From an uncultured Ferruginibacter sp. (lineage in GTDB: Bacteria; Bacteroidota; Bacteroidia; Chitinophagales; Chitinophagaceae), in assembly GCA_964645235.1 (NCBI GenBank), contig CAZYAT010000009.1, positions 9,374-73,373 of the forward strand: DNA of 64,000 nucleotides, read 5' to 3'. Under the pieces are notes generated by a model, which worked only from the letters and a program-made list of their open reading frames with translations, was not told the DNA's origin and made no database searches. The position numbers and the translations under genes are program-made. Below are positions 1-64,000 of this stretch, piece by piece; within the stretch, counting starts at the first letter, position 1, and the number at the start of each line of letters is the position of its first letter.

Positions 1-2
1 TT

Positions 3-815
3 ATATCAATTGAATCCTACGCACAGCCCAAGCTGCTTCCGCAGGCCATCATCACTACCAAGACAACGGTCGTTTCACCCGAAGGAGATGAACCGCCTCC
101 CGGTAACTTCACTTCCGAGAACGGCGAGCAGGTAAGGGTGATGCGTTTTGGCGGCGACGGAGAAACAAAGACCACCACCTGGCTGAAGAACGACCTCGTA
201 AAGACCTTATCAGAAAGTGAAATGGGCCGCACCACCCTGATCAGGGATAACAGTAAAAAGATCACCACCACCATCATGGAAATGATGGGGCGCAAAACGG
301 GCTTTTATGCAACGGATGCCGAACAGGAAGAAATGAGAAAGCGGATGGACAGCATGATGCAGGCCAGGAACTCGAATGGAACACAGGCAGGCTCGGGCAA
401 GGCCCCGGAATTCTCGATCGAATACATGGATGAATCAAAGAAGATTGCCGGGTACAACTGCAAAAAAGCCATGATCATTTCTTCCCGGGGCAACGGAAGA
501 AAAGACAGTACAATCGTATGGTACAACCCCGAATTCAAATTGCAGGGCGTCAGCAGCACTGGTGGTGGCCCGGGCGGGTTTGGCGGTCTCGTAAACCAGT
601 CGGCCGGCGGAATGGAAGGACTGAATGGTTTCCCGATGCAATATGAACGTAACATGGGCCGCGGCAGGAAGATGATCGTTGAAGTTATCAAACTTGTTAC
701 TGACAAAGAGATAGCCGATAAGGAATTTGAAATACCAAAAGACATCGAAGTAAAACCAATCAAGGAAATGCAGGGAGGTGGCGGACCGGTGTTCCAGATG
801 AGGGTCGGCAGCTAA
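3..815 (+). CDS. GLPGLI-family-like exported protein, 5' truncated by window edge
   Basis: Frame of ORF 138..815 is open back to position 3 (ISIESYAQPKLLPQAIIT...). Contains KKIAGYNCKKA, IVWYNPE and GLNGFPMQYE, resembling GLPGLI-family motifs. Confidence 0.6.
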   Translation: MSIESYAQPKLLPQAIITTKTTVVSPEGDEPPPGNFTSENGEQVRVMRFGGDGETKTTTWLKNDLVKTLSESEMGRTTLIRDNSKKITTTIMEMMGRKTGFYATDAEQEEMRKRMDSMMQARNSNGTQAGSGKAPEFSIEYMDESKKIAGYNCKKAMIISSRGNGRKDSTIVWYNPEFKLQGVSSTGGGPGGFGGLVNQSAGGMEGLNGFPMQYERNMGRGRKMIVEVIKLVTDKEIADKEFEIPKDIEVKPIKEMQGGGGPVFQMRVGS

Positions 816-829
816 AATGACTCGAAATA

Positions 830-859
830 AAAAATGCCTCCTTCAGGGGAGGCATTTTT
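830..859. terminator. Bidirectional intrinsic terminator
   Basis: AAAAATGCCTCC-ttcagg-GGAGGCATTTTT between convergent genes. Confidence 0.85.
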
Positions 860-875
860 GTATAAAGTTTTTCGA

Positions 876-2147
876 TCAGAGTTTATCCACGTCGGCTTTC
901 TTCTTGGTATACTCTTCCGATTTCTTCAGGTCGCCTTTTTGTTTGTATACGGCGCTCAGCACATCCAGTACCTGCTTGTAGTTCACCTTATCGGAAGTTT
1001 TGTATTCTTTCAGTTTGGAGAAAAGTTCTTCCGCTTTTTCGGCATAGGGCTGGCTTTCCAGGAGCGTTGCCTTGCTCGATGCCATCAGTTCGTTCTTCTT
1101 CTTAACGTCGTCCGGTTTGGTACCTTTTATTTTGTTGGCCTCATCGAGGATATCGAAAGAGACATTGTAATAATAATTTGCCATCAGCATATTGGCGTCG
1201 ATGGTGGAATTGATCTCTATGGCTTTTTTGAAGAGTTCGGGGATCCTCTTTTTATAAGCGCTGATGTCTTTACCCTTTGCATCCTGCGAATAGATGTATT
1301 TCTCCAGTTCGTACCCGTAGTTAAAATACAGCATATAACTATTCGGGTGAGAAGGGATGAGTTCCTCGTAAACTTTAAATGCCTCCTCTCCCTCCAGCCC
1401 TTTCACGGCAAATTCGATCTCGATGGCTTCCCAGTAAGGGTCGGTGGGGTAATTCTTCTTGGCAACGGCCACATATTTATTGAACAGCTCTTTGTTTCCT
1501 TCCTTGCGGTATTTCTTCACCAGTTCGTCGTAGGCTTCTGCATATTTTTCATCGGCAAGGCCGGCATCTGCAATGCGCTTATAATAGCCCAATGCATCAT
1601 CCGTGCGCTTGAGTTCATTGCTCAGTACGGCCAGGTTCCATACAATGTCGGTATCGTGAGCGGCAAACTTCAACCCATTGGGTCCGTTCAACCCCTTGGC
1701 ATATGCCCAGTCGTGCACGTCAAGTGTTTGCTTGAAGAAATCGCAGGAGGTGGCATAGTCCTTCTGGGTATACATTTTCACTCCCAGGTCGTACAGGCCA
1801 TAATACAGGTTGTACAAGGTTGAGTTATTCTCTTCTGTTGTCAATGGCGCCTTGGGGTCAAGTTCCATGTATTTCTTAATAGCGTTAAATGCTTCCTCTG
1901 CCATGTTCCTGCTTTCAGCAGGCGTTTTACCGGCCTGGCGTGAAAGATTACCATAGAGGTAAGCCTTATAATACCAGGCAGCCGGTACTTTGGTCGCATT
2001 TTTTTCGTTGCTCAGGAACTTATCGATCTCGGGTTTGGCTTTGTCGAGCTGGTTCAGGTAAACATATTTTTTAATATCCTCCAGGTCCTGGCCCTGGCTA
2101 ACCAATCCCAACAATACCAACGCAATGGTCAAAATTTTGATCTTCAT
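876..2147 (-). CDS. Exported TPR-like all-helical protein
   Basis: 423 aa; Sec signal MKIKILTIALVLLGLVSQG; repeated TPR-like helices (AWYYKAYLYG, LFKKAIEIN). Confidence 0.7.
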   Translation of the reverse strand: MKIKILTIALVLLGLVSQGQDLEDIKKYVYLNQLDKAKPEIDKFLSNEKNATKVPAAWYYKAYLYGNLSRQAGKTPAESRNMAEEAFNAIKKYMELDPKAPLTTEENNSTLYNLYYGLYDLGVKMYTQKDYATSCDFFKQTLDVHDWAYAKGLNGPNGLKFAAHDTDIVWNLAVLSNELKRTDDALGYYKRIADAGLADEKYAEAYDELVKKYRKEGNKELFNKYVAVAKKNYPTDPYWEAIEIEFAVKGLEGEEAFKVYEELIPSHPNSYMLYFNYGYELEKYIYSQDAKGKDISAYKKRIPELFKKAIEINSTIDANMLMANYYYNVSFDILDEANKIKGTKPDDVKKKNELMASSKATLLESQPYAEKAEELFSKLKEYKTSDKVNYKQVLDVLSAVYKQKGDLKKSEEYTKKKADVDKL

Positions 2148-2312
2148 GATGTCGTATTATTTTTTGGATGCTAAAGGTAGCTATTATTGTTATGCTGGAT
2201 GATATCCCGGCGAAAATTTCACAAATCGAAGCCGGATTTTATATTTTCGCCCGGCCCTGAAATACAGGTGCCGATACCTGAAATACCGTAAATTACACGC
2301 CCAATAACAAAG

Positions 2313-4259
2313 GTGATATCTCAGAACAGCATACAGCAAATTCTCAGCAGGATCGACATTGTGGATATCGTCGGTTCCTTCGTTAAGCTGAAAAAAAGGG
2401 GGGCCAACTACCTCGGCCTCTGCCCTTTTCATAATGAGAAAACGCCTTCGTTCACGGTCTCGCCCTCGAAGGAGATCTATAAATGTTTCGGATGCGGGCG
2501 CAGCGGCAACAGCGTAAGTTTCCTGATGGAGCATGAGAAATACAGCTACGTGGAAGCGCTCCGCTGGCTGGCAGCCAAGTATAATGTAGAGATCGAAGAA
2601 ACAGAGACCAGCCCCGAATACAAACAACAGCAACAGGTTGCCGACAGCCTTTACATCATTAATAATTTTGCACAGAAATTCTTTACAGATGTACTGTTCA
2701 ATACCGAAGAAGGCCAGGACATCGGCATGAGCTACCTGAAGGAACGTGGTTTCAGGGAAGATACCATCCACAAGTTCCAGCTGGGCTATAATCCTGAATC
2801 AAGGGACAGCTTCACCAAAGCAGCACTCGCTTCCCAATACAGCCTGGATTACCTGCAGAAGACCGGCCTGGTTAATCTACGCGACGGCAATGCATTCGAC
2901 AATTACCGGGGGCGCATCATCTTCCCTGTGCATAACCAGAGTGGTAAAGTGCTGGGCTTTGGCGCCAGGATCATTAAGAAGAACGACAAAGCTCCCAAGT
3001 ATATCAACAGCCCCGAGAACGAGATTTACATAAAGAGCAAGATCCTGTACGGTTCTTATTTTGCCCGCCAGGCGATCGACAAAGCAGATGAATGTTTACT
3101 GGTGGAAGGTTATACCGACGTGATCAGCCTTCACCAGGCCGGTATTGAAAACGTGGTTGCCAGCGGCGGTACTTCGCTCACACCCGACCAGCTGCGCCTG
3201 ATAAAAAAATACACCAACAACCTCACCATTGTATACGACGGTGACAGTGCGGGCATCAAAGCCGCCCTTCGCGGGCTTGACCTTGCGCTGGAAGAAAGCC
3301 TGAATGTCAAACTGGTACTCATACCCGATAATGAAGACCCGGATAGCTATGTCAACAAAGTGGGTGCATCCGCTTTCAATGAATTCGTCAGGGACAACAA
3401 GAAAGATTTCATCCTGTTCCAGCTTGAGATCGCACTAAAGGATGCAGGTAACGACAGCACCAAAAAATCGATCGTGGTGAACCAGGTAGCCGAAACCATT
3501 TCGAAGATCAACAAAGCAGAAGATTTTACCAGGCAGCAGGATTATATCAAGCAATGCGCCGAGATCCTGAAGATAGAGGAAAGCGGCCTGCATGCACTGG
3601 TGAATAAATTCATCCGGGAAAAAGTCAATAAAGAAGAATACCGGTCTAACCGGGAACAACGGTTCGAATCGGAAACTACCGGGAGCGAACCATTGTCTGA
3701 GGCTGATATGGATGCCATTGCCTTATTCAATAAGGATGAGCTGTTCGAACAGGCCATGATCCGCAGCCTGCTCGAATTCGGGCTCAAACAATGGAGCCCC
3801 GAAATGAAAGTAGCGGATTATATTTTTAAGGAAGTAGAAGAGAATCATCTTGAAGAACTGATCGATAACGGTGAGCTGGTACGTGTTTATAACACCTACA
3901 AAACGTGGTACGAGGCCGGCCTGGAACCCACTGCCAAGAATTTCCTTTACCACGAAGACATCAAACTGAGTTCACTTGTTGTGAACATCATGGATTTTAA
4001 CCATGAGATCAGCCCGAACTGGAAAGAACATTACGACGGGCATATTGCCACGCGGGAAGAGTTATTTGCCGAAGAGGTTTTCTCCACGCTCAACTATCTC
4101 AAGTTGCGGAAAATAAAAAGGCTGATGGATGAGAACCAGCGGGACCTCGAAAAAAGTCATACAGCCGAAGACCAGCTCGTGCTCGTACAAACGCACCAGC
4201 ACCTGAAGCAGATGGAGATCGAACTGACGAAGCGGCTTGGAACGGTCATTTTCCGATAG
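2313..4259 (+). CDS. dnaG: DNA primase
   Basis: CHC2 zinc finger CPFHNEKTPSF...CFGC; Toprim motifs EGYTD and YDGDSAG; GTG start. Confidence 0.98.
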   Translation: MISQNSIQQILSRIDIVDIVGSFVKLKKRGANYLGLCPFHNEKTPSFTVSPSKEIYKCFGCGRSGNSVSFLMEHEKYSYVEALRWLAAKYNVEIEETETSPEYKQQQQVADSLYIINNFAQKFFTDVLFNTEEGQDIGMSYLKERGFREDTIHKFQLGYNPESRDSFTKAALASQYSLDYLQKTGLVNLRDGNAFDNYRGRIIFPVHNQSGKVLGFGARIIKKNDKAPKYINSPENEIYIKSKILYGSYFARQAIDKADECLLVEGYTDVISLHQAGIENVVASGGTSLTPDQLRLIKKYTNNLTIVYDGDSAGIKAALRGLDLALEESLNVKLVLIPDNEDPDSYVNKVGASAFNEFVRDNKKDFILFQLEIALKDAGNDSTKKSIVVNQVAETISKINKAEDFTRQQDYIKQCAEILKIEESGLHALVNKFIREKVNKEEYRSNREQRFESETTGSEPLSEADMDAIALFNKDELFEQAMIRSLLEFGLKQWSPEMKVADYIFKEVEENHLEELIDNGELVRVYNTYKTWYEAGLEPTAKNFLYHEDIKLSSLVVNIMDFNHEISPNWKEHYDGHIATREELFAEEVFSTLNYLKLRKIKRLMDENQRDLEKSHTAEDQLVLVQTHQHLKQMEIELTKRLGTVIFR

Positions 4260-4268
4260 ATATCAAAA

Positions 4269-4303
4269 AGTATTGAACATTGAATATTCCAATGTTCAAT
4301 ACT
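4269..4303. repeat. Perfect 14-bp inverted repeat built from ATTGAA(C/T) heptamers; probable terminator
   Basis: AGTATTGAACATTG-aatattc-CAATGTTCAATACT between convergent dnaG and DUF4349 gene. Confidence 0.8.
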
Positions 4304-4316
4304 CAAGAAATAATGC

Positions 4317-5234
4317 TCAATTGGTAACGCTGTTGTTTGCTATTACCTTCCCCGGCTTCATCCTTTTCCACACGAGGTAAACCCCCGCTGCCAGCAGTAA
4401 CAAGGGCCAGATGCTGATCAGTCCTACAAACAGGTCGGCTACGAATGCGCCACCGGTTTTAAATGCCGCCGCAATCCGGGATGTAATACCGGGATGTTCC
4501 TCCGGTCCCACGTATCCGGCCGCAGGCTGAAAGAATGTGAGCTGGATGGTGCTGAATAATGCCTGCCGTGAAAGCGATTGAATACGACCTGCTGCCGACT
4601 CCAGTTCTTCCTGTATGTTGTTCACGCTGTTCTGTACCTGCAGCACGTCTTCCATGTTTTTCGATTGCTGGATGAGCTCCAGGTATCTTGCCCGCATCTT
4701 CTTTTTCGCCTCAAGTCTTGATTGGGTATCGATAATATCGGTGGTAACGTCTTCGGTACTTATCTTCCGTTCCAGCACTTTGTCTTCTTCACCGGACAAT
4801 TGATTGATCATGTTTTCAAACTGGTCTACCGGCACTTTAATGGTGATGACGGTTTCTGTTTTTTCTCCGCTGCTGTTCTGTTCTTCCTGGGCGATGTAAC
4901 CACCATATTGCTTGATGGTAGTATGAACGGTGTTGCTGAAATTCCGGAAGTTCTTCACTTCCACTTTCAGTGTTCCCGTTTTTATCATTTTCTTATCCCA
5001 ACCGGGATTGAGTGATGTGGGCTTTTGCAGCGGGGCTGCCGAATCGGCGAATACCGGTTGCGGGGGAGCTACGGGTATTTGTTGCTTTTCGTTATCCACC
5101 TTTGTTTGAGGAGGTTCGTACCCGGGTTTCAGTTCAATAAGATCGGCCGTCATCGCCTTTTGTTCACTGTTTCGGCTGCAGGAAAAGAAAATAACGGTAA
5201 GTAGCAGGAAGGCTGCAATTGGTTTTGTTTTCAT
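4317..5234 (-). CDS. DUF4349 domain lipoprotein
   Basis: Lipobox FFSC; KMIKTGTLKVEV, DVTTDIIDTQSRLEAKK coiled coil; C-terminal TM helix. Confidence 0.85.
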   Translation of the reverse strand: MKTKPIAAFLLLTVIFFSCSRNSEQKAMTADLIELKPGYEPPQTKVDNEKQQIPVAPPQPVFADSAAPLQKPTSLNPGWDKKMIKTGTLKVEVKNFRNFSNTVHTTIKQYGGYIAQEEQNSSGEKTETVITIKVPVDQFENMINQLSGEEDKVLERKISTEDVTTDIIDTQSRLEAKKKMRARYLELIQQSKNMEDVLQVQNSVNNIQEELESAAGRIQSLSRQALFSTIQLTFFQPAAGYVGPEEHPGITSRIAAAFKTGGAFVADLFVGLISIWPLLLLAAGVYLVWKRMKPGKVIANNSVTN

Positions 5235-5385
5235 AACAATGAGTTTAGATGAATGAGATACTCATTGATACGAAATGCATAAAAGATGTAACCGGGGGAA
5301 GATGTTAAATGAAATCAAAGATAATTTGGTGATTGCTTACTTTACAGGAGTAACGGATCTGGTGAAATACTAAATTATCAAATTG

Positions 5386-5796
5386 TCACTTCTCTCCCGC
5401 CATCTTCATAATAAGATCCCACTCCGCAGGCTTTACGGTTTGCACGCTCAGCCTTCCGAGGCGCACAAGGTCCATATCGGCAAAGCGCTTATCTGCTTTT
5501 AATACCGTAAGCGGAACCCGTTTCTTCAATGCTTTTACCGCTTTGATGTCAACAGCCACCCAGCGATCATCATCGGTGGTGGGATCAGGATAAGCTTCTT
5601 TCGCCACTTTGGCAATGCCAACGATCTCCACACCTTCGTTGCTGTGATAGAAAAGTACTTCATCCCCTTTCTTCATTGCATTCAGATTCAGCCGGGCCGC
5701 ATAGTTGCGTACGCCGCTCCAGCAGGTTTGTTTTTCTTTCGTCAGTTGGTCCCAGCTGTATGCCGCCGGTTCGGATTTTACTAGCCAATATGCCAT
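5386..5796 (-). CDS. EVE domain protein
   Basis: MAYWLVKSEP, WSGVRNYAARLNL, GDEVLFYHS, RLSVQ. Start set at 5796 instead of the 5922 of the ORF track. Confidence 0.92.
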   Translation of the reverse strand: MAYWLVKSEPAAYSWDQLTKEKQTCWSGVRNYAARLNLNAMKKGDEVLFYHSNEGVEIVGIAKVAKEAYPDPTTDDDRWVAVDIKAVKALKKRVPLTVLKADKRFADMDLVRLGRLSVQTVKPAEWDLIMKMAGEK

Positions 5797-5902
5797 GAGG
5801 AAACAAAAATTAAGAATGAATAATGAAGTATGAATACCGGTTTCAAATGTAACCATATTATCCATGCAACGATGTGATTTCAACTTTTTTTCCACGGAGT
5901 AA

Positions 5903-5926
5903 ATCCAATCTTCTTCCTGCACCGTA
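5903..5926 (+). promoter_or_regulatory. Putative ECF-sigma promoter of DUF4331 operon
   Basis: ATCCAA-N14-CGTA; same geometry recurs at 7670 (+) and 11690 (-). Confidence 0.65.
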
Positions 5927-5988
5927 ATTAATCCCGTTGTCGGCCTTACGACAAAAAAGCTAAAATCATTAATCTAAAAACAATTACA

Positions 5989-6654
5989 ATGAAAAGAAAA
6001 AAACTGCTGCTGGCAGCCATTGCTGCAGCAACACTGATCACCGGGGGTATCCTCTATGCGGCTGACCACATAGACACACCTGCTGTTACTGCTCAGCCCG
6101 GTGATATCACCGACCTGTATGTATTCCGTGCCCAGGACCCCAACAACCTGGTATTTGTTGCCAACACACAGGGATTGCTTTCCCCGGGCGGTACTGCTGC
6201 CGCCAAGTTCGACGAGAACACACTCATCGAATTCAATGTTGACAATAATGCCGACAATGTGGAAGACCTCGTCATTCAATGCAGGTATGATGCTGCTTCC
6301 AACAGTGTAAAGGTATACGGCCCTGTTGCACCATCTGAAAAAGGAACAAGAAGCAAGATCGAAGGAGATGCAAGCGCTTCGGTAACCGTAACCGCTTACG
6401 GAGCAGCATCACCCGTAATCGGTACCGGAACTGGTGGCGTCAAAGTATTCGCCGGGCCAAGGGACGATCCTTTTTTCTTCGACCTGAACCGCTATAAAGG
6501 CATACTGGCCGGTACCTATCCCGGCTTTGCCAACCCCGGTACCGACACATTTGCCGGCACCAACGTATTGAGCATCGTCGTGGAAGTTCCTAAAAACCTG
6601 CTCGGTACTTCCGGCAGTATCAATGTATGGCTTGAAACGAAAAAGAAGATCTGA
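5989..6654 (+). CDS. DUF4331-family secreted protein (N-terminal-half type)
   Basis: Signal peptide then ADHIDTP, DITDLYVF, VFAGPRDDPFFFD, DTFAGTNVLSIVVEVP. Confidence 0.85.
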   Translation: MKRKKLLLAAIAAATLITGGILYAADHIDTPAVTAQPGDITDLYVFRAQDPNNLVFVANTQGLLSPGGTAAAKFDENTLIEFNVDNNADNVEDLVIQCRYDAASNSVKVYGPVAPSEKGTRSKIEGDASASVTVTAYGAASPVIGTGTGGVKVFAGPRDDPFFFDLNRYKGILAGTYPGFANPGTDTFAGTNVLSIVVEVPKNLLGTSGSINVWLETKKKI

Positions 6655-6680
6655 TCCATCAACCAATAAAAAAGAAAAAA

Positions 6681-7208
6681 ATGAAAACAATAAAGTTATT
6701 AGCGATCGTATTAGGAAGCAGTTTGATCGCTGCATCCTGCAAAAAAAGTGACGACACCCCTGCTCCTACAGTCTACTACCAGCAGCAGGACCAGATGGGC
6801 CGCCCCGCCATCAATACTGTGTTCAATGTATCGGCAACAGACAAGGATGCGTTTAACGTAACGATCCCATCTGCACAGAACGCAGCGTTCCAGGCCAAAT
6901 TCCAGGCAAGATTGCTGGCACTGAATCCAGGCTACACCACCAACGCCCTCACGTTAAATGCATCTGCATTTACCGGTGTGCTGGCAACCGATGTACTCGG
7001 TGTTTCCACCACGGGCGTAACCACCTTCTTCGATGGCACCAATGTGCTCACCGGAAGAAAACTGGATGATGACGTGATCGATACCGAATTGCTGCTCATC
7101 TTCGGCGGCCCCACAGGCGCCGGCAACCCGGCCCTCACCAAAGACAATGTGAATGCGAACGATAAAGCCTTCACAGTATCCTTCCCGTACCTGGCAAATC
7201 CCTGGTAA
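6681..7208 (+). CDS. DUF4331-family lipoprotein (C-terminal-half type)
   Basis: Lipobox IAASC then KKSDD; DQMGRPAINTVF, GRKLDDDVID, FPYLANPW. Confidence 0.8.
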   Translation: MKTIKLLAIVLGSSLIAASCKKSDDTPAPTVYYQQQDQMGRPAINTVFNVSATDKDAFNVTIPSAQNAAFQAKFQARLLALNPGYTTNALTLNASAFTGVLATDVLGVSTTGVTTFFDGTNVLTGRKLDDDVIDTELLLIFGGPTGAGNPALTKDNVNANDKAFTVSFPYLANPW

Positions 7209-7224
7209 TAGAACAGATAGCAGG

Positions 7225-7251
7225 AAAGGCGGAGAACATTCTCCGCCTTTT
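7225..7251 (+). terminator. Intrinsic terminator after DUF4331 pair
   Basis: AAAGGCGGAGA-acat-TCTCCGCCTTTT. Confidence 0.85.
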
Positions 7252-7286
7252 ACTTCAGGAATGGTCACCACGTCTAACCAATCACA

Positions 7287-7670
7287 ATGAAACGATTTCT
7301 TTTAATACTATCACTTAGCATCCACATTGTTATTACAGGCAATGCACAACAACCATCCACGCCTGCAACACCAACCCCTTCTCCAGCGTATCACCGCCAC
7401 CCGCTTCATTTTTCCAGGCATTCCCTCAACCGGTATTTTGCTGGTGAAACGGCTAAGAATTCCATTAAAGAGATCATTAATGAAGGGTACAGTTTACCCG
7501 TACGGCGAACGGTATTAATGGCTATATCCCTGTCGTACCCTGACCTGCTGGAGAATGCCATTAACCGGTGCAGGCCCAACCTGGTAAACACGTATGACGA
7601 TGAAGTACCGGAAATAACCGATGATGCCACGATGCTGTTCAGGGTCAAACTTGTTTTTCCTTTCCGATGA
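7287..7670 (+). CDS. Hypothetical secreted protein
   Basis: 127 aa; Sec signal MKRFLLILSLSIHIVITGNAQ; Pro/Thr linker; no family recognised. Confidence 0.6.
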   Translation: MKRFLLILSLSIHIVITGNAQQPSTPATPTPSPAYHRHPLHFSRHSLNRYFAGETAKNSIKEIINEGYSLPVRRTVLMAISLSYPDLLENAINRCRPNLVNTYDDEVPEITDDATMLFRVKLVFPFR

Positions 7671-7693
7671 ACCAATTCCCCTGATGCTCCGTA
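7670..7693 (+). promoter_or_regulatory. Putative ECF-sigma promoter of HupE/UreJ gene
   Basis: AACCAA-N14-CGTA, 28 nt before the ATG at 7722. Confidence 0.65.
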
Positions 7694-7721
7694 TGTATAG
7701 TCATTAAACAACTGCTGAATC

Positions 7722-8399
7722 ATGCAAATACATAACCGCCGGTATCCACGCAGGACATTCGTGGTCTTCTTTGCCTTATTGTTGTCGATCAATCCTCTTT
7801 TCGCCCACGACGTGGTGGGAGAACTGGAAAAGATGAACGGCACGGAAGCGGCAATGCTCTACCTCAAATTGGGTTTTGCACATATCATCCCATTGGGCCT
7901 GGACCACATAGTCTTTGTATTGAGTTTATTCCTGCTCAGTCCGAAGTTAAAACCCGTACTCTGGCAGGCTACCGCATTCACAGTTGCTCATTCCATTACC
8001 CTCGGGCTGGTTATGTTCAATGTATTCACTCCCTCACCTAAGATCGTTGAGCCTATCATAGCCTTATCCATCTTATACGTTGCACTCGAAAATATATTCT
8101 CGCCGGAATTGAAAAAATCAAGGCTCGGTATCGTGTTCCTTTTCGGGCTTGTACACGGGATGGGGTTTGCCAATGCATTGGGCGAACTGGGTTTGCCAAG
8201 GAGTTCCTACCTCACGTCTTTACTAATGTTCAACCTGGGTGTAGAGGTCGGACAGGTAGTAGTGATCCTTTCCGCCTTTTTGTTGTTCGGAAAATGGTTT
8301 GGACAAAAGTCTTATTACCGTAAAACCATTGTCGTTCCCCTTTCCGTCATGATCGCATTGACGGCGCTGTACTGGACAGTTCAGCGGCTGTTCTTTTAG
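7722..8399 (+). CDS. HupE/UreJ-family membrane protein
   Basis: GLDHIVF, FTVAHSITL, FGLVHGMGFA, FNLGVEVGQ; multiple TM helices; FA|HDVV predicted mature N-terminus. Confidence 0.9.
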   Translation: MQIHNRRYPRRTFVVFFALLLSINPLFAHDVVGELEKMNGTEAAMLYLKLGFAHIIPLGLDHIVFVLSLFLLSPKLKPVLWQATAFTVAHSITLGLVMFNVFTPSPKIVEPIIALSILYVALENIFSPELKKSRLGIVFLFGLVHGMGFANALGELGLPRSSYLTSLLMFNLGVEVGQVVVILSAFLLFGKWFGQKSYYRKTIVVPLSVMIALTALYWTVQRLFF

Positions 8400-8427
8400 G
8401 CAGTTACCAAACAAAGCAAGAAACGGG

Positions 8428-8458
8428 TTTGAACCGGCCGTTCACATACGTAGCTTTG
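8428..8458 (+). promoter_or_regulatory. Bacteroidota sigma-A promoter (-33/-7)
   Basis: TTTG at 8428-8431, 19-nt spacer, TAGCTTTG at 8451-8458 just before the ada/ogt ATG. Confidence 0.75.
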
Positions 8459-8462
8459 CTGT

Positions 8463-9296
8463 ATGATGAACGATTATGAACGTATAGAAAAAGCCATCGT
8501 CTACTTAAAAGACAATTTCAGGGAACAACCCGACCTGGATGCGGTGGCCAAACAGGTACATCTCAGCCCCTTCCACTTCCAGCGCCTGTTCAAGGAATGG
8601 GCTGGTGTTAGTCCGAAGAAATTCCTCCAGTTCATCAGCGTGGAATATGCCAAGGGATTGCTTAAGCAGGACCTTTCCTTATCCGATGCCAGTTTCAAAA
8701 CGGGGCTATCGGGCACCAGCCGGTTGCACGACCTGTTCATCAGCATCGAAGGCATGACGCCGGGAGAATTCAAAAATGGTGGCAGCACATTACAGATCAA
8801 TTACAGTTTTGCCGAAACACCATTCGGAGATATCATACTTGCATCCACCCTTAAAGGCATCTGCCAGCTTGCATTTGTAAAGAACGAAAAAGAGGGGCTT
8901 CACAACCTTCAATTCAATTTCGCCAACGCTGTATTGAAACAGAAGACCGACCTGTTGCAACAGGATGCCCTGCGTTTCTTTACCGGCGACTGGACCGACC
9001 TGCGAAAAGTGAAGCTGCACCTGAAAGGGACTCCCTTTCAACTCAAAGTGTGGGAATCGCTTTTACGAATACCCTTTGGAAATGTATCCACCTATGGAGC
9101 CATTGCCGAAGGCATCCAGCAGTCCGGCGCATCAAGAGCTGTTGGTACGGCCATCGGCAATAATCCTGTTGCTTTCCTCATCCCCTGCCACCGGGTGATC
9201 CGCTCATCGGGCATAATAGGCGATTATCATTGGGGAGGCGACAGAAAGACCGCGATACTTGGATGGGAGGCCGCCAGGCTCAGCCCGGGTAATTAA
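8463..9296 (+). CDS. AraC-HTH / methylated-DNA--protein-cysteine methyltransferase (Ada-Ogt type)
   Basis: HLSPFHFQRLFKEWAGVSPK HTH; GTPFQLKVW; active site IPCHRV. Confidence 0.93.
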   Translation: MMNDYERIEKAIVYLKDNFREQPDLDAVAKQVHLSPFHFQRLFKEWAGVSPKKFLQFISVEYAKGLLKQDLSLSDASFKTGLSGTSRLHDLFISIEGMTPGEFKNGGSTLQINYSFAETPFGDIILASTLKGICQLAFVKNEKEGLHNLQFNFANAVLKQKTDLLQQDALRFFTGDWTDLRKVKLHLKGTPFQLKVWESLLRIPFGNVSTYGAIAEGIQQSGASRAVGTAIGNNPVAFLIPCHRVIRSSGIIGDYHWGGDRKTAILGWEAARLSPGN

Positions 9297-9361
9297 TTCA
9301 GCAAGTTCCGGGTTGTTGACTCTCCACAGCCAACGGAGCTTTGTTTTCTAAATCAACACAC

Positions 9362-9850
9362 ATGAAAAAATTCAGGATCATTCCTCTCAGCGAAGAGTAT
9401 GCAGCTAAGATACGCTCAACGCGTATCGACGATTTCGGCCATGAAGCGACCGAGCAGGTGGCCAAAGGCAAAGGCCCATGCCGCGTTTCATTAAAACCAT
9501 TCAGAATTGGTGAAGACAGGCGGATACTCCTCTCCCATAGTCCATTCGAGATCGACAATGCATTCAACCAACCCGGGCCGGTATTCATCCATGCGGAGGA
9601 AGTGGAAGCGTATAAAGACATACATCGATTCCCGCCGGAGATCAAGGCAGATAAAGAGAATTTTCCTTTGTCGCTTATCGGTTACAGCAAAAACCAGAAG
9701 ATGGTGTTTACGAAGTTAGTAGGCGATGCCGATGTGGATGAGCTCATAGCCGAGATATTCGGGTCCCACCCTTATATCGATTACCTGCATGCCCGTAATG
9801 CGGAGGCCTGTTGTTATATCTGCCGGATAGAAAGGGAATCTGAAAGCTAA
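9362..9850 (+). CDS. DUF1203 domain protein
   Basis: GPCRVSL, LLSHSPF, PGPVFIH, YLHARNAEACCYICRIER; start moved to MKKFRII. Confidence 0.8.
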   Translation: MKKFRIIPLSEEYAAKIRSTRIDDFGHEATEQVAKGKGPCRVSLKPFRIGEDRRILLSHSPFEIDNAFNQPGPVFIHAEEVEAYKDIHRFPPEIKADKENFPLSLIGYSKNQKMVFTKLVGDADVDELIAEIFGSHPYIDYLHARNAEACCYICRIERESES

Positions 9851-9937
9851 GCGTTCCAACGAAATACTTAGTATAACATTCCTTTCACGTATGGAAGATT
9901 ATTTTAGGAGGACATTTCACCCTATAAACTTTCTACA

Positions 9938-10381
9938 ATGAAACTTCTCCTTTTTTCCATGTTGCCTGCTGTTTTTTTATTACCGGTAAATCAACAGGCT
10001 GAAAACAGCGTTAACCCGGCACACTCTTTTAACGTCCCTGTTGTGGAGAAAGAAATCACAACACTTAATTTCCAGGACAAAGATGAACCGGGGAAAATGA
10101 GGTCAATCGTTTTTAAGAGCCAGGAGTACTGCCGGGCCGAGATCCCTTATGAATTTGAATTCGCTGTTCAATTCAAGGTCGTGAGCGCCAAGGTATATTT
10201 TACTGGAGCCAATTTTACTGGTATTGAAAAGGGCACTATCAACAGTAACAGCCTTAAACCGATCAAGCACCTCATGGATCGATGTATTCCGGGGACAAGA
10301 GTTGTATTTGATGATGTAAAAGTGATCGGGCCGGATAAAAAAATCAGGACAATACCAGGGATCAACCTGCTGTTGTACTGA
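9938..10381 (+). CDS. Secreted protein resembling a stand-alone GldM/PorM C-terminal domain
   Basis: Signal peptide; FKVVSAKVYFTGANF ... RCIPGTRVVFDDVKVIGPDKKIRTIP resembles the GldM C-terminus by recall. Confidence 0.55.
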   Translation: MKLLLFSMLPAVFLLPVNQQAENSVNPAHSFNVPVVEKEITTLNFQDKDEPGKMRSIVFKSQEYCRAEIPYEFEFAVQFKVVSAKVYFTGANFTGIEKGTINSNSLKPIKHLMDRCIPGTRVVFDDVKVIGPDKKIRTIPGINLLLY

Positions 10382-11671
10382 TCATTCAAGCTCTTTTTCC
10401 AGGTCGCTGACCATCCCGGGGCTGAGGTCGTACCTGTTCCGGTATGCAGCCTTAAAATATTCTTTTGCATTATAGCCTTTCCCAAGCCCCTGCATGAACC
10501 TGCCCATCCAGTAAAGTTCCAGCGCTTCCAACGGCCTGCCTGAGACGTATTGTTCATAGATATCCTGCGCCTCGGAGCTGCGATGATCATTGTATAAAGT
10601 CCACACATACCAGGCATAGGTCTGTGGCGTGGAGCGGTTCAGCAACTCCCTTTGAGCGACCGACCTTGCTTTCCCGGGTTCATTCAAGATGTCTGTATAC
10701 ATTTCAATAAGATACCTGCTGTACATATTGCCATATACGGGCTGGGTAACTACAGACAAAAAAGCGGTTGCATATTTTTTCTGGAGGAGATCATCGCCTT
10801 TTTTCTGGGCTACCTGAACCAACCTGTAAAGTGCTTCCGGTGAATGGCTCTGGGTTTGTACAAACCGGAATATCCTTTCTGCGAGAGAATCGTTGTGGTC
10901 GTGAACCAATGCGATCCAACCCATGCCCATGAGTGAATGAAGGTCGGCCTTATTGAGGTCAACAGATCCGGCATACAGATCAAAAGCCCGCTGCAGGTTA
11001 CCGCTGTGCAGGTTCAGGTCGGCCTCATTGGATAAAGCTGCCTGTTTCAGGTATACCTCATTGCCTGCAGCATCAGCAGCTCTTTTCATGGCAGCAATAG
11101 CACTATCGAGTTGGCCCTTATAATGAGCAAGTTTTGCATAACGGAAGTTGTATCCATAGTCATTCCTGTTTGCGATCTTTTTCAATTCATTTTCTGCAAG
11201 CAGGTAATTGCCTTTTTCAAATGCAACATCAAAGGATGCGCCTGCGGATTCATAAGGTTTCAGACCTGCTTGTTTTGCTTCAGCAAGCAATGAATCGGCT
11301 TGTCCGAAGCGGTGCTGGAGGATGCTGTTACGAACAAGGGCTAATAAAGGGGCCGGTTCTTTATGCCGGTAAGTTTCATTTACCAGGTGCAGCATGCTGT
11401 CTGCAGCGAGCAGGTCGTGTATATCTCCTCCAAGGTGAAAATGCTTTACGAGGCAGGAAGCATATTTTAATTCGCTTACCAACCCGGGATTTCGAGGGTC
11501 GACCCGGTTACGCCAGAACTGCATGTCTGTTTCATTCGCTTTTTTTACCGATCCGATATCAAAATGGGTAATGATGCTGTCAACAAATGGAGCCTGGACG
11601 ATCTGCTTTCGATTGTTATTACAGGAAGAAAGGATCAATATGACCAATATTCCTTTGATTAACTGTTCCAA
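10382..11671 (-). CDS. TPR lipoprotein of the type that accompanies DUF4331 genes
   Basis: TTG start; lipobox LSSC; GDIHDL...RNSILQHRF, RYAKLAHYKGQLDSAI, NRSTPQTYAWYVW. Confidence 0.75.
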   Translation of the reverse strand: MEQLIKGILVILILSSCNNNRKQIVQAPFVDSIITHFDIGSVKKANETDMQFWRNRVDPRNPGLVSELKYASCLVKHFHLGGDIHDLLAADSMLHLVNETYRHKEPAPLLALVRNSILQHRFGQADSLLAEAKQAGLKPYESAGASFDVAFEKGNYLLAENELKKIANRNDYGYNFRYAKLAHYKGQLDSAIAAMKRAADAAGNEVYLKQAALSNEADLNLHSGNLQRAFDLYAGSVDLNKADLHSLMGMGWIALVHDHNDSLAERIFRFVQTQSHSPEALYRLVQVAQKKGDDLLQKKYATAFLSVVTQPVYGNMYSRYLIEMYTDILNEPGKARSVAQRELLNRSTPQTYAWYVWTLYNDHRSSEAQDIYEQYVSGRPLEALELYWMGRFMQGLGKGYNAKEYFKAAYRNRYDLSPGMVSDLEKELE

Positions 11672-11689
11672 GGTTAAATTTTGGATATA

Positions 11690-11713
11690 TACGAAGAATG
11701 GGAACGGTTGGTT
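11690..11713 (-). promoter_or_regulatory. Putative ECF-sigma promoter of TPR lipoprotein
   Basis: Minus-strand AACCAA-N14-CGTA ending 18 nt before the TTG start. Confidence 0.65.
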
Positions 11714-11767
11714 CAGTTATGAGAGCGATTTTGAAGTCCGGTTTTCCTTTGTACCTGGGGAATCTTA

Positions 11768-12490
11768 TTATTCCCAGCCGCTTGCCAGCACGTCGGCAAT
11801 ATGCATGGTCTTAAGAGAGAGGTTCTTTCCTTTGATATATCCCTCCAGCTGCATCAGGCAGCTCATATCGGTGGAGATAAGGTATTCGGCTCCGGTTGCC
11901 AGCGCATTATTCACCTTTTGGTCGGCCATACCGGCCGAAATGGCATCGAATTTTACAGAAAAGGTCCCGCCAAATCCGCAGCAGGTTTCCACATCGTTCA
12001 TCTCCACCAGCTCAAGTCCTTTTACATGGTTCAACAGTTTTCGTGGGCCTTCTTTTATTTTACATTCCCGCAGGGCGGCGCAGCTATCGTGGTAGGTTGC
12101 TTTACCATTCAATACCGCCCCGTAATTCTCTATCTTCAATACTTCCGTAAGAAATTCGGTGAACTCATAGATACGTTTTCCCAGGTCTTTCACCTGGTTG
12201 TGCTGAGAAGAGTTATCGAATATCTTACCATAGTAGTTCCGTACAAAACCCACACAGCTTGCACTGGGGCCAACGATGTAATCCACCCCGTCGAAATCTT
12301 TAAGGAACTTACTGCATACAGCCCTGGCCTCATCGCGGAAGCCGGCGTTGTAAGCAGGTTGCCCGCAGCAGGTCTGGTTGGTATTGTACAGCACTTCGCA
12401 GGTCGCTTTCTCCAGCACTTTTACCATATTGAAAGCGGTTTGGGGATAAAGCTGGTCAACGAAACAGGGTATGAATAACTGAACTTTCAT
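11768..12490 (-). CDS. LutA/YkgE-family CCG-domain Fe-S protein
   Basis: Two CCG domains: CCGQP..SASC and YHDSC..CCGFGGTF..DMSCL. Confidence 0.88.
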   Translation of the reverse strand: MKVQLFIPCFVDQLYPQTAFNMVKVLEKATCEVLYNTNQTCCGQPAYNAGFRDEARAVCSKFLKDFDGVDYIVGPSASCVGFVRNYYGKIFDNSSQHNQVKDLGKRIYEFTEFLTEVLKIENYGAVLNGKATYHDSCAALRECKIKEGPRKLLNHVKGLELVEMNDVETCCGFGGTFSVKFDAISAGMADQKVNNALATGAEYLISTDMSCLMQLEGYIKGKNLSLKTMHIADVLASGWE

Positions 12491-12940
12491 TTATTTCAAT
12501 GTCTTTAAATATTCTTTTACCGAAAGTGCTTTATCTGATACCGGGTCGTACACTTTTATTTCCTTCGTTTTCGTGTTCAAGTAAAAATGATAATAGGTTT
12601 CGAAACGTTGTGGTCCGTTGTATCCTGCCAATATGGATATCACTTCCGCATTACCCCCTGTACTGTCCTTGATAAAACTGATCCCCTGTCGATGTTCTGT
12701 AAGCGAATCAATGTAAAGGTTGCTTTTGAGAACGAAATCCAGTTTTAACAGGTTGTTGACGATCTCCAGTTCATCCTTGGTATTCCCCAATTTCTGCAGG
12801 TAAGCCGTTGCTTCCTTTGGCGGTACCGGCGGAATTGAATCCTGCAAAACAGCGGTTTCCCCCTGGCCAGGCGCTTTGCTTTCGCTGTTGCAGGCAGTAA
12901 GAAAGATGATCATTGCGAAAAGCAACAGGTACCTCATCAT
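12491..12940 (-). CDS. Hypothetical lipoprotein
   Basis: Lipobox FLTAC; 149 aa; packed between ribH and lutA-like gene. Confidence 0.7.
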   Translation of the reverse strand: MMRYLLLFAMIIFLTACNSESKAPGQGETAVLQDSIPPVPPKEATAYLQKLGNTKDELEIVNNLLKLDFVLKSNLYIDSLTEHRQGISFIKDSTGGNAEVISILAGYNGPQRFETYYHFYLNTKTKEIKVYDPVSDKALSVKEYLKTLK

Positions 12941-12942
12941 TT

Positions 12943-13434
12943 TTATTTAAAGGTATTAACTAATTGGATCATCTTGAGTGCTGTGATGGCTGCTTCTTCG
13001 CCCTTATGGCCGTGTTTGCCGCCGAGGCGTTCATCGGCCTGTTGCTGGTTATCTACCGTAAGTACCCCAAAGATGCTCGGTATGGGCAGGGATTGGTTGA
13101 GTTGAACGATGCCGTCGGTCACTGCTTTGCATACGTAGTCGAAATGTGGTGTATCGCCCCGAAGTACGCAACCGAGGGCAACAAAGGCAGCAGGTTTGTC
13201 TTCTTTATATTTTACCGCTTCCCAGTACTTCTTTATGGCAAAGGGTATCTCGAATGCGCCGGGCACCGTTATTATTTCATACGATACCTTATACTTGTCC
13301 AGGACCCGTGTGCAGCCTTGCTGGAGTTTATCAATGGTTGCAGCATTCCATTCCGTACATACAATTACAACACAGGCATCCGCCGGTAGCTGGATGCCTG
13401 TTGTATTGATAAGGTTCTGGTTGGAAACCGACAT
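12943..13434 (-). CDS. ribH: 6,7-dimethyl-8-ribityllumazine synthase
   Basis: EWNA, VPGAFEIP, LGCVLRGDTPHFDYVC, FGVLT, KGEEAA. Confidence 0.97.
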   Translation of the reverse strand: MSVSNQNLINTTGIQLPADACVVIVCTEWNAATIDKLQQGCTRVLDKYKVSYEIITVPGAFEIPFAIKKYWEAVKYKEDKPAAFVALGCVLRGDTPHFDYVCKAVTDGIVQLNQSLPIPSIFGVLTVDNQQQADERLGGKHGHKGEEAAITALKMIQLVNTFK

Positions 13435-13439
13435 TGTTG

Positions 13440-14162
13440 TTATTTGGTTACACCAAGTTTGGCCAGGTATTTTTCTGCTTCGCCAGAACGTACCCGCTGG
13501 CTGGCCGGGTAGGTATCACTCAGTTTCTGGAACAATTCAATGGCATCCTTGCTCTTGCCAATGGCATCCGCATACCTTCCTGCCAGGAAGAGCGCTTCGG
13601 AAGCAAGGCCTTCGTCACCATCGACAACAGAAGCAGCTTTCTTGTAATAAGAGAGTGCATCTTCTGTTTTCTTCTGTTCCGCATAGGCATGCCCGAGCAT
13701 GACGTATGCTTTGCTTTGTATCTGGCTTGCCCCATTGCCGTCGAATTCCTTCAGGTATTTGATTGCCTTTTCGAACTGTTTGAGTTGAAGATAACAGGCG
13801 CCAGCCATGTACTGGGCCCGGTTGCCTGCCGGTGTGCTTCCGTAGCTGCTGATGATCTTCAACAGACCGGTAACGCCGGTGGCTTTGTCTCCATTTAAAA
13901 CCATGTTCACGGTATCTTTTCCGAAAGAAGAGGAATTGGCCATTGCCACAAAAAGTTTTTCGGCCGGGAATATCTTTTCACTGGCCTCTTTTTCCTTCGG
14001 CAAACGGAAGAAATACTTATAGATCATCCATCCACCAACCACCAGTATGAATGCGGAACCAACGATGATAATGGGTTTACTGAATTTTGCCCAAAAGCCT
14101 TTTGCTTTTTCGATCACATCTGCCGCTTCCATCGGCGCTGCAGTTGCTTGCTTCTCTGCCAT
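13440..14162 (-). CDS. Membrane-anchored TPR protein (YfgM-like)
   Basis: Single N-terminal TM helix followed by TPR helices; upstream of ribH. Confidence 0.8.
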   Translation of the reverse strand: MAEKQATAAPMEAADVIEKAKGFWAKFSKPIIIVGSAFILVVGGWMIYKYFFRLPKEKEASEKIFPAEKLFVAMANSSSFGKDTVNMVLNGDKATGVTGLLKIISSYGSTPAGNRAQYMAGACYLQLKQFEKAIKYLKEFDGNGASQIQSKAYVMLGHAYAEQKKTEDALSYYKKAASVVDGDEGLASEALFLAGRYADAIGKSKDAIELFQKLSDTYPASQRVRSGEAEKYLAKLGVTK

Positions 14163-14174
14163 TACGAATATTTA

Positions 14175-14202
14175 TGAATTAAGAATTAAAAATTTAAAAT
14201 TT
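14175..14202. repeat. Heptamer array
   Basis: TGAATTA-AGAATTA-AAAATTT-AAAATTT fills most of the pdhA/TPR spacer. Confidence 0.65.
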
Positions 14203-14204
14203 GA

Positions 14205-15197
14205 TCAGTCCACAATGAACGGGTAATCCTGCTGCACGTACACATCTTTCAGCAATTCGTCGTCGTCCGGCCAGGGGCTTTCTTCGGCGAATTTTACCGA
14301 CTCTTCCACTTCGCTGCGTACCCTTTCCACGATGGCCTCTATTTCCGCTTCCGTAACCTTGTACTGCGATGTCAATATCTTATGTACATGTTCAAGCGGG
14401 TCTTTCTCTTTGTATTCTTCCAGTTCTTCCTTGGTACGGTATTTTTGCGGATCGCTCATGCTGTGTCCTTTATACCGGTATGTTTTTATTTCAAGCAAGG
14501 TTGGTCCGCCTTTCTCCCTTGCCCGGTTAACGGCCCTCAGCACACCATTGTGTACGCTTTCTGGGCTCATGCCATCAATGCTGTCGCTCGGCATGTCGTA
14601 GGCATCGGCCAGTTTGTAAATGTCGAGTACGTTACTGGTACGTGCTACGGATGTACCCATGGCATACTGGTTGTTCTCGCAAATGAAGATCACCGGTAAC
14701 TGCCAGAGCATGGCCATATTGAAGGTTTCGTGCAACATCCCCTGGCGGGCTGCTCCATCACCAAAGAAGCATAGCACCACATTATTTGAATTGCGGTATT
14801 TTTCTGCGAATGCAAGCCCTGCTCCCGTTCCGATCTGGGCTCCAACGATCCCATGGCCGCCGAAGAAATTCTCTTTCACCCCAAAGAAGTGCATGCTTCC
14901 ACCCTTACCCTTGCTGCAACCGGTGGCTTTGCCATAAAGTTCGGCCATGCAGGCTTTGGCAGATATTCCCTTTGCAATAGCAAGGCCGTGATCACGGTAA
15001 GCTGTGATGAATTTATCGTCGGGGTTGGTAGCGGTCATACAACCGGCGGCAACGGCTTCCTGGCCGATGTACAGGTGGCAAAAACCACGGATCTTTTGCA
15101 TACCATATAACTGGCCGGTCTTTTCCTCGAAGCGGCGCAAAAGCAGCATCAGCTCGTACCAGTATAAATAAGTTTCTTTGGAAAACTTTGTAGCCAA
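14205..15197 (-). CDS. pdhA: Pyruvate dehydrogenase E1 alpha
   Basis: GFCHLYIGQEA, KGKGGSMH, TPP motif GDGAARQG...N, YRYKGHSMSDP; TTG start. Confidence 0.97.
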   Translation of the reverse strand: MATKFSKETYLYWYELMLLLRRFEEKTGQLYGMQKIRGFCHLYIGQEAVAAGCMTATNPDDKFITAYRDHGLAIAKGISAKACMAELYGKATGCSKGKGGSMHFFGVKENFFGGHGIVGAQIGTGAGLAFAEKYRNSNNVVLCFFGDGAARQGMLHETFNMAMLWQLPVIFICENNQYAMGTSVARTSNVLDIYKLADAYDMPSDSIDGMSPESVHNGVLRAVNRAREKGGPTLLEIKTYRYKGHSMSDPQKYRTKEELEEYKEKDPLEHVHKILTSQYKVTEAEIEAIVERVRSEVEESVKFAEESPWPDDDELLKDVYVQQDYPFIVD

Positions 15198-15216
15198 TGG
15201 GTATAATTTTAGGCGG

Positions 15217-15224
15217 CAAAGATA
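15217..15224 (-). promoter_or_regulatory. sigma-A -7 box of pdhA
   Basis: Minus-strand TATCTTTG. Confidence 0.7.
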
Positions 15225-15329
15225 AGGGAGAAATAGGAAATTAAAGCCAGGAATTACCGGCTCAAAAAGCAGGGTATCAAACTGTTCTATACCCCCCGGA
15301 AGGCTGCGATATTACTTATCTTGCACCTC

Positions 15330-16412
15330 ATGTTATTTCTTCGCAAGATAACCCTCACCCAGTTCAAGAATTACAGCCTTTCTTCTTTCCAATTCAATGA
15401 AAGGGTGACCGGTATCTGCGGACTCAATGGCCGGGGCAAGACCAACCTACTCGACGCCGTTTATTATTGCTGCTTTGCCAGGAGTTATTTTGCCAGGAAC
15501 GATAACCAGCACATCCAATTCAACTACGACGGTTTCCGCCTCGAAGCCATTTTTAACATGAACGGGGTAGACCAAAAGCTGGTTTGTATCCACCGTGCAG
15601 GGGGAAAAAAGGAACTGCTGCTGAATGACACACCCTATGATAAATTCTCGCAGCACATAGGCCGGTTCCCGGCAGTGATGGTGGCACCCGACGATATCGA
15701 ACTTATCACAGGAGGTGGAGAAGAAAGACGGCGATTCCTGGATACGGTATTAAGCGAGATGGACCCGGAATACCTGCAACAACTCATCATTTACAATAAG
15801 GTATTGCAGCAACGCAACAGCCTCCTGAAACGTTTTGCCGTAGAGGGTAAAACAGATTGGGCCCTGCTGGAAGTGCTGGATGAACAACTGATACAGCCAG
15901 GAACTCAACTTCATTCAAAAAGAAAAACATTCACAGAGGCGTTGACGCCGCTGGTACAAAAATTCTATGAACAGATCGCCGACAATGAGGAGAAAATAAC
16001 TTTGCAGTACAACAGCCAGCTGAACGATACTGCATTTTACGACCTCCTGAATCATTACCGGCAAAAGGATTTTATGCTGCAGCGCTGCAATGCGGGCATT
16101 CATAGAGACGATCTCAGCATCCAACTGAACGGACAGCTGTTTAAGACAACGGCTTCACAGGGGCAACGAAAAAGCTTATTGTTCGCACTCAAACTGGCCG
16201 AATTCGAGCTGCTCAAACAGGATAAAGGTTTCGCCCCCATTCTGTTGCTGGATGATGTATTTGAGAAATTGGACGATAATCGTATGGGCCATCTGCTTCA
16301 TTGGGTATGCAAAGAAAATACGGGGCAGGTGTTCATAACAGACACACACAGGGACAGGCTGGAGGAGTCTTTCACAAAATTGGGGTCAAAATACCAGGTA
16401 ATTGAGTTATAA
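15330..16412 (+). CDS. recF: DNA replication/repair protein RecF
   Basis: Walker A GLNGRGKTNLLDA; SQGQRKS; LLLDDVF. ATG at 15330 preferred over TTG at 15321. Confidence 0.95.
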   Translation: MLFLRKITLTQFKNYSLSSFQFNERVTGICGLNGRGKTNLLDAVYYCCFARSYFARNDNQHIQFNYDGFRLEAIFNMNGVDQKLVCIHRAGGKKELLLNDTPYDKFSQHIGRFPAVMVAPDDIELITGGGEERRRFLDTVLSEMDPEYLQQLIIYNKVLQQRNSLLKRFAVEGKTDWALLEVLDEQLIQPGTQLHSKRKTFTEALTPLVQKFYEQIADNEEKITLQYNSQLNDTAFYDLLNHYRQKDFMLQRCNAGIHRDDLSIQLNGQLFKTTASQGQRKSLLFALKLAEFELLKQDKGFAPILLLDDVFEKLDDNRMGHLLHWVCKENTGQVFITDTHRDRLEESFTKLGSKYQVIEL

Positions 16413-16466
16413 TTCATGACGCTCATTTACTGTGAACTATTTGCCATGAACTATTAACTTTGGGTT

Positions 16467-16748
16467 ATGGGGGAAATATCATTACAGGAAGCCATCCGGC
16501 AGTTCTTGCAAAAGAGCCGGCTCAGGAACGGGATACAGGCTGTGCGCATTGAAGAGATCTGGGAAGAGCTGATGGGAAAGACCATTTCCAAGTATACCGA
16601 CAAGATCCAGATCATCAATTCCACTTTGTTCATCACCACCTCCGTCGCCCCATTAAAGAATGAGCTGCTTTATCAAAAAGAGAAGATCATTGAACGGGTA
16701 AACGAAGCACTTGGCGAAAAACTGGTGAAGGACGTCATCATAAAATGA
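16467..16748 (+). CDS. DUF721 / DciA-family protein
   Basis: 93 aa; WEELMGKTISKYT, LFITTSVAPLKNEL; directly after recF. Confidence 0.85.
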   Translation: MGEISLQEAIRQFLQKSRLRNGIQAVRIEEIWEELMGKTISKYTDKIQIINSTLFITTSVAPLKNELLYQKEKIIERVNEALGEKLVKDVIIK

Positions 16749-16763
16749 TGCAGGATCCAAAAA

Positions 16764-17654
16764 CTATTTATTCTCGATTGGTCTGACCTCATAACCTTCT
16801 TTCCGCAGTAACCCGATCACCCCCATTTCTCCCGGCAGGTGGCCTGCACCTACTGCTATGAATACAGATTCTTTAGACATGATCGTTTTTAATTGCACCA
16901 CCCAGTTGCGGTTGCGCTGGTTTAGTAATACATCAAGGTCGCCTTCCATGTCAAACTCATTGCTGTTGAGCATGCGTTCCAGTGTGACCATATCCTGGTT
17001 CTTATACGCCTGTATCATAGAGTCCAGGTAACGCTTTGATTTTTGTAAACTATCAATGGTCCGGATCAGCTCAATCGCCTGTTCCTGGTAAGGGATGCTG
17101 TCGAGCATAGCCGCCTGAAAAGCCATCGTCTCCAGTCCACGTATCTCCTTTTTGTATTCTTTGCACAGTTTCATCACCTGTTCTTCCACTCCGCTCATAT
17201 CCTTGCAGCCCATCAGCCTGGGGTATACCAGGGAGGAAAGCATCATGGGTTTCATCGATTGAAACATCGTCAGCTTTGTTTTCAATGAATCTTCAAAAAA
17301 CTTTTCGAGACGCTTATATTCTTCCTCGGTGTAGAGGTCCTTTAACTTTTTTCCATTTTTCATATTCAGCATGGAAAGTCCGCCCAGGATGACAGAAGGA
17401 TCATCCATATCTAACTCCATGTACACAGCAGAACTGTTCTTTAGCGCCTGTTTCAATGCTTCACTAAATTGGATGTCTTCTTTACAAAGAAGGTGAAAAG
17501 TACCCAGCAGGTAACTGGGTTGCATCAGTCCGTTACCGTTTATCTCCCAGAGCAGTGTGTTGCCCTTTTCATTGGTTTTATAGGAAGACCCCGGCTGTGC
17601 AGACAGGTTAATAGTTATTAAGAAGAGGGTAATGGAAAAAAGGTAGTATCTCAT
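16764..17654 (-). CDS. TraB/GumN-family protein
   Basis: Signal peptide; SYLLGTFHL, GLETMAFQ, RNRNW, AVGAGHLPG. Confidence 0.9.
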   Translation of the reverse strand: MRYYLFSITLFLITINLSAQPGSSYKTNEKGNTLLWEINGNGLMQPSYLLGTFHLLCKEDIQFSEALKQALKNSSAVYMELDMDDPSVILGGLSMLNMKNGKKLKDLYTEEEYKRLEKFFEDSLKTKLTMFQSMKPMMLSSLVYPRLMGCKDMSGVEEQVMKLCKEYKKEIRGLETMAFQAAMLDSIPYQEQAIELIRTIDSLQKSKRYLDSMIQAYKNQDMVTLERMLNSNEFDMEGDLDVLLNQRNRNWVVQLKTIMSKESVFIAVGAGHLPGEMGVIGLLRKEGYEVRPIENK

Positions 17655-17731
17655 GTAAAAAAGTAAGAACTAAAAGTACAAAGAACCTTTGAGCCTGATA
17701 CCTTTTTATTATATTAGCCAAAACAACTTTT

Positions 17732-19711
17732 ATGAGAACTGCCCTCCTGCTCCTTGCCTGCCTGTTGCTGGCTGGTAAGATGTCCTACTCACAAAAAGGC
17801 CTCCCTGCTTTTGGAAAAGTTGATAAAGCCGACCTGGAAATGACGGATTGTGATTTTGACAAAGGTGCCAGTGCTGTGAAACTGATCGATTACGGCAACA
17901 TTTATTACGACAAAGGAGAGATCGGGTTCAGTTATTTTAAAACGGTCCTGGAGGCCCGCATCCGCATCAAGATCCTCAAAGAATCCGGGATATCTGAAGC
18001 AAATGTGAGCATCCCCTATTATACCCGCAATAACGAAGAACGTATCATCAAGGTGAATGCAAACACCTACAACCTCGACGCCTCCGGTAAAGTGCAAACA
18101 ACGGAAGTGAAAAAAGCATCCATCTATTCCAAAAGGCTCAACCCATATTTCTCTGCCATGATCATCGCCTTCCCCGAAGTAAAAGTGGGCAGCATCATCG
18201 AATACAGTTATACACAGGAAAGCCCCCGGCTGGATATCATCGACTGGATATTCCAGGATAAAATACCGGTACGATACAGTGAATACCAGGTCAAGATACC
18301 ACAGATCTTCCGTTTCAGTGACCAGCGCAGCGTGGTCGATCACCTGGATGTAAAAGATGAAGTGCTTGAAGAGATCATCTCTATAACCGACGGAACCATG
18401 TCGGGCAAGGTGCTCAAACGGAACTATGTCATGCATAATCTCCGGGGCATCAGGGAAGAGCCTTTTATGGGATCACGGAAAGATTATATGCAACGGGTAG
18501 AATTCCAGTTATCGCAGATCGACCTGGGTACCCGGGTGATCGATGTACGCAACAGGTGGAGCCATGTGATCAAATCTCTGAACGAGGATGAAAGTTTTGG
18601 CAGGCAGCTGGAGCGGAATGTAGCTGGTACTGCAAACATAGTTGACCAGGCGAACCAGATCAAAGATGAAGAACAGAAGATGAAATTCCTCTTCGAAAAA
18701 GTAAGAAAGGAGGTCACCTGGAATGAACACGATGGAATTTTTGCCGAGAACGGTATTGTAAAAGCCTGGGAATCGAAAACAGGCAATGCGGCCGATATCA
18801 ACCTCTTACTGATCAGGCTGCTCAACAGCACCGGTTTTAAATCGTCGCCGATCCTGTTCAGTACCCGCGAAAATGGACTGGTGGTAACATCCAATCCCGA
18901 TCCGGGTCAATTCGACCGGGTAATGGCCTACGTACCCATCCAGGACAAGTACTTTGTGCTGGATGCCAGCAACCGCTTCATTAATTATAAAATAACTCCG
19001 GAAGAGGTGGTTAATACGAACGGGTTCATTATAGAAGGGGAAAACGGTAAATGGAAAGAGATACTTTCAGGTAAATATCATTATAAAATAATGGGAGCCG
19101 TTCAGGGAGAGATCGATGCAAACGGTAACATGACCGGTAACTGCCTGGTGAATTGCTATCATTATGCACGGGTACCGCGTTGTGAAGAATATTCCAAAAA
19201 TCCCGGCAAATTCAAAGAGGACAGGTTTACCTCTCTTTACCCATCCTATAAACTGGATGAATTTGCAGTAAACAACGTCGACGCAGATTCGCTCCCGCTT
19301 GAACAGAAATTCAAATTCACCACTGTATTGAACAGCTCAGGGAATTACCGGTACTTCAACGTGAATCTTTTCTCCGGCCTGGAAAATAATCCATTCATCG
19401 CCGAAGAAAGATTGGCAGACATTGATTTTGGCTACCTGCAGGATTACAGCCTCTTTGGCAATTTCACCATCCCGGCAGATTATGTATTCGATGGCCTTCC
19501 CGAAAGTATTTCGATGGTAACCGAAGACAAAGGCATCGTATTTACCCGTAGTGTGAATGCCGACGGGAACCTGCTCAACGTTCGCATCACTATCGAGTTC
19601 AAACAAACCTTCTACCCTGCGGGTTCATATGCCGATTTCAGGGAATTCTATAAAAAGATGTTCGATAAACTGAATGAACAGGTGGTGATCAAGAAAAAAG
19701 CGGCTCCATAA
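17732..19711 (+). CDS. DUF3857 / transglutaminase-like / DUF3858 exported protein
   Basis: Signal peptide; FPEVKVGSIIEYSY, WIFQDKIPV; core GNAADINLLL and LDAS. Confidence 0.85.
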   Translation: MRTALLLLACLLLAGKMSYSQKGLPAFGKVDKADLEMTDCDFDKGASAVKLIDYGNIYYDKGEIGFSYFKTVLEARIRIKILKESGISEANVSIPYYTRNNEERIIKVNANTYNLDASGKVQTTEVKKASIYSKRLNPYFSAMIIAFPEVKVGSIIEYSYTQESPRLDIIDWIFQDKIPVRYSEYQVKIPQIFRFSDQRSVVDHLDVKDEVLEEIISITDGTMSGKVLKRNYVMHNLRGIREEPFMGSRKDYMQRVEFQLSQIDLGTRVIDVRNRWSHVIKSLNEDESFGRQLERNVAGTANIVDQANQIKDEEQKMKFLFEKVRKEVTWNEHDGIFAENGIVKAWESKTGNAADINLLLIRLLNSTGFKSSPILFSTRENGLVVTSNPDPGQFDRVMAYVPIQDKYFVLDASNRFINYKITPEEVVNTNGFIIEGENGKWKEILSGKYHYKIMGAVQGEIDANGNMTGNCLVNCYHYARVPRCEEYSKNPGKFKEDRFTSLYPSYKLDEFAVNNVDADSLPLEQKFKFTTVLNSSGNYRYFNVNLFSGLENNPFIAEERLADIDFGYLQDYSLFGNFTIPADYVFDGLPESISMVTEDKGIVFTRSVNADGNLLNVRITIEFKQTFYPAGSYADFREFYKKMFDKLNEQVVIKKKAAP

Positions 19712-19720
19712 GAAGCATCT

Positions 19721-21559
19721 CTACCGGGTACCATATAGACTTCCGCCTTTTTCAAAAAGCCGGTCGACTTTTTTTTCAATTTCGGGGTCTTTTACCAGCG
19801 GCGGCGCATGATGCGGTTTGATGCGGGCATCCATCACCAATGGACCCAGGCAGCCCCAGTGTTTATTCCTTGTAAAGGCATTGATGCCATACATATCGTG
19901 AGAGGGATTGCAGCGGGTGAACGTAACCCACAGGAAATTGTTCAAGGATTGACAGGTGAAAAAAGCATCGTCACAGATCACTATCAAAGCAATCCCTTTT
20001 AACTGTTCATCAAAGCCGGCACATTGGTCATCCAATACTTTCATTTCTTTATCGGCCTGCCCGTAATTACTGAATGATGCGGTCTTTAAAGCAACCACTC
20101 CCGGAATGACCATCCGGGCATCCTCAAATCCCTGTAGACTCTTTAAGCAACCCGGAACATCCTTTGCAAGCTCCCTTCGCTTGTCTCCATAGGCTGCCAG
20201 CACCACTTTACTGCCGCTGTTGAGGTTGGTACCGGAGTAGTCGAGCGTATCGATGGTAGTGTTTGTATAAAAATGTACATCCCGTTCCAGGTCGATCCTT
20301 TCCAGTACATACCTGAGATACTCCTCCACATTATAAGTACTTAATCCGGTATGTCCGTCGGCAGTAATGAACAGGAACTTGGCAAGGCTTAATTGCCCGG
20401 TACCAAGTATATGATTGGCGATGGTGAGGATCTCGGCCGGTTGTTTTGTTTGTGCGTATGGGGTGTATCGTTCGCTGCCAATGGCAAGCAATAAGGGGTG
20501 AACACCGGCAGCATCAACAGCATACACTTCTTTCAGGCCCGGGATCTCCTGCTGAAGGGCCTTACCGGTAAGTGTATGAATGAGTTTGCCAAAGCTGGTA
20601 TCTTCCTGCGGTGGCCTGCCAACAACAGTGAAAGGCCAGATAGCATCTCTTCTTGCATATACCTTGTGTATATTCATCACAGGGAAATTGTGCCTCAAGC
20701 TATAATATCCAAGGTGGTCGCCGAACGGTCCTTCCGGTTTATTCTGACCGGGGTATACCAACCCAGTTATCACAAAATCGGCATCGGTGCTTATACAAAA
20801 ATCATCCTGGTACATGTACCTGAACCTCCTGCCTCCCAATACTCCGGCAAAGGTCATTTCGCTGATCCCTTCGGGAAGAGGCATTACAGCCGCCACGCTG
20901 TGAGAAGGCGGCCCTCCTACAAATACGCTTACTTTAAGAGGCAGGCCTTTACGGTTCGATTTTGACTGGTGAACACCAATGCCTCTGTGAAGTTGATAAT
21001 GCAATCCAACTTCCTCATCCTTCCTGTATTCGTTGCCCGACAACTGGATGCGGTACATCCCCAGGTTGGCATGCATGATGCCCGGCTGGTCAGGATCTTC
21101 CGTATATACCTGGGGAAGTGTTACAAACGCACCACCGTCCATAGGCCAGTGGTGGATTTGCGGAATGTCGCTGATCTTGATCTCCTGGTAAACTAGGGGC
21201 CTTGTTGCGGGATTCTTTTTTGGCAGTGCTTTGAATGCTGCAAGGCCTGTTTTAAAATTTTTGATCGGGCTTTTTATGGCCTTGACCGGGTTGTTTTTAA
21301 GTTCGATCAGTTGCTGAACCTGAGTTAATGTATCACGGAAGATGAATTCACTCCGCTGGAGTGTACCGAAAATATTGGAGGCTGCCCTGAACCGGCTTCC
21401 TTTTACTCTTTCAAAAAGCAATGCCGGCCCGCCGGCTTCATGTACACGCAGGTGAATGGCGGCCATTTCCAGGTAGGGATCCACCTCTTCGTTTATGCGT
21501 ATAAGCTGGCCGTTCTTTTCCAGGTCAAGTAAACATTCTTCTAACGAGCGGTAGGCCAT
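19721..21559 (-). CDS. UbiD-family (prFMN-dependent) decarboxylase
   Basis: 612 aa; DGGAFVTLP, NLGMYRIQL, PEGPFGDHLGYY, VVGRPPQED. Confidence 0.9.
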   Translation of the reverse strand: MAYRSLEECLLDLEKNGQLIRINEEVDPYLEMAAIHLRVHEAGGPALLFERVKGSRFRAASNIFGTLQRSEFIFRDTLTQVQQLIELKNNPVKAIKSPIKNFKTGLAAFKALPKKNPATRPLVYQEIKISDIPQIHHWPMDGGAFVTLPQVYTEDPDQPGIMHANLGMYRIQLSGNEYRKDEEVGLHYQLHRGIGVHQSKSNRKGLPLKVSVFVGGPPSHSVAAVMPLPEGISEMTFAGVLGGRRFRYMYQDDFCISTDADFVITGLVYPGQNKPEGPFGDHLGYYSLRHNFPVMNIHKVYARRDAIWPFTVVGRPPQEDTSFGKLIHTLTGKALQQEIPGLKEVYAVDAAGVHPLLLAIGSERYTPYAQTKQPAEILTIANHILGTGQLSLAKFLFITADGHTGLSTYNVEEYLRYVLERIDLERDVHFYTNTTIDTLDYSGTNLNSGSKVVLAAYGDKRRELAKDVPGCLKSLQGFEDARMVIPGVVALKTASFSNYGQADKEMKVLDDQCAGFDEQLKGIALIVICDDAFFTCQSLNNFLWVTFTRCNPSHDMYGINAFTRNKHWGCLGPLVMDARIKPHHAPPLVKDPEIEKKVDRLFEKGGSLYGTR

Positions 21560-21564
21560 GGAGG

Positions 21565-21599
21565 GAAATTAATCATTAAGAATTATGAATTAATAATTT
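21565..21599. repeat. Heptamer array
   Basis: GAAATTA-ATCATTA-AGAATTA-TGAATTA-ATAATTT just upstream of the UbiD start. Confidence 0.65.
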
Positions 21600-21672
21600 T
21601 TAGCCCTGCAGATCCTTGCAACATCAGGCAGGAACTTTCTAATCGAAGGAATTATTAACTATGGGTTCTTAA

Positions 21673-22656
21673 TTATTTCTTCATGTACATCACTTCCTTT
21701 ACCAACTTCACGGTCCTGGGTATATCCGGCAAATAGGCTGCCACCAGGTTGGGGGCATAGTGCATCGGTGCATCGGCAGATGTGATCCTCCGGATCGGTG
21801 CGTCGAGGTAATCAAATCCTTCTTTTTGTATTCGGTAGCTGATCTCGGAAGAAACAGAGGCGAATGGCCATTGCTCTTCCACGATCACGAGGCGGTTTGT
21901 TTTTTTAACGCTTTCCAGGATGGTGAACCAGTCAAGAGGCCTGATCGTAGCGAGGTCGATCACTTCGGCGTCGATCCCTTCTTTAGCCAGTTCTTCGGCG
22001 GCCCCCAGGGCAACTTTCATCATTTTATTGAAAGAAACAATGGTAACGTCTTTGCCCTTCCGTTTGATAAAGGCCTTACCGATCGGAAGCAGGTATTCTT
22101 CTTCCGGAACCTCTCCTTTATCACCATACATCTGTTCGCTTTCCATGAAAACAACCGGATCGTCGTCGCGGATAGCACTTTTCAATAAGCCCTTGGCGTC
22201 GTATGGATTAGAAACAGAGATCACTTTGATACCGGGGATATTTGCGTATAGAGATTCAAAAGCAGTTGAATGCTGTGCCCCCAATTGGCCGGCACTGCCA
22301 TTTGCGCCCCTGAAAACGATGGGGCAACCGATTTGCCCGCCACTCATTGCCAGCATCTTAGAGGCTGTATTTAAAATTTGATCTAAAGGCAACACGGCAA
22401 AATTCCATGTCATGAATTCAACAATGGGACGCAGGCCATTCTGAGCAGCGCCCACAGCAATTGCGGCAAAACCAAGTTCGGCAATAGGCGTATCGATCAC
22501 CCTTTTCTCGCCAAATTCATCGAGCATACCCTGGCTTACTTTATAGGCGCCATTGTATTCTGCTACCTCTTCTCCCATCAAAAAAACCTTTTCATCCCTC
22601 CTCATTTCTTCCTGCATGGCTTCCCGTAGGGCTTCTCTAAAAGCTATTTGTCGCAT
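21673..22656 (-). CDS. pdhB: Pyruvate dehydrogenase E1 beta
   Basis: GEEVAEYNGAYKVSQG, DTPIAELGF, AQHS, EVIDLATIRPLD. Confidence 0.96.
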   Translation of the reverse strand: MRQIAFREALREAMQEEMRRDEKVFLMGEEVAEYNGAYKVSQGMLDEFGEKRVIDTPIAELGFAAIAVGAAQNGLRPIVEFMTWNFAVLPLDQILNTASKMLAMSGGQIGCPIVFRGANGSAGQLGAQHSTAFESLYANIPGIKVISVSNPYDAKGLLKSAIRDDDPVVFMESEQMYGDKGEVPEEEYLLPIGKAFIKRKGKDVTIVSFNKMMKVALGAAEELAKEGIDAEVIDLATIRPLDWFTILESVKKTNRLVIVEEQWPFASVSSEISYRIQKEGFDYLDAPIRRITSADAPMHYAPNLVAAYLPDIPRTVKLVKEVMYMKK

Positions 22657-22681
22657 TGCTGTTGTTTAGTTTATGAGGTTG

Positions 22682-22689
22682 CAAATTTA
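22682..22689 (-). promoter_or_regulatory. sigma-A -7 box of pdhB
   Basis: Minus-strand TAAATTTG. Confidence 0.7.
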
Positions 22690-22718
22690 TCCTATCAGTG
22701 GCAGATGAACAAATCCGG

Positions 22719-23372
22719 TTAAAGGCTTTTGACAGTTGTGATGAAGTCCTTTAGTTTCTGTACATCCAGCTTTCCGTTGGTACGTACGCCACTGCAAATA
22801 TCAACACCATAAGGCTGTACGGTTTCTATGGCTTCACGAACATTGCCCGGGTGCAGGCCACCTGCAAGAAAAACAGGAACTTTCACTCCCTCGACCAGTA
22901 ACCTGCTGATCTTCCAGTTATGGGTATTGCCGGTTCCACCAAGTGTTTTAACGGCCGCTTTCGGATTGCCGCTATCGAGTAAGATGGCGTCTACATAAGG
23001 TTGTACCCCCAGAGCCTGATCGATGCTTTCTTCGCCGGTCACATGGATGACCTGTACGATCTTAAGGTGTGGTAACGCATTCCTGATCTCATCGTAGCTG
23101 CCTTCGGTCAGTTCATCCACGATCTGAACAGTGTTGGTATGAACCCTGTTCACATGAGCGATTATATTGGACGAGGTTTGTTCGCTGGTAAGCAAAAAAG
23201 AAGCAATGGGCGGATGGATCGTTCTGGCAATGGAGGCAATGAGTTCATCATCGATCGGACCGGGGCCACTGGGCATTCGTCCTACCAGGCCCAATGCATC
23301 GGCGCCGTACCTGGTGGCAAGCCGGGCCTCTTCGTGAGAGCTGATGCAGCATATCTTTATTTTACAGGCCAT
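22719..23372 (-). CDS. trpF: Phosphoribosylanthranilate isomerase-like (TrpF family)
   Basis: KICCISS, LLDSG, GGTGNTHNW, FLAGGLHPGNV, GVDICSGV. Confidence 0.8.
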   Translation of the reverse strand: MACKIKICCISSHEEARLATRYGADALGLVGRMPSGPGPIDDELIASIARTIHPPIASFLLTSEQTSSNIIAHVNRVHTNTVQIVDELTEGSYDEIRNALPHLKIVQVIHVTGEESIDQALGVQPYVDAILLDSGNPKAAVKTLGGTGNTHNWKISRLLVEGVKVPVFLAGGLHPGNVREAIETVQPYGVDICSGVRTNGKLDVQKLKDFITTVKSL

Positions 23373-23374
23373 AC

Positions 23375-23402
23375 AAAAAACCGTTCGCTGAAGGCGAACG
23401 GT
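23375..23402 (-). terminator. Intrinsic terminator-like hairpin abutting trpF start
   Basis: Minus strand ACCGTTCGC-cttca-GCGAACGGT followed by a T-run ending 2 nt before the ATG. Confidence 0.75.
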
Positions 23403-23415
23403 GCTGTTTCGAATG

Positions 23416-24087
23416 TTAGAATTGTTTTTCGAGCAACACTTTTACGTTGTAAGGGAGATATTTGAGGATCTCTTCATTATCGCACACATAGCGCTTCATA
23501 CGCACATAACCGTTCCGCTCGTGGGCCTTGATGATCGATTCATTATTCTCGAAGCATGATAACTGTGCCCTGCAGACGTTCGGGTCGAGTTCTTTCGCAT
23601 AGGCCAGGTGAACATCCATCAGTTTTTGGGTGATCCTTTTCCCCCGGTGGTCGTTATCCACGTACACATACTCTAACTGGTAAGTACCCGTGGGCCTTTC
23701 AATATGAAGCATCTCCTTGATCATTTCCATTTTTTTCTGCGCCTTGATCACATTCTCTTTCGGGAACACATAAGCGATCAGGTTCGACTTCAGCAGGTTG
23801 GAAGACATTCCGTCGTAGTAGCCCTCCACCCAGCCGCCCAATGCACCTACAGGCTTATCCCCGTACCAGCAAATGAAAAAGCTGCTCACCGAAAAATCGC
23901 AACCATCCACTTCTTCTTCGAGCATCTTAATGATAAGCGTCTTTACCTCTTCTTCCGACAACTCGAAAAAATTAGCAAGGCCGAGATTATCGGTCAGGCT
24001 TTTTTCAGCGCCGATGATCACATCCGCAATAAAGTCTACATCATTAAGCGTGGCTTTTTTGATCACATATTCCTGTTCTTGTTCCAT
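23416..24087 (-). CDS. GNAT-family N-acetyltransferase
   Basis: Start MEQEQEYVIKKATL; LEYVYVDNDHRGKRI acetyl-CoA motif; NESIIKAHERNGY. Confidence 0.8.
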   Translation of the reverse strand: MEQEQEYVIKKATLNDVDFIADVIIGAEKSLTDNLGLANFFELSEEEVKTLIIKMLEEEVDGCDFSVSSFFICWYGDKPVGALGGWVEGYYDGMSSNLLKSNLIAYVFPKENVIKAQKKMEMIKEMLHIERPTGTYQLEYVYVDNDHRGKRITQKLMDVHLAYAKELDPNVCRAQLSCFENNESIIKAHERNGYVRMKRYVCDNEEILKYLPYNVKVLLEKQF

Positions 24088-24104
24088 ACCTGTATTTATT
24101 TCAT

Positions 24105-25286
24105 TTATTGAATATTCTCGATAACCATTGCACTGGCGCCGCCGCCGCCATGGCAGATCCCGGCAGCTCCGTATTTCGCATTGTTCTGCTTCAGCACATT
24201 GATCAGTGTAACCACGATCCTTGCACCACTGCAACCTAAGGGATGGCCCAATGAAACCGCCCCCCCATTCACATTCACCTTTGATGGATCAAGCTTCATC
24301 CGGCGGCTGTTCTCGATACCCACCACTGAAAAAGCTTCATTCAGCTCCCAATAAGCAATGTCTTCCATCTTCAGCCCCGCTTTTGAAACTGCTTTAGGAA
24401 CCGCCAGGGCAGGTGCTGTGGTAAACCAGGCAGGTTCCTGTGTGGCATCGGCGTAAGATAATATTTTCGCAATGGGTTTCAAACCCAGGGCCTCAGCTTT
24501 TTCCTTACTCATCAGTACCAATGCTGCAGCGCCGTCGTTCATGGTGGAAGCATTGGCGGCTGTAACTGTGCCGTCTTTTTGAAACGCCCCTTTCAATGAG
24601 CTTATCTTATCAAATTTTACTTTGTAAGGTTCTTCGTCTTTTGCTATAACAACCGGGTCACCTTTTTTCTGGGGTATCTCTACCGGAACGATCTCTTCAT
24701 TAAATTTTCCCGATTCAATGGCTGCCTGGCTTCTTTTATAGCTTTCAATGGCAAAGGCGTCCTGTTCTTCGCGGGTAACGCCGCAGGTGCTGGCACAGAG
24801 CTCGGCAGCATTACCCATTGCTTTGCCATCGTAGGCATCCGTTAAACCATCTTTGGCAAGGCCGTCTATTAACTGAACATTACCGTATTTATTGCCCCAG
24901 CGCAAACTATCCGAATAAAACGGGGCATTGCTCATACTTTCCATCCCACCGGCGATCACCACATCGGCATCGCCTAACAGAATGCTTTGAGCACCCTGGG
25001 CAATTGCTTTCATAGCACTGGCACAAACCTTGTTTACTGTCGTACTGCAAACGCCATCGGGCAAACCGGCATAACGGGCAGCCTGGTGGGCCGGCGCCTG
25101 CCCAAGATTGGCCTGCACAACTGAACCCATCAGGACTTCTTCTACCACTCCAGGTGCGATCCCGGCCTTTTTCATCGCTCCTTTGATGGCGATGGCCCCC
25201 AGCTGGGTGGCGCTGATATCCTTTAAAGAACCTCCGAAGCTTCCAATAGGGGTACGGACGGCCGAAATAATATACACTTCTCTCAT
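24105..25286 (-). CDS. Acetyl-CoA C-acyltransferase (thiolase)
   Basis: VNKVCASAMKA, NEAF, GHPLGCSG, ICHGGGG. Confidence 0.96.
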   Translation of the reverse strand: MREVYIISAVRTPIGSFGGSLKDISATQLGAIAIKGAMKKAGIAPGVVEEVLMGSVVQANLGQAPAHQAARYAGLPDGVCSTTVNKVCASAMKAIAQGAQSILLGDADVVIAGGMESMSNAPFYSDSLRWGNKYGNVQLIDGLAKDGLTDAYDGKAMGNAAELCASTCGVTREEQDAFAIESYKRSQAAIESGKFNEEIVPVEIPQKKGDPVVIAKDEEPYKVKFDKISSLKGAFQKDGTVTAANASTMNDGAAALVLMSKEKAEALGLKPIAKILSYADATQEPAWFTTAPALAVPKAVSKAGLKMEDIAYWELNEAFSVVGIENSRRMKLDPSKVNVNGGAVSLGHPLGCSGARIVVTLINVLKQNNAKYGAAGICHGGGGASAMVIENIQ

Positions 25287-25306
25287 ATAGCTTGACGTTT
25301 AGACTG

Positions 25307-25314
25307 CAAATATA
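25307..25314 (-). promoter_or_regulatory. sigma-A -7 box of thiolase
   Basis: Minus-strand TATATTTG. Confidence 0.7.
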
Positions 25315-25454
25315 CGTATAAGCCTCTTAGCGGATCAAGCCGCACGAACATGAATACGCTGTTCATTTTTTGTGCTTGCAAATGACAATTCTTGTTTGTA
25401 GCTTGTTTTCCCCCATTATTATTCTGCTGCATTTCAAAACTAAATTTTCGAAAA

Positions 25455-26171
25455 ATGAACAAGAACTACAAGGGAGTTTCCCCCCGCCGCAAATTCCTGG
25501 GAACGATCGCGACTGGCGCTGCCGCATTGGGTCTTTCAACCATTGCTGCCCCGCTGAATGCACATGGAGGCATGGCACCATCATTTGAAAATAATTCAAC
25601 GGGCCCCGACAACCCGGAAGAATGGTTCAACCAGATAAAGGGAAAGCACCGGATGGTGTTCGATGTGGTTGATCCAAAACAGGGCCACGAAGGCATTCTC
25701 CCCTTTGCCTGGCCGAAGGTATTCCTGCTCACCAATGCCGCAACGGGCACACCAGAAAAAGAAACCAGTGCAGTAGTGGTATTACGCCACAATGCGATAC
25801 CCTACGCAATGGAAGACAGGCTTTGGGCCAAATATAAACTGGGAGATGTATTCAATATAAAGGACGATACCACCAATGCCCCTTCATTACGTAATCGTTT
25901 CTGGAAGCCCGATCCCGGTTACAGCGTTCCCGGAGTTGGTCCTGTACCCATCGGCATCAACGAACTGCAGGAAAGCGGAGTGATGTTTTGTGTATGCGGA
26001 ATGGCCATCAATGTACTCAGCGCCGTTGTAGCCGGCAATATGAATATGAAGCACGAGGACGTAAAAAAGGACTGGATGTCGGGCCTTTTGCCGGGTATCC
26101 CTGTTATGCCATCAGGGTTGTGGGCAGTAGCAAGGGCACAGGAGCATAAGTGCTCTTATGTAAAAGTTTGA
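25455..26171 (+). CDS. Tat-exported protein, probable DsrE-like fold
   Basis: SPRRKFLG twin-arginine motif; KHRMVFD, VVVLRH, GVMFCVCGMA. Start set at MNKNYK. Confidence 0.7.
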   Translation: MNKNYKGVSPRRKFLGTIATGAAALGLSTIAAPLNAHGGMAPSFENNSTGPDNPEEWFNQIKGKHRMVFDVVDPKQGHEGILPFAWPKVFLLTNAATGTPEKETSAVVVLRHNAIPYAMEDRLWAKYKLGDVFNIKDDTTNAPSLRNRFWKPDPGYSVPGVGPVPIGINELQESGVMFCVCGMAINVLSAVVAGNMNMKHEDVKKDWMSGLLPGIPVMPSGLWAVARAQEHKCSYVKV

Positions 26172-26192
26172 TAGAGTCCAGATACACACAAA

Positions 26193-26220
26193 AAAAGGCT
26201 GCTGAATTCAGCAGCCTTTT
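26193..26220. terminator. Bidirectional terminator (perfect 28-bp palindrome)
   Basis: AAAAGGCTGCTGAATTCAGCAGCCTTTT between convergent genes. Confidence 0.85.
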
Positions 26221-26258
26221 GCTAACCCCCTGTTCCGTGCTGGTTTGAAATTGACTGT

Positions 26259-26654
26259 TTACCATTTGTCGTAGCCCCTTCTGCGGTCACGCAGGAACAT
26301 ATTCCTCCTGTCGTAGAATTTATCCATCACTGCTTTGATCTCACAATCCCTTTGCCCTTCGATCTGTTTGATGGCACGCATCTTTTCAAAGCGGCTCATG
26401 AAGTACCTGTTCTGCACCATGCGGATCTTGTAATCGTATTGCCGGTAGATCTGGCTGATCTGCATATCCTTTTCACGGGCGGTGAAGTAATATGTGTTCC
26501 TGAACTTGTCATCGTGTTTATCAAATTTGTCCTTTCCATCGCCCCTGTAATCGCCCTGCCTGTTGTTGAAAGACCAGTCTTCCTTTGAATCGTATTGAGC
26601 AAAAGCCGAACCGATCATGAATGCAGTAACCATCAGTGTAAAGATCTTTTTCAT
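26259..26654 (-). CDS. Hypothetical secreted protein
   Basis: Signal MKKIFTLMVTAFMIGSAFAQ; charged Arg/Asp-rich body. Confidence 0.75.
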   Translation of the reverse strand: MKKIFTLMVTAFMIGSAFAQYDSKEDWSFNNRQGDYRGDGKDKFDKHDDKFRNTYYFTAREKDMQISQIYRQYDYKIRMVQNRYFMSRFEKMRAIKQIEGQRDCEIKAVMDKFYDRRNMFLRDRRRGYDKW

Positions 26655-26842
26655 AGTTGTAAATTTTTAAAAGTTAATAATGCCTTTAAGATGGTTAGTT
26701 ACTTCCATTGTTTACAAAGGATATGTTAAGGGATAATAAGTGTTCGTTAACAGGGCAAAGTACAAGGAGATACCATTCGTCAAAAAGGGCATTGGCGAAT
26801 AAGTATTTTCATTAGCTTAGGACTTTAATAAAAATCAACTGA

Positions 26843-27208
26843 ATGAAAAGTCTATTCGCAGCAATCACCTTGGGTACATTGATCATCTTCGCTTCCTGCG
26901 CAAAAAAAACCACTTCTGCAAGCAGCAGCGCTGCAGAAGCCCCCAAGCCAAAGGTCACTTCCTACTCAGCAGACGTACTTCCGCTGCTGCAGGCCAAATG
27001 CACACCGTGTCATTTTCCGTCAAAAGGTGGTAATAAAGCAAATTTCGAAACCTATGCCACGGCTTTTAAAGCCGGAGCTGAGATGGTTGCCCGTGTACAG
27101 AAAAACCCGGGAGAACGTGGATTTATGCCAATGCGCAACCCTAAACTTTCCGATACAGAGATCGCCATCTTGAAAAAGTGGGTAGAGGGCGGTATGGCAG
27201 AAAACTGA
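26843..27208 (+). CDS. Monoheme c-type cytochrome lipoprotein
   Basis: Lipobox FASC; single CTPCH; distal FMPM; LSDTEIAILKKWV. Confidence 0.85.
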   Translation: MKSLFAAITLGTLIIFASCAKKTTSASSSAAEAPKPKVTSYSADVLPLLQAKCTPCHFPSKGGNKANFETYATAFKAGAEMVARVQKNPGERGFMPMRNPKLSDTEIAILKKWVEGGMAEN

Positions 27209-27215
27209 TCCTTAT

Positions 27216-28262
27216 TCAGGATGCTTTTATTCTTGGATCAACGATCCGGTACAACACATCAGCAACAAAGTTGATGAGGATGAATATGCATGCGCTGAGC
27301 AGCACAGAGCCCATCACAACGGGGTAGTCGAGTTTTTCCAGTGCATCCACGGTGATCTTACCGATGCCTTTCCAGCCGAAAATATATTCAATGAAGAAAG
27401 CCCCGGCCAGCAGTTCTGCGAACCAACCGGTCACTGCCGTGATCACAGGATTAAGTGCATTGCGAAGAGCGTGACGGAAGATGATCATGCCGCTGGGCAA
27501 TCCTTTTGCGTATGCGGTACGGATATAATCCTGGCTCAGCACATCCAGCATAGAACTCCTTGTCAATTGGGTGATGATAGCCAGTGGCCGGATGCCTAAT
27601 GTAAAGGTCGGAAGGACCAGGTTCTTCATGTTCAGGTACCTGCTCCCTGTCACTTCATCGATATCGTACCAACTGCCGGTTAAATTCAGCCCGGTAACAT
27701 CGTGCAGTATAACACCGAATAAAAAAGCAATGATGATCGCCATGAAGAAAGAGGGCGCAGAGATACCGGCTATACTGGAGAAAACGGCCGTGGTATCCCA
27801 CCAGGTATCTTTTTTAACCGCCGCGAGCACTCCCAGCAGAATGCCGATGACTGTTGCGAACAGCATGGCTGTAAAAGCAAGGATCAATGTGCCGGGCAAT
27901 GCTTCCAACAGCAACCGGCCTACCTCTTTCTTGGTTTGATAGCTCTTCCGCAGATAAGGTATTTTAAGGCCTAACTTCGTATTGCCGCCAACGAAAAAGC
28001 CGCTGAGTTGTTTTTTCTCAATATCTGCTTTGCTGTGCAGGCAAAGGGGAGAAACATCATTGAGATAAAGCAGGAATTGTTTCCATTTGGGTTGATCCAG
28101 GTACAGGTCACTGCGGATGTTATCCATTGTTTTTTTATCGCCTGTTTGCCCAACGATCATCCTGGCAGGGTCGCCAAAGCCCTGGAACATCACAAATACC
28201 AATACCACCACTCCAAGCAGTACCAGAAAAGAATAAGCTATTTTTCTTACGATATAACGCAT
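27216..28262 (-). CDS. ABC transporter permease (DppB/OppB type)
   Basis: TRSSMLDVLSQDYIRTAYAKGL, RHALRNAL, DYPVVMG. Confidence 0.92.
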   Translation of the reverse strand: MRYIVRKIAYSFLVLLGVVVLVFVMFQGFGDPARMIVGQTGDKKTMDNIRSDLYLDQPKWKQFLLYLNDVSPLCLHSKADIEKKQLSGFFVGGNTKLGLKIPYLRKSYQTKKEVGRLLLEALPGTLILAFTAMLFATVIGILLGVLAAVKKDTWWDTTAVFSSIAGISAPSFFMAIIIAFLFGVILHDVTGLNLTGSWYDIDEVTGSRYLNMKNLVLPTFTLGIRPLAIITQLTRSSMLDVLSQDYIRTAYAKGLPSGMIIFRHALRNALNPVITAVTGWFAELLAGAFFIEYIFGWKGIGKITVDALEKLDYPVVMGSVLLSACIFILINFVADVLYRIVDPRIKAS

Positions 28263-28303
28263 AAATACAATCCAAATATCGTTGCCATGCCGTCTTCAAT
28301 TCC

Positions 28304-29413
28304 TCAAAGCCCTTTGAAATCGGCCCAACTCCATTTCTTTTTTATCACAGGCCCATCCATCAGGTACAAGGTTGGGTTTACCCTGGCCGCTGTTTTGATG
28401 GCAGTGCCATCGCAACTAAGCACCCTGACATGCACCGGCTCCCGTCCCTTGTTGAACAAACTATCCATTTCACCGGGTTGAGAGGTAATAATAAAATGCG
28501 GTTTGTTCTTATCCCGATGCATAAGGTAACCGATCGAAGCACTCCATGCTTCATCACCCGGGTATTCCTGCATGAACAGGAGGTAATATTCCCCGTTGGT
28601 ATTTAGCAATGCTTCTGTGGTATCGGCTCCTTCTGGTGTTTTGATGATAAAATCGTTGATGAGGGGTGTGTTGTTTTTACCTTTTTGCGCCAGCATTTGT
28701 TTACGCTCCACAAACTCCCAAGTGCTGTCGGGCAATGCGCTAACGGTGAATTCTTTCAGAACCCCGTTCTTTTTATAGACAAAAGAATAGTCGTATTTAT
28801 CCGGCACCGCATCCTTTGGCATCTTCCTTAATTCAAGTATGTTATTACCCGTTTTGAATGGAAGGCAATCAATTACAGGCAGGTACCTCAATACATACCA
28901 TTGCAGGAAAGCCACACCAAATAAACCGATCATTACTATTGTAAAACAGATCGTTTTGGAGAACAAAGGCCTCACGTACTTATTCCCAAACAACAACACT
29001 ACTACCAGGAGGAGAAGAATGATGTCTTTGGTAAATGTCTGTACAGGCGTAAGCGGGATGCAATCCCCAAAACATCCGCAGGCCCTTATTTTACCACTGA
29101 ACAGAACATAACCGGTAAGAAAGGTGAAGAACAATGTGAGCAGCAGGAGCGACCAGGAAACAAGCCTGGGTCTCCACCCAACCAATAAAGAAACACCCAG
29201 CATCACTTCTAAAGCGATCATCAGAACCGAGAACAGTAATGCCTGCTCGTAAAAGGAATCCATCAGGTTTTTAAAGTACCCGCTGGATGCCCATGCTTCA
29301 AAAAACTCCTGCATTTTATATGCAAGTCCGCGGGGATCGATGGCTTTTACGAGGCCGGAAAAAATGAAGAGGGCCCCAACCAGGAAACGGGATGTATTCA
29401 CTATTGTCTTCAT
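28304..29413 (-). CDS. BT_3928-family DoxX/MauE-like membrane protein
   Basis: FIFSGLVKAIDPRG, ACGCFGD, LPVIDCLPFKTG. Confidence 0.85.
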   Translation of the reverse strand: MKTIVNTSRFLVGALFIFSGLVKAIDPRGLAYKMQEFFEAWASSGYFKNLMDSFYEQALLFSVLMIALEVMLGVSLLVGWRPRLVSWSLLLLTLFFTFLTGYVLFSGKIRACGCFGDCIPLTPVQTFTKDIILLLLVVVLLFGNKYVRPLFSKTICFTIVMIGLFGVAFLQWYVLRYLPVIDCLPFKTGNNILELRKMPKDAVPDKYDYSFVYKKNGVLKEFTVSALPDSTWEFVERKQMLAQKGKNNTPLINDFIIKTPEGADTTEALLNTNGEYYLLFMQEYPGDEAWSASIGYLMHRDKNKPHFIITSQPGEMDSLFNKGREPVHVRVLSCDGTAIKTAARVNPTLYLMDGPVIKKKWSWADFKGL

Positions 29414-29426
29414 ACGCCAGTTTGAT

Positions 29427-29978
29427 TTATAGGGCCGGATGTACTTTTTCTTCGATCAGGATCAGGGCAAATACGGCATAGTTGATGATGTCATAAAAAT
29501 TTGCATCGATGCCTTCGCTGATGATGGTCTTACCTTCATTCGAAAGGATCTGCTTGATGCGGAGGATCTTTGCAAGTATGAGGTCAACAAAACTCTCCTG
29601 GCTCATCTCCCGCCATGCTTCACCGTAATCGTGGTTCTTGTCCTGCATGAGTTTCCTGGCGATACTAACTTTATCATTATATAGCTTTGTCACAGTATCC
29701 ACCGGCAGCTCTTCCTCCCTGTCGTCTTTAATATCCAGCTGAATAAGCCCGATGATGCCATAATTAAGAATGCCCTTGAATTCACTGATGATATCATCAC
29801 CGATCTTCTGTACCTGCATCTCCTGGATGGTACGTATACGTTTTGCCTTGATATAGATCTGGTCCGCCACGGAAACGATCCGGTACACCCGCCAGGATGT
29901 CCCGTAATCTTTTGTTTTCTTCAGAAATATTTCCCTGCATGAGTCGATGGCAGCATCGTATTGTTGATTCGTATTCAT
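29427..29978 (-). CDS. DUF1599 domain protein
   Basis: Tandem KTKDYGTSWR / KNHDYGEAWR repeats; DIINYAVF. Confidence 0.9.
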   Translation of the reverse strand: MNTNQQYDAAIDSCREIFLKKTKDYGTSWRVYRIVSVADQIYIKAKRIRTIQEMQVQKIGDDIISEFKGILNYGIIGLIQLDIKDDREEELPVDTVTKLYNDKVSIARKLMQDKNHDYGEAWREMSQESFVDLILAKILRIKQILSNEGKTIISEGIDANFYDIINYAVFALILIEEKVHPAL

Positions 29979-30036
29979 TTTTCGGTGTGCGTTTGTACCT
30001 TAGTGCGATAATGGCTCAAAAATAACGGAAAAACAG

Positions 30037-30870
30037 ATGTACAGTATAAACTGCCGGGGGACCCTGCTCAATATAGAACGGCCATTGGTGATGGGGATCA
30101 TCAATGCAACACCTGATTCATTCTTTGAAGGGCACCTGCCGGGAGGAGTCGGATCAATGGTCTCTCTTGCCGGAAAGATGCTCGCCGATGGCGCCGATAT
30201 ATTGGATATCGGGGGATTGAGCACCCGGCCAGGGAGTATGGCGGTGCCCGTTGCTGAAGAAACAGAGAGGGTGGTGCCTGTGATCAGGCGTATTGCAAGT
30301 GAATACCCAAAAACCATTATTTCGGTTGACACATATAACAGCGTGGTAGCAAAAGCAGCTGTTGAGGCAGGAGCCTCTATAGTGAATGATATCAGCGGGG
30401 GAACCCTGGACAATAATATGCTGCAGACCGTAGCAAAACTGGGAGTGCCCTATATCTGCATGCATATGCAAGGCAGGCCGGAAACGATGCAGCAGGCCCC
30501 CTCCTATACAGACGTTGTCAAGGAAGTACTGGATTTTTTCATTGCAAAAGTCAATGAGTGCAGAAAAGCAGGGATCACCGACATCATCATCGACCCTGGT
30601 TTTGGCTTTGGAAAAACCATCGAACATAATTTTCAATTATTGAAACGGCTGGAAGCTTTTTCCATTTTGAACAAACCGCTGCTGGCCGGCCTATCCCGGA
30701 AGAGCAGCATTTACAAAACCCTGGGTACAACAGCCTCCGGGGCGCTGAATGGAACAACGGTCATGAACACCATCGCATTAATGAACGGGGCATCGATCCT
30801 GCGGGTGCATGATGTAAAAGAAGCAAGGGAAGCTGTCACGCTGTTTGCCACATATAAAAAAGCGCCCTGA
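30037..30870 (+). CDS. folP: Dihydropteroate synthase
   Basis: MGIINATPDSF, DIGGLSTRPG, IDPGFGFGK, GLSRKS, LRVHDV. Confidence 0.97.
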   Translation: MYSINCRGTLLNIERPLVMGIINATPDSFFEGHLPGGVGSMVSLAGKMLADGADILDIGGLSTRPGSMAVPVAEETERVVPVIRRIASEYPKTIISVDTYNSVVAKAAVEAGASIVNDISGGTLDNNMLQTVAKLGVPYICMHMQGRPETMQQAPSYTDVVKEVLDFFIAKVNECRKAGITDIIIDPGFGFGKTIEHNFQLLKRLEAFSILNKPLLAGLSRKSSIYKTLGTTASGALNGTTVMNTIALMNGASILRVHDVKEAREAVTLFATYKKAP

Positions 30871-30887
30871 ATACCCAGGGCGCTTTT
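30858..30887. terminator. Bidirectional terminator overlapping folP stop
   Basis: AAAAGCGCCCTG-aatacc-CAGGGCGCTTTT. Confidence 0.85.
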
Positions 30888-30904
30888 ATGATCTTTTTGA
30901 ATCG

Positions 30905-31948
30905 TTATTTCTTTGTTGCTTTTTCCAGGCTGTCGACTCTTGCTTTTTCAGCTTGCTGGTATTGCTTCATGGCCTCATCCTGTGCCTTCTTCATTTTTTC
31001 ATTGTACGCTTCTTCACTTTGTGCTTCCTTAACCTCCATATCAAATACCAGGATAGCATTGGGTTTTATCTTTTCACCATTACCGGCAGCCCCGTATCCC
31101 AATACGGAAGGAATATAAACCGTGGCTTTAGAACCACTTTTCATATGCTGCAAAGCATCTACCCAGCCAGGGATAACAGAATATTCCCATATTTTCACTT
31201 CGTACGGTAAATGATTGGGGAATTTCGGGTCCACATTGGAATCGAACACGATCGAACTGTCAAAGGTCTTACCGGTGTAATATACGGAAGCCACGCTGTT
31301 GAAATCAATAGCAGCGCCTGTTCCTTCATTCTGGAATGAGATGTAAGTACCCCATTTGGTTTTGGTGGCCTTAATATTGTTCCTGGAAAGATAATCGGCG
31401 ATCGCCTGGTCATCCTTCTTCAGTTGCTCTTTATTCTTCTCCATCTCTTTCTCAAAATCCTCTGTCTGCTTCTTGAACAGTTTTGGCTTCATCTTTATCC
31501 TCTCTGCAGAATTGGCGCTATCGGCCTGTTCTCTTGTCTTAAAGATGTTCACCATTTTGATATGCGTATACAGGAACTTTCCTTTCTTCATATAAGGGGG
31601 AAGTGGCTGGCCGTTCATACGGTTCTGCAAAGTATCGGTCAGTACCCTGATCACCATGCTGTCGCCTATGCGGAGGTTACGCATCACTTTAAAATATTCA
31701 AGAGGTGTGGTGGCCGAATCGAATACCTGTATGCGGGGCATGTATTCGTGGCTGTCGAACAATACGGTATCCTTGGCGCCGCTGTATACCTGTTTAACAT
31801 GCAATTGAATAAAATCGCCGTAACCCACTTTATTACCGCTTCCTTCGGCGATCAGTTTATACTCAAGGCCTTTTTCGCCTTTTTTAAAGCCGCCTGAGCA
31901 GGCTGCGAGAGCCATCACAGTAAAGGCCATGTAAAAAAATTGTTTCAT
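30905..31948 (-). CDS. FKBP-type peptidyl-prolyl isomerase lipoprotein
   Basis: Lipobox LAAC; degenerate N-terminal FKBP-like domain plus VIPGW...YIPSVLGYG...LVFDME. Confidence 0.88.
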   Translation of the reverse strand: MKQFFYMAFTVMALAACSGGFKKGEKGLEYKLIAEGSGNKVGYGDFIQLHVKQVYSGAKDTVLFDSHEYMPRIQVFDSATTPLEYFKVMRNLRIGDSMVIRVLTDTLQNRMNGQPLPPYMKKGKFLYTHIKMVNIFKTREQADSANSAERIKMKPKLFKKQTEDFEKEMEKNKEQLKKDDQAIADYLSRNNIKATKTKWGTYISFQNEGTGAAIDFNSVASVYYTGKTFDSSIVFDSNVDPKFPNHLPYEVKIWEYSVIPGWVDALQHMKSGSKATVYIPSVLGYGAAGNGEKIKPNAILVFDMEVKEAQSEEAYNEKMKKAQDEAMKQYQQAEKARVDSLEKATKK

Positions 31949-31962
31949 CGTTGTTTATTGTT

Positions 31963-32982
31963 TTAAAATTGATAACTGCTTAACTGGCCGGCATTTTCCT
32001 TCATCGCTGCCTTGAATTTTGCCACCACCTCATCCAATGGTTCCTTGTTGAAACCTCCCGCTGCATTGAAATGCCCGCCGCCATTAAAATATTTTCGTGC
32101 AAAGGTATTCACGTCGAAACCACCTTTACTGCGGAAAGAGCTTTTGCGTTCTTCTCCCCGGTCAATGATGATGGCGGCAAGCCGGATACCCTGTATGCTG
32201 AGAGGGAAGTTCACAAGTCCCTCTGTGTCGCCGGTCTTTATATTGTATTTGATCAGGTCAGACTGCGGGATGGCGATCAGGGCGGTGTTATATTCATAGA
32301 ATATCTCCATCCGGTTCATCAGAACGTTACCAATGAACCGAAAGCGGTTTTCGAGGAAATTATCAAACAGCTCTTCATGCACATGGCTATGTTCGAGACC
32401 TTTCTCTTTAAGGTCAGCGATCATCCGATGAACGCTGGCCGAAGTAGAGGGAAAGCGGAAAGACCCCGTATCGGTCATGGTACCGGCATATAAGCAATCG
32501 GCGACCAGTGCATTGATCTTATCGTCGTGGCCACTTGCCTTGATAAAATCGTACACCATTTCCGAAGTAGAGCTTTTGGAAGTATCGCTGCTTCCATAGG
32601 CGAAAGCACTTACCTGCGGTTCCTGGTGGTGATCGATCAGTATCCGTTGAGCATTTGCATTAGCCAGTTTTTCCTCCATCCGCTTGGTCCGGCTCAGCAC
32701 GTTAAAATCAAGGCAGAATATCCAATCGGCTGCATCAATAGCTGCATTGGCCTTTGCTTCAACAGCCTCATAATCGAGTACTTTTTTACAATCCGGCATC
32801 CAGTTCAGGAACGAAGCCCAATTCGTTGGCGAAATAACAGTAACGGTATGGCCGAACTGAATGAGGAAATGGTACAGCCCAAGCGAGGATCCCATGGCAT
32901 CAGCATCGGGTTTCTGGTGCATGGTGATCACCACATTCCTTGGCTGGGTTAACTGTGGGATTATGTCGTTTAACGGCTGCAT
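31963..32982 (-). CDS. DHH-family phosphoesterase (NrnA-like)
   Basis: HQKPDADAMGS, LDFN, IDHH, TDTGSF, GGGHFNAAG. Confidence 0.93.
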   Translation of the reverse strand: MQPLNDIIPQLTQPRNVVITMHQKPDADAMGSSLGLYHFLIQFGHTVTVISPTNWASFLNWMPDCKKVLDYEAVEAKANAAIDAADWIFCLDFNVLSRTKRMEEKLANANAQRILIDHHQEPQVSAFAYGSSDTSKSSTSEMVYDFIKASGHDDKINALVADCLYAGTMTDTGSFRFPSTSASVHRMIADLKEKGLEHSHVHEELFDNFLENRFRFIGNVLMNRMEIFYEYNTALIAIPQSDLIKYNIKTGDTEGLVNFPLSIQGIRLAAIIIDRGEERKSSFRSKGGFDVNTFARKYFNGGGHFNAAGGFNKEPLDEVVAKFKAAMKENAGQLSSYQF

Positions 32983-32990
32983 GAGCGGCG

Positions 32991-32998
32991 CAAAAGTA
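32991..32998 (-). promoter_or_regulatory. sigma-A -7 box of DHH gene
   Basis: Minus-strand TACTTTTG. Confidence 0.7.
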
Positions 32999-33086
32999 AT
33001 TGAAAGTTTCGAGTTTGTTGTTTCCAGTAGTTGTTTTTGATTTGGGAATTATGGTTTTATAACAGGTTTCTAACCAAAAAACAGTA

Positions 33087-33124
33087 AAAACTTAAAACCG
33101 AAAACTGCAAACTGACTATCTTTG
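33087..33124 (+). promoter_or_regulatory. Heptamer array running into the ndk -7 box
   Basis: AAAACTT-AAAACCG-AAAACTG-CAAACTG-ac-TATCTTTG (box at 33117-33124). Confidence 0.7.
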
Positions 33125-33143
33125 CGGCTCAAAAAATACCAGA

Positions 33144-33560
33144 ATGAGTAACAGAACATTTACCATGATCAAACCCGACGCAACAGCAAAGGGACATACC
33201 GGGGCCATCCTATCGATGATCAATGCCGCCGGGTTCCGCATCGTTGCAATGAAAATGACCCGCCTGAGCAAGGAAAAAGCCGGTGAGTTCTATGCCGTAC
33301 ATGCAGCCCGCCCTTTTTACGGGGAATTGGTTGAATTCATGAGCAGCGGACCGATCACTGCGGCCATATTGGAAAAAGACAATGCCGTGGAAGAGTTCCG
33401 CAAACTGATCGGTTCTACCAACCCGGCCGAAGCGGCCGAAGGCACTATCCGGAAATTATACGCCTCATCCATTGGTGAGAATGCCATTCACGGAAGTGAT
33501 AGTAACGAGAATGCCAAGATAGAAGGAGACTTCTTTTTCAGTAAATTGGAACAGTTTTAA
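33144..33560 (+). CDS. ndk: Nucleoside diphosphate kinase
   Basis: [23 protein letters not shown]. Confidence 0.98.
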
Positions 33561-33578
33561 CTGAATATAACAAAAAAG

Positions 33579-33610
33579 AAATGCCCCTGGTCGACAGGGG
33601 CATTTTCTTT
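33579..33610 (+). terminator. ndk terminator
   Basis: AAATGCCCCTG-gtcga-CAGGGGCATTT followed by T-rich tail. Confidence 0.85.
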
Positions 33611-33777
33611 TAAATCAAGCACAAACAAACATGATTTAGGGTTTGGGTAAAAAGCAGTCTTGCTTTCTTGAGGGATTGTCTGCCCAGTTAACGCCGGAAC
33701 TGCGTTGATATTGCATGAAATAGCCATTTGAAGCAAAATCCGCCACCGGGTACAATAAAGCCTTAAAAGGAATGTTG

Positions 33778-33785
33778 TAGATTTG
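33778..33785 (+). promoter_or_regulatory. sigma-A -7 box of arginase
   Basis: TAGATTTG 23 nt before the ATG. Confidence 0.65.
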
Positions 33786-33808
33786 AATGCATTAACGAAG
33801 CTTCTTTT

Positions 33809-34756
33809 ATGAAAAATATCAAATTAATTGAAGTACCCTCCGAAATAGGGGCAGGCACCCGTGGCGCCAGTTTAGGCATCGAAGCCATCAAGATCGCCGC
33901 CCTCGACTTCATGAGTAATTTCTTTGTTCATTTCCCATCTGAAAAGATCGAAGTGGAGAACCGCATCCTCTTCGAACCCATACAGTCGCCGTACGCCAAA
34001 CGGATGCAGGGGGTACTTACAACTTACGAACGGGTCAGCAAGGCAGTATGCGATTCGATCAAAAGCCACTTTTTCCCTGTTGTCATCAGCGGAGATCACA
34101 GCACTGCCGGGGGCACCATTGCCGGTATCAAAATGGCCAAACCAAAAAGCAAGCTCGGAGTAATCTGGATCGACGCCCATGCCGACCTGCATACCCCCTA
34201 CACCACCCCATCCGGCAACATGCACGGCATGCCACTGGCAGTGTCCATCGGCGAAGACAATAAGGAATGTAAAGTGCACGATCTTGACGAGAAAACAGTC
34301 AAACAATGGGAGCAATTGAAGAATATGGGCAAACTGGGGCAAAAAGTGCTGCCGGAAGATGTTGTGTTCATCTCTTTGCGTGACTATGAGAAAGAGGAAA
34401 AACACCTCATTGAAAAACACGGGATGAAGGTGATCACCACCTCCGAAGTACGGAGAACAGGGGCTGAAAACGTATGCCGCAAGGTGCTGCGTTACCTCAG
34501 TGATTGCACGGATATCTATGTGAGCTTCGATGTAGACAGTCTTGACTCTTCCATCTCAAGGGGAACAGGAACGCCGGTAAGCAATGGGTTGCGTGAACGG
34601 GAGGTGGAAGACCTGATCAGTAAATTCATGCAGAACAGGAAAATATGCTGTTTTGAGATCACTGAAGTGAATCCCACACTTGATAAAGAGAACCTGATGG
34701 CTGAAATTGCCTTCAACATCCTTCAGCGCAGCGTGAATGTGCTGATGATGAATTAG
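33809..34756 (+). CDS. rocF: Arginase
   Basis: GDHS, DAHADLHTP, SGNMHGMP, SFDVDSLD, EVNP. Confidence 0.93.
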   Translation: MKNIKLIEVPSEIGAGTRGASLGIEAIKIAALDFMSNFFVHFPSEKIEVENRILFEPIQSPYAKRMQGVLTTYERVSKAVCDSIKSHFFPVVISGDHSTAGGTIAGIKMAKPKSKLGVIWIDAHADLHTPYTTPSGNMHGMPLAVSIGEDNKECKVHDLDEKTVKQWEQLKNMGKLGQKVLPEDVVFISLRDYEKEEKHLIEKHGMKVITTSEVRRTGAENVCRKVLRYLSDCTDIYVSFDVDSLDSSISRGTGTPVSNGLREREVEDLISKFMQNRKICCFEITEVNPTLDKENLMAEIAFNILQRSVNVLMMN

Positions 34757-34789
34757 AGACATATTCACATACCTGATCCGGGACTGATT

Positions 34790-35383
34790 ATGATAAGGGC
34801 CCTTTGTTTATTCATTACTATCCTTTTAACAAAAGCATCAATCGGGCAAAAGGATTTTTATTTTGAACGGATCAGAGCCTACCAGAAAAATTATGTAGAC
34901 TCACATGAAGTGGTGAAGAAAAATGATAAGAAGTACTTCCGCTTTTTTCCTGTGAACAAACGCTACAATGTTACCTGCCACCTTGAACGGATCACCGACA
35001 CGATCGGCTTTACCATGAAGACATCAGCCAATACCCTGAAGCACTATTACAAATACGGCAGGCTGGATTTTATGATATCCGGAACGGCTTGTCAACTTTT
35101 TGTTTATCAAAGCAAGGACCTGATGAAGACGGAGAAATACAAAGATTATCTGTTTGTTCCCTTTACCGACCTGACTACCGGAGATGAAAGTTATGGCAGC
35201 GGCCGCTATCTGGAATTCTACAGGAAAGATATTCAAGGAGACAACTTGCAGATTGATTTCAATAAAGCATACAATCCCTACTGCGCCTACTCCCCCGGTT
35301 TCAAATGCCCCATTCCGCCTCTTGAAAATGCATTGAATATTGCGATCAAAGCAGGTGAAAAGAATTTTGCAAAACCCCATTGA
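34790..35383 (+). CDS. DUF1684 domain protein
   Basis: PFTDLTTGDESYGSGRYL, DFNKAYNPYCAY, CPIPP. Confidence 0.9.
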   Translation: MIRALCLFITILLTKASIGQKDFYFERIRAYQKNYVDSHEVVKKNDKKYFRFFPVNKRYNVTCHLERITDTIGFTMKTSANTLKHYYKYGRLDFMISGTACQLFVYQSKDLMKTEKYKDYLFVPFTDLTTGDESYGSGRYLEFYRKDIQGDNLQIDFNKAYNPYCAYSPGFKCPIPPLENALNIAIKAGEKNFAKPH

Positions 35384-35384
35384 T

Positions 35385-36290
35385 ATGCAAAATACCAGCC
35401 AGCTACTGATGATACGCCCTGCCCGATTCGGGTTCAATGTTCAGACGTCAGTGAACAATTCATTCCAGCAGGATACCGGTCATGTACACGCAAAAGCCTT
35501 GCAGGAATTCGACGCTTTTGTAACGGTACTGAGGAAAAATAAGTTGAACGTGACGGTCATTGAAGACACACCCGAACCATTCACACCCGATTCCATCTTC
35601 CCGAATAACTGGATATCTTTTCATGATAACGGAAGAATATTCCTGTACCCGATGTTTGCACCTAACAGGAGAAAAGAAAGGAAGGAACATGTACTGAAAG
35701 CGATCGGTGAAAAATTTATTGTTAATGAAATAGCTGACCTCAGCAAATATGAAAACGATGGCCTTTTTCTTGAAGGGACCGGCAGTATGGTACTCGACAG
35801 GAATGAACGAATTGCCTATGCCTGCCTTTCTCCCCGAACGGACAGAGTGGTCCTGGATGAATTCTGCAGGTTGAGTGGTTATTCTGCCATTACATTTACA
35901 GCTACCGACCGGGCAGCCGCTCCTATTTACCACACCAATGTGATGATGTGCATTGCAGACCGCTATTCGGTCGTTTGCCTTGAGTCCATCAGTGTCGATA
36001 AAGAAAGAAACACGCTGATTAATTCTTTTCAAAGATCGAATAAGGAATTGATCGATATCAGCCCCGAACAGCTGGAGAAATTTGCGGGTAATATGTTGCA
36101 GGTAATGAACACCGACGGTGAACAATTACTGGCTTTGTCGTCACAGGCTTACCGGTCATTGAACGCGGAACAGCTGAAGACACTTCAAGCGTACAACCGC
36201 ATCATCCATTCCCCGCTCGATACCATTGAAGCTGCAGGAGGAGGAAGCGCCCGTTGCATGATGGCCGAAGTGTTCCTGGATAAAAAATAA
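35385..36290 (+). CDS. Amidinotransferase-fold hydrolase (CtlX / citrulline-utilisation type)
   Basis: TPDSIFPNNW, LEGTGSMVLD, YHTNVMM, GGGSARCM; start MQNTSQLLM. Confidence 0.88.
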   Translation: MQNTSQLLMIRPARFGFNVQTSVNNSFQQDTGHVHAKALQEFDAFVTVLRKNKLNVTVIEDTPEPFTPDSIFPNNWISFHDNGRIFLYPMFAPNRRKERKEHVLKAIGEKFIVNEIADLSKYENDGLFLEGTGSMVLDRNERIAYACLSPRTDRVVLDEFCRLSGYSAITFTATDRAAAPIYHTNVMMCIADRYSVVCLESISVDKERNTLINSFQRSNKELIDISPEQLEKFAGNMLQVMNTDGEQLLALSSQAYRSLNAEQLKTLQAYNRIIHSPLDTIEAAGGGSARCMMAEVFLDKK

Positions 36291-36355
36291 ACAGGCAACC
36301 AACCCTTCCCCTGGGGCGAAAACTTAATTATCTTGCAAAACAATAAACCATACAT

Positions 36356-36862
36356 ATGAGCGATTACAACCGTATACTCCTTGATGAACTTTTTTTTGAA
36401 GCCGACAACCTGATCAAGGAAAAGCGGTTTACAGAAGCCATACAAAAACTAGAAGCCATCCTTACCGACGCACCCGATTATGGCAAGGCATATAATCATT
36501 TAGGCTGGATCTACGAGACACAATACCGTGATTATATTAAATCGGAGGAGCTATACAGGAAATGCATAACTGTTTCACCCAGCTATACCCCCGTGTATGG
36601 AAACCTATCCATTACGCTTTCCACGCTCAACAAACTTGATGAACAGGAAACGTTGCTCAACCAGGCATTGATCGTACCGGGGATCGACAAGCCGATGATC
36701 TTTAACGAATTCGGCATCCTCTATGAAATGAAGGGCGATTTCGACAAAGCCGTTGAGCATTATAAGAAAGCCATCATCGCTTCCCTTAATGATGCCAATA
36801 TCGAGATCTATTCCAAATCGATCGATCGTTGTAAGAAGAAAAAAGAGATGCTGAAAATGTAA
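36356..36862 (+). CDS. Cytoplasmic TPR protein
   Basis: 168 aa; TPR repeats (YGKAYNHLGWIY, FNEFGILYE); no signal peptide. Confidence 0.85.
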   Translation: MSDYNRILLDELFFEADNLIKEKRFTEAIQKLEAILTDAPDYGKAYNHLGWIYETQYRDYIKSEELYRKCITVSPSYTPVYGNLSITLSTLNKLDEQETLLNQALIVPGIDKPMIFNEFGILYEMKGDFDKAVEHYKKAIIASLNDANIEIYSKSIDRCKKKKEMLKM

Positions 36863-36871
36863 CCCCCTCGC

Positions 36872-36901
36872 AAAAAAAAGACCGGAAGTTTCCTCCCGGC
36901 C
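36872..36901 (-). terminator. Intrinsic terminator
   Basis: Minus GGCCGGGA-ggaaac-TTCCGGTC followed by T8. Confidence 0.65.
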
Positions 36902-36938
36902 ACAAACTAAACATCAATCGCAAAAGTGGTTGGTATCT

Positions 36939-37955
36939 TTAAAGACCTATGGTCATTTTTTTCTGGCGAAGTTTTCCCAATGAAGGATCCAGTTCAATTG
37001 CCATATCGCACATTTGCTGGCCCCGTTGTGTCTGGCCTTTTTTCTGGAAACAAAGACCAGCCTGGTACAATGCTTTAGCATCATTCTTGTCGGCCTCGAG
37101 CAGTTTCTGACATATTTCCAATGACTTGTCGTATTTCTTTACGTCGTAATAGGCCTGGGCCATGTCACGGAGAATATCTTTTTCACCGGGACGGCGTTCA
37201 AAAACCTGCAACAAAAGCTTTTCACCTTTTTCGTACTCGCCGCTGTACATATAAGCAAATCCGAGGTTCTCGTTAAAGTCGTTGCTTTGCACAAACCCCT
37301 TTTCTGCAGCACTGGTGAAAGCGGTAACAGATTCTTTGAACCGGTTATTATTATAATACAGTACTCCAAGTTCAAAGAACCAACTGCTGCGTTCCCCATT
37401 CAGTTTTACTGCTTTCTCATACCAGGGTATCGCTTTGTCTTCGTACCCCATTTCCCAATAGTTACGTGCGAGCGTATAGGTCAGTTCTGCATCCGAAGGG
37501 TCCTTTTCCACCAGTTCCAAAAGTTTTTTCTCTGCTTTTGCATAATCCTCCATCTGAAAATAAGAGAGGGCGATAATGCGATCTGCATTGGGGCATGACT
37601 TACATTTTTCGGCCATGTCAATCGCCTTTTGATAATGACGGTAATTATAATTCAATTCCACCAGTTCCTTGATAGCAAGATCATTACCCGGGTCCAGTTC
37701 AAATGCTTTTGTAAAGTTCTGTTTGGCTTCATCAATACGGCGCATCTCCAGGTTGGCATACCCGTTTTCGAGATAGGCCATTGTATAGTTCGGGTTTTGC
37801 TGGATGGCGTCCTGGAAGTATTTACTGGCGAGTAGATAGCGTTTAGCCCCTTTTTCCTCGATCCCCTTTTGCAGATAATAGGATGAACTGTCCGTCTTTT
37901 GAGCACATAAGGCAGTAGTCAGCAGTAACAAAGGGATTGTCAGGACTTTTTTCAT
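36939..37955 (-). CDS. Exported multi-TPR protein
   Basis: Signal MKKVLTIPLLLLTTALCAQ; about 8 TPR-like repeats. Start moved from 37982. Confidence 0.85.
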   Translation of the reverse strand: MKKVLTIPLLLLTTALCAQKTDSSSYYLQKGIEEKGAKRYLLASKYFQDAIQQNPNYTMAYLENGYANLEMRRIDEAKQNFTKAFELDPGNDLAIKELVELNYNYRHYQKAIDMAEKCKSCPNADRIIALSYFQMEDYAKAEKKLLELVEKDPSDAELTYTLARNYWEMGYEDKAIPWYEKAVKLNGERSSWFFELGVLYYNNNRFKESVTAFTSAAEKGFVQSNDFNENLGFAYMYSGEYEKGEKLLLQVFERRPGEKDILRDMAQAYYDVKKYDKSLEICQKLLEADKNDAKALYQAGLCFQKKGQTQRGQQMCDMAIELDPSLGKLRQKKMTIGL

Positions 37956-37988
37956 AATAATGGTTACGGGCACAAATATCATTCCGGT

Positions 37989-39998
37989 TTACCGGAAGAT
38001 TACCCCACCTAACGCAGGGAGATGGAGGATTATTTCGTAGGTGCCTGTCTTTTTATCTACCAATTTTACCTTGGGAGATGGGTTATATGTATTTCCGGTT
38101 CCCCAGTATTTCTTGCTATCGCTGTTAAATACCTCCTGCCACTTTTTTTTGCCTTTAACCCTGAATTTCCAGTCGAGCCTGGGTACCGGCGTCATATTCA
38201 ATACGATCAGCACATCATCTTTCCGGTTTCTGGACTTACGCATATAAGCCACTACCGATTCCTGCCGATGTCCCAGGTCGATCCATTCAAAGCCCCTCGA
38301 GTCGAACTGGAGCTTATGGAGGGCCGGTTCATTACTGTAAAGCAGGTTCAGGTCTTTCACGCATTCCTGCATCAGTTTATGACAATCAAACTGCAGTAAG
38401 GGCCAGTCGAGTTCTGCCTTATAATTCCATTCGGAAGTTTGAGCAAATTCGTTGCCCATGAACAACAATTTAGCTCCCGGGTGGGTATACATATACGTAT
38501 ACAGAAGACGAAGGTTAGCGAATTTCTGCCATTCGTCGCCGGGCATTTTGTAGATCATCGGGCTTTTGCCGTGAACCACTTCGTCGTGACTGAAGGGGAG
38601 CATAAAATTCTCATCGTAGTAATACATGATACTGAATGAGAACTTATCCTGGTGGAATTGACGCATCAAGGGGTCCATCTTGAAATAATCAAGTGTATCA
38701 TGCATCCATCCCATCATCCACTTCATACCAAAACCCAGGCCGCCCTGGGTGGTTGGATGAGATACTTTGGGCCAGTCCGACGCTTCTTCGGCAATGGTTT
38801 GTATATCGGGAAAATCGCGGTAAACGGTCTCATTGAATTGTTTTACAAATTCAATCGCTTCCAGGTTGCCGTTGCCACCGAATTCGTTAGGTTCCCATTC
38901 GCCGTGTTTTCTGGAATAATCGAGCCGAAGGATCGAATTCACCGCATCTACCCTCAGCCCATCCACATGGTACTCGTCGAGCCAGAAACGGGCGCTGCTT
39001 ATAAGAAAGGACCTTACTTCAGAACGCCTGTAATTGAATATGTAACTGTTCCAATCGGGATGGTAACCTTTACGCATATCGGCGTATTCGTAGGTATGTG
39101 TTCCATCGAACATGAAGATGCCATGAGCGTCGTAAGGGAAATGAGATGGTACCCAGTCGAGGATCACGCCGATCCCCTCTTTATGAAAGGCATTTATAAG
39201 GGCTTTGAATTCATCCGGGCTGCCAAAGCGGGAGGTGGCAGCAAAATAGCCGGTGCCCTGGTAACCCCAACTCCCGTCGAATGGAAACTCCATTACTGGC
39301 ATCAGTTCCACATGAGTAAACCCCATATTCTTTACATAAGGCACCAGGTGTTCGATGAGCTGGGTATAACTGTTGAAACTTTCTTCATCGGTTGGTACGG
39401 GCCGCTGCCAGCTACCCAAATGGACTTCATACACACTCCAGGGCGCATTGAGAGCATTGTTCTTTTTACGCTTCTTCATCCAGTCGGCATCCGTCCATTT
39501 GAAATCAGAATGCCAGCTGATAGAAGAAGTAGCAGGCCTTAATTCAGCATATCGGGCATAAGGATCCGCTTTTACCAGCTCAACACCCTTATAACCCTTT
39601 ATATGAAACTTATACGTTGCTCCTTTTTTAACCTTTGGAATGAAGCCTTCCCAAATACCCGACTTGTCGAGCCTGACATATAGCGGATGAAGCTGTTTTT
39701 TCCATCCGTTGAAATCACCAACTACCGATACCCTGGTAGCGTTCGGCGCCCATACGGCGAAGTAATAGCCTTCGGTATCCAGGACAGTAACCTGGTGCGC
39801 CCCGAATTTCCTGTAGCCATTATATAAAGTGCCATCTTTGAAATTGCTGATGTCTTCATCGGTAAATAATGAATAATTCCATACCGGCTTCTGCGAATCA
39901 ATGAAGTATTCTTCTTCGTAACTTTTCTTTACGGGAGTGACAGGTTTTTCCCTTTCCCTGCTGCTTTTTTTAGCCGGTTGTCTTACAGATGACGCCAT
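37989..39998 (-). CDS. glgB: 1,4-alpha-glucan branching enzyme
   Basis: FAVWAPNA, YEVHLGSW, DGLRVDAV, AEE, HDEVVHGK. Confidence 0.97.
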   Translation of the reverse strand: MASSVRQPAKKSSREREKPVTPVKKSYEEEYFIDSQKPVWNYSLFTDEDISNFKDGTLYNGYRKFGAHQVTVLDTEGYYFAVWAPNATRVSVVGDFNGWKKQLHPLYVRLDKSGIWEGFIPKVKKGATYKFHIKGYKGVELVKADPYARYAELRPATSSISWHSDFKWTDADWMKKRKKNNALNAPWSVYEVHLGSWQRPVPTDEESFNSYTQLIEHLVPYVKNMGFTHVELMPVMEFPFDGSWGYQGTGYFAATSRFGSPDEFKALINAFHKEGIGVILDWVPSHFPYDAHGIFMFDGTHTYEYADMRKGYHPDWNSYIFNYRRSEVRSFLISSARFWLDEYHVDGLRVDAVNSILRLDYSRKHGEWEPNEFGGNGNLEAIEFVKQFNETVYRDFPDIQTIAEEASDWPKVSHPTTQGGLGFGMKWMMGWMHDTLDYFKMDPLMRQFHQDKFSFSIMYYYDENFMLPFSHDEVVHGKSPMIYKMPGDEWQKFANLRLLYTYMYTHPGAKLLFMGNEFAQTSEWNYKAELDWPLLQFDCHKLMQECVKDLNLLYSNEPALHKLQFDSRGFEWIDLGHRQESVVAYMRKSRNRKDDVLIVLNMTPVPRLDWKFRVKGKKKWQEVFNSDSKKYWGTGNTYNPSPKVKLVDKKTGTYEIILHLPALGGVIFR

Positions 39999-40141
39999 TG
40001 GTGGAATTAATAGAATGAATCAGTTACGAATGCTGAAATTCGCTTTAACGTAAATTTAAGAATTGCGATTTAGTTATTCTGAATAATTATATCCATCTTT
40101 AACTAAGAATTTAGTTTTAGATTTTAAAGCCATTAAAGTAT

Positions 40142-42931
40142 ATGCCTAAACTATCTGCCCTGTTGATAGCTGTAGTCTTCCTTACGCTTTCCAGTACAGC
40201 TCAAACCAATTCCATTTCCGGTTCTGTTGCCGATACCAGCCAGAAGAAACCCATTGCCAATGCGGTCATATTACTTCTGACACCCGGCGACTCGCTTCTC
40301 TATAAGTTCACCCGTACCGACAGCAAGGGTAATTATGCATTTAAGAATGTGAAACAGGGTAATTATATCCTGATGACGACCCATCCTTATTTTGCCGACT
40401 TCGTTGATAATATATCAGTTAACGAAAGCACAGCGAGCATTCCTTCGATCGCTGTCACCTCCAAAAGCAAACTGTTGCAGGAAGTGATCGTCAAAAGCGG
40501 TAACCCGATACGGGTGAAGGGCGACACAACGATCTACACCGCCGACAGTTTCAAGGTGAGCGCCAATGCGAATGTGGAAGAACTATTGAAAAAGCTTCCC
40601 GGTATCCAGGTAGATAAGAATGGTAAGATAACGGCTATGGGCGAACAGGTCACCAAGGTACTGGTGGATGGAGAGGAGTTCTTTGGCGATGATCCGGGTA
40701 TGGCGGTGAAAAACCTGCGTGCTGATGCGGTGAAGGAGGTCCAGGTATTCGATAAGAAGAGTGAACAGGCAGAATTCACCGGGATCGACGATGGGAAAAC
40801 GCAAAAAACGATCAACCTGAAACTTAAAGAAGATAAAAAGAAAGGTTATTTTGGAAAGTTCGATATTGCCGGGGGGCTGCTTAAAAAGCCGCTCGACGAC
40901 CGGTACAACAGCAACCTGATGTTCAGTTCATTTAAAGGCAAGAGAAAGATATCCGGCTTTTTACTAACCGGCAATACCGGCCAGGACGGACTAAGCTGGG
41001 AAGACACGGAAAAATACGGTGGAGAGAATGAAAATATCAGCATGTCGATGGACGATGACGGAGGAGTCATGGTGATGTGGACGGGAGGAAATTCTTCGGA
41101 TGATGAACCTTATGTAAACACCCAGAACGGCTTTATACGGAATATCAATGCCGGGTTGCAATACAGCAACAAATGGGATGATAAGAAAACCCTCAATTTT
41201 TCACCCAAGTACAACAGCCAGGTCTATAACAACCGGCTGCAGCAATACAGCCAAACGCTGTACCAGAACGACTCAATGTTCATCGACAATTCCACCACCA
41301 ACACCTATGTGAACCGGAGCAATTTTAAAACAAGCGCCAGCTACGAGATCAAGATCGATACCAATAATACACTCAAACTGACTGCCAAGGCCAATTTCTA
41401 CCATACAGAAAGCGAGGAGGAAAGATCATCCTTTACAACCGGTGGTACCGGCAATCTGAAAAACTCCGTAGACAGAACTGTAAAGACCAATACCGATAAA
41501 CAATCCATTTACGGAAGCCTCTTATTCAAACACCGGTTCAAAAAAGCCAGGAGAACCATATCGCTGAATACCGACTGGAATATGCTGAGCACCGACGGCA
41601 CCAATTACCTGAATTCGTTAAACCAGGTATATACGAATGGTATTGTCTCTTCTTCACAGCTTATTGATCAGCAACGGAACACCGATAAATCGACACAAAA
41701 ATTGGCTACAAAACTGGTGTATACCGAACCCCTGAGCGCCAAGTATTCCCTGGAAGTGGGTTACGAATTCACCTATAATTACGGGAAGAACGACCAGGTA
41801 ACCTATGCTTATTCGCCGATCACAAAGACCTACGACATTGAAGTGGATTCTGTGACCAACGATTTCACACAAAAAATACTGCTGCACAAACCAAACATAC
41901 GGATCAACTACAGCAGCAAAAAAGTAAAGTTCAACTTTGGGTCTGGTTTCGGGTTCACCCATTTCGACCTGGTGGACAACAGCCTGAACAAAGATTATAT
42001 CCGCAACTATACCAACTACTTCCCATCTGCTTCATTGAACTATACATACAAGAACCAGCATAACCTCCGCTTCAACTACAACGGCAGCACCAATCAGCCT
42101 TCGCTGAACCAGTTACAGCCTTTGCGTAATAATACCGATTACTTTAACCAATACATCGGTAACCCCAACCTCAAGCCTTCGTTCACAAACTCATTCAACA
42201 TTTCGCATAATTCGTACAACTTCCTGAAAGACCTCTTTATGTACCAGTCATTCAATGTACGGATCGTGAGCAATGCCATTACCAATAACAGGATCATCGA
42301 CCTCGATTCGGGCAAGACGACCACACAGCCCATCAACACGAACGGCAACTTCAACATGAACCTTTGGACTGGCATGGGTTTCAAGATAAAAAAGATAAAC
42401 ACCAGGCTAAACTTCGGGCCAAACTTCTCATACAACCGTATCGCCGATGTTCTGAACAGCGTGGCGAACTATACCAAGAACTACAATGTTGGCTTTAACC
42501 TGTGGGCCAATAAATCGAAGGATAAGAAATATGAATTCGGAATGGGTGAGAATTTTACATACAATCATAGTAAAATATCACTCAGCAATTCATCCACCAA
42601 CTATATCGTGAATACCCTGTCGCTCTATGCAACGGTTTACCTGACCAAAAGCCTCTCGGTGAATTCTGATTATGAGTTTTACAGCCAGCAAAAGACCACC
42701 CAGCTGCCAGGCATGAGCAGGCATTTCTGGAATGCACGTATCCAAAAGACGTTCAAGAATGATGAGTTCACGGCCTATTTCCTGGTAAAGGATATCCTCA
42801 ACCAAAACGTAGGGTTAAACCGTTATTTCGACAGCAACCGGTTCACCGAACAAAGGAATGACCGCTTACAACGCTATTGGATGATCGGTTTTGCCTGGAA
42901 CTTTAAAAACAAGGGTGCAAAAGCAAAATAA
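40142..42931 (+). CDS. Outer-membrane beta-barrel protein (TonB-receptor-like, OMP_b-brl_3 type)
   Basis: 929 aa; signal; carboxypeptidase-regulatory-like N-domain; plug VEELLKKLPG..VLVDGEEFF; C-terminal strand YWMIGFAWNF. Confidence 0.88.
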   Translation: MPKLSALLIAVVFLTLSSTAQTNSISGSVADTSQKKPIANAVILLLTPGDSLLYKFTRTDSKGNYAFKNVKQGNYILMTTHPYFADFVDNISVNESTASIPSIAVTSKSKLLQEVIVKSGNPIRVKGDTTIYTADSFKVSANANVEELLKKLPGIQVDKNGKITAMGEQVTKVLVDGEEFFGDDPGMAVKNLRADAVKEVQVFDKKSEQAEFTGIDDGKTQKTINLKLKEDKKKGYFGKFDIAGGLLKKPLDDRYNSNLMFSSFKGKRKISGFLLTGNTGQDGLSWEDTEKYGGENENISMSMDDDGGVMVMWTGGNSSDDEPYVNTQNGFIRNINAGLQYSNKWDDKKTLNFSPKYNSQVYNNRLQQYSQTLYQNDSMFIDNSTTNTYVNRSNFKTSASYEIKIDTNNTLKLTAKANFYHTESEEERSSFTTGGTGNLKNSVDRTVKTNTDKQSIYGSLLFKHRFKKARRTISLNTDWNMLSTDGTNYLNSLNQVYTNGIVSSSQLIDQQRNTDKSTQKLATKLVYTEPLSAKYSLEVGYEFTYNYGKNDQVTYAYSPITKTYDIEVDSVTNDFTQKILLHKPNIRINYSSKKVKFNFGSGFGFTHFDLVDNSLNKDYIRNYTNYFPSASLNYTYKNQHNLRFNYNGSTNQPSLNQLQPLRNNTDYFNQYIGNPNLKPSFTNSFNISHNSYNFLKDLFMYQSFNVRIVSNAITNNRIIDLDSGKTTTQPINTNGNFNMNLWTGMGFKIKKINTRLNFGPNFSYNRIADVLNSVANYTKNYNVGFNLWANKSKDKKYEFGMGENFTYNHSKISLSNSSTNYIVNTLSLYATVYLTKSLSVNSDYEFYSQQKTTQLPGMSRHFWNARIQKTFKNDEFTAYFLVKDILNQNVGLNRYFDSNRFTEQRNDRLQRYWMIGFAWNFKNKGAKAK

Positions 42932-42938
42932 ACTGACC

Positions 42939-43709
42939 ATGAAAAAACTTGCAATGAAATATACTTTGATGTCCTGCCTCATCCTCACCGGTGCTGCTCG
43001 TGTGAACGCACAACAGTTCATAGACAAAGCATCGATCGAATATGAAGTGAAGACAAATGTTAAGAAGACCCTGGGCAATAATATGTGGGATGAAATGCTG
43101 AAAGAAGCGATGCCGCAATTCAAAACGGGGTATTACCTGTATACATTTGCCGATAATAAGAGCGTTTATAAGTTCAGCCACTGGTCGGCCACCGGCAAGG
43201 TGCCTGAATGGATGAGAAGGAACGACGAAGAGAACATCTGGTACTTCGATCATACCAACAATAAATTCAATATGCAGAAAACGATCTTCGGAAGCAGTTT
43301 TATCACCGAAGATTCCATCCCGGTTCTGCACTGGAAGATCGGCAATGAAAACAGGGTCATTGCGGGCTTTAATTGCCGGAAGGCCGAGGCAAAGATCAAC
43401 GACAGTGTTTATGTATTTGCTTTTTATACCGACGAGATCACTATTCCCGGAGGCCCCTGCTCCATCAATGGATTGCCGGGTATGATACTTGGGCTCACCA
43501 TTCCACGGTTATACACCTCATGGATCGCCACCAAAGTAATGGTGAACGGGGTGGCCGTGAGCGATATCAAACCGGTTTCATCCAAAAAACCTTACAGCAT
43601 GGCAAGCCTGTACGCCACCATCAAAGACCGTACAAAGGATTGGGTGAGATCAGATGACCCGGACTCAAAGAAGTGGATGGAACAGTTGCTTTGGAATACC
43701 CTGCTTTAA
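42939..43709 (+). CDS. GLPGLI-family protein
   Basis: WKIGNENRVIAGFNCRKA, AFYTDEI, GGPCSINGLPGMIL; start MKKLAMK 7 nt after the barrel stop. Confidence 0.9.
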   Translation: MKKLAMKYTLMSCLILTGAARVNAQQFIDKASIEYEVKTNVKKTLGNNMWDEMLKEAMPQFKTGYYLYTFADNKSVYKFSHWSATGKVPEWMRRNDEENIWYFDHTNNKFNMQKTIFGSSFITEDSIPVLHWKIGNENRVIAGFNCRKAEAKINDSVYVFAFYTDEITIPGGPCSINGLPGMILGLTIPRLYTSWIATKVMVNGVAVSDIKPVSSKKPYSMASLYATIKDRTKDWVRSDDPDSKKWMEQLLWNTLL

Positions 43710-43715
43710 GAATGA

Positions 43716-44993
43716 CTAAATAGTGAATCCGTCGGGAAGTATCGCCCCTTTCTTAACAACCACTATCCCATCTTTTACGGTAAACAGCGCATGGTCGCTG
43801 TCGGGCAAATGAGATCCCCCGGTGATGCTTACATCATTCCCGATCCGGCAATCCTTATCAACGATCGCATTGGTTATCCGGCATCTTTCGCCGATGCCAA
43901 GTTTGGGAATGCCTTTTTCAAGGGAATAGGCCATTTCGGGAAGCGTTTCATAATAATCGCTACCCATGATATAGGTACTTTCGATCTGAGTCTCTTTGCC
44001 GATCCTTGTCCGGATGCCAATCACGCTGTTCGATATCTTCGAAGCATGTATGATGCAGCCTTCTGCCAGGATACTGCTCTCGATCAGTGTCCCTGTCACC
44101 TTCATGGGCGGCAGCATGCGTGCACGGCTGAAGATGGCCTTTGTATTGTCGAACAGATTGAAGGGAGGTATCTCCATGGTAAGCGCCAGGTTGGCTTCGT
44201 AGAATGAATAGATATTCCCGATATCGGTCCAGTAACCATCATATTGATAGCTCTGTACCTTGTATTTACCAATGGATGACGGAATGATCTCTTTCCCGAA
44301 ATCGGTCGCCTCTTTCTTTTCTGTTAACAGCATATCGAACAGCAACTTGCGGTTGAAGATATAGATGCCCATACTGGCAAGGTAATTCCGCCCGAGTATC
44401 TGCATGTCGGTACCCGTATCGCTTACCCAGTCGGGTAAAAGTTCTTTTGCAGGTTTTTCGATGAAAGAGGTGATGGAATTATCTGCATTGGCCTTAAGGA
44501 TACCGAATTCAGGAGCTTCTCTTTCTGCAACGGGGATCGTAGCGATTGTAATGTCGGCTCCCTTATTGATATGATTTTCCAGCATTTCACCGAAGTCCAT
44601 TTGATACAACTGATCGCCGCTTAATATGAGCAGGTATTCAAAATCGTTGTTGCCGATATGTTTGAGTGACTGACGAACTGCATCCGCTGTTCCTTGGAAC
44701 CACCCCAGGCTATCGGGCGTTTGTTCAGCCGCCAGTATATCCACGAAGCCACTGCTGAATGCGCTGAACTGGTAGGTGTTCTTAATATGCTTATTCAGCG
44801 AGGCTGAATTATATTGTGTCAATACAAACATGCGGTTGATGTTTGAGTTGATACAATTTGAAATGGGGATATCAACCAGGCGGTATTTACCAGCAATAGG
44901 AACAGCCGGTTTGCTTCTTGTTGAGGTAAGGGGGTATAAACGGCTTCCTGCGCCGCCGCCAAGGATAACGGCTACTACTGATTTACTGATCAT
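43716..44993 (-). CDS. glgC: Glucose-1-phosphate adenylyltransferase
   Basis: GGGAGSRLYPLT, RSKPAVPIAGKYRL, FIEKP, DFGKEII. Confidence 0.97.
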   Translation of the reverse strand: MISKSVVAVILGGGAGSRLYPLTSTRSKPAVPIAGKYRLVDIPISNCINSNINRMFVLTQYNSASLNKHIKNTYQFSAFSSGFVDILAAEQTPDSLGWFQGTADAVRQSLKHIGNNDFEYLLILSGDQLYQMDFGEMLENHINKGADITIATIPVAEREAPEFGILKANADNSITSFIEKPAKELLPDWVSDTGTDMQILGRNYLASMGIYIFNRKLLFDMLLTEKKEATDFGKEIIPSSIGKYKVQSYQYDGYWTDIGNIYSFYEANLALTMEIPPFNLFDNTKAIFSRARMLPPMKVTGTLIESSILAEGCIIHASKISNSVIGIRTRIGKETQIESTYIMGSDYYETLPEMAYSLEKGIPKLGIGERCRITNAIVDKDCRIGNDVSITGGSHLPDSDHALFTVKDGIVVVKKGAILPDGFTI

Positions 44994-45001
44994 ATATGGA
45001 C

Positions 45002-46423
45002 TTAGATTTGACGTATAGAGTTATATAGGTTAATGTATTTCTCAGAACTTGTTTCCCAACTGTTGTCGATCTTCATGATTTGCTCAATGATCTCCCCCAT
45101 CTTCTCCTTGTCGTCGTAAAGTTCTACAGCACGGTGGATGGAATATGTAATGTCCCAGACAGTTGCGTAATTAAAACAGATACCATATCCATTGGGTTCC
45201 CCAAAATCGATCACGGTGTCTTTTAATCCGCCTGTTCGCCTTACAATGGGTATCGTACCGTACCGCAGCGCATACATTTGGTTCAGTCCACATGGCTCTA
45301 CCCGGCTGGGCATAAGCAGGAAGTCGGCCCCCGCATACATCTGGTGAGAAAGTTTCTCGTTATACCCGATCTGCGAATTATAATATCCCACATAACCGTT
45401 GTTCATAGCACTCAGCTGCGATTCCACCGAGGGATCACCACTTCCTAAAATTAAAAAATTCATTTTACTTCCAATATGGCCAAATGAATCATTTATTGCC
45501 TGCGGCAACAGGTCAGCGGCTTTTTCCCCCACCATCCGGCCTATGTATACGAAAAGCGGTTTGTCAACATCAAGCCGGAAGTCTTTGCAAAGCTTTTTCT
45601 TGTTGAGCAGCTTTCCGGCTTTGGCATCCCCGATCGAAAAATTGTCGAGTATATAGGTATCCGTTTCCGGGTTCCAGACATGGGTATCGATCCCGTTCAG
45701 TATGCCGGTACACTTGAATCTTTCCATACGGAACAATTGCTCCAGCCCGTTCGCATTCTCGGTAAGTTCCTCCATATAACTGGGGCTGACGGTAGTCACC
45801 CGATCAGCACATTTGACACCGCTGGCCAATGGGTTGATGGTATTGCTCCAGTCGAGCAGGCCCCATTGCCAGGTATCCCACGATGGGATATAAGAGCTTT
45901 TATCCCACCCCATCCATCCCTGGTATTGACCATTATGAATGGTAAGTACGGCAGGTACGGAAGAAAGATGACGATAGGCAAAACAGTGCTTCATCATGAA
46001 AGGGATCAGGGCGGTATGATGGTCGTGAACATGAACCACGTCAGGCCGGTGTTGCCATTGGGAGATCCAGTCAACTACGGCTACCTGGAATGCGGTGAAC
46101 CGCTCGGTATCGTCGTCATAAGTGTATACTTTTTCCCGGTCGAGCAAGCCATAGATATCTACACAGTAAAGATCAAAACCCAGCTTATTTGTTTTTTCCT
46201 TGATGATGGTATAGTCAAAATACATCTGGCCCATGTTGAAGGCTCCTTTATGTTCTACCGTCCATTCATTATCGTACAGGAATTTGGTACGGTGCATAGG
46301 TACCACCACTTTGGCTATATGACCGGATTGTTGCTGGTATTTTGGTAAGGTCCCAACCACGTCGGCGAGGCCGCCCACCTTGGCATAAGGGTAACATTCC
46401 GCACTCACGTGAATAATTTCCAT
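45002..46423 (-). CDS. glgA: Glycogen synthase
   Basis: KVGGLADV, GILNGID, MPSRVEPCGLNQMYA. Confidence 0.96.
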   Translation of the reverse strand: MEIIHVSAECYPYAKVGGLADVVGTLPKYQQQSGHIAKVVVPMHRTKFLYDNEWTVEHKGAFNMGQMYFDYTIIKEKTNKLGFDLYCVDIYGLLDREKVYTYDDDTERFTAFQVAVVDWISQWQHRPDVVHVHDHHTALIPFMMKHCFAYRHLSSVPAVLTIHNGQYQGWMGWDKSSYIPSWDTWQWGLLDWSNTINPLASGVKCADRVTTVSPSYMEELTENANGLEQLFRMERFKCTGILNGIDTHVWNPETDTYILDNFSIGDAKAGKLLNKKKLCKDFRLDVDKPLFVYIGRMVGEKAADLLPQAINDSFGHIGSKMNFLILGSGDPSVESQLSAMNNGYVGYYNSQIGYNEKLSHQMYAGADFLLMPSRVEPCGLNQMYALRYGTIPIVRRTGGLKDTVIDFGEPNGYGICFNYATVWDITYSIHRAVELYDDKEKMGEIIEQIMKIDNSWETSSEKYINLYNSIRQI

Positions 46424-46534
46424 GCTGCTGATTTATATCCGTCAATTTAGGAATGATTTTGCTGCAAACCAATTAAATTAAATTTTTCGTGCTGCTCAAA
46501 TTAATTTACTTTCAGCCATAAAATTTTTAACGAC

Positions 46535-48028
46535 ATGCAAACAGATCAAAATGCTTTATCATCCATTGAAGGAGCCACTTACCAGAAGACTAAATGGAGT
46601 CAGTTTGTGACCCTGATAAGTGTGTTTTTCTTTTGGGGATTCGTTGCAGCAAGTAACGATGTTTTAATACCTGTATTCAAGGAGAAGTTGCAGCTTACCC
46701 AGGTGCAGGCACAAATGGTTTCATTTGCCTTTTACGTCGCTTACTCAGTTGGCTCGATCCTCTATTTCCTCATCAGTAAAATGCTCAAACAGGACCTGCT
46801 CAATAAGATCGGGTATAAGAATGGCATCAGCGTTGGGCTGATCGTTTCGGCGATCGGTACTTTATTATTCATCCCTGCGGCCAGTTCAGAGTCTTTTGTA
46901 CTCTTCATTTCGGGCTTGTTCGTGATCGGGCTGGGTTTCTCCTTGCAGCAAACTGCTGCCAACCCGCTGGCGATCAATATGGGAAGTGCCAGTACCGGTG
47001 CTCAACGCCTGAGTATGGCAGGCGGGATTAATAACATGGGAACCACCATCGGCCCATTGATCGTTAACCTGGCCATCTTCGGCTCTGTATCCGCCATTGC
47101 AGTAAGTTCGCTAAGCGTTGTAAAAACACCTTACCTTGTACTTGGCGCCGCCTTTTTGGTAGTGGCAGCAATATTTTATTTCTCATCCGTACCCAATAAG
47201 CTCATAAGCAATACCGAAGAACTGGCGGAAGCAAAATCGAACTGGGTGGATCGCGGATCTCCATTCAAGTATCCCCAATTGCTGCTGGGAATGATCGCTA
47301 TCTTCGTTTATGTTGGAGTGGAAGTAAGTACAGCGGCTAATCTTCCCGAATTCATGAGGCAAAAACTCAATACCCCTACCAGTGGTGCCGCCCCCTACAT
47401 CTCTCTTTTCTGGGCCAGCCTGATGATTGGCAGATGGACCGCTTCTGCCGATGCGTTCGGTTTCGGGGAAGGTGCTAAAAAGGTATTACAGTTCCTGATG
47501 CCTTACCTGGCTTTCGGGGTATTTTTATTGGTGAATGCTATTGCAAAGCACGACCTCGAAGATTTCTATGTATACGCAGCCGTGATCGTGGCATTGATCA
47601 TCGCCAACCTGCTGAGCAGGGGAAACCCGGCAAGGCAGCTGCTTATTTTCAGCATTTGCGGAATCATTGCCCTTTTGGTTGTTATGTTCTCTCCTAATCA
47701 CCAGATCAGCGTATATGCCATCTGCAGTGTTGGATTGTTTTGTTCAACCCTATGGCCCTGCATTTTCACATTGTCCATTTCAGGATTGGGTAAGCATACC
47801 AGTGAAGGTTCCAACTTCCTCATATTCATGATCTGCGGTGGTGGCCTGGTGAGTCTTTTGCAGGGATACCTGTCTGCCGATCATCTGCTTGGCATCAGTA
47901 TGTCTTATGTGGTGGGTATCGGATGTTTTCTTTACCTGGCCTATTATTCTATAAGGGCAAAGGCTGAACTCAAAGACCAGGGCATCGACCTCGATGAACT
48001 GGCCAATGCAAAGGGTGGCGGGCATTAA
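46535..48028 (+). CDS. MFS sugar transporter (FucP/GluP family)
   Basis: FFFWGF, LQQTAANP, YVGVEV, STLWPCIF; about 14 hydrophobic segments. Confidence 0.9.
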   Translation: MQTDQNALSSIEGATYQKTKWSQFVTLISVFFFWGFVAASNDVLIPVFKEKLQLTQVQAQMVSFAFYVAYSVGSILYFLISKMLKQDLLNKIGYKNGISVGLIVSAIGTLLFIPAASSESFVLFISGLFVIGLGFSLQQTAANPLAINMGSASTGAQRLSMAGGINNMGTTIGPLIVNLAIFGSVSAIAVSSLSVVKTPYLVLGAAFLVVAAIFYFSSVPNKLISNTEELAEAKSNWVDRGSPFKYPQLLLGMIAIFVYVGVEVSTAANLPEFMRQKLNTPTSGAAPYISLFWASLMIGRWTASADAFGFGEGAKKVLQFLMPYLAFGVFLLVNAIAKHDLEDFYVYAAVIVALIIANLLSRGNPARQLLIFSICGIIALLVVMFSPNHQISVYAICSVGLFCSTLWPCIFTLSISGLGKHTSEGSNFLIFMICGGGLVSLLQGYLSADHLLGISMSYVVGIGCFLYLAYYSIRAKAELKDQGIDLDELANAKGGGH

Positions 48029-48079
48029 ACCGGAATAACATCTTTCCGGAAACTTATTACATCATTAATCGGAATTAAC

Positions 48080-49048
48080 ATGGCACAAAAGAAAAGTTAT
48101 GCTGTGGGTATTGATATCGGGGGCACCACCACAAAGTTCGGCATTGTGAACGACCATGGTGAGATATTGGAACAGGGCCGCATCCCCAGCAACGAGCACG
48201 AAATAGTAGAAGACTTTATCGAGGACCTTTATAAAAAGCTCATGCCCATGATCGAAAAATCCGGCGGCGTGAAAAACTTCACCGGAATAGGCATTGGAGC
48301 ACCGAATGGGAATATTTACACCGGCACCATCGAATACGCCCCCAACCTCAAATGGAAAGGCATCATCCCTTTGGCCGAGCTGATGGAAAAAAAGTTCGGC
48401 CTCCATACCCGGCTTACCAACGATGCAAACGCGGCCGCTATGGGGGAAATGATGTACGGTGCCTGCAAAGGAATGAAACATTTTATTACCATTACGCTTG
48501 GAACGGGCGTAGGCAGTGGTATTGTGATCGATGGCAAGATCGTGGTAGGCCACGACGGCTTTGCCGGTGAGCTCGGGCATACCATTATACGCCCGGGTGG
48601 AAGGCTGCATAAAAGCACCGGTATGCGGGGAAGCCTCGAATCGTATGCCTCGGCAACAGGGGTTCGGGAAACGGCGATAGAAATGCTTACCAAGCATCCC
48701 GAAGAGCCAAGCCTCCTGCGTAATTACAGTATCAATGACCTTACCAGTGAAACGGTTTATGAATGCGCCATCCAGGGGGATAATATCGCAAATAATATTT
48801 TTGAGTTCACGGGACAGATATTGGGTGAATCACTGGCTAATTTCATTATGTTCTCTTCCCCGGAAGCTATTGTATTGTTCGGCGGGCTTACCAAAGCGGG
48901 CAACCTGCTGCTGAACCCCACCCGCAAGCATATGGAGAAAAACCTGCTCCCCATCTTCCAAAACAAAGTGAAACTTGTTTTCAGTGAACTGAAAGAAGCA
49001 GATGCAGCCATTTTAGGTGCAAGCGCATTGGTTTGGGAAATGAAATGA
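48080..49048 (+). CDS. ROK-family sugar kinase (probable glucokinase)
   Basis: GIDIGGT, NDANAAAMGE, TLGTGVGSG, GELGH. Confidence 0.92.
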   Translation: MAQKKSYAVGIDIGGTTTKFGIVNDHGEILEQGRIPSNEHEIVEDFIEDLYKKLMPMIEKSGGVKNFTGIGIGAPNGNIYTGTIEYAPNLKWKGIIPLAELMEKKFGLHTRLTNDANAAAMGEMMYGACKGMKHFITITLGTGVGSGIVIDGKIVVGHDGFAGELGHTIIRPGGRLHKSTGMRGSLESYASATGVRETAIEMLTKHPEEPSLLRNYSINDLTSETVYECAIQGDNIANNIFEFTGQILGESLANFIMFSSPEAIVLFGGLTKAGNLLLNPTRKHMEKNLLPIFQNKVKLVFSELKEADAAILGASALVWEMK

Positions 49049-49075
49049 TCAAAAAAACGAGAAGACGGTATAATG

Positions 49076-49101
49076 AGATAGCCCTCCGGGGAGGGCTATC
49101 T
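49076..49101 (+). terminator. Hairpin after ROK gene
   Basis: AGATAGCCCTC-cggg-GAGGGCTATCT. Confidence 0.75.
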
Positions 49102-49239
49102 TAATTAGTTTACATAGAATTTTATATGATTCTAAAACGGGCCTTGATCTATCCAGTTCCAATTCAATAATCTTTAGGTGTGCCTGCCTCCCTTCGATTT
49201 ATTAATATGGATTTGCCTGAAAGTAAAACCGGGATATTA

Positions 49240-49311
49240 TCAGCTGTTATGAATAATAGCCCAAACCACTGCTACCAGGGATATGGATAATAAAAAGATC
49301 AGTTTTTTCAT
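49240..49311 (-). CDS. Possible 23-aa hydrophobic small protein or gene remnant
   Basis: Manual translation MKKLIFLLSISLVAVVWAIIHNS*; A-rich upstream context; below the ORF-track cutoff. Confidence 0.3.
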   Translation of the reverse strand: MKKLIFLLSISLVAVVWAIIHNS

Positions 49312-49411
49312 AAAGATGCTTGTTTGTTATTTTATTGTTACTAAAAATCGTGCCAGTAACACAATAATTCTTCAGAAAGAAGAAATGGGGAAAACTTAAA
49401 GATGGATCTGG

Positions 49412-50368
49412 TTACTTGCCAGAGATGATGAGAACTGCAGGAACAGGCCTTTGGCCTTCTTTATCGCTGGGCTTAATGGTTTCTTTTCCATTGATAAGCA
49501 GGCAACTACTGCCGCCACCGTCCAGGTTAAGGGCCTCGATACAGCCTAATTCAACCAGGAGCCTTGCCTCCTGTTCCAGCGTGGCACCCTCAGCGATCCC
49601 TGGTGTACGGCCCTGAATGGCCATAATAATAAGGTAGCCGTCGTTGGTGTAACCAATACAGGTCCGGGGATGTTTATCGCTGATGGCTTTGCCCGCGAAT
49701 TTTAGCTCTTCGTCGTTGGTGATCTTAATCTTTCCATCCTGAACGATCACAGGTCCGCCTCCTACCGCTGTCTGAACCTTCCACTTTTTATAATAAAGGT
49801 GTGAATTGTCTTTAAGATATGCGAGCGCAGGGTGAATAATGGAGTCTTTGATCGGCTTCGCTATCGGGACCTGGCTTGCCAGTACATAAGGCATGGATGA
49901 ATCGGACAACGTCCAGGCTACATCCGCTTTCCTTTTTTTAGTGATCCCGATAGCGCCAGCCAGTGTATGACGGTATTGAAAAGTGTCCTTCCCCCTCATT
50001 GGCAATGAATGATTATTGAACCCAAGCAGTTTACCGTTCCTGATCACTACATTCAGGTTCTGGTTCTTATCGAAATTGAAAAAAGTACAGTTTACCACAA
50101 CAAGCGGTTGAGTATTTCTATCGTAAAATTTTGCCGGCGTCAGCCTCCTCCCAAGAGTGGTATCAACCGTAAAATCAAGTGTTCTGTCTTTCAGCCTTGC
50201 TTTTACATAATATGCAATGAAAGGCCTCCCGTCCAGAGAATCGGTCGTTTTATAAACCTTAACAGATGCCGGTAACGGACCATACAATGAATCTACACTC
50301 ACCCAGTTTACCTGGGCGGGAGATAATGCCGGCATTACCAGCAGAATTATCAAAACAAAACGGTTCAT
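49412..50368 (-). CDS. Phosphodiester glycosidase (NAGPA/DUF2233) family exported protein
   Basis: Signal; AVGGGPVIV, HPRTCIG, ALNLDGGGSS. Confidence 0.9.
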   Translation of the reverse strand: MNRFVLIILLVMPALSPAQVNWVSVDSLYGPLPASVKVYKTTDSLDGRPFIAYYVKARLKDRTLDFTVDTTLGRRLTPAKFYDRNTQPLVVVNCTFFNFDKNQNLNVVIRNGKLLGFNNHSLPMRGKDTFQYRHTLAGAIGITKKRKADVAWTLSDSSMPYVLASQVPIAKPIKDSIIHPALAYLKDNSHLYYKKWKVQTAVGGGPVIVQDGKIKITNDEELKFAGKAISDKHPRTCIGYTNDGYLIIMAIQGRTPGIAEGATLEQEARLLVELGCIEALNLDGGGSSCLLINGKETIKPSDKEGQRPVPAVLIISGK

Positions 50369-50394
50369 CGTGTTTGTGTTGTATCGTCCAACGG

Positions 50395-50424
50395 CTCACT
50401 CCTCTTTTTCTGCAACTCACTCCT
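50395..50424 (+). promoter_or_regulatory. Putative LytTR binding site
   Basis: CTCACTCCT twice with 12-nt spacer (21-bp period), upstream of the gene that precedes a LytS/LytTR pair. Confidence 0.6.
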
Positions 50425-50511
50425 TTTTACTATGGAAGCATAATTATATGGATTAGCCTTGTAGCCTAAAATTAAACGTAAGCCATTTTATAAACAATTA
50501 AACTTTTAGTC

Positions 50512-51069
50512 ATGAAATTGAAACACATTCTTTTTGCCTCCCTGTTGACAGTATTCCTATCGCCGGCCATTGCGCAAGAAACTCCCCCGGGTTTTGTGAA
50601 GGGGGCTGTAACACTGGCAGATGGTTCCTTGGTCAGCGGACTGATAAAAGATAACCTGAAAAAATCCGCTTCGGTGCAATTCATCGATGGGAAAGGAGTT
50701 AAAAAAACATACAGGGCCTACGATGTCAACGGGATCAGCATCGGCGAAACCCAATACAGCTGTATCAGTGGCGATTTTTTTAAAATGCTTAGTGTGGGAA
50801 AGATGAATTTCCTTCAAAAAGCAAGTAACGCATCCGGCAACCTGACGTACAACGGAACAGAGGCTATTGCCAGCAGCGGTACGGACGGAAAGATCGGCGA
50901 CTATTTTGTATATGCCAACAACCAGTTGAAACTGCTCAATAAGAAGTCGTTGGAGTCATTCATCAATACTGATCTCAGTATTTGTACCCCAGCGGTAGAA
51001 AAAGCCAGGGAAATCAATGGTGATATCGCCCGGTTACAAGAAGCCGTTGAAATATTCAATAAGAACTGA
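50512..51069 (+). CDS. Hypothetical secreted protein
   Basis: Signal ...LSPAIAQ; beta-rich N-terminus FVKGAVTLADGSLVSG. Confidence 0.75.
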   Translation: MKLKHILFASLLTVFLSPAIAQETPPGFVKGAVTLADGSLVSGLIKDNLKKSASVQFIDGKGVKKTYRAYDVNGISIGETQYSCISGDFFKMLSVGKMNFLQKASNASGNLTYNGTEAIASSGTDGKIGDYFVYANNQLKLLNKKSLESFINTDLSICTPAVEKAREINGDIARLQEAVEIFNKN

Positions 51070-51086
51070 TTCCCCATATCCCATTA

Positions 51087-51112
51087 AGGCCTGGCTAATA
51101 CATGCCGGGCCT
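51087..51112 (+). terminator. Hairpin after secreted protein
   Basis: AGGCCTGGC-taatacat-GCCGGGCCT followed by ATTTT. Confidence 0.6.
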
Positions 51113-51131
51113 ATTTTCATATCTTTACTTT

Positions 51132-52178
51132 ATGAGAAGGACCAATTGCAAAATAGCGTTCAATGACCTCCCGCTGATGCTGTTTGCAATCCCTGTATTG
51201 AGTTTTATCATCCCCATTGTTTTTTTCAGTTGCCGGTTCAACCGCCAGCCATATTTTAGGTGGGAGGAATACCCTGTTACTTTTATCGTCATTTCCCTGC
51301 TATGGGTCGCCAACAGGTACATATTAATCTGGTGCCGTACCCGCTACCCTCTTTTCAAAGAAGTCCGTAAACGATTATTCATCCAGGTCAGTCTCATGCT
51401 CAGTTTTACAGTTGCTGGAGATAACTTGTTGCATGTAATCCTCCGGAAAACGATTTTCCAGGACAATACGGTCAGCATTTTTGATACCGATCAGCTCATC
51501 AGCAGAATTTCTGCCGACGTTTTCTGCGTGATCATGATCATGTGTATCTACGAAAGCATCTATTTTATGTATGCGCTTAAGGACTCGGTGGAAGAAAAGG
51601 AAAAACTGAAACGGGAAAGCCTGCATGCCCAACTGGATGCTTTGCGTACACAGGTGAACCCCCATTTCCTTTTCAATAACCTGAATACCCTCAGTTCACT
51701 GATACCGGAGAATCCAAAGCATGCTGTTGATTTTGTACAACAGCTTTCGAAGGTCTACCGTCACATCCTGGATGTAAAAGACGAGGAATGCATCTTACTC
51801 AAAGACGAACTGGCTGTGCTCAATGCCTACAGCTTTCTTTTGAAAACCAGATTTGGGAATAACCTTGACGTACGGATCGACATCCCCGAAGAAAAGCTGC
51901 AAAAAAAAGTGGTGCCCCTCTCTTTGCAGATATTGATGGAGAATGCCATTAAGCATAACATCGTTTCTTCCGACAAGCCCTTGCGGATCGATGTATTCAC
52001 GGAGAACGGAAGCCTGGTATTGCGGAACAACATGCAGGTAAAAAAACAGGTAAGCGAATCGACGGGTATCGGCCTTGACAATATCCGCAACCGGTACAAA
52101 TTACTCAGCAATAAAGAAGTAAAGGTTACTGAAGAAAACAACAGTTTCACCGTTTCCATTCCCCTCATCGAATCATAA
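51132..52178 (+). CDS. LytS/YehU-type sensor histidine kinase
   Basis: N-terminal TM helices; LRTQVNPHFLFNNLN, LQILMENAIKHN, STGIGLDNI. Start MRRTNCK. Confidence 0.93.
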   Translation: MRRTNCKIAFNDLPLMLFAIPVLSFIIPIVFFSCRFNRQPYFRWEEYPVTFIVISLLWVANRYILIWCRTRYPLFKEVRKRLFIQVSLMLSFTVAGDNLLHVILRKTIFQDNTVSIFDTDQLISRISADVFCVIMIMCIYESIYFMYALKDSVEEKEKLKRESLHAQLDALRTQVNPHFLFNNLNTLSSLIPENPKHAVDFVQQLSKVYRHILDVKDEECILLKDELAVLNAYSFLLKTRFGNNLDVRIDIPEEKLQKKVVPLSLQILMENAIKHNIVSSDKPLRIDVFTENGSLVLRNNMQVKKQVSESTGIGLDNIRNRYKLLSNKEVKVTEENNSFTVSIPLIES

Positions 52179-52936
52179 TGCGTGTATTGATCATAGAAGA
52201 CGAAACACCGGCAGCCAACAGGCTTGCCAAAATGCTGCAGGACATCAGCAAGGAAATTTCCATTATTCAAAAGATCGACAGTGTTGAAGCTTCTGTAGGG
52301 TTCCTCCGGTCAGCCGATGATATCGATCTCATCTTTATGGACATACAACTGGCAGATGGTCTGAGTTTCGACATCTTTTCCCAGGTAAGCATCAATACTC
52401 CCGTGATCTTTACAACGGCATTTGACCAATATACGCTCAAAGCGTTCAAAGTAAACAGCATCGATTACCTGTTAAAACCGATCGATGATAAAGAACTGGC
52501 AGAAGCAGTTGAAAAATACAGGCGGCTTTATGTAAAGGGCGATCGGGGCTATTCGGAAAAATTAGTACAGCTGGTACAGCAAATGAACTCAGCCCGTTAT
52601 AAAGAAAGGTTGCTGATCAAACGCGGACAGCAGTTGGGTTACCTCAAGATCACCGATGTGGCTTATTGTTTTGCCGATGGCAAACTTTGCTATGCCGTCG
52701 ATTTTAATGCCAACCGGCATTTATTAGAAAGCACGCTCTCTCAACTGGAAGGGGAATTACAACCATCCAGTTTCTTCCGGATCAACCGTAACCTCCTGGT
52801 AAACATCGAGGCGGTAAAAAAAGTGCATACATGGTTGGGCGGGAGATTAAAGATCGAAGTACTTCCTGTCACTACAGCAGAAACGATCGTAAGCCGTGAA
52901 AGGGTGAATGGCTTTAAAGAATGGCTTGGAAAGTGA
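52178..52936 (+). CDS. LytTR-family response regulator
   Basis: IIEDE, FMDIQLADG, YLLKP, FFRINR; translationally coupled (TAATG). Confidence 0.95.
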   Translation: MRVLIIEDETPAANRLAKMLQDISKEISIIQKIDSVEASVGFLRSADDIDLIFMDIQLADGLSFDIFSQVSINTPVIFTTAFDQYTLKAFKVNSIDYLLKPIDDKELAEAVEKYRRLYVKGDRGYSEKLVQLVQQMNSARYKERLLIKRGQQLGYLKITDVAYCFADGKLCYAVDFNANRHLLESTLSQLEGELQPSSFFRINRNLLVNIEAVKKVHTWLGGRLKIEVLPVTTAETIVSRERVNGFKEWLGK

Positions 52937-52943
52937 TCAACTA

Positions 52944-53885
52944 TCAACTGCTCAATTTCTCCTGCGCCCATTTGCTGCGTCCATAACCGGGGATGACATG
53001 CTTTTCGCTATGATATGAAGAACGAACTAATGGACCGCTTTCCACGTAATCGAACCCAAGGTCATACCCGATCTGCCTGAATTCGGCAAATTCGTCTGGA
53101 TGAACAAAACGAACAACAGGTAAATGCCTTTGGGTTGGTTGCAGGTATTGCCCGATGGTGACTACATCGACCCGGCTTTGCTTAAGGTCTTTGAGTGTCT
53201 GTACCACTTCTTCTTTTGTTTCCCCCAACCCAAGCATGATACCGCTTTTGGTACGCATCCCGCCCTCTTTCAATATGCGCAGGGTTTCCATACTCCGCCA
53301 GTATTTGGCTTGTATACGCACCTGCCTGGTCAACCGTTCTGTGGTCTCGATATTATGGCTTACCACTTCCGGGGCCGCATCGATCACCCGTTGAATGTTT
53401 TCACGTTCACCCTTAAAATCAGGGATCAATGTTTCAAGTGTGGTCTCGGGGTTCAGGGATTTTACCGACCTGATCGTATTATGCCATATAATGGAGCCGC
53501 CGTCTTCCAGTTCATCCCTGTCCACCGAAGTGATCACGGCATGTTTCACCCGCATCAGGTGGATCGCTTCGGCCACCCGTTGGGGTTCATCCCAATCCAC
53601 TTCCAATGGCCTTCCCGTTGCCACATTGCAGAAACCACAACTGCGGGTACAGATATTCCCGAGGATCATGAATGTGGCGGTACCTTCCCCCCAGCATTCG
53701 CCCATATTGGGACAATTGCCGCTTTCGCAGATGGTGTGCAGTTTATGGGTATCGACCAGATTTCTCACATGGCGGTATTCTTCGCCGATGGGCAATTTAA
53801 CCCTGAGCCAATTCGGTTTCTTTACTCCGCCGGCTGCCGGAGTCTTTTCTACAATTCCGTCAATTACGGGCAACTCTGTCATCAA
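52944..53885 (-). CDS. lipA: Lipoyl synthase
   Basis: [24 protein letters not shown]. Confidence 0.98.
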
Positions 53886-53904
53886 AATAAATTATAGCAT
53901 GATT

Positions 53905-54696
53905 TTATTTACGCCTCCCAAACTCTACTGAGAAATAAGCGGTGAAAAAGAACTGTTTTTGCTTGTTATAAAGCATTTGAGGGATCTTCTTTGTGTAATA
54001 CTCTCCGACAACACCGACTTCGATCGCCGATACCAGGTCGTTATAACGTCCGTAATCAAACCGAAATGCCGGTTTTACATACAGCCCGGGAGTAACTTTC
54101 AGGTGATTCCAACCCTGCCCGATGGATGGCCCGCCATAATAAGGCCCGTTCACAAAAAGCAAGCTATCGGGCGAATCGTAGTACACATAGGTACGTTCCC
54201 CTGACTTATCCACTTCCACCCCATAGGCCCTCAATAAGCCAACGGCAACCCCTCCGCCTACATTGGCTGTGGTGGCCACTCCATTCTTATTGCTTTTATT
54301 GCCAAGCAGGTATTGCATCTGAACACCCAGCTTGATGGGATAGAAATAGTTGAGTTTACCATAAATAAGCGGTGCGGTGGAGGCCAGTGGGTTATTCTGC
54401 TTTTCTTCTTTCTGGTGCTTGCGTTCGCTGATCTCCAATTGATACAGGGTGGCCCTGCGGACCGATTTGGCATATCCTTTTTCGAAGAAGATGCCATAAC
54501 CATCAGATATCAACTTTGCCCCGAACAGGAAATGCTTTTTATAAACGATCACCCCTTCTTCTTCCATCCTGATCATTGCATTGATTTTGGCCCTTTTTTG
54601 CTCCTTTCGCGAATTCCGTTGCTTATTGCCGGTTTCCTGGGCTAAACCCGTAATCGCCAGGCAGATGAAGGCAGAGAAGATGAATAAACGTCTCAT
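53905..54696 (-). CDS. Hypothetical exported protein, possible outer-membrane barrel
   Basis: Signal; alternating beta strands; ends FSVEFGRRK. Confidence 0.7.
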   Translation of the reverse strand: MRRLFIFSAFICLAITGLAQETGNKQRNSRKEQKRAKINAMIRMEEEGVIVYKKHFLFGAKLISDGYGIFFEKGYAKSVRRATLYQLEISERKHQKEEKQNNPLASTAPLIYGKLNYFYPIKLGVQMQYLLGNKSNKNGVATTANVGGGVAVGLLRAYGVEVDKSGERTYVYYDSPDSLLFVNGPYYGGPSIGQGWNHLKVTPGLYVKPAFRFDYGRYNDLVSAIEVGVVGEYYTKKIPQMLYNKQKQFFFTAYFSVEFGRRK

Positions 54697-54866
54697 GTGT
54701 GTTTTTTACTAACGTAAATTTATACAAAAATACAGTGTCGGCAGTAAAGATGATGCATTTGGAGTAAGAAGCGCTGCATCCCTACTCCCAAACTTCTAAA
54801 AAGGCGGATTTTTAACAATTAGAAACTCAAGCGGGTCAGTTGAACTGCGGTCAGTGAATAGGTAAC

Positions 54867-56123
54867 CTATAAGCGAAGTAACGAACTACCCACAGCACAA
54901 TCCAGGCATCTTTTTTTGCCGCAGTATTCATTTTTTAGTTGCAGGTATGCCTGTGAATCAAAAGCCGACCGGTTAGGTAATCGCAACGATTCAAATCCTT
55001 TTGTAATGCTGTTCTTTTCCGGTGGTATCCCTTCCAGCCACCTGAGTGCTTTATTCCTGATCCCATTATCGTTCTGTAAATGACCATAGGCAAATAGAAT
55101 AGGTACAGCTGTGTTAATGAGTATGCTGTCGATCATCTGCCTGCCGAGCTTTTTGACCCTGTAAGCTGAATGTTCATCAAACAGGTAATGATAGTTCCAG
55201 TAATCGTTGGCGGTAACCTCCAACAATTTCCCGGCATCGGCCAATTCATCGCACTCCTTGAGTTTGGAAAAGAAATGAAAGCTCTGGTGAACAAGCATTG
55301 CGAGTTGGGCCAATCGAAGAGTGGGAAAACCCGATGGACGCATTCGTAAGAAAACAGGCCGGCTAACGTTTTTTTTCAGTCCGTATTTCCTCTGAAGGAA
55401 CCGGTATTCTCTCTGCAGCATTCCAGGGTACTCTTCTTTGAAATCTGCCTCCAGCAAACCCGATTGTCCAAAGAGAATGGCTTCTACCTGGTGGATCTGA
55501 TTCTTATGTTTTGTCAGTATGGAAAAGGGAACAGAACGAGCCATGGATTCAAATGCTTCGCTGTTGACCGGCGTGCCGAAATTCTTCGCCAGCAGCCACC
55601 AGAAAGTTTCTTCCCAATGGAAGCTGTTCTGCTGAAGATAACTTTTAATGATCTGGGTTCTTGTTTGCAGCCTTTCCACCATCAAACGTTCTTTCCAGGA
55701 TATCCAGGTAATATCCTTTACCTGTTGGATAGTTGATGAACAGGGTATTGAAGCAGCTCTCTTCATCAATTCTTCGTACCTGTGCAGCAAAGGTTTTGGT
55801 ACTTTATCTTCCAGAACAAGTGTGGGAAAAGGAAAGCTCAGGCAGGCATCTTCTTTCCAGACAACGTGAAGGACCACATTGCGGTAATTGATATCATTAT
55901 CGTGATGGTGATTTCTCCAATCGGAGCTGTTGATGTGAATTTCCACACTTCCGGCCCAGGATGTTTTGCCTACCCGGATCTTTGCATTGGTAAAATCAGG
56001 TCCCTGGTTGCTGTTAAATATGCCTGGGTTGATCACCTGGAGTAATTCACCTTCCGATGTAGAAAGTTCCCGAGAATTAAAGTATTGGAATTGCCAGATG
56101 TATTGAAGCAGGCGTTCGGTCAT
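54867..56123 (-). CDS. DUF2851 family protein
   Basis: NQGPDF, GSVEIH, SSDWRNHHH, NVVLHVVW, FLRMRPSGFPTLRLAQLA. Confidence 0.9.
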   Translation of the reverse strand: MTERLLQYIWQFQYFNSRELSTSEGELLQVINPGIFNSNQGPDFTNAKIRVGKTSWAGSVEIHINSSDWRNHHHDNDINYRNVVLHVVWKEDACLSFPFPTLVLEDKVPKPLLHRYEELMKRAASIPCSSTIQQVKDITWISWKERLMVERLQTRTQIIKSYLQQNSFHWEETFWWLLAKNFGTPVNSEAFESMARSVPFSILTKHKNQIHQVEAILFGQSGLLEADFKEEYPGMLQREYRFLQRKYGLKKNVSRPVFLRMRPSGFPTLRLAQLAMLVHQSFHFFSKLKECDELADAGKLLEVTANDYWNYHYLFDEHSAYRVKKLGRQMIDSILINTAVPILFAYGHLQNDNGIRNKALRWLEGIPPEKNSITKGFESLRLPNRSAFDSQAYLQLKNEYCGKKRCLDCAVGSSLLRL

Positions 56124-56190
56124 AACCGCTCAAAGTTATTTACCCCGATCCCTGTTCACTTGATGAATTCAACTATCAAGCCTGTTATTT

Positions 56191-56757
56191 TCAACTTTGA
56201 GGCATATCCTCTAAAGCCTTAACCACCCTGCTTACGGGCAAGCCCATCACATTATAGAAATCGCCTTTGATCTGCTTGATCCCGACCACCCCTATCCATT
56301 CCTGTATAGCATATGCGCCCGCCTTGTCGTAAGGTTTGTAATGATCAACATAGAACTCGAGTTGCTCCCTCGTTAAGGGATGAAATTCCACCTCGGTTGT
56401 TTCTGCAAAGCTGATCTCTTTGTCGCCATACTGAATACAAACACCTGTTATTACCTGGTGCCTGTTACCGGACAGTCTTGATAATATGGATACTGCATCT
56501 TCCCTGTCCTTTGGCTTACCAATCACCTCATTGCCCAGTACCACGATCGTATCTGCTGCAAGAACCGGCTTTTGGCCTGCTGCCATCTTTATTGCCAGGG
56601 CCTTGTTACGGGCAATATGAATGGCGATTTCTTCCAGCGGAAGGTCTGCAGGAAATGATTCGTCTGTTTCCTTTACAAGGATATCGAAGGGTACTTCGGC
56701 CCATTCAAGTAATTGTTTACGTCTTGGGGACTGGGAAGCTAATATGATCTTTTGCAT
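56191..56757 (-). CDS. maf: Maf-family nucleotide pyrophosphatase
   Basis: ILASQSPRRKQLL, LAADTIV, DKAGAYAIQ, NVMGLP. Confidence 0.95.
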   Translation of the reverse strand: MQKIILASQSPRRKQLLEWAEVPFDILVKETDESFPADLPLEEIAIHIARNKALAIKMAAGQKPVLAADTIVVLGNEVIGKPKDREDAVSILSRLSGNRHQVITGVCIQYGDKEISFAETTEVEFHPLTREQLEFYVDHYKPYDKAGAYAIQEWIGVVGIKQIKGDFYNVMGLPVSRVVKALEDMPQS

Positions 56758-56762
56758 AACAA

Positions 56763-57710
56763 TTAAGAATAGATGCGGAATACCAACATCGAAAGCATAC
56801 CGGCAAGCATGACGAATTTGATGGCAATGCTCAGCCGGTGATAATCGGCTGCTGCTTCAGCAGCCCGCAGCCTGAAGATGATCCATATTAACGGGGCAAT
56901 GACCAGCAAAATGGAATAGGCAGCACTGATCCACCAGCCGAACTGCAACACATATACCTGCACTACACAAATGATGCTGATAAGCACGACCAGCCACACA
57001 GCCACGAACATCTTACTGGCGGGAATGCCCCAAACAATCGGCATGGTCTTACAATCATAACGTGCATCGCCTTCCATGTCTTCCATATCCTTTACCACTT
57101 CCCGGATCAGGGAAATGATGAACGCAAAACCGGCATACAATATTGAGATGCGGATGAACCTGTGGGCGTATACCTCGTAATACAGGGGGTCGCAGCTGGC
57201 ACAGAACATGGTACGGTAATAACAAAGGAATGTCACAATGACCACCCAGGCTGTCAGGGCAGACGTAACGATATTCCCGATCAACAATTTCTTCTTCAGG
57301 CTGATCGAATAACCAAACAACAACAGTACACAGGCCAGGTTGGATATACCAAGCCAGAACGTACTGGTAGTATAATCAATATAGATGCTGATCAATACCC
57401 CCGCAAGGGAGATAAGGATGTGCTGAACAATGGCCCATCGCCTTTTAATGGCCTTGTCGATCACCGTTCTGTCGGGCTTATTGACCTTATCAATGTTCAG
57501 GTCGAAATAGTCGTTGATGATATATCCGGCTGCAGCGATCAATACAGAGGCCACGATCAGCAGCAGGAAATGCCTTTTGTCGAAATGAAAAGAGATGCCT
57601 TTTAGATAAAGCGGCTGTACCAGTGAATAATAGAATAATAACTGCGTAATGGCTATAAAGGCCAGGTTTTGCCAACGTACCAGTCTGAAAAAAGCAGCAA
57701 TTAATTTCAT
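56763..57710 (-). CDS. UbiA-family prenyltransferase (DGGGP-synthase-like)
   Basis: AGYIINDYFDLNIDKVNKPDR, REVVKDMEDMEGD; multiple TM helices. Start MKLIAAFF. Confidence 0.88.
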   Translation of the reverse strand: MKLIAAFFRLVRWQNLAFIAITQLLFYYSLVQPLYLKGISFHFDKRHFLLLIVASVLIAAAGYIINDYFDLNIDKVNKPDRTVIDKAIKRRWAIVQHILISLAGVLISIYIDYTTSTFWLGISNLACVLLLFGYSISLKKKLLIGNIVTSALTAWVVIVTFLCYYRTMFCASCDPLYYEVYAHRFIRISILYAGFAFIISLIREVVKDMEDMEGDARYDCKTMPIVWGIPASKMFVAVWLVVLISIICVVQVYVLQFGWWISAAYSILLVIAPLIWIIFRLRAAEAAADYHRLSIAIKFVMLAGMLSMLVFRIYS

Positions 57711-57758
57711 GAAACGAATTAGCAACGAAAATAAGCATTGAAAAACTAACCAGTCGGC

Positions 57759-58280
57759 CTACTTTGAGGCAACGGTCGCATCCAGGTCCCAGTGGCCATT
57801 CAGCTTGAGTACTTTTTCGATAACGTCCCGGGCACATCCCCTACCACCTTCAAACGGTGAAATATATTGACAGATCTGCTTGATCTCCGGAACTGCATCG
57901 GCCGGGCAGCATGGTAACCCGGTGAGCTGCATGGATATATAGTCAGGTATATCGTCACCCATGAATAAAACCTCGTCCCATTTAAGCTGGTACTGGGTAA
58001 CGTATTCAATGAGTCTCTCTCTCTTGTTATCAACTTTCAAAAAACAATCGGTAACGCCCAGCTTATTCAGCCGCATCTCCACTGCTTCGGATGTTCCTCC
58101 GGAGATGACCACTACCCGGTACCCCTTTTTCACGGCCAGTTGCAACGCATACCCGTCTTTGATGTTCATCGTCCGCGCCATCTGGCCATCGTTCAATACA
58201 AGCAAGCTGCCGTCGGTAAGCACTCCATCCACATCAAACACAAAGGTCTTAATGGCTTTAAATTTTCCTAGAACGTTCAT
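57759..58280 (-). CDS. KdsC-family HAD phosphatase
   Basis: FVFDVDGVLTDG, KDGYA, MGDDIPD, GGRGCARDVIE. Start MNVLGK. Confidence 0.9.
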   Translation of the reverse strand: MNVLGKFKAIKTFVFDVDGVLTDGSLLVLNDGQMARTMNIKDGYALQLAVKKGYRVVVISGGTSEAVEMRLNKLGVTDCFLKVDNKRERLIEYVTQYQLKWDEVLFMGDDIPDYISMQLTGLPCCPADAVPEIKQICQYISPFEGGRGCARDVIEKVLKLNGHWDLDATVASK

Positions 58281-58312
58281 GAATTTGCTGATTTGATGAT
58301 TTGATGATTCGG
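58281..58312. repeat. Octamer array
   Basis: GAATTTGC-TGATTTGA-TGATTTGA-TGATTCGG; a related array lies at 58614-58645. Confidence 0.65.
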
Positions 58313-58370
58313 AAATGATGGAAGATCCCTCCATGCCCATCGGCTCATCCCTCATTCCATGAGCGTCGTA

Positions 58371-58607
58371 TCATTTCTGATTATCCCTCCACTCATACAC
58401 CCATGAGCTCTGTATCATTTCCAGGTGTCCTTCGTTACTTTCATCTGCCTTACCGGCAAAATTGGGTATTTCCATCACCCATTTATGGAGGTCAGTGAAC
58501 CGGATGCGATATATCTGGCTTTCGCCAAAGGCATCACCAAACCGTTCGTACAGTTTCATAGCTATATCTTCATAATCGTTCCAGTGAATGGGGGGTTCAA
58601 ACGTCAT
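58371..58607 (-). CDS. iscX: Fe-S cluster assembly protein IscX
   Basis: HWNDYEDIAMKLYE, IRFTDLHKWV, LEMIQSSW; start MTFEPP. Confidence 0.9.
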   Translation of the reverse strand: MTFEPPIHWNDYEDIAMKLYERFGDAFGESQIYRIRFTDLHKWVMEIPNFAGKADESNEGHLEMIQSSWVYEWRDNQK

Positions 58608-58716
58608 ACTATTTGATTTGCGATGTTGATGATTTACTGATGTGTCTTTGCTGATCAAAAACCGGATCTGTCGCCAGCCGGTTCATCGGCACAATATCAA
58701 ATCATCTAATTTAGAA

Positions 58717-59052
58717 TTATTCTCCGAGGAATTGTGTCTGGTCAGGCAAAGTAACCGAAATTTCGCCGTTTCCTTCCAGCAACAGGCATTGGCAGCCCAA
58801 TCTGGAATTCAGGCGTGGGTTAACAGCCCTGTCGACGAAATCCTCTTCCCGGTCGCTTAGTTCTTCCAGGAATTGCTCTCCTTTGTCAACATACAGGTGG
58901 CAGGTACTGCAGGCGCAAACACCACCGCAATTGTGATGCAGTTCAATGTCGTTCTTAAGGGCTACTTCTAGTATGGATTGGGCGGGTTCAATGCCGGTAA
59001 GGGTAATGGGTTCCAGTCCTTTCTGTTCAAACTTGAATGTAATGCTGTACAT
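58717..59052 (-). CDS. fdx: ISC/adrenodoxin-type [2Fe-2S] ferredoxin
   Basis: HNCGGVCACSTCH ... SRLGCQ; start MYSITF. Confidence 0.92.
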   Translation of the reverse strand: MYSITFKFEQKGLEPITLTGIEPAQSILEVALKNDIELHHNCGGVCACSTCHLYVDKGEQFLEELSDREEDFVDRAVNPRLNSRLGCQCLLLEGNGEISVTLPDQTQFLGE

Positions 59053-59072
59053 AATCCGCAAATTTCGGGGTG

Positions 59073-59080
59073 CAAACCTA
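59073..59080 (-). promoter_or_regulatory. sigma-A -7 box of fdx-iscX
   Basis: Minus-strand TAGGTTTG. Confidence 0.65.
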
Positions 59081-59188
59081 CTTCAATATTACTAAATGAG
59101 GAAAATATGTCCTGGTTCGCCTGCCGTTTTGTGAGTTTGTAAAATAAAAAAGGTTTACTATTTTACTACCTTAACTTTCACAAGTTCC

Positions 59189-59836
59189 ATGATGAATAAA
59201 AACCGTTTGCTGGCATATGTACCCCTGGCACTTTCTGTATGTGCTTTCCTTTTCTCCTGTAAGAGTAAAGCGAAAAATGAATCCGATAAACCGGCCAAAG
59301 ACACCCTGATCGTTCCGGTAAAGCGAACTGAAAAAGAAGCGCAGAAAGAACGCCCCCCGATCATCAATATCATCGACACGCTGTCGCCCAAGCGAATCAT
59401 CATCTATAGCAGGGATAGTGCAAAAACCTATGAGCGCATCGGTATGAAGCTCGCAAAGAACTATGGCTCCAGGCTGGCCGAAACCATTAAAAAGAATAAT
59501 CTCAAGATGACCGGAGCACCGATCGCATGGTACAAGACCACGAAAGCTCCTTTCTTCTTTGAAGCCGGCTTACAGGTGAATAAAGTACCTGCCAAACCTG
59601 CCAAAGGTGTGCAGGTGAGGGAACTGGCAGGTGGCAATGTGGTGGTGGCACATTTTTTCGGCCCATATAACCTGATGACGCAAGGTTATGATGCCATCAA
59701 AGAATGGATAAAAGTGAATAAGAAAGTACAAGCAGGCGCCCCATTTGAGATCTATATTACCGATCCGATCGATAAGAACGGTAAACCACTTGATCCATAT
59801 AAAGTCCAGACAGATATCGTTTTCCCGGTGAAATAG
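59189..59836 (+). CDS. GyrI-like small-molecule-binding lipoprotein
   Basis: Lipobox LFSC; AHFFGPY, PFEIYITDP, TDIVFPV. Confidence 0.8.
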   Translation: MMNKNRLLAYVPLALSVCAFLFSCKSKAKNESDKPAKDTLIVPVKRTEKEAQKERPPIINIIDTLSPKRIIIYSRDSAKTYERIGMKLAKNYGSRLAETIKKNNLKMTGAPIAWYKTTKAPFFFEAGLQVNKVPAKPAKGVQVRELAGGNVVVAHFFGPYNLMTQGYDAIKEWIKVNKKVQAGAPFEIYITDPIDKNGKPLDPYKVQTDIVFPVK

Positions 59837-59837
59837 A

Positions 59838-60596
59838 TCATTTCCCTTTCATAATGCTGTCGGTGAGCTTAAGATATATGTATTTGAGGCGGGGGTAATT
59901 AGCCAGTTGGCGTAAATGCTTGTCCAAAGTAAATACATCGTTCCGGATGGCAGGGCCTGTCTGCACCTCTGCCGGCGAACGATGCTCGATCCTTACCGCT
60001 GTTTCCTTGATAAGAGGAGCCAGTAATTTGAAATCCACGTTCTCTTTTTCACAGAACTCTTCCGCCAGGGCATACAGGTGATTGGTAAAATTGCTTACCA
60101 CCACAGCTGCAACATGCAGCTTCAGCCGGTCCTCATCGGTGGCTTTGGCAACCTTGCCTGAAAGTGTCTTTGTAAAATCTTCGAGCAACGTAATGGTCTC
60201 TTCCGAATTACCATCTACCAGGAAAGGGATATCGTCTTCATAACTCATTTCCTTACGAAGGCTTTGCAAGGGGTAGATCACACCGTAATTTGTGGATATC
60301 TCCCTCAGAACATCCTTGGAGACCGACCCGGCCGTATGGACAATGAGTTTATTACCGATGTAAAAGGATTTATTCAACTCGTACAGGGCGCTGTCGCTGA
60401 CGGCAACCAGGTAAAGGTCGGCGCTCCGGTCAACCGTATCGCTGCTGCCTGAATACACACAGCTGAGCTCATCGGCAAGCAGTTTGGCATGATCCATATC
60501 CCGGCTGAGTACCTGGATCACTTCGTGGCCTTTCTTTTTAATAAGACGTCCCATCACGGAGGCCACATTACCCGAACCGATGATTACAACCCTCAT
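59838..60596 (-). CDS. Rossmann-like / DUF2520 domain protein
   Basis: IIGSGNVA, VHTAGSV, YPLQSL, LHVAAVVVSNFTNHL, QTGPA. Confidence 0.92.
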   Translation of the reverse strand: MRVVIIGSGNVASVMGRLIKKKGHEVIQVLSRDMDHAKLLADELSCVYSGSSDTVDRSADLYLVAVSDSALYELNKSFYIGNKLIVHTAGSVSKDVLREISTNYGVIYPLQSLRKEMSYEDDIPFLVDGNSEETITLLEDFTKTLSGKVAKATDEDRLKLHVAAVVVSNFTNHLYALAEEFCEKENVDFKLLAPLIKETAVRIEHRSPAEVQTGPAIRNDVFTLDKHLRQLANYPRLKYIYLKLTDSIMKGK

Positions 60597-60600
60597 ATCC

Positions 60601-60608
60601 TATCTTTG
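60601..60608 (+). promoter_or_regulatory. sigma-A -7 box of hydrolase (very short leader)
   Basis: TATCTTTG 7 nt before the ATG at 60616. Confidence 0.6.
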
Positions 60609-60615
60609 GTTTTGA

Positions 60616-61455
60616 ATGAAACTCATACAAAGATTAGCCATTGGCTATATACGAACCAAATTTAAATTGTTGGCTTTCGTTTCGAAACGTAAGACTGCTG
60701 AAGGGGCTTTCCGGCTCTTTTGCACACCGTTGGTACGCTCAGTGAACAAGACCCGGTTACAAGGTGCAGAACCCATAAGTTTCACATTCGACGGCCTCCG
60801 CATACATGGTTACCGGTGGAACCATCCACAACAAAAAAAGATATTGATACTCCATGGATTCAATTCAGCTGCGCACAAATTTGCCGATTATGGGCTGGCA
60901 CTTGCGGCTAAGGGATACGAGGTCCTTGCTTTCGATGCGCCCGCCCATGGTAAGAGTGAGGGCAAAACCACCAATGCGGTTGAATGCAGCAGGATGGTCC
61001 GCCTGATAGTGGAAGAGTTTGGCCCGATCGATGGGTTCATAGCCCATTCCTTTGGAGCAATCGCACTCAGCCTTGCACTGGAAGAGACGGCGCACGACAG
61101 CAACATGAAGGCCGTACTCATCGCCCCGGCCACCGAAACCACTTCGGCGGTCAACAGTGCATTCGAATTACTGAAGTTGCATGACGAGGCTGTTCAACAG
61201 GAGTTCCATAATATAATATATGAGAAGAGCGGAAAGCAGGCCGAATGGTTTTCTATTCGCCGTGCGATGTGGAATATAAAGGCCAGGGTACTTTGGGTAC
61301 ATGATGAAGACGACGGGATAACCCCATGGATTGATGCCGAAAAAGTAAAGCAAGACAACCATCCGCATATCCGTTTCGTTATTACAAAAGGGCTGGGACA
61401 CCAGAAAATTTATCGCGACGATACAATAAAAAAGGAAGTGATCGGGTTCTTATAA
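60616..61455 (+). CDS. Alpha/beta hydrolase
   Basis: ILHGF, nucleophile AHSFG, VHDEDD, GLGH. Confidence 0.9.
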   Translation: MKLIQRLAIGYIRTKFKLLAFVSKRKTAEGAFRLFCTPLVRSVNKTRLQGAEPISFTFDGLRIHGYRWNHPQQKKILILHGFNSAAHKFADYGLALAAKGYEVLAFDAPAHGKSEGKTTNAVECSRMVRLIVEEFGPIDGFIAHSFGAIALSLALEETAHDSNMKAVLIAPATETTSAVNSAFELLKLHDEAVQQEFHNIIYEKSGKQAEWFSIRRAMWNIKARVLWVHDEDDGITPWIDAEKVKQDNHPHIRFVITKGLGHQKIYRDDTIKKEVIGFL

Positions 61456-61644
61456 GTCGTTAAAAATAGAGCGGATCTGCCACGAAATATTTTGATTTTT
61501 CAATTTTGACCTAATATTGCAAAAAAACCTGCCGCTGCTTTACTGTAGAACGGCCAGTATTTTACAACGGCAATCAACCGTGATCCGTAACTGCTGAAAC
61601 GCTTTACCGGCGCAGGTTTAAAACCGAAATACCGTAAGCTGAAT

Positions 61645-64000
61645 ATGGCTAAAAACCTGTTAATCGTGGAGTCGCCGGCAAAAGCCAAAACCATCGAATC
61701 CATCCTTGGAAAAGACTTTACCGTGAAGAGCTGCTTCGGGCACATCCGTGACCTGGAGAAGAACGACATGGGCATCGATCTGAAAAATAATTTCAAACCT
61801 ACCTATATCGTTCCTGCTGAAAAGCAAAAAGTAGTGAACGAATTAAGATCCCTTGCTAAAAAAAGTGAAACTGTCTGGCTCGCATCGGATGAGGACCGTG
61901 AAGGAGAAAGCATCAGCTGGCACCTGGCCGAAGTGCTGGGATTGGATCCCAAAACAACCAAACGGATCGTCTTCCATGAGATCACCAAACCTGCCATACA
62001 GAGTGCAGTACAGAACCCCCGCACCATCGATATGAACCTGGTGAATGCCCAACAGGCCCGCCGCATCCTTGACCGTATCGTGGGCTTTGAATTAAGCCCT
62101 GTTTTATGGAGAAAAGTAGGTGCCACCGGGGGGCTCAGTGCAGGAAGGGTGCAAAGCGTAGCTGTTAAACTGATCGTGGAGAAAGAAAGGGAGATCAATC
62201 AATTTGTACCGGTAGGCAGTTTCAAACTGGAAGCTACTTTATCGGCAACCGATCTGAACAAACGGGCAGTGTCCTTCAAAGCAGAAGGAAATAAATTCGA
62301 TAAAGAAGAGGATGCCGATCGGTTCCTGCAGAGTTGTGTTGGTGCCAGGTATACCGTTAAAGACATACAGGTTCGCCCGGGCAAACGTACTCCGGCAGCA
62401 CCATTCACCACTTCTACCCTGCAACAGGAAGCAAGCCGGAAACTCGGTTATGGCGTAAGCAAAACGATGTTGCTTGCACAACGCCTCTATGAAAGCGGTA
62501 AGATCACCTATATGCGTACCGACAGTGTGAACCTTAGTGCAACAGCCATGGATGCGATCACTTCAGAGATCCGAAGCAGTTATGGAGACCATTATGTACA
62601 GGTAAGGAAATACAAGAACAAAAATGAAAGTGCACAGGAAGCACACGAAGCGATACGACCTACCTATATGGAGAACAAATCCGTAGGCGACCCGGAATTG
62701 AACCGTTTGTATGAACTGATCTGGAAGCGCACCATCGCCTCACAGATGGCGGATGCCGAACTGGAAAAGACTACTGCCAAAATAAACATCAGCACCAATA
62801 ACGAAGAGCTTACCGCGAGCGGTGAAGTATTGAAATTCGATGGTTTCTTAAAAGTGTACCTGGAAGGCACCGACGACGATGACAATGAAAGCGGCGATGA
62901 GAGCCGCCTGCCCGACCTCACGGTGGGACAATCACTCGATTTCATCAGCATGACTGCCACCGAGCGTTTTACCAAGCATGCTGCACGCTATACCGAAGCC
63001 TCACTGGTTAAGAAACTGGAAGAGTTGGGAATCGGCCGCCCAAGCACCTATGCGCCTACCATATCCACCATTATCAAGCGTAATTATGTAGAGAAGAAAG
63101 ATAAGGAACCTGTAAGAAGGGATTTCCGTATCCTTCGCTTAAAAAACGACCTGGTGAGTAAAGTGGTAGAACAGGAAAATACCGGCGCCGAAAAATCAAA
63201 ACTCTTCCCTACCGATCTTGGTATTGTTGTAACCGATTTCCTTAACCAGTATTTCGAACAGGTGATGGACTATTCGTTCACTGCCGAGATCGAAAAAGAA
63301 TTCGATGAGATCGCCGATGGCAACATGAAGTGGAACCAGATGGTGGGTAATTTCTATGCCCCTTTCCACGACGGGGTTGAACATACCCTCGAAAATGCAG
63401 AAAGGGCCGTAGGGGAAAGAACACTCGGTACCGATCCGGAAAGCGGTAGGCCTGTCACTGCCCGCATGGGACGTTACGGCCCGATGGTGCAGATCGGCCT
63501 TTCGGACGATGAAGAAAAACCCCGTTTCGCCAAGATCAAGCCAACTCAAAGTATTGAGACGATCAGCCTCGAAGAAGCACTTGAATTATTCAAGCTGGGT
63601 GCTCCACTGGGTGAATACGAAGGCCTCGAAGTGACTGTGAACATCGGCCGCTATGGCCCGTATGTAAAATGGGGCGACCAGTATATTTCTGTTCCCCGCG
63701 GCGAGGAACCTACGGAGATCGACATGGAAAGGGCTGTTGAGATCATCGAAGCCAAGAAAGTTGAAGATGCGCCGATCGGTTACTACGATGAAAAACCCAT
63801 TACCAAGGGTAAAGGTCGCTTCGGCCCCTTTATCAAATGGAATGACATGTTCATCAATGTCTCCAGGGCTTACAATTTCGATCTCCTTACACAAAAGGAC
63901 TGTGATGAACTGATAGTTAAAAAACTGGAGAAGGAAGCCAACCGATACATCAAACAATGGCCCGAGGAAAAGATATCCATCGAAAATGCCCGGTGGGGAC
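61645..64000 (+). CDS. topA: DNA topoisomerase I, 3' truncated by window edge
   Basis: Manual translation MAKNLLIVESPAKAKTI, FGHIRDL, SDEDREGE, SAGRVQS, ITYMRTDS; absent from the ORF track, presumably because it has no stop in the window. Confidence 0.97.
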   Translation, partial: MAKNLLIVESPAKAKTIESILGKDFTVKSCFGHIRDLEKNDMGIDLKNNFKPTYIVPAEKQKVVNELRSLAKKSETVWLASDEDREGESISWHLAEVLGLDPKTTKRIVFHEITKPAIQSAVQNPRTIDMNLVNAQQARRILDRIVGFELSPVLWRKVGATGGLSAGRVQSVAVKLIVEKEREINQFVPVGSFKLEATLSATDLNKRAVSFKAEGNKFDKEEDADRFLQSCVGARYTVKDIQVRPGKRTPAAPFTTSTLQQEASRKLGYGVSKTMLLAQRLYESGKITYMRTDSVNLSATAMDAITSEIRSSYGDHYVQVRKYKNKNESAQEAHEAIRPTYMENKSVGDPELNRLYELIWKRTIASQMADAELEKTTAKINISTNNEELTASGEVLKFDGFLKVYLEGTDDDDNESGDESRLPDLTVGQSLDFISMTATERFTKHAARYTEASLVKKLEELGIGRPSTYAPTISTIIKRNYVEKKDKEPVRRDFRILRLKNDLVSKVVEQENTGAEKSKLFPTDLGIVVTDFLNQYFEQVMDYSFTAEIEKEFDEIADGNMKWNQMVGNFYAPFHDGVEHTLENAERAVGERTLGTDPESGRPVTARMGRYGPMVQIGLSDDEEKPRFAKIKPTQSIETISLEEALELFKLGAPLGEYEGLEVTVNIGRYGPYVKWGDQYISVPRGEEPTEIDMERAVEIIEAKKVEDAPIGYYDEKPITKGKGRFGPFIKWNDMFINVSRAYNFDLLTQKDCDELIVKKLEKEANRYIKQWPEEKISIENARWG

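Follow-up and report, generated by a model that had tools for sequence, protein, structure and literature searches.

We have identified three promoter-like sites, each before an envelope or transport gene, in a 64-kb stretch of the genome of a sludge bacterium, an uncultured Ferruginibacter sp. (hereafter the window, meaning the whole stretch analysed) that probably serve one SigK-type (ECF18/19-like) sigma factor held back by an RskA-type anti-sigma factor, with both partners encoded outside the window. The shared motif, its conservation, the set of genes that it precedes and its physical linkage to a SigK-like/RskA locus in relatives were observed directly. From these sequence comparisons we infer that the sites would act as promoters, that the SigK-like sigma factor would read them and that the pair should exist in this genome. 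The gene set of this regulon was previously undescribed; the kind of regulation is itself ordinary.

Three copies of a bipartite motif

A preliminary description of this DNA had proposed that three copies of AWCCAA-N14-CGTA mark a small ECF regulon. Its coordinates, 5903-5926 (+), 7670-7693 (+) and 11690-11713 (-), are all correct, as are the distances of 18-62 nt to the start codons (62 nt to the ATG at 5989, 28 nt to the ATG at 7722 and 18 nt to the TTG at 11671). A pattern scan found exactly these three matches in the window, with 0.28 expected. Comparison with orthologous regions from 80 Chitinophagaceae and Sphingobacteriaceae loci upheld the bipartite core of this pattern and kept its trailing AA only in part (A in 64/105 and 44/105 orthologous sites), which leaves RAWCY-N16-CGTAnnT as the conserved core. 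The refined motif occurs four times in the window against 0.67 expected, the fourth match being intragenic. All three upstream sites have the 16-nt spacer between RAWCY and CGTA, lie in the sense orientation to their genes and end 15-59 nt 5' of the start codons (Table 1). Targets of the motif are signal-peptide or membrane proteins.

Table 1. Promoter-like sites, genes and terminator, in window coordinates
Feature	Position	Strand	Basis or detail
P(DUF4331), promoter-like	5902..5929	+	AATCC-N16-CGTAATT; end 59 nt 5' of ATG 5989
DUF4331 N-terminal half, 221 aa, signal peptide	5989..6654	+	Pfam PF14224, 6.2e-29, profile to 236 of 421
DUF4331 C-terminal half, 175 aa, own lipoprotein-type signal, operon gene 2	6681..7208	+	PF14224, 5.9e-14, profile 250-421
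Intrinsic terminator hairpin, then TTTT	7224..7251	+	-20 kcal/mol, z = -5.06
orf127, 127 aa, coding status doubtful	7287..7670	+	between terminator and hupE; without motif promoter in the window
P(hupE), promoter-like	7669..7696	+	GAACC-N16-CGTATGT; end 25 nt 5' of ATG 7722
HupE/UreJ-family membrane protein, putative metal permease	7722..8399	+	Pfam PF13795, HupE_UreJ_2, 2.1e-44
Ada-like gene (AraC-HTH + MGMT)	8463-9296		Pfam
TPR-like lipoprotein, 429 aa	10382..11671	-	synteny; orthologue L007 with weak TPR matches
P(TPR), promoter-like	11687..11714	-	GAACC-N16-CGTATAT; end 15 nt 5' of TTG 11671

Conservation of the motif

Of 49 loci compared for the DUF4331 pair, 47 have the motif ahead of it; for the gene of the TPR-like lipoprotein the figure is 41/48, with the motif 41-50 nt from the start codon. 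The background rate is 0.012 matches per 96 nt. HupE has the motif upstream in 20 of the 78 loci, all of them loci in which its immediate upstream neighbour is not a TonB receptor gene. Together, the 80 loci contain 179 strict matches versus 13.9 expected, and roughly 160 of these sit 5' of genes from a dozen families that recur among the loci. In 105/108 orthologous sites the spacer measures 16 nt, and the T three bases past CGTA, which was not imposed by the search, is invariant (105/105). Across the orthologous sites, columns within the boxes carry 1-2 bits of information, compared with 0-0.5 bit for those of the spacer. Blind Gibbs sampling, which used neither the window sequence nor the regular expression, found the motif again at the same positions, as AtCCa-N15-CGTAa.T upstream of DUF4331 and as aAaCc-N16-CGTA.aT upstream of the TPR gene. 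Conservation upstream of orthologues had been named as one test of the original proposal, and it is borne out by these fixed positions, by the variable spacer and by the de novo recovery; the fixed spacer length and the CGT-containing -10 box likewise agree with the claim of an ECF-type bipartite motif. AATCC and AAACC interchange in orthologous promoters, and both forms therefore fall into one recognition class. Spacing and -10 box are identical in all target classes.

These data also bear on the suggestion that the three matches arose by chance or are variants of the housekeeping promoter (TTTG ... TAnnTTTG). In its favour, the pattern was chosen after the sequence had been seen, three AWCCAA-N14-CGTA matches also arise in 1 of 100 dinucleotide shuffles of the window, CGTAnnT includes the TAnnT with which TAnnTTTG begins, and a near-match at 25310-25336 (-) is really a TATATTTG box. 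However, the invariant T is not continued by TTG, and a search of the three sites for a TTTG -33 box and a TAnnTTTG -7 box recovered neither at any of them. Between 5200 and 12600, TAnnTTTG boxes are confined to the regions before ada (8451), EVE (5851, -) and DUF4349 (5323, -), in line with the earlier remark that the box is missing at the three sites and present before ada, where TTTG at 8428-8431 is followed by TAGCTTTG at 8451-8458. Because of the orthologous conservation over about 50 genomes, the invariant T, the blind recovery and the excess of strict matches, we regard a chance or housekeeping origin as effectively refuted.

In principle, a conserved motif upstream of genes can always be a regulator site, here a bipartite operator or activator element bound by a conventional transcription factor. 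The two boxes are dissimilar, however, so the motif forms no palindrome or direct repeat, and it combines strict orientation to the gene, a fixed spacer and a distance of 15-60 nt to the start codon with the lack of any other recognisable promoter. It also resembles an ECF group consensus, and ECF sigma genes of relatives contain a copy within their coding sequence, as described below. A transcription-factor site is thereby a very improbable reading, and we continue to treat the sites as candidate promoters.

Genes and terminator around the sites

Pfam matches confirm the names first given to the DUF4331 halves, HupE and ada; the label 'TPR' is less secure, as that protein has no Pfam match of its own and its orthologue gave only weak TPR matches. 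The 429-aa protein found no PDB sequence match, and its gene is convergent with hupE in most relatives. The N-terminal half of DUF4331 is a separate ORF in all loci compared, and the motif is absent 5' of the gene for the C-terminal half in 50 loci. The strong terminator previously placed at 7225 is real and closes the DUF4331 transcription unit: none of 200 shuffles folds equally well, and equivalent hairpins are present in five relatives' loci (L001, L005, L014, L029 and L052).

Beyond this hairpin, orf127 shares 28-49% identity with 134-aa ORFs of the same five loci, which all carry a motif of their own. It has no Pfam match and was not called as a gene on Logan contigs. It is a diverged copy of this 134-aa secreted-protein family, of doubtful status as a coding sequence; its stop codon is overlapped by the P(hupE) site. 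We also considered whether orf127 might be what is left of the small ORF ahead of the TonB receptor and rejected this, since the two have no similarity.

Searches with DUF4331 against PDB sequences found no relative (a two-domain laccase, E = 0.05, is not significant), and Foldseek comparison of its AlphaFold2 model (pLDDT 70) with the PDB gave no match with E below 0.17 or TM above 0.27. NCBIfam has no models for DUF4331N, DUF4331C, HupE or orf127, and 'DUF4331' is not mentioned in any of the 8.3 million full texts searched. Public runs containing the window are DNA metagenomes and one metatranscriptome, the latter with a single 139-nt piece inside the DUF4331 operon; a search for public RNA runs of the cultured relative Mucilaginibacter sp. 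OK098 found none. An inverted repeat at 5936-5954 in the DUF4331 leader is conserved. As an RNA hairpin it is not supported (consensus -4.5 kcal/mol, zero compensatory pairs), and Rfam gave no match over 5700-12000.

A SigK-like sigma factor and its anti-sigma factor in relatives

The preliminary description had placed a cognate ECF/anti-sigma pair, possibly SigK/RskA-like, outside the window. Its absence from the 64 kb holds, as ECF sigma, RskA and fasciclin genes were sought there and none was found; its presence elsewhere in this genome is predicted from relatives. Contigs encoding an identical DUF4331N protein are all <=5.2 kb and give no extension past the window. In three relatives' loci (L045, L051 and L053), a SigK-like ECF gene and an RskA-type anti-sigma gene lie directly 5' of the DUF4331 operon, and the anti-sigma factor of L051 carries an RskA_C domain (PF10099, 6.7e-17), which is also found in L081-L083. 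The ECF-RskA pair is adjacent in only 3/80 HupE loci. We found 83 further loci of relatives in which a SigK-like ECF gene sits beside a fasciclin gene; an rskA homologue is present in 75 of them, and the fasciclin gene adjoining rskA has the motif upstream in 35/36 loci. In Ferruginibacter sp. SUN106, one assembly combines a hupE preceded by the motif (L060) with an ECF-RskA-fasciclin locus (L081). The guess of a SigK/RskA-like pair is thus well matched by the partners to which the motif is tied in relatives.

The relatives' sigma factor contains Sigma70_r2 and r4 domains (Pfam). Its best PDB match is M. tuberculosis SigK (4NQW, 1.3e-21), and its best NCBIfam model is also SigK, at 121.5 bits, below the cut-off of 226. 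A conserved sigma cysteine pair occurs in 94% of ECF18 and 56% of ECF19 members (PMC7509140). The sigma factor P0223 has no cysteine, including at the positions aligned to SigK, and thus lacks the redox pair typical of ECF18/19. Inside the sigma gene, an internal copy of the motif was found in 77/78 genes, and when the 147 codons are ranked by synonymous entropy, five of the lowest eight belong to this copy. This indicates that the internal copy is frozen at synonymous sites, that is, under selection.

Some loci have other ECF genes nearby (L066:3180-3680, L051:1654-2217 and L043), none of them a recurrent neighbour. The sites could be ECF-type promoters read by one of these or by another ECF, or by several that cross-talk, rather than by the SigK-like/RskA pair. 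GAAC/AAC -35 and CGT -10 boxes are common to many ECF groups and Bacteroidota have about 22 ECFs per genome (PMC7826278), so another or an additional ECF may read the sites. A GAACC -35 box and a CGT -10 box are each generic for ECFs, and several groups have a CGT -10 (PMC13492112 Table 4); the scarcity of loci with an adjacent SigK-like pair points the same way. Against this, the other ECF genes do not recur as neighbours, spacing and -10 box do not vary between target classes, and the SigK-like locus holds two full motifs, including the unusual CGTAnnT, one of them the selected copy inside the sigma gene. We therefore consider reading by a different ECF unlikely, and favour the SigK-like sigma factor.

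Proposed regulation and wider regulon

Under the favoured reading, region 4 of the sigma factor would contact the -35 box (A/G)A(A/T)C(C/T), and region 2 would contact the -10 box CGTAnnT, 16 nt further downstream. A membrane-spanning RskA-type anti-sigma factor would hold the sigma factor in check until an envelope signal lifts the inhibition, upon which three units would be co-transcribed: the DUF4331N-DUF4331C bicistron ending at the terminator, hupE, and the TPR-like lipoprotein gene on the opposite strand. In relatives, the same sigma factor would drive the His-rich protein with the TonB-dependent receptor, the 134-aa secreted protein and the fasciclin beside rskA, and the internal promoter of the sigma gene would transcribe rskA, providing negative feedback.

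The term mini-regulon, used at first, understates the size of the proposed regulon. Further motif-bearing units in relatives encode a small His-rich protein with a TonB-dependent receptor, the 134-aa secreted protein, fasciclin and others. The resulting module comprises the split DUF4331 pair, the His-rich protein and TonB-dependent receptor, the HupE/UreJ permease and the TPR lipoprotein, and in some genomes adds TatA/TatC, a TAT-exported ferritin-like protein and a PorV-like protein. It is conceivable, if doubtful, that a SigK-type ECF in Bacteroidota co-regulates fasciclin and this conserved but uncharacterised envelope module, possibly for metal acquisition or handling; the suggested physiological role, in the envelope or in metal acquisition, is conjecture.

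Apart from those of a few model organisms, most ECF regulons are unknown. In the present case a single promoter motif delimits a compact, conserved regulon in both Chitinophagaceae and Sphingobacteriaceae, which comparative genomics alone can tie to a specific sigma/anti-sigma pair. The regulon joins proteins of poorly known or unknown function (DUF4331, HupE_UreJ_2, TPR lipoprotein and small His-rich protein) to the fasciclin targets of mycobacterial SigK. If the metal module is real, it would give DUF4331 a first role and point to what the SigK-RskA-fasciclin (MPT70/MPT83) axis senses and does. Additionally, the motif could be used by annotation pipelines to predict co-regulated genes, and such predictions are cheaply testable in culturable relatives.

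Comparison with known systems

The Bacteroidota sigma-A promoter (TTTG-N19-21-TAnnTTTG) occupies the equivalent position before neighbouring genes such as ada, but differs from the three sites in its conserved letters, both of its boxes being missing there.

The products of mpt70 and mpt83 are fasciclin-domain proteins. In mycobacteria these two genes are driven by SigK (PMC7509140, PMC4105308), whose activating signal is still unknown (PMC7509140). The M. tuberculosis SigK-RskA system resembles ours in having an ECF sigma gene with the gene of an RskA_C-domain membrane anti-sigma factor directly downstream, in SigK being nearest to the Ferruginibacter sigma factor among solved structures, in a fasciclin target (in relatives a direct neighbour with the motif) and in a small regulon of exported or envelope proteins. 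It differs in phylum, here Bacteroidota, and the sigma factor here is cysteine-free and under the NCBI SigK cut-off. The main promoter of the sigma gene here looks housekeeping (TActTTCG box), with the motif inside the gene, and the DUF4331 pair, HupE, His-rich protein/TonB receptor and TPR lipoprotein are unreported for SigK.

ECF214, ECF18 and ECF19 form one clade with a common RskA-like anti-sigma factor (PMC7826278). The ECF Hub promoter consensus of ECF18 is GCATCC at -35 and CGTAT at -10 (PMC13492112 Table 4). This group, exemplified by RpoP of Cupriavidus metallidurans, resembles our sites through the ATCC of its -35 consensus and the CGTA(T) of its -10 consensus, and likewise has an RskA-like anti-sigma factor. 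Unlike that consensus, the -35 box here is A-rich upstream (AAATCC/AAACC/GAACC, not GCATCC), with AAACC/GAACC variants common, and the -10 box carries the invariant T at +3 after CGTA.

The internal motif copy has a parallel in a further system. In Corynebacterium glutamicum sigH-rshA, a sigma-dependent promoter that lies within the sigma gene or immediately behind it serves the anti-sigma gene. As there, an ECF-type motif lies in the sigma coding sequence 5' of the anti-sigma gene, an arrangement that would give feedback without raised sigma levels; the difference is that the internal promoter proposed here is deduced from synonymous-site conservation alone, in 77/78 genes.

Results

The preliminary description had proposed an ECF-type promoter motif, AWCCAA-N14-CGTA, before three transcription units of the window. 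It matches the 64-kb window exactly three times, always in sense orientation and at the distances from a start codon given in the table; 0.28 matches are expected, and three were reached by 1 of 100 dinucleotide shuffles. The claim that these genes lack the TAnnTTTG box also held, as within 5200-12600 this box occurs only before ada, the EVE gene and the DUF4349 gene. Additionally, the terminator placed at about 7225 is real, with a hairpin of -20 kcal/mol (z = -5.06). The ada promoter, with 19 nt between TTTG and TAGCTTTG, is of the textbook Bacteroidota housekeeping type. Its -7 box ends just 4 nt before the ATG at 8463, so the mRNA would be leaderless or the start would lie at a downstream ATG (8466 or 8478).

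Features of the window and of loci from relatives (L numbers, outside the window)
Feature	Position	Strand	Remark
TAnnTTTG box, DUF4349 gene	5323	-	
TAnnTTTG box, EVE gene	5851	-	
Motif, DUF4331 operon	5903-5926	+	62 nt from start codon
Inverted repeat, DUF4331 leader	5936-5954		GTTGTCG-N6-CGACAA
ATCATTAATCTAAAAA block, DUF4331 leader	5965-5980		~20 nt 5' of ATG
DUF4331 N-terminal half (DUF4331N)	5989-6654	+	Pfam; own signal sequence
DUF4331 C-terminal half (DUF4331C)	6681-7208	+	Pfam; own signal or lipoprotein sequence
Terminator hairpin	7224-7251		
orf127	7287-7670	+	127-aa ORF
Motif, hupE	7670-7693	+	28 nt from start codon
HupE_UreJ_2	7722-8399	+	Pfam
TTTG, ada promoter	8428-8431		
TAGCTTTG, ada promoter	8451-8458		
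Ada-like, AraC plus MGMT	8463-9296	+	Pfam
429-aa ORF (TPR gene)	10382-11671	-	No Pfam match; orthologue has weak TPR matches
Motif, TPR gene	11690-11713	-	18 nt from start codon
Thiolase gene	24105-25286		
Look-alike, thiolase gene	25310-25336	-	GATCC-N15-CGTATAT
TPR protein gene	36939-37982		
Fourth refined-motif match	37460-37487	-	Intragenic, in TPR protein gene
His-rich ORF and TonB receptor	L007:7059-9982		Own motif promoter
DUF1295 and DUF2177 genes	L051:3723-4899	-	Divergent, beside sigma gene
Internal motif copy, sigma gene	L051:~5330-5357		
Internal motif copy, sigma gene	L081:10300-10327		
Internal motif copy, sigma gene	L082:10300-10327		

In 80 loci from other species, fetched with HupE as probe, the order DUF4331N, DUF4331C, HupE and convergent TPR gene, with a small ORF and TonB receptor before HupE in many, is kept across Chitinophagaceae and Mucilaginibacter. 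Orthologous upstream regions share the core (A/G)A(A/T)C(C/T)-N16-CGTAnnT, which has a background rate of 0.012 per 96 nt. The expected conservation was borne out for DUF4331N (47 of 49 loci) and for the TPR gene (41 of 48, always 41-50 nt from the start codon). For HupE it stood in part, as 20 of 78 orthologues have the motif and the remainder lack it. The motif-bearing loci are those in which no receptor gene directly precedes hupE; in this arrangement, which the window shares, hupE needs its own promoter.

Across 105 aligned sites the spacer columns hold 0-0.5 bit, and a T stands three bases after CGTA in all 105, though absent from the search pattern. AATCC and AAACC switch freely among orthologous promoters, and thus form one recognition class. 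A pattern-free Gibbs sampler, run with the window left out, recovered aAaCc-N16-CGTA.aT and AtCCa-N15-CGTAa.T at the same positions as the pattern-based sites in orthologous regions. The refined motif has four matches in the window versus 0.67 expected. Three are the reported sites, and the fourth is compatible with chance expectation. We rejected the look-alike upstream of the thiolase gene as a regulon member, given its wrong spacing and the housekeeping TATATTTG box that makes up its 3' portion.

DUF4331, a single Pfam domain of 421 positions, is here encoded by two adjacent ORFs (5989-7208). This split is kept in all ~50 related loci, and the arrangement is thus one of two subunits rather than a frameshifted pseudogene. 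Sequence and structure comparisons yielded no lead to its function. Pairing within the inverted repeat of the operon's leader is predicted to be weak, and compensatory changes are absent. The ATCATTAATCTAAAAA block lies in the same leader, and ATTAATC was found in 25 of 45 orthologous DUF4331 leaders. Within the Ferruginibacter clade, hupE and TPR promoters have related ACTTTAACC blocks downstream of their -10 box. These blocks may serve as a second regulator site or as a translation signal.

Most relatives carry a His-rich ORF (~121 aa) and a TonB-dependent receptor (~750 aa) between DUF4331C and hupE, as a unit with its own motif promoter. The window's lineage is without this unit (7209-7721) and has the orf127 family in its place. 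The window's orf127 is a divergent representative of a family of secreted 134-aa proteins; it is without a motif promoter and was left out by gene callers. The window's composition and best protein matches point to a Ferruginibacter-like Chitinophagaceae bacterium as its source, and its DNA was detected in metagenomes from activated sludge, sludge, soil and rivers.

All 80 HupE loci together hold 179 strict motif matches versus 13.9 expected, ~160 of them upstream of recurring gene families: DUF4331N (44), the TPR lipoprotein (40), the small His-rich ORF before the TonB receptor (21), HupE (19), a second TPR family (12), PorV-like proteins (7), the 134-aa orf127 family (5), TatA (4), TonB receptors (4), and TatC, fasciclin and TAT-signal ferritin-like proteins (2 each). 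The motif precedes TatA, TatC, TAT-signal Ferritin_2, PorV-like outer-membrane and second-family TPR genes in other Chitinophagaceae (loci L040, L041, L042, L050, L055, L060-L065, L073 and L079). With these additional families, the regulon is larger and more variable in relatives than the window's three units.

Genes for an ECF sigma factor, RskA or fasciclin are absent from the 64-kb window. In three of the HupE loci (L045, L051 and L053), an ECF sigma gene and an RskA_C gene (PF10099, 6.7e-17) directly precede the DUF4331 operon and its motif. Orthologues with 72-77% identity to this SigK-like factor occur widely in Ferruginibacter. Ferruginibacter sp. SUN106, where hupE is motif-bearing (L060), and one other genome have the order sigma, rskA, fasciclin, with the motif before fasciclin. 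In 83 sigma loci taken from genomes and metagenomes we counted 129 strict matches versus 6.9 expected; adjacent fasciclin genes carry the motif in 35 of 36 cases, and the sigma gene instead has a housekeeping-like TActTTCG box upstream.

The sigma gene itself contains a full motif, AAATC-N16-CGTAAGT, in 77 of 78 distinct genes. It is spelled by the codons Lys-AAA, Ile-ATC, ... Ser-TCC, Val-GTA and Ser-AGT, whose use is frozen (Lys AAA 69/69, Ile ATC 78/78, Val GTA 77/77, Ser TCC 70/74). The five motif codons are among the 8 lowest in synonymous diversity of 147 tested, and their neighbours vary freely. Judged by these frozen synonymous sites, selection acts on the DNA itself, and the internal copy is probably a sigma-dependent promoter for rskA, which would provide negative feedback.

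Discussion

We propose that RskA would hold the sigma factor at the membrane until a signal from the envelope sets it free or activates it. RNA polymerase holoenzyme would then bind AAWCC (-35) and CGTAnnT (-10), and start transcription a few bases downstream. Three units would be switched on in this way: the DUF4331N-DUF4331C bicistron as far as the terminator, the TPR lipoprotein gene and hupE. The gene downstream of hupE, ada, has a housekeeping promoter of its own.

The HupE/UreJ permease, TonB receptor, His-rich small protein, TAT-exported ferritin-like protein and TatA/TatC suggest, as a guess, that the regulon serves to acquire or handle metals in the envelope. The term DUF4331 was absent from all full texts searched, and we found no description of a SigK/RskA-type regulon in this phylum and with this target set in the literature searched. 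Though mechanistically ordinary, the regulon that the motif defines is clean and conserved. It ties several uncharacterised protein families to the fasciclin genes that SigK targets, and it is directly testable in cultured relatives.

A less likely reading is that another ECF factor recognises the sites, as many ECF groups have GAAC/CGT-type boxes. The system is nonetheless very probably an ECF sigma regulon of the known SigK/RskA kind: the suggestion that a SigK/RskA-like pair lies outside the window is well supported by the loci of relatives, through locus linkage, the internal copy and the fasciclin target, and in part through the structural and family matches and the promoter consensus. 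The closest solved relative of the SigK-like factor is M. tuberculosis SigK (4NQW, 1.3e-21), and its best NCBIfam model is SigK, at 121 bits, below the curated cut-off of 226. A cysteine pair common in ECF18/19 is absent from the examined SigK-like factor, and its family score and promoter consensus agree with this clade in part, so that the factor is a candidate for strict ECF18/19 membership. DUF1295 and DUF2177 membrane-protein genes stand beside the SigK-like gene of L051. In M. tuberculosis, sigK also has a DUF1295 gene as a neighbour, and this gene neighbourhood may thus be an old one that has been conserved. Fasciclin-domain proteins are encoded by mpt70 and mpt83. Both genes are controlled by mycobacterial SigK (PMC7509140, PMC4105308), and the ECF Hub consensus for RskA-associated ECF18 is GCATCC / CGTAT (PMC13492112 Table 4), of which ATCC and CGTA(T) are also found in our motif. 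The regulon would act in the manner of SigK-RskA, a placement that rests on the sigma genes of relatives.
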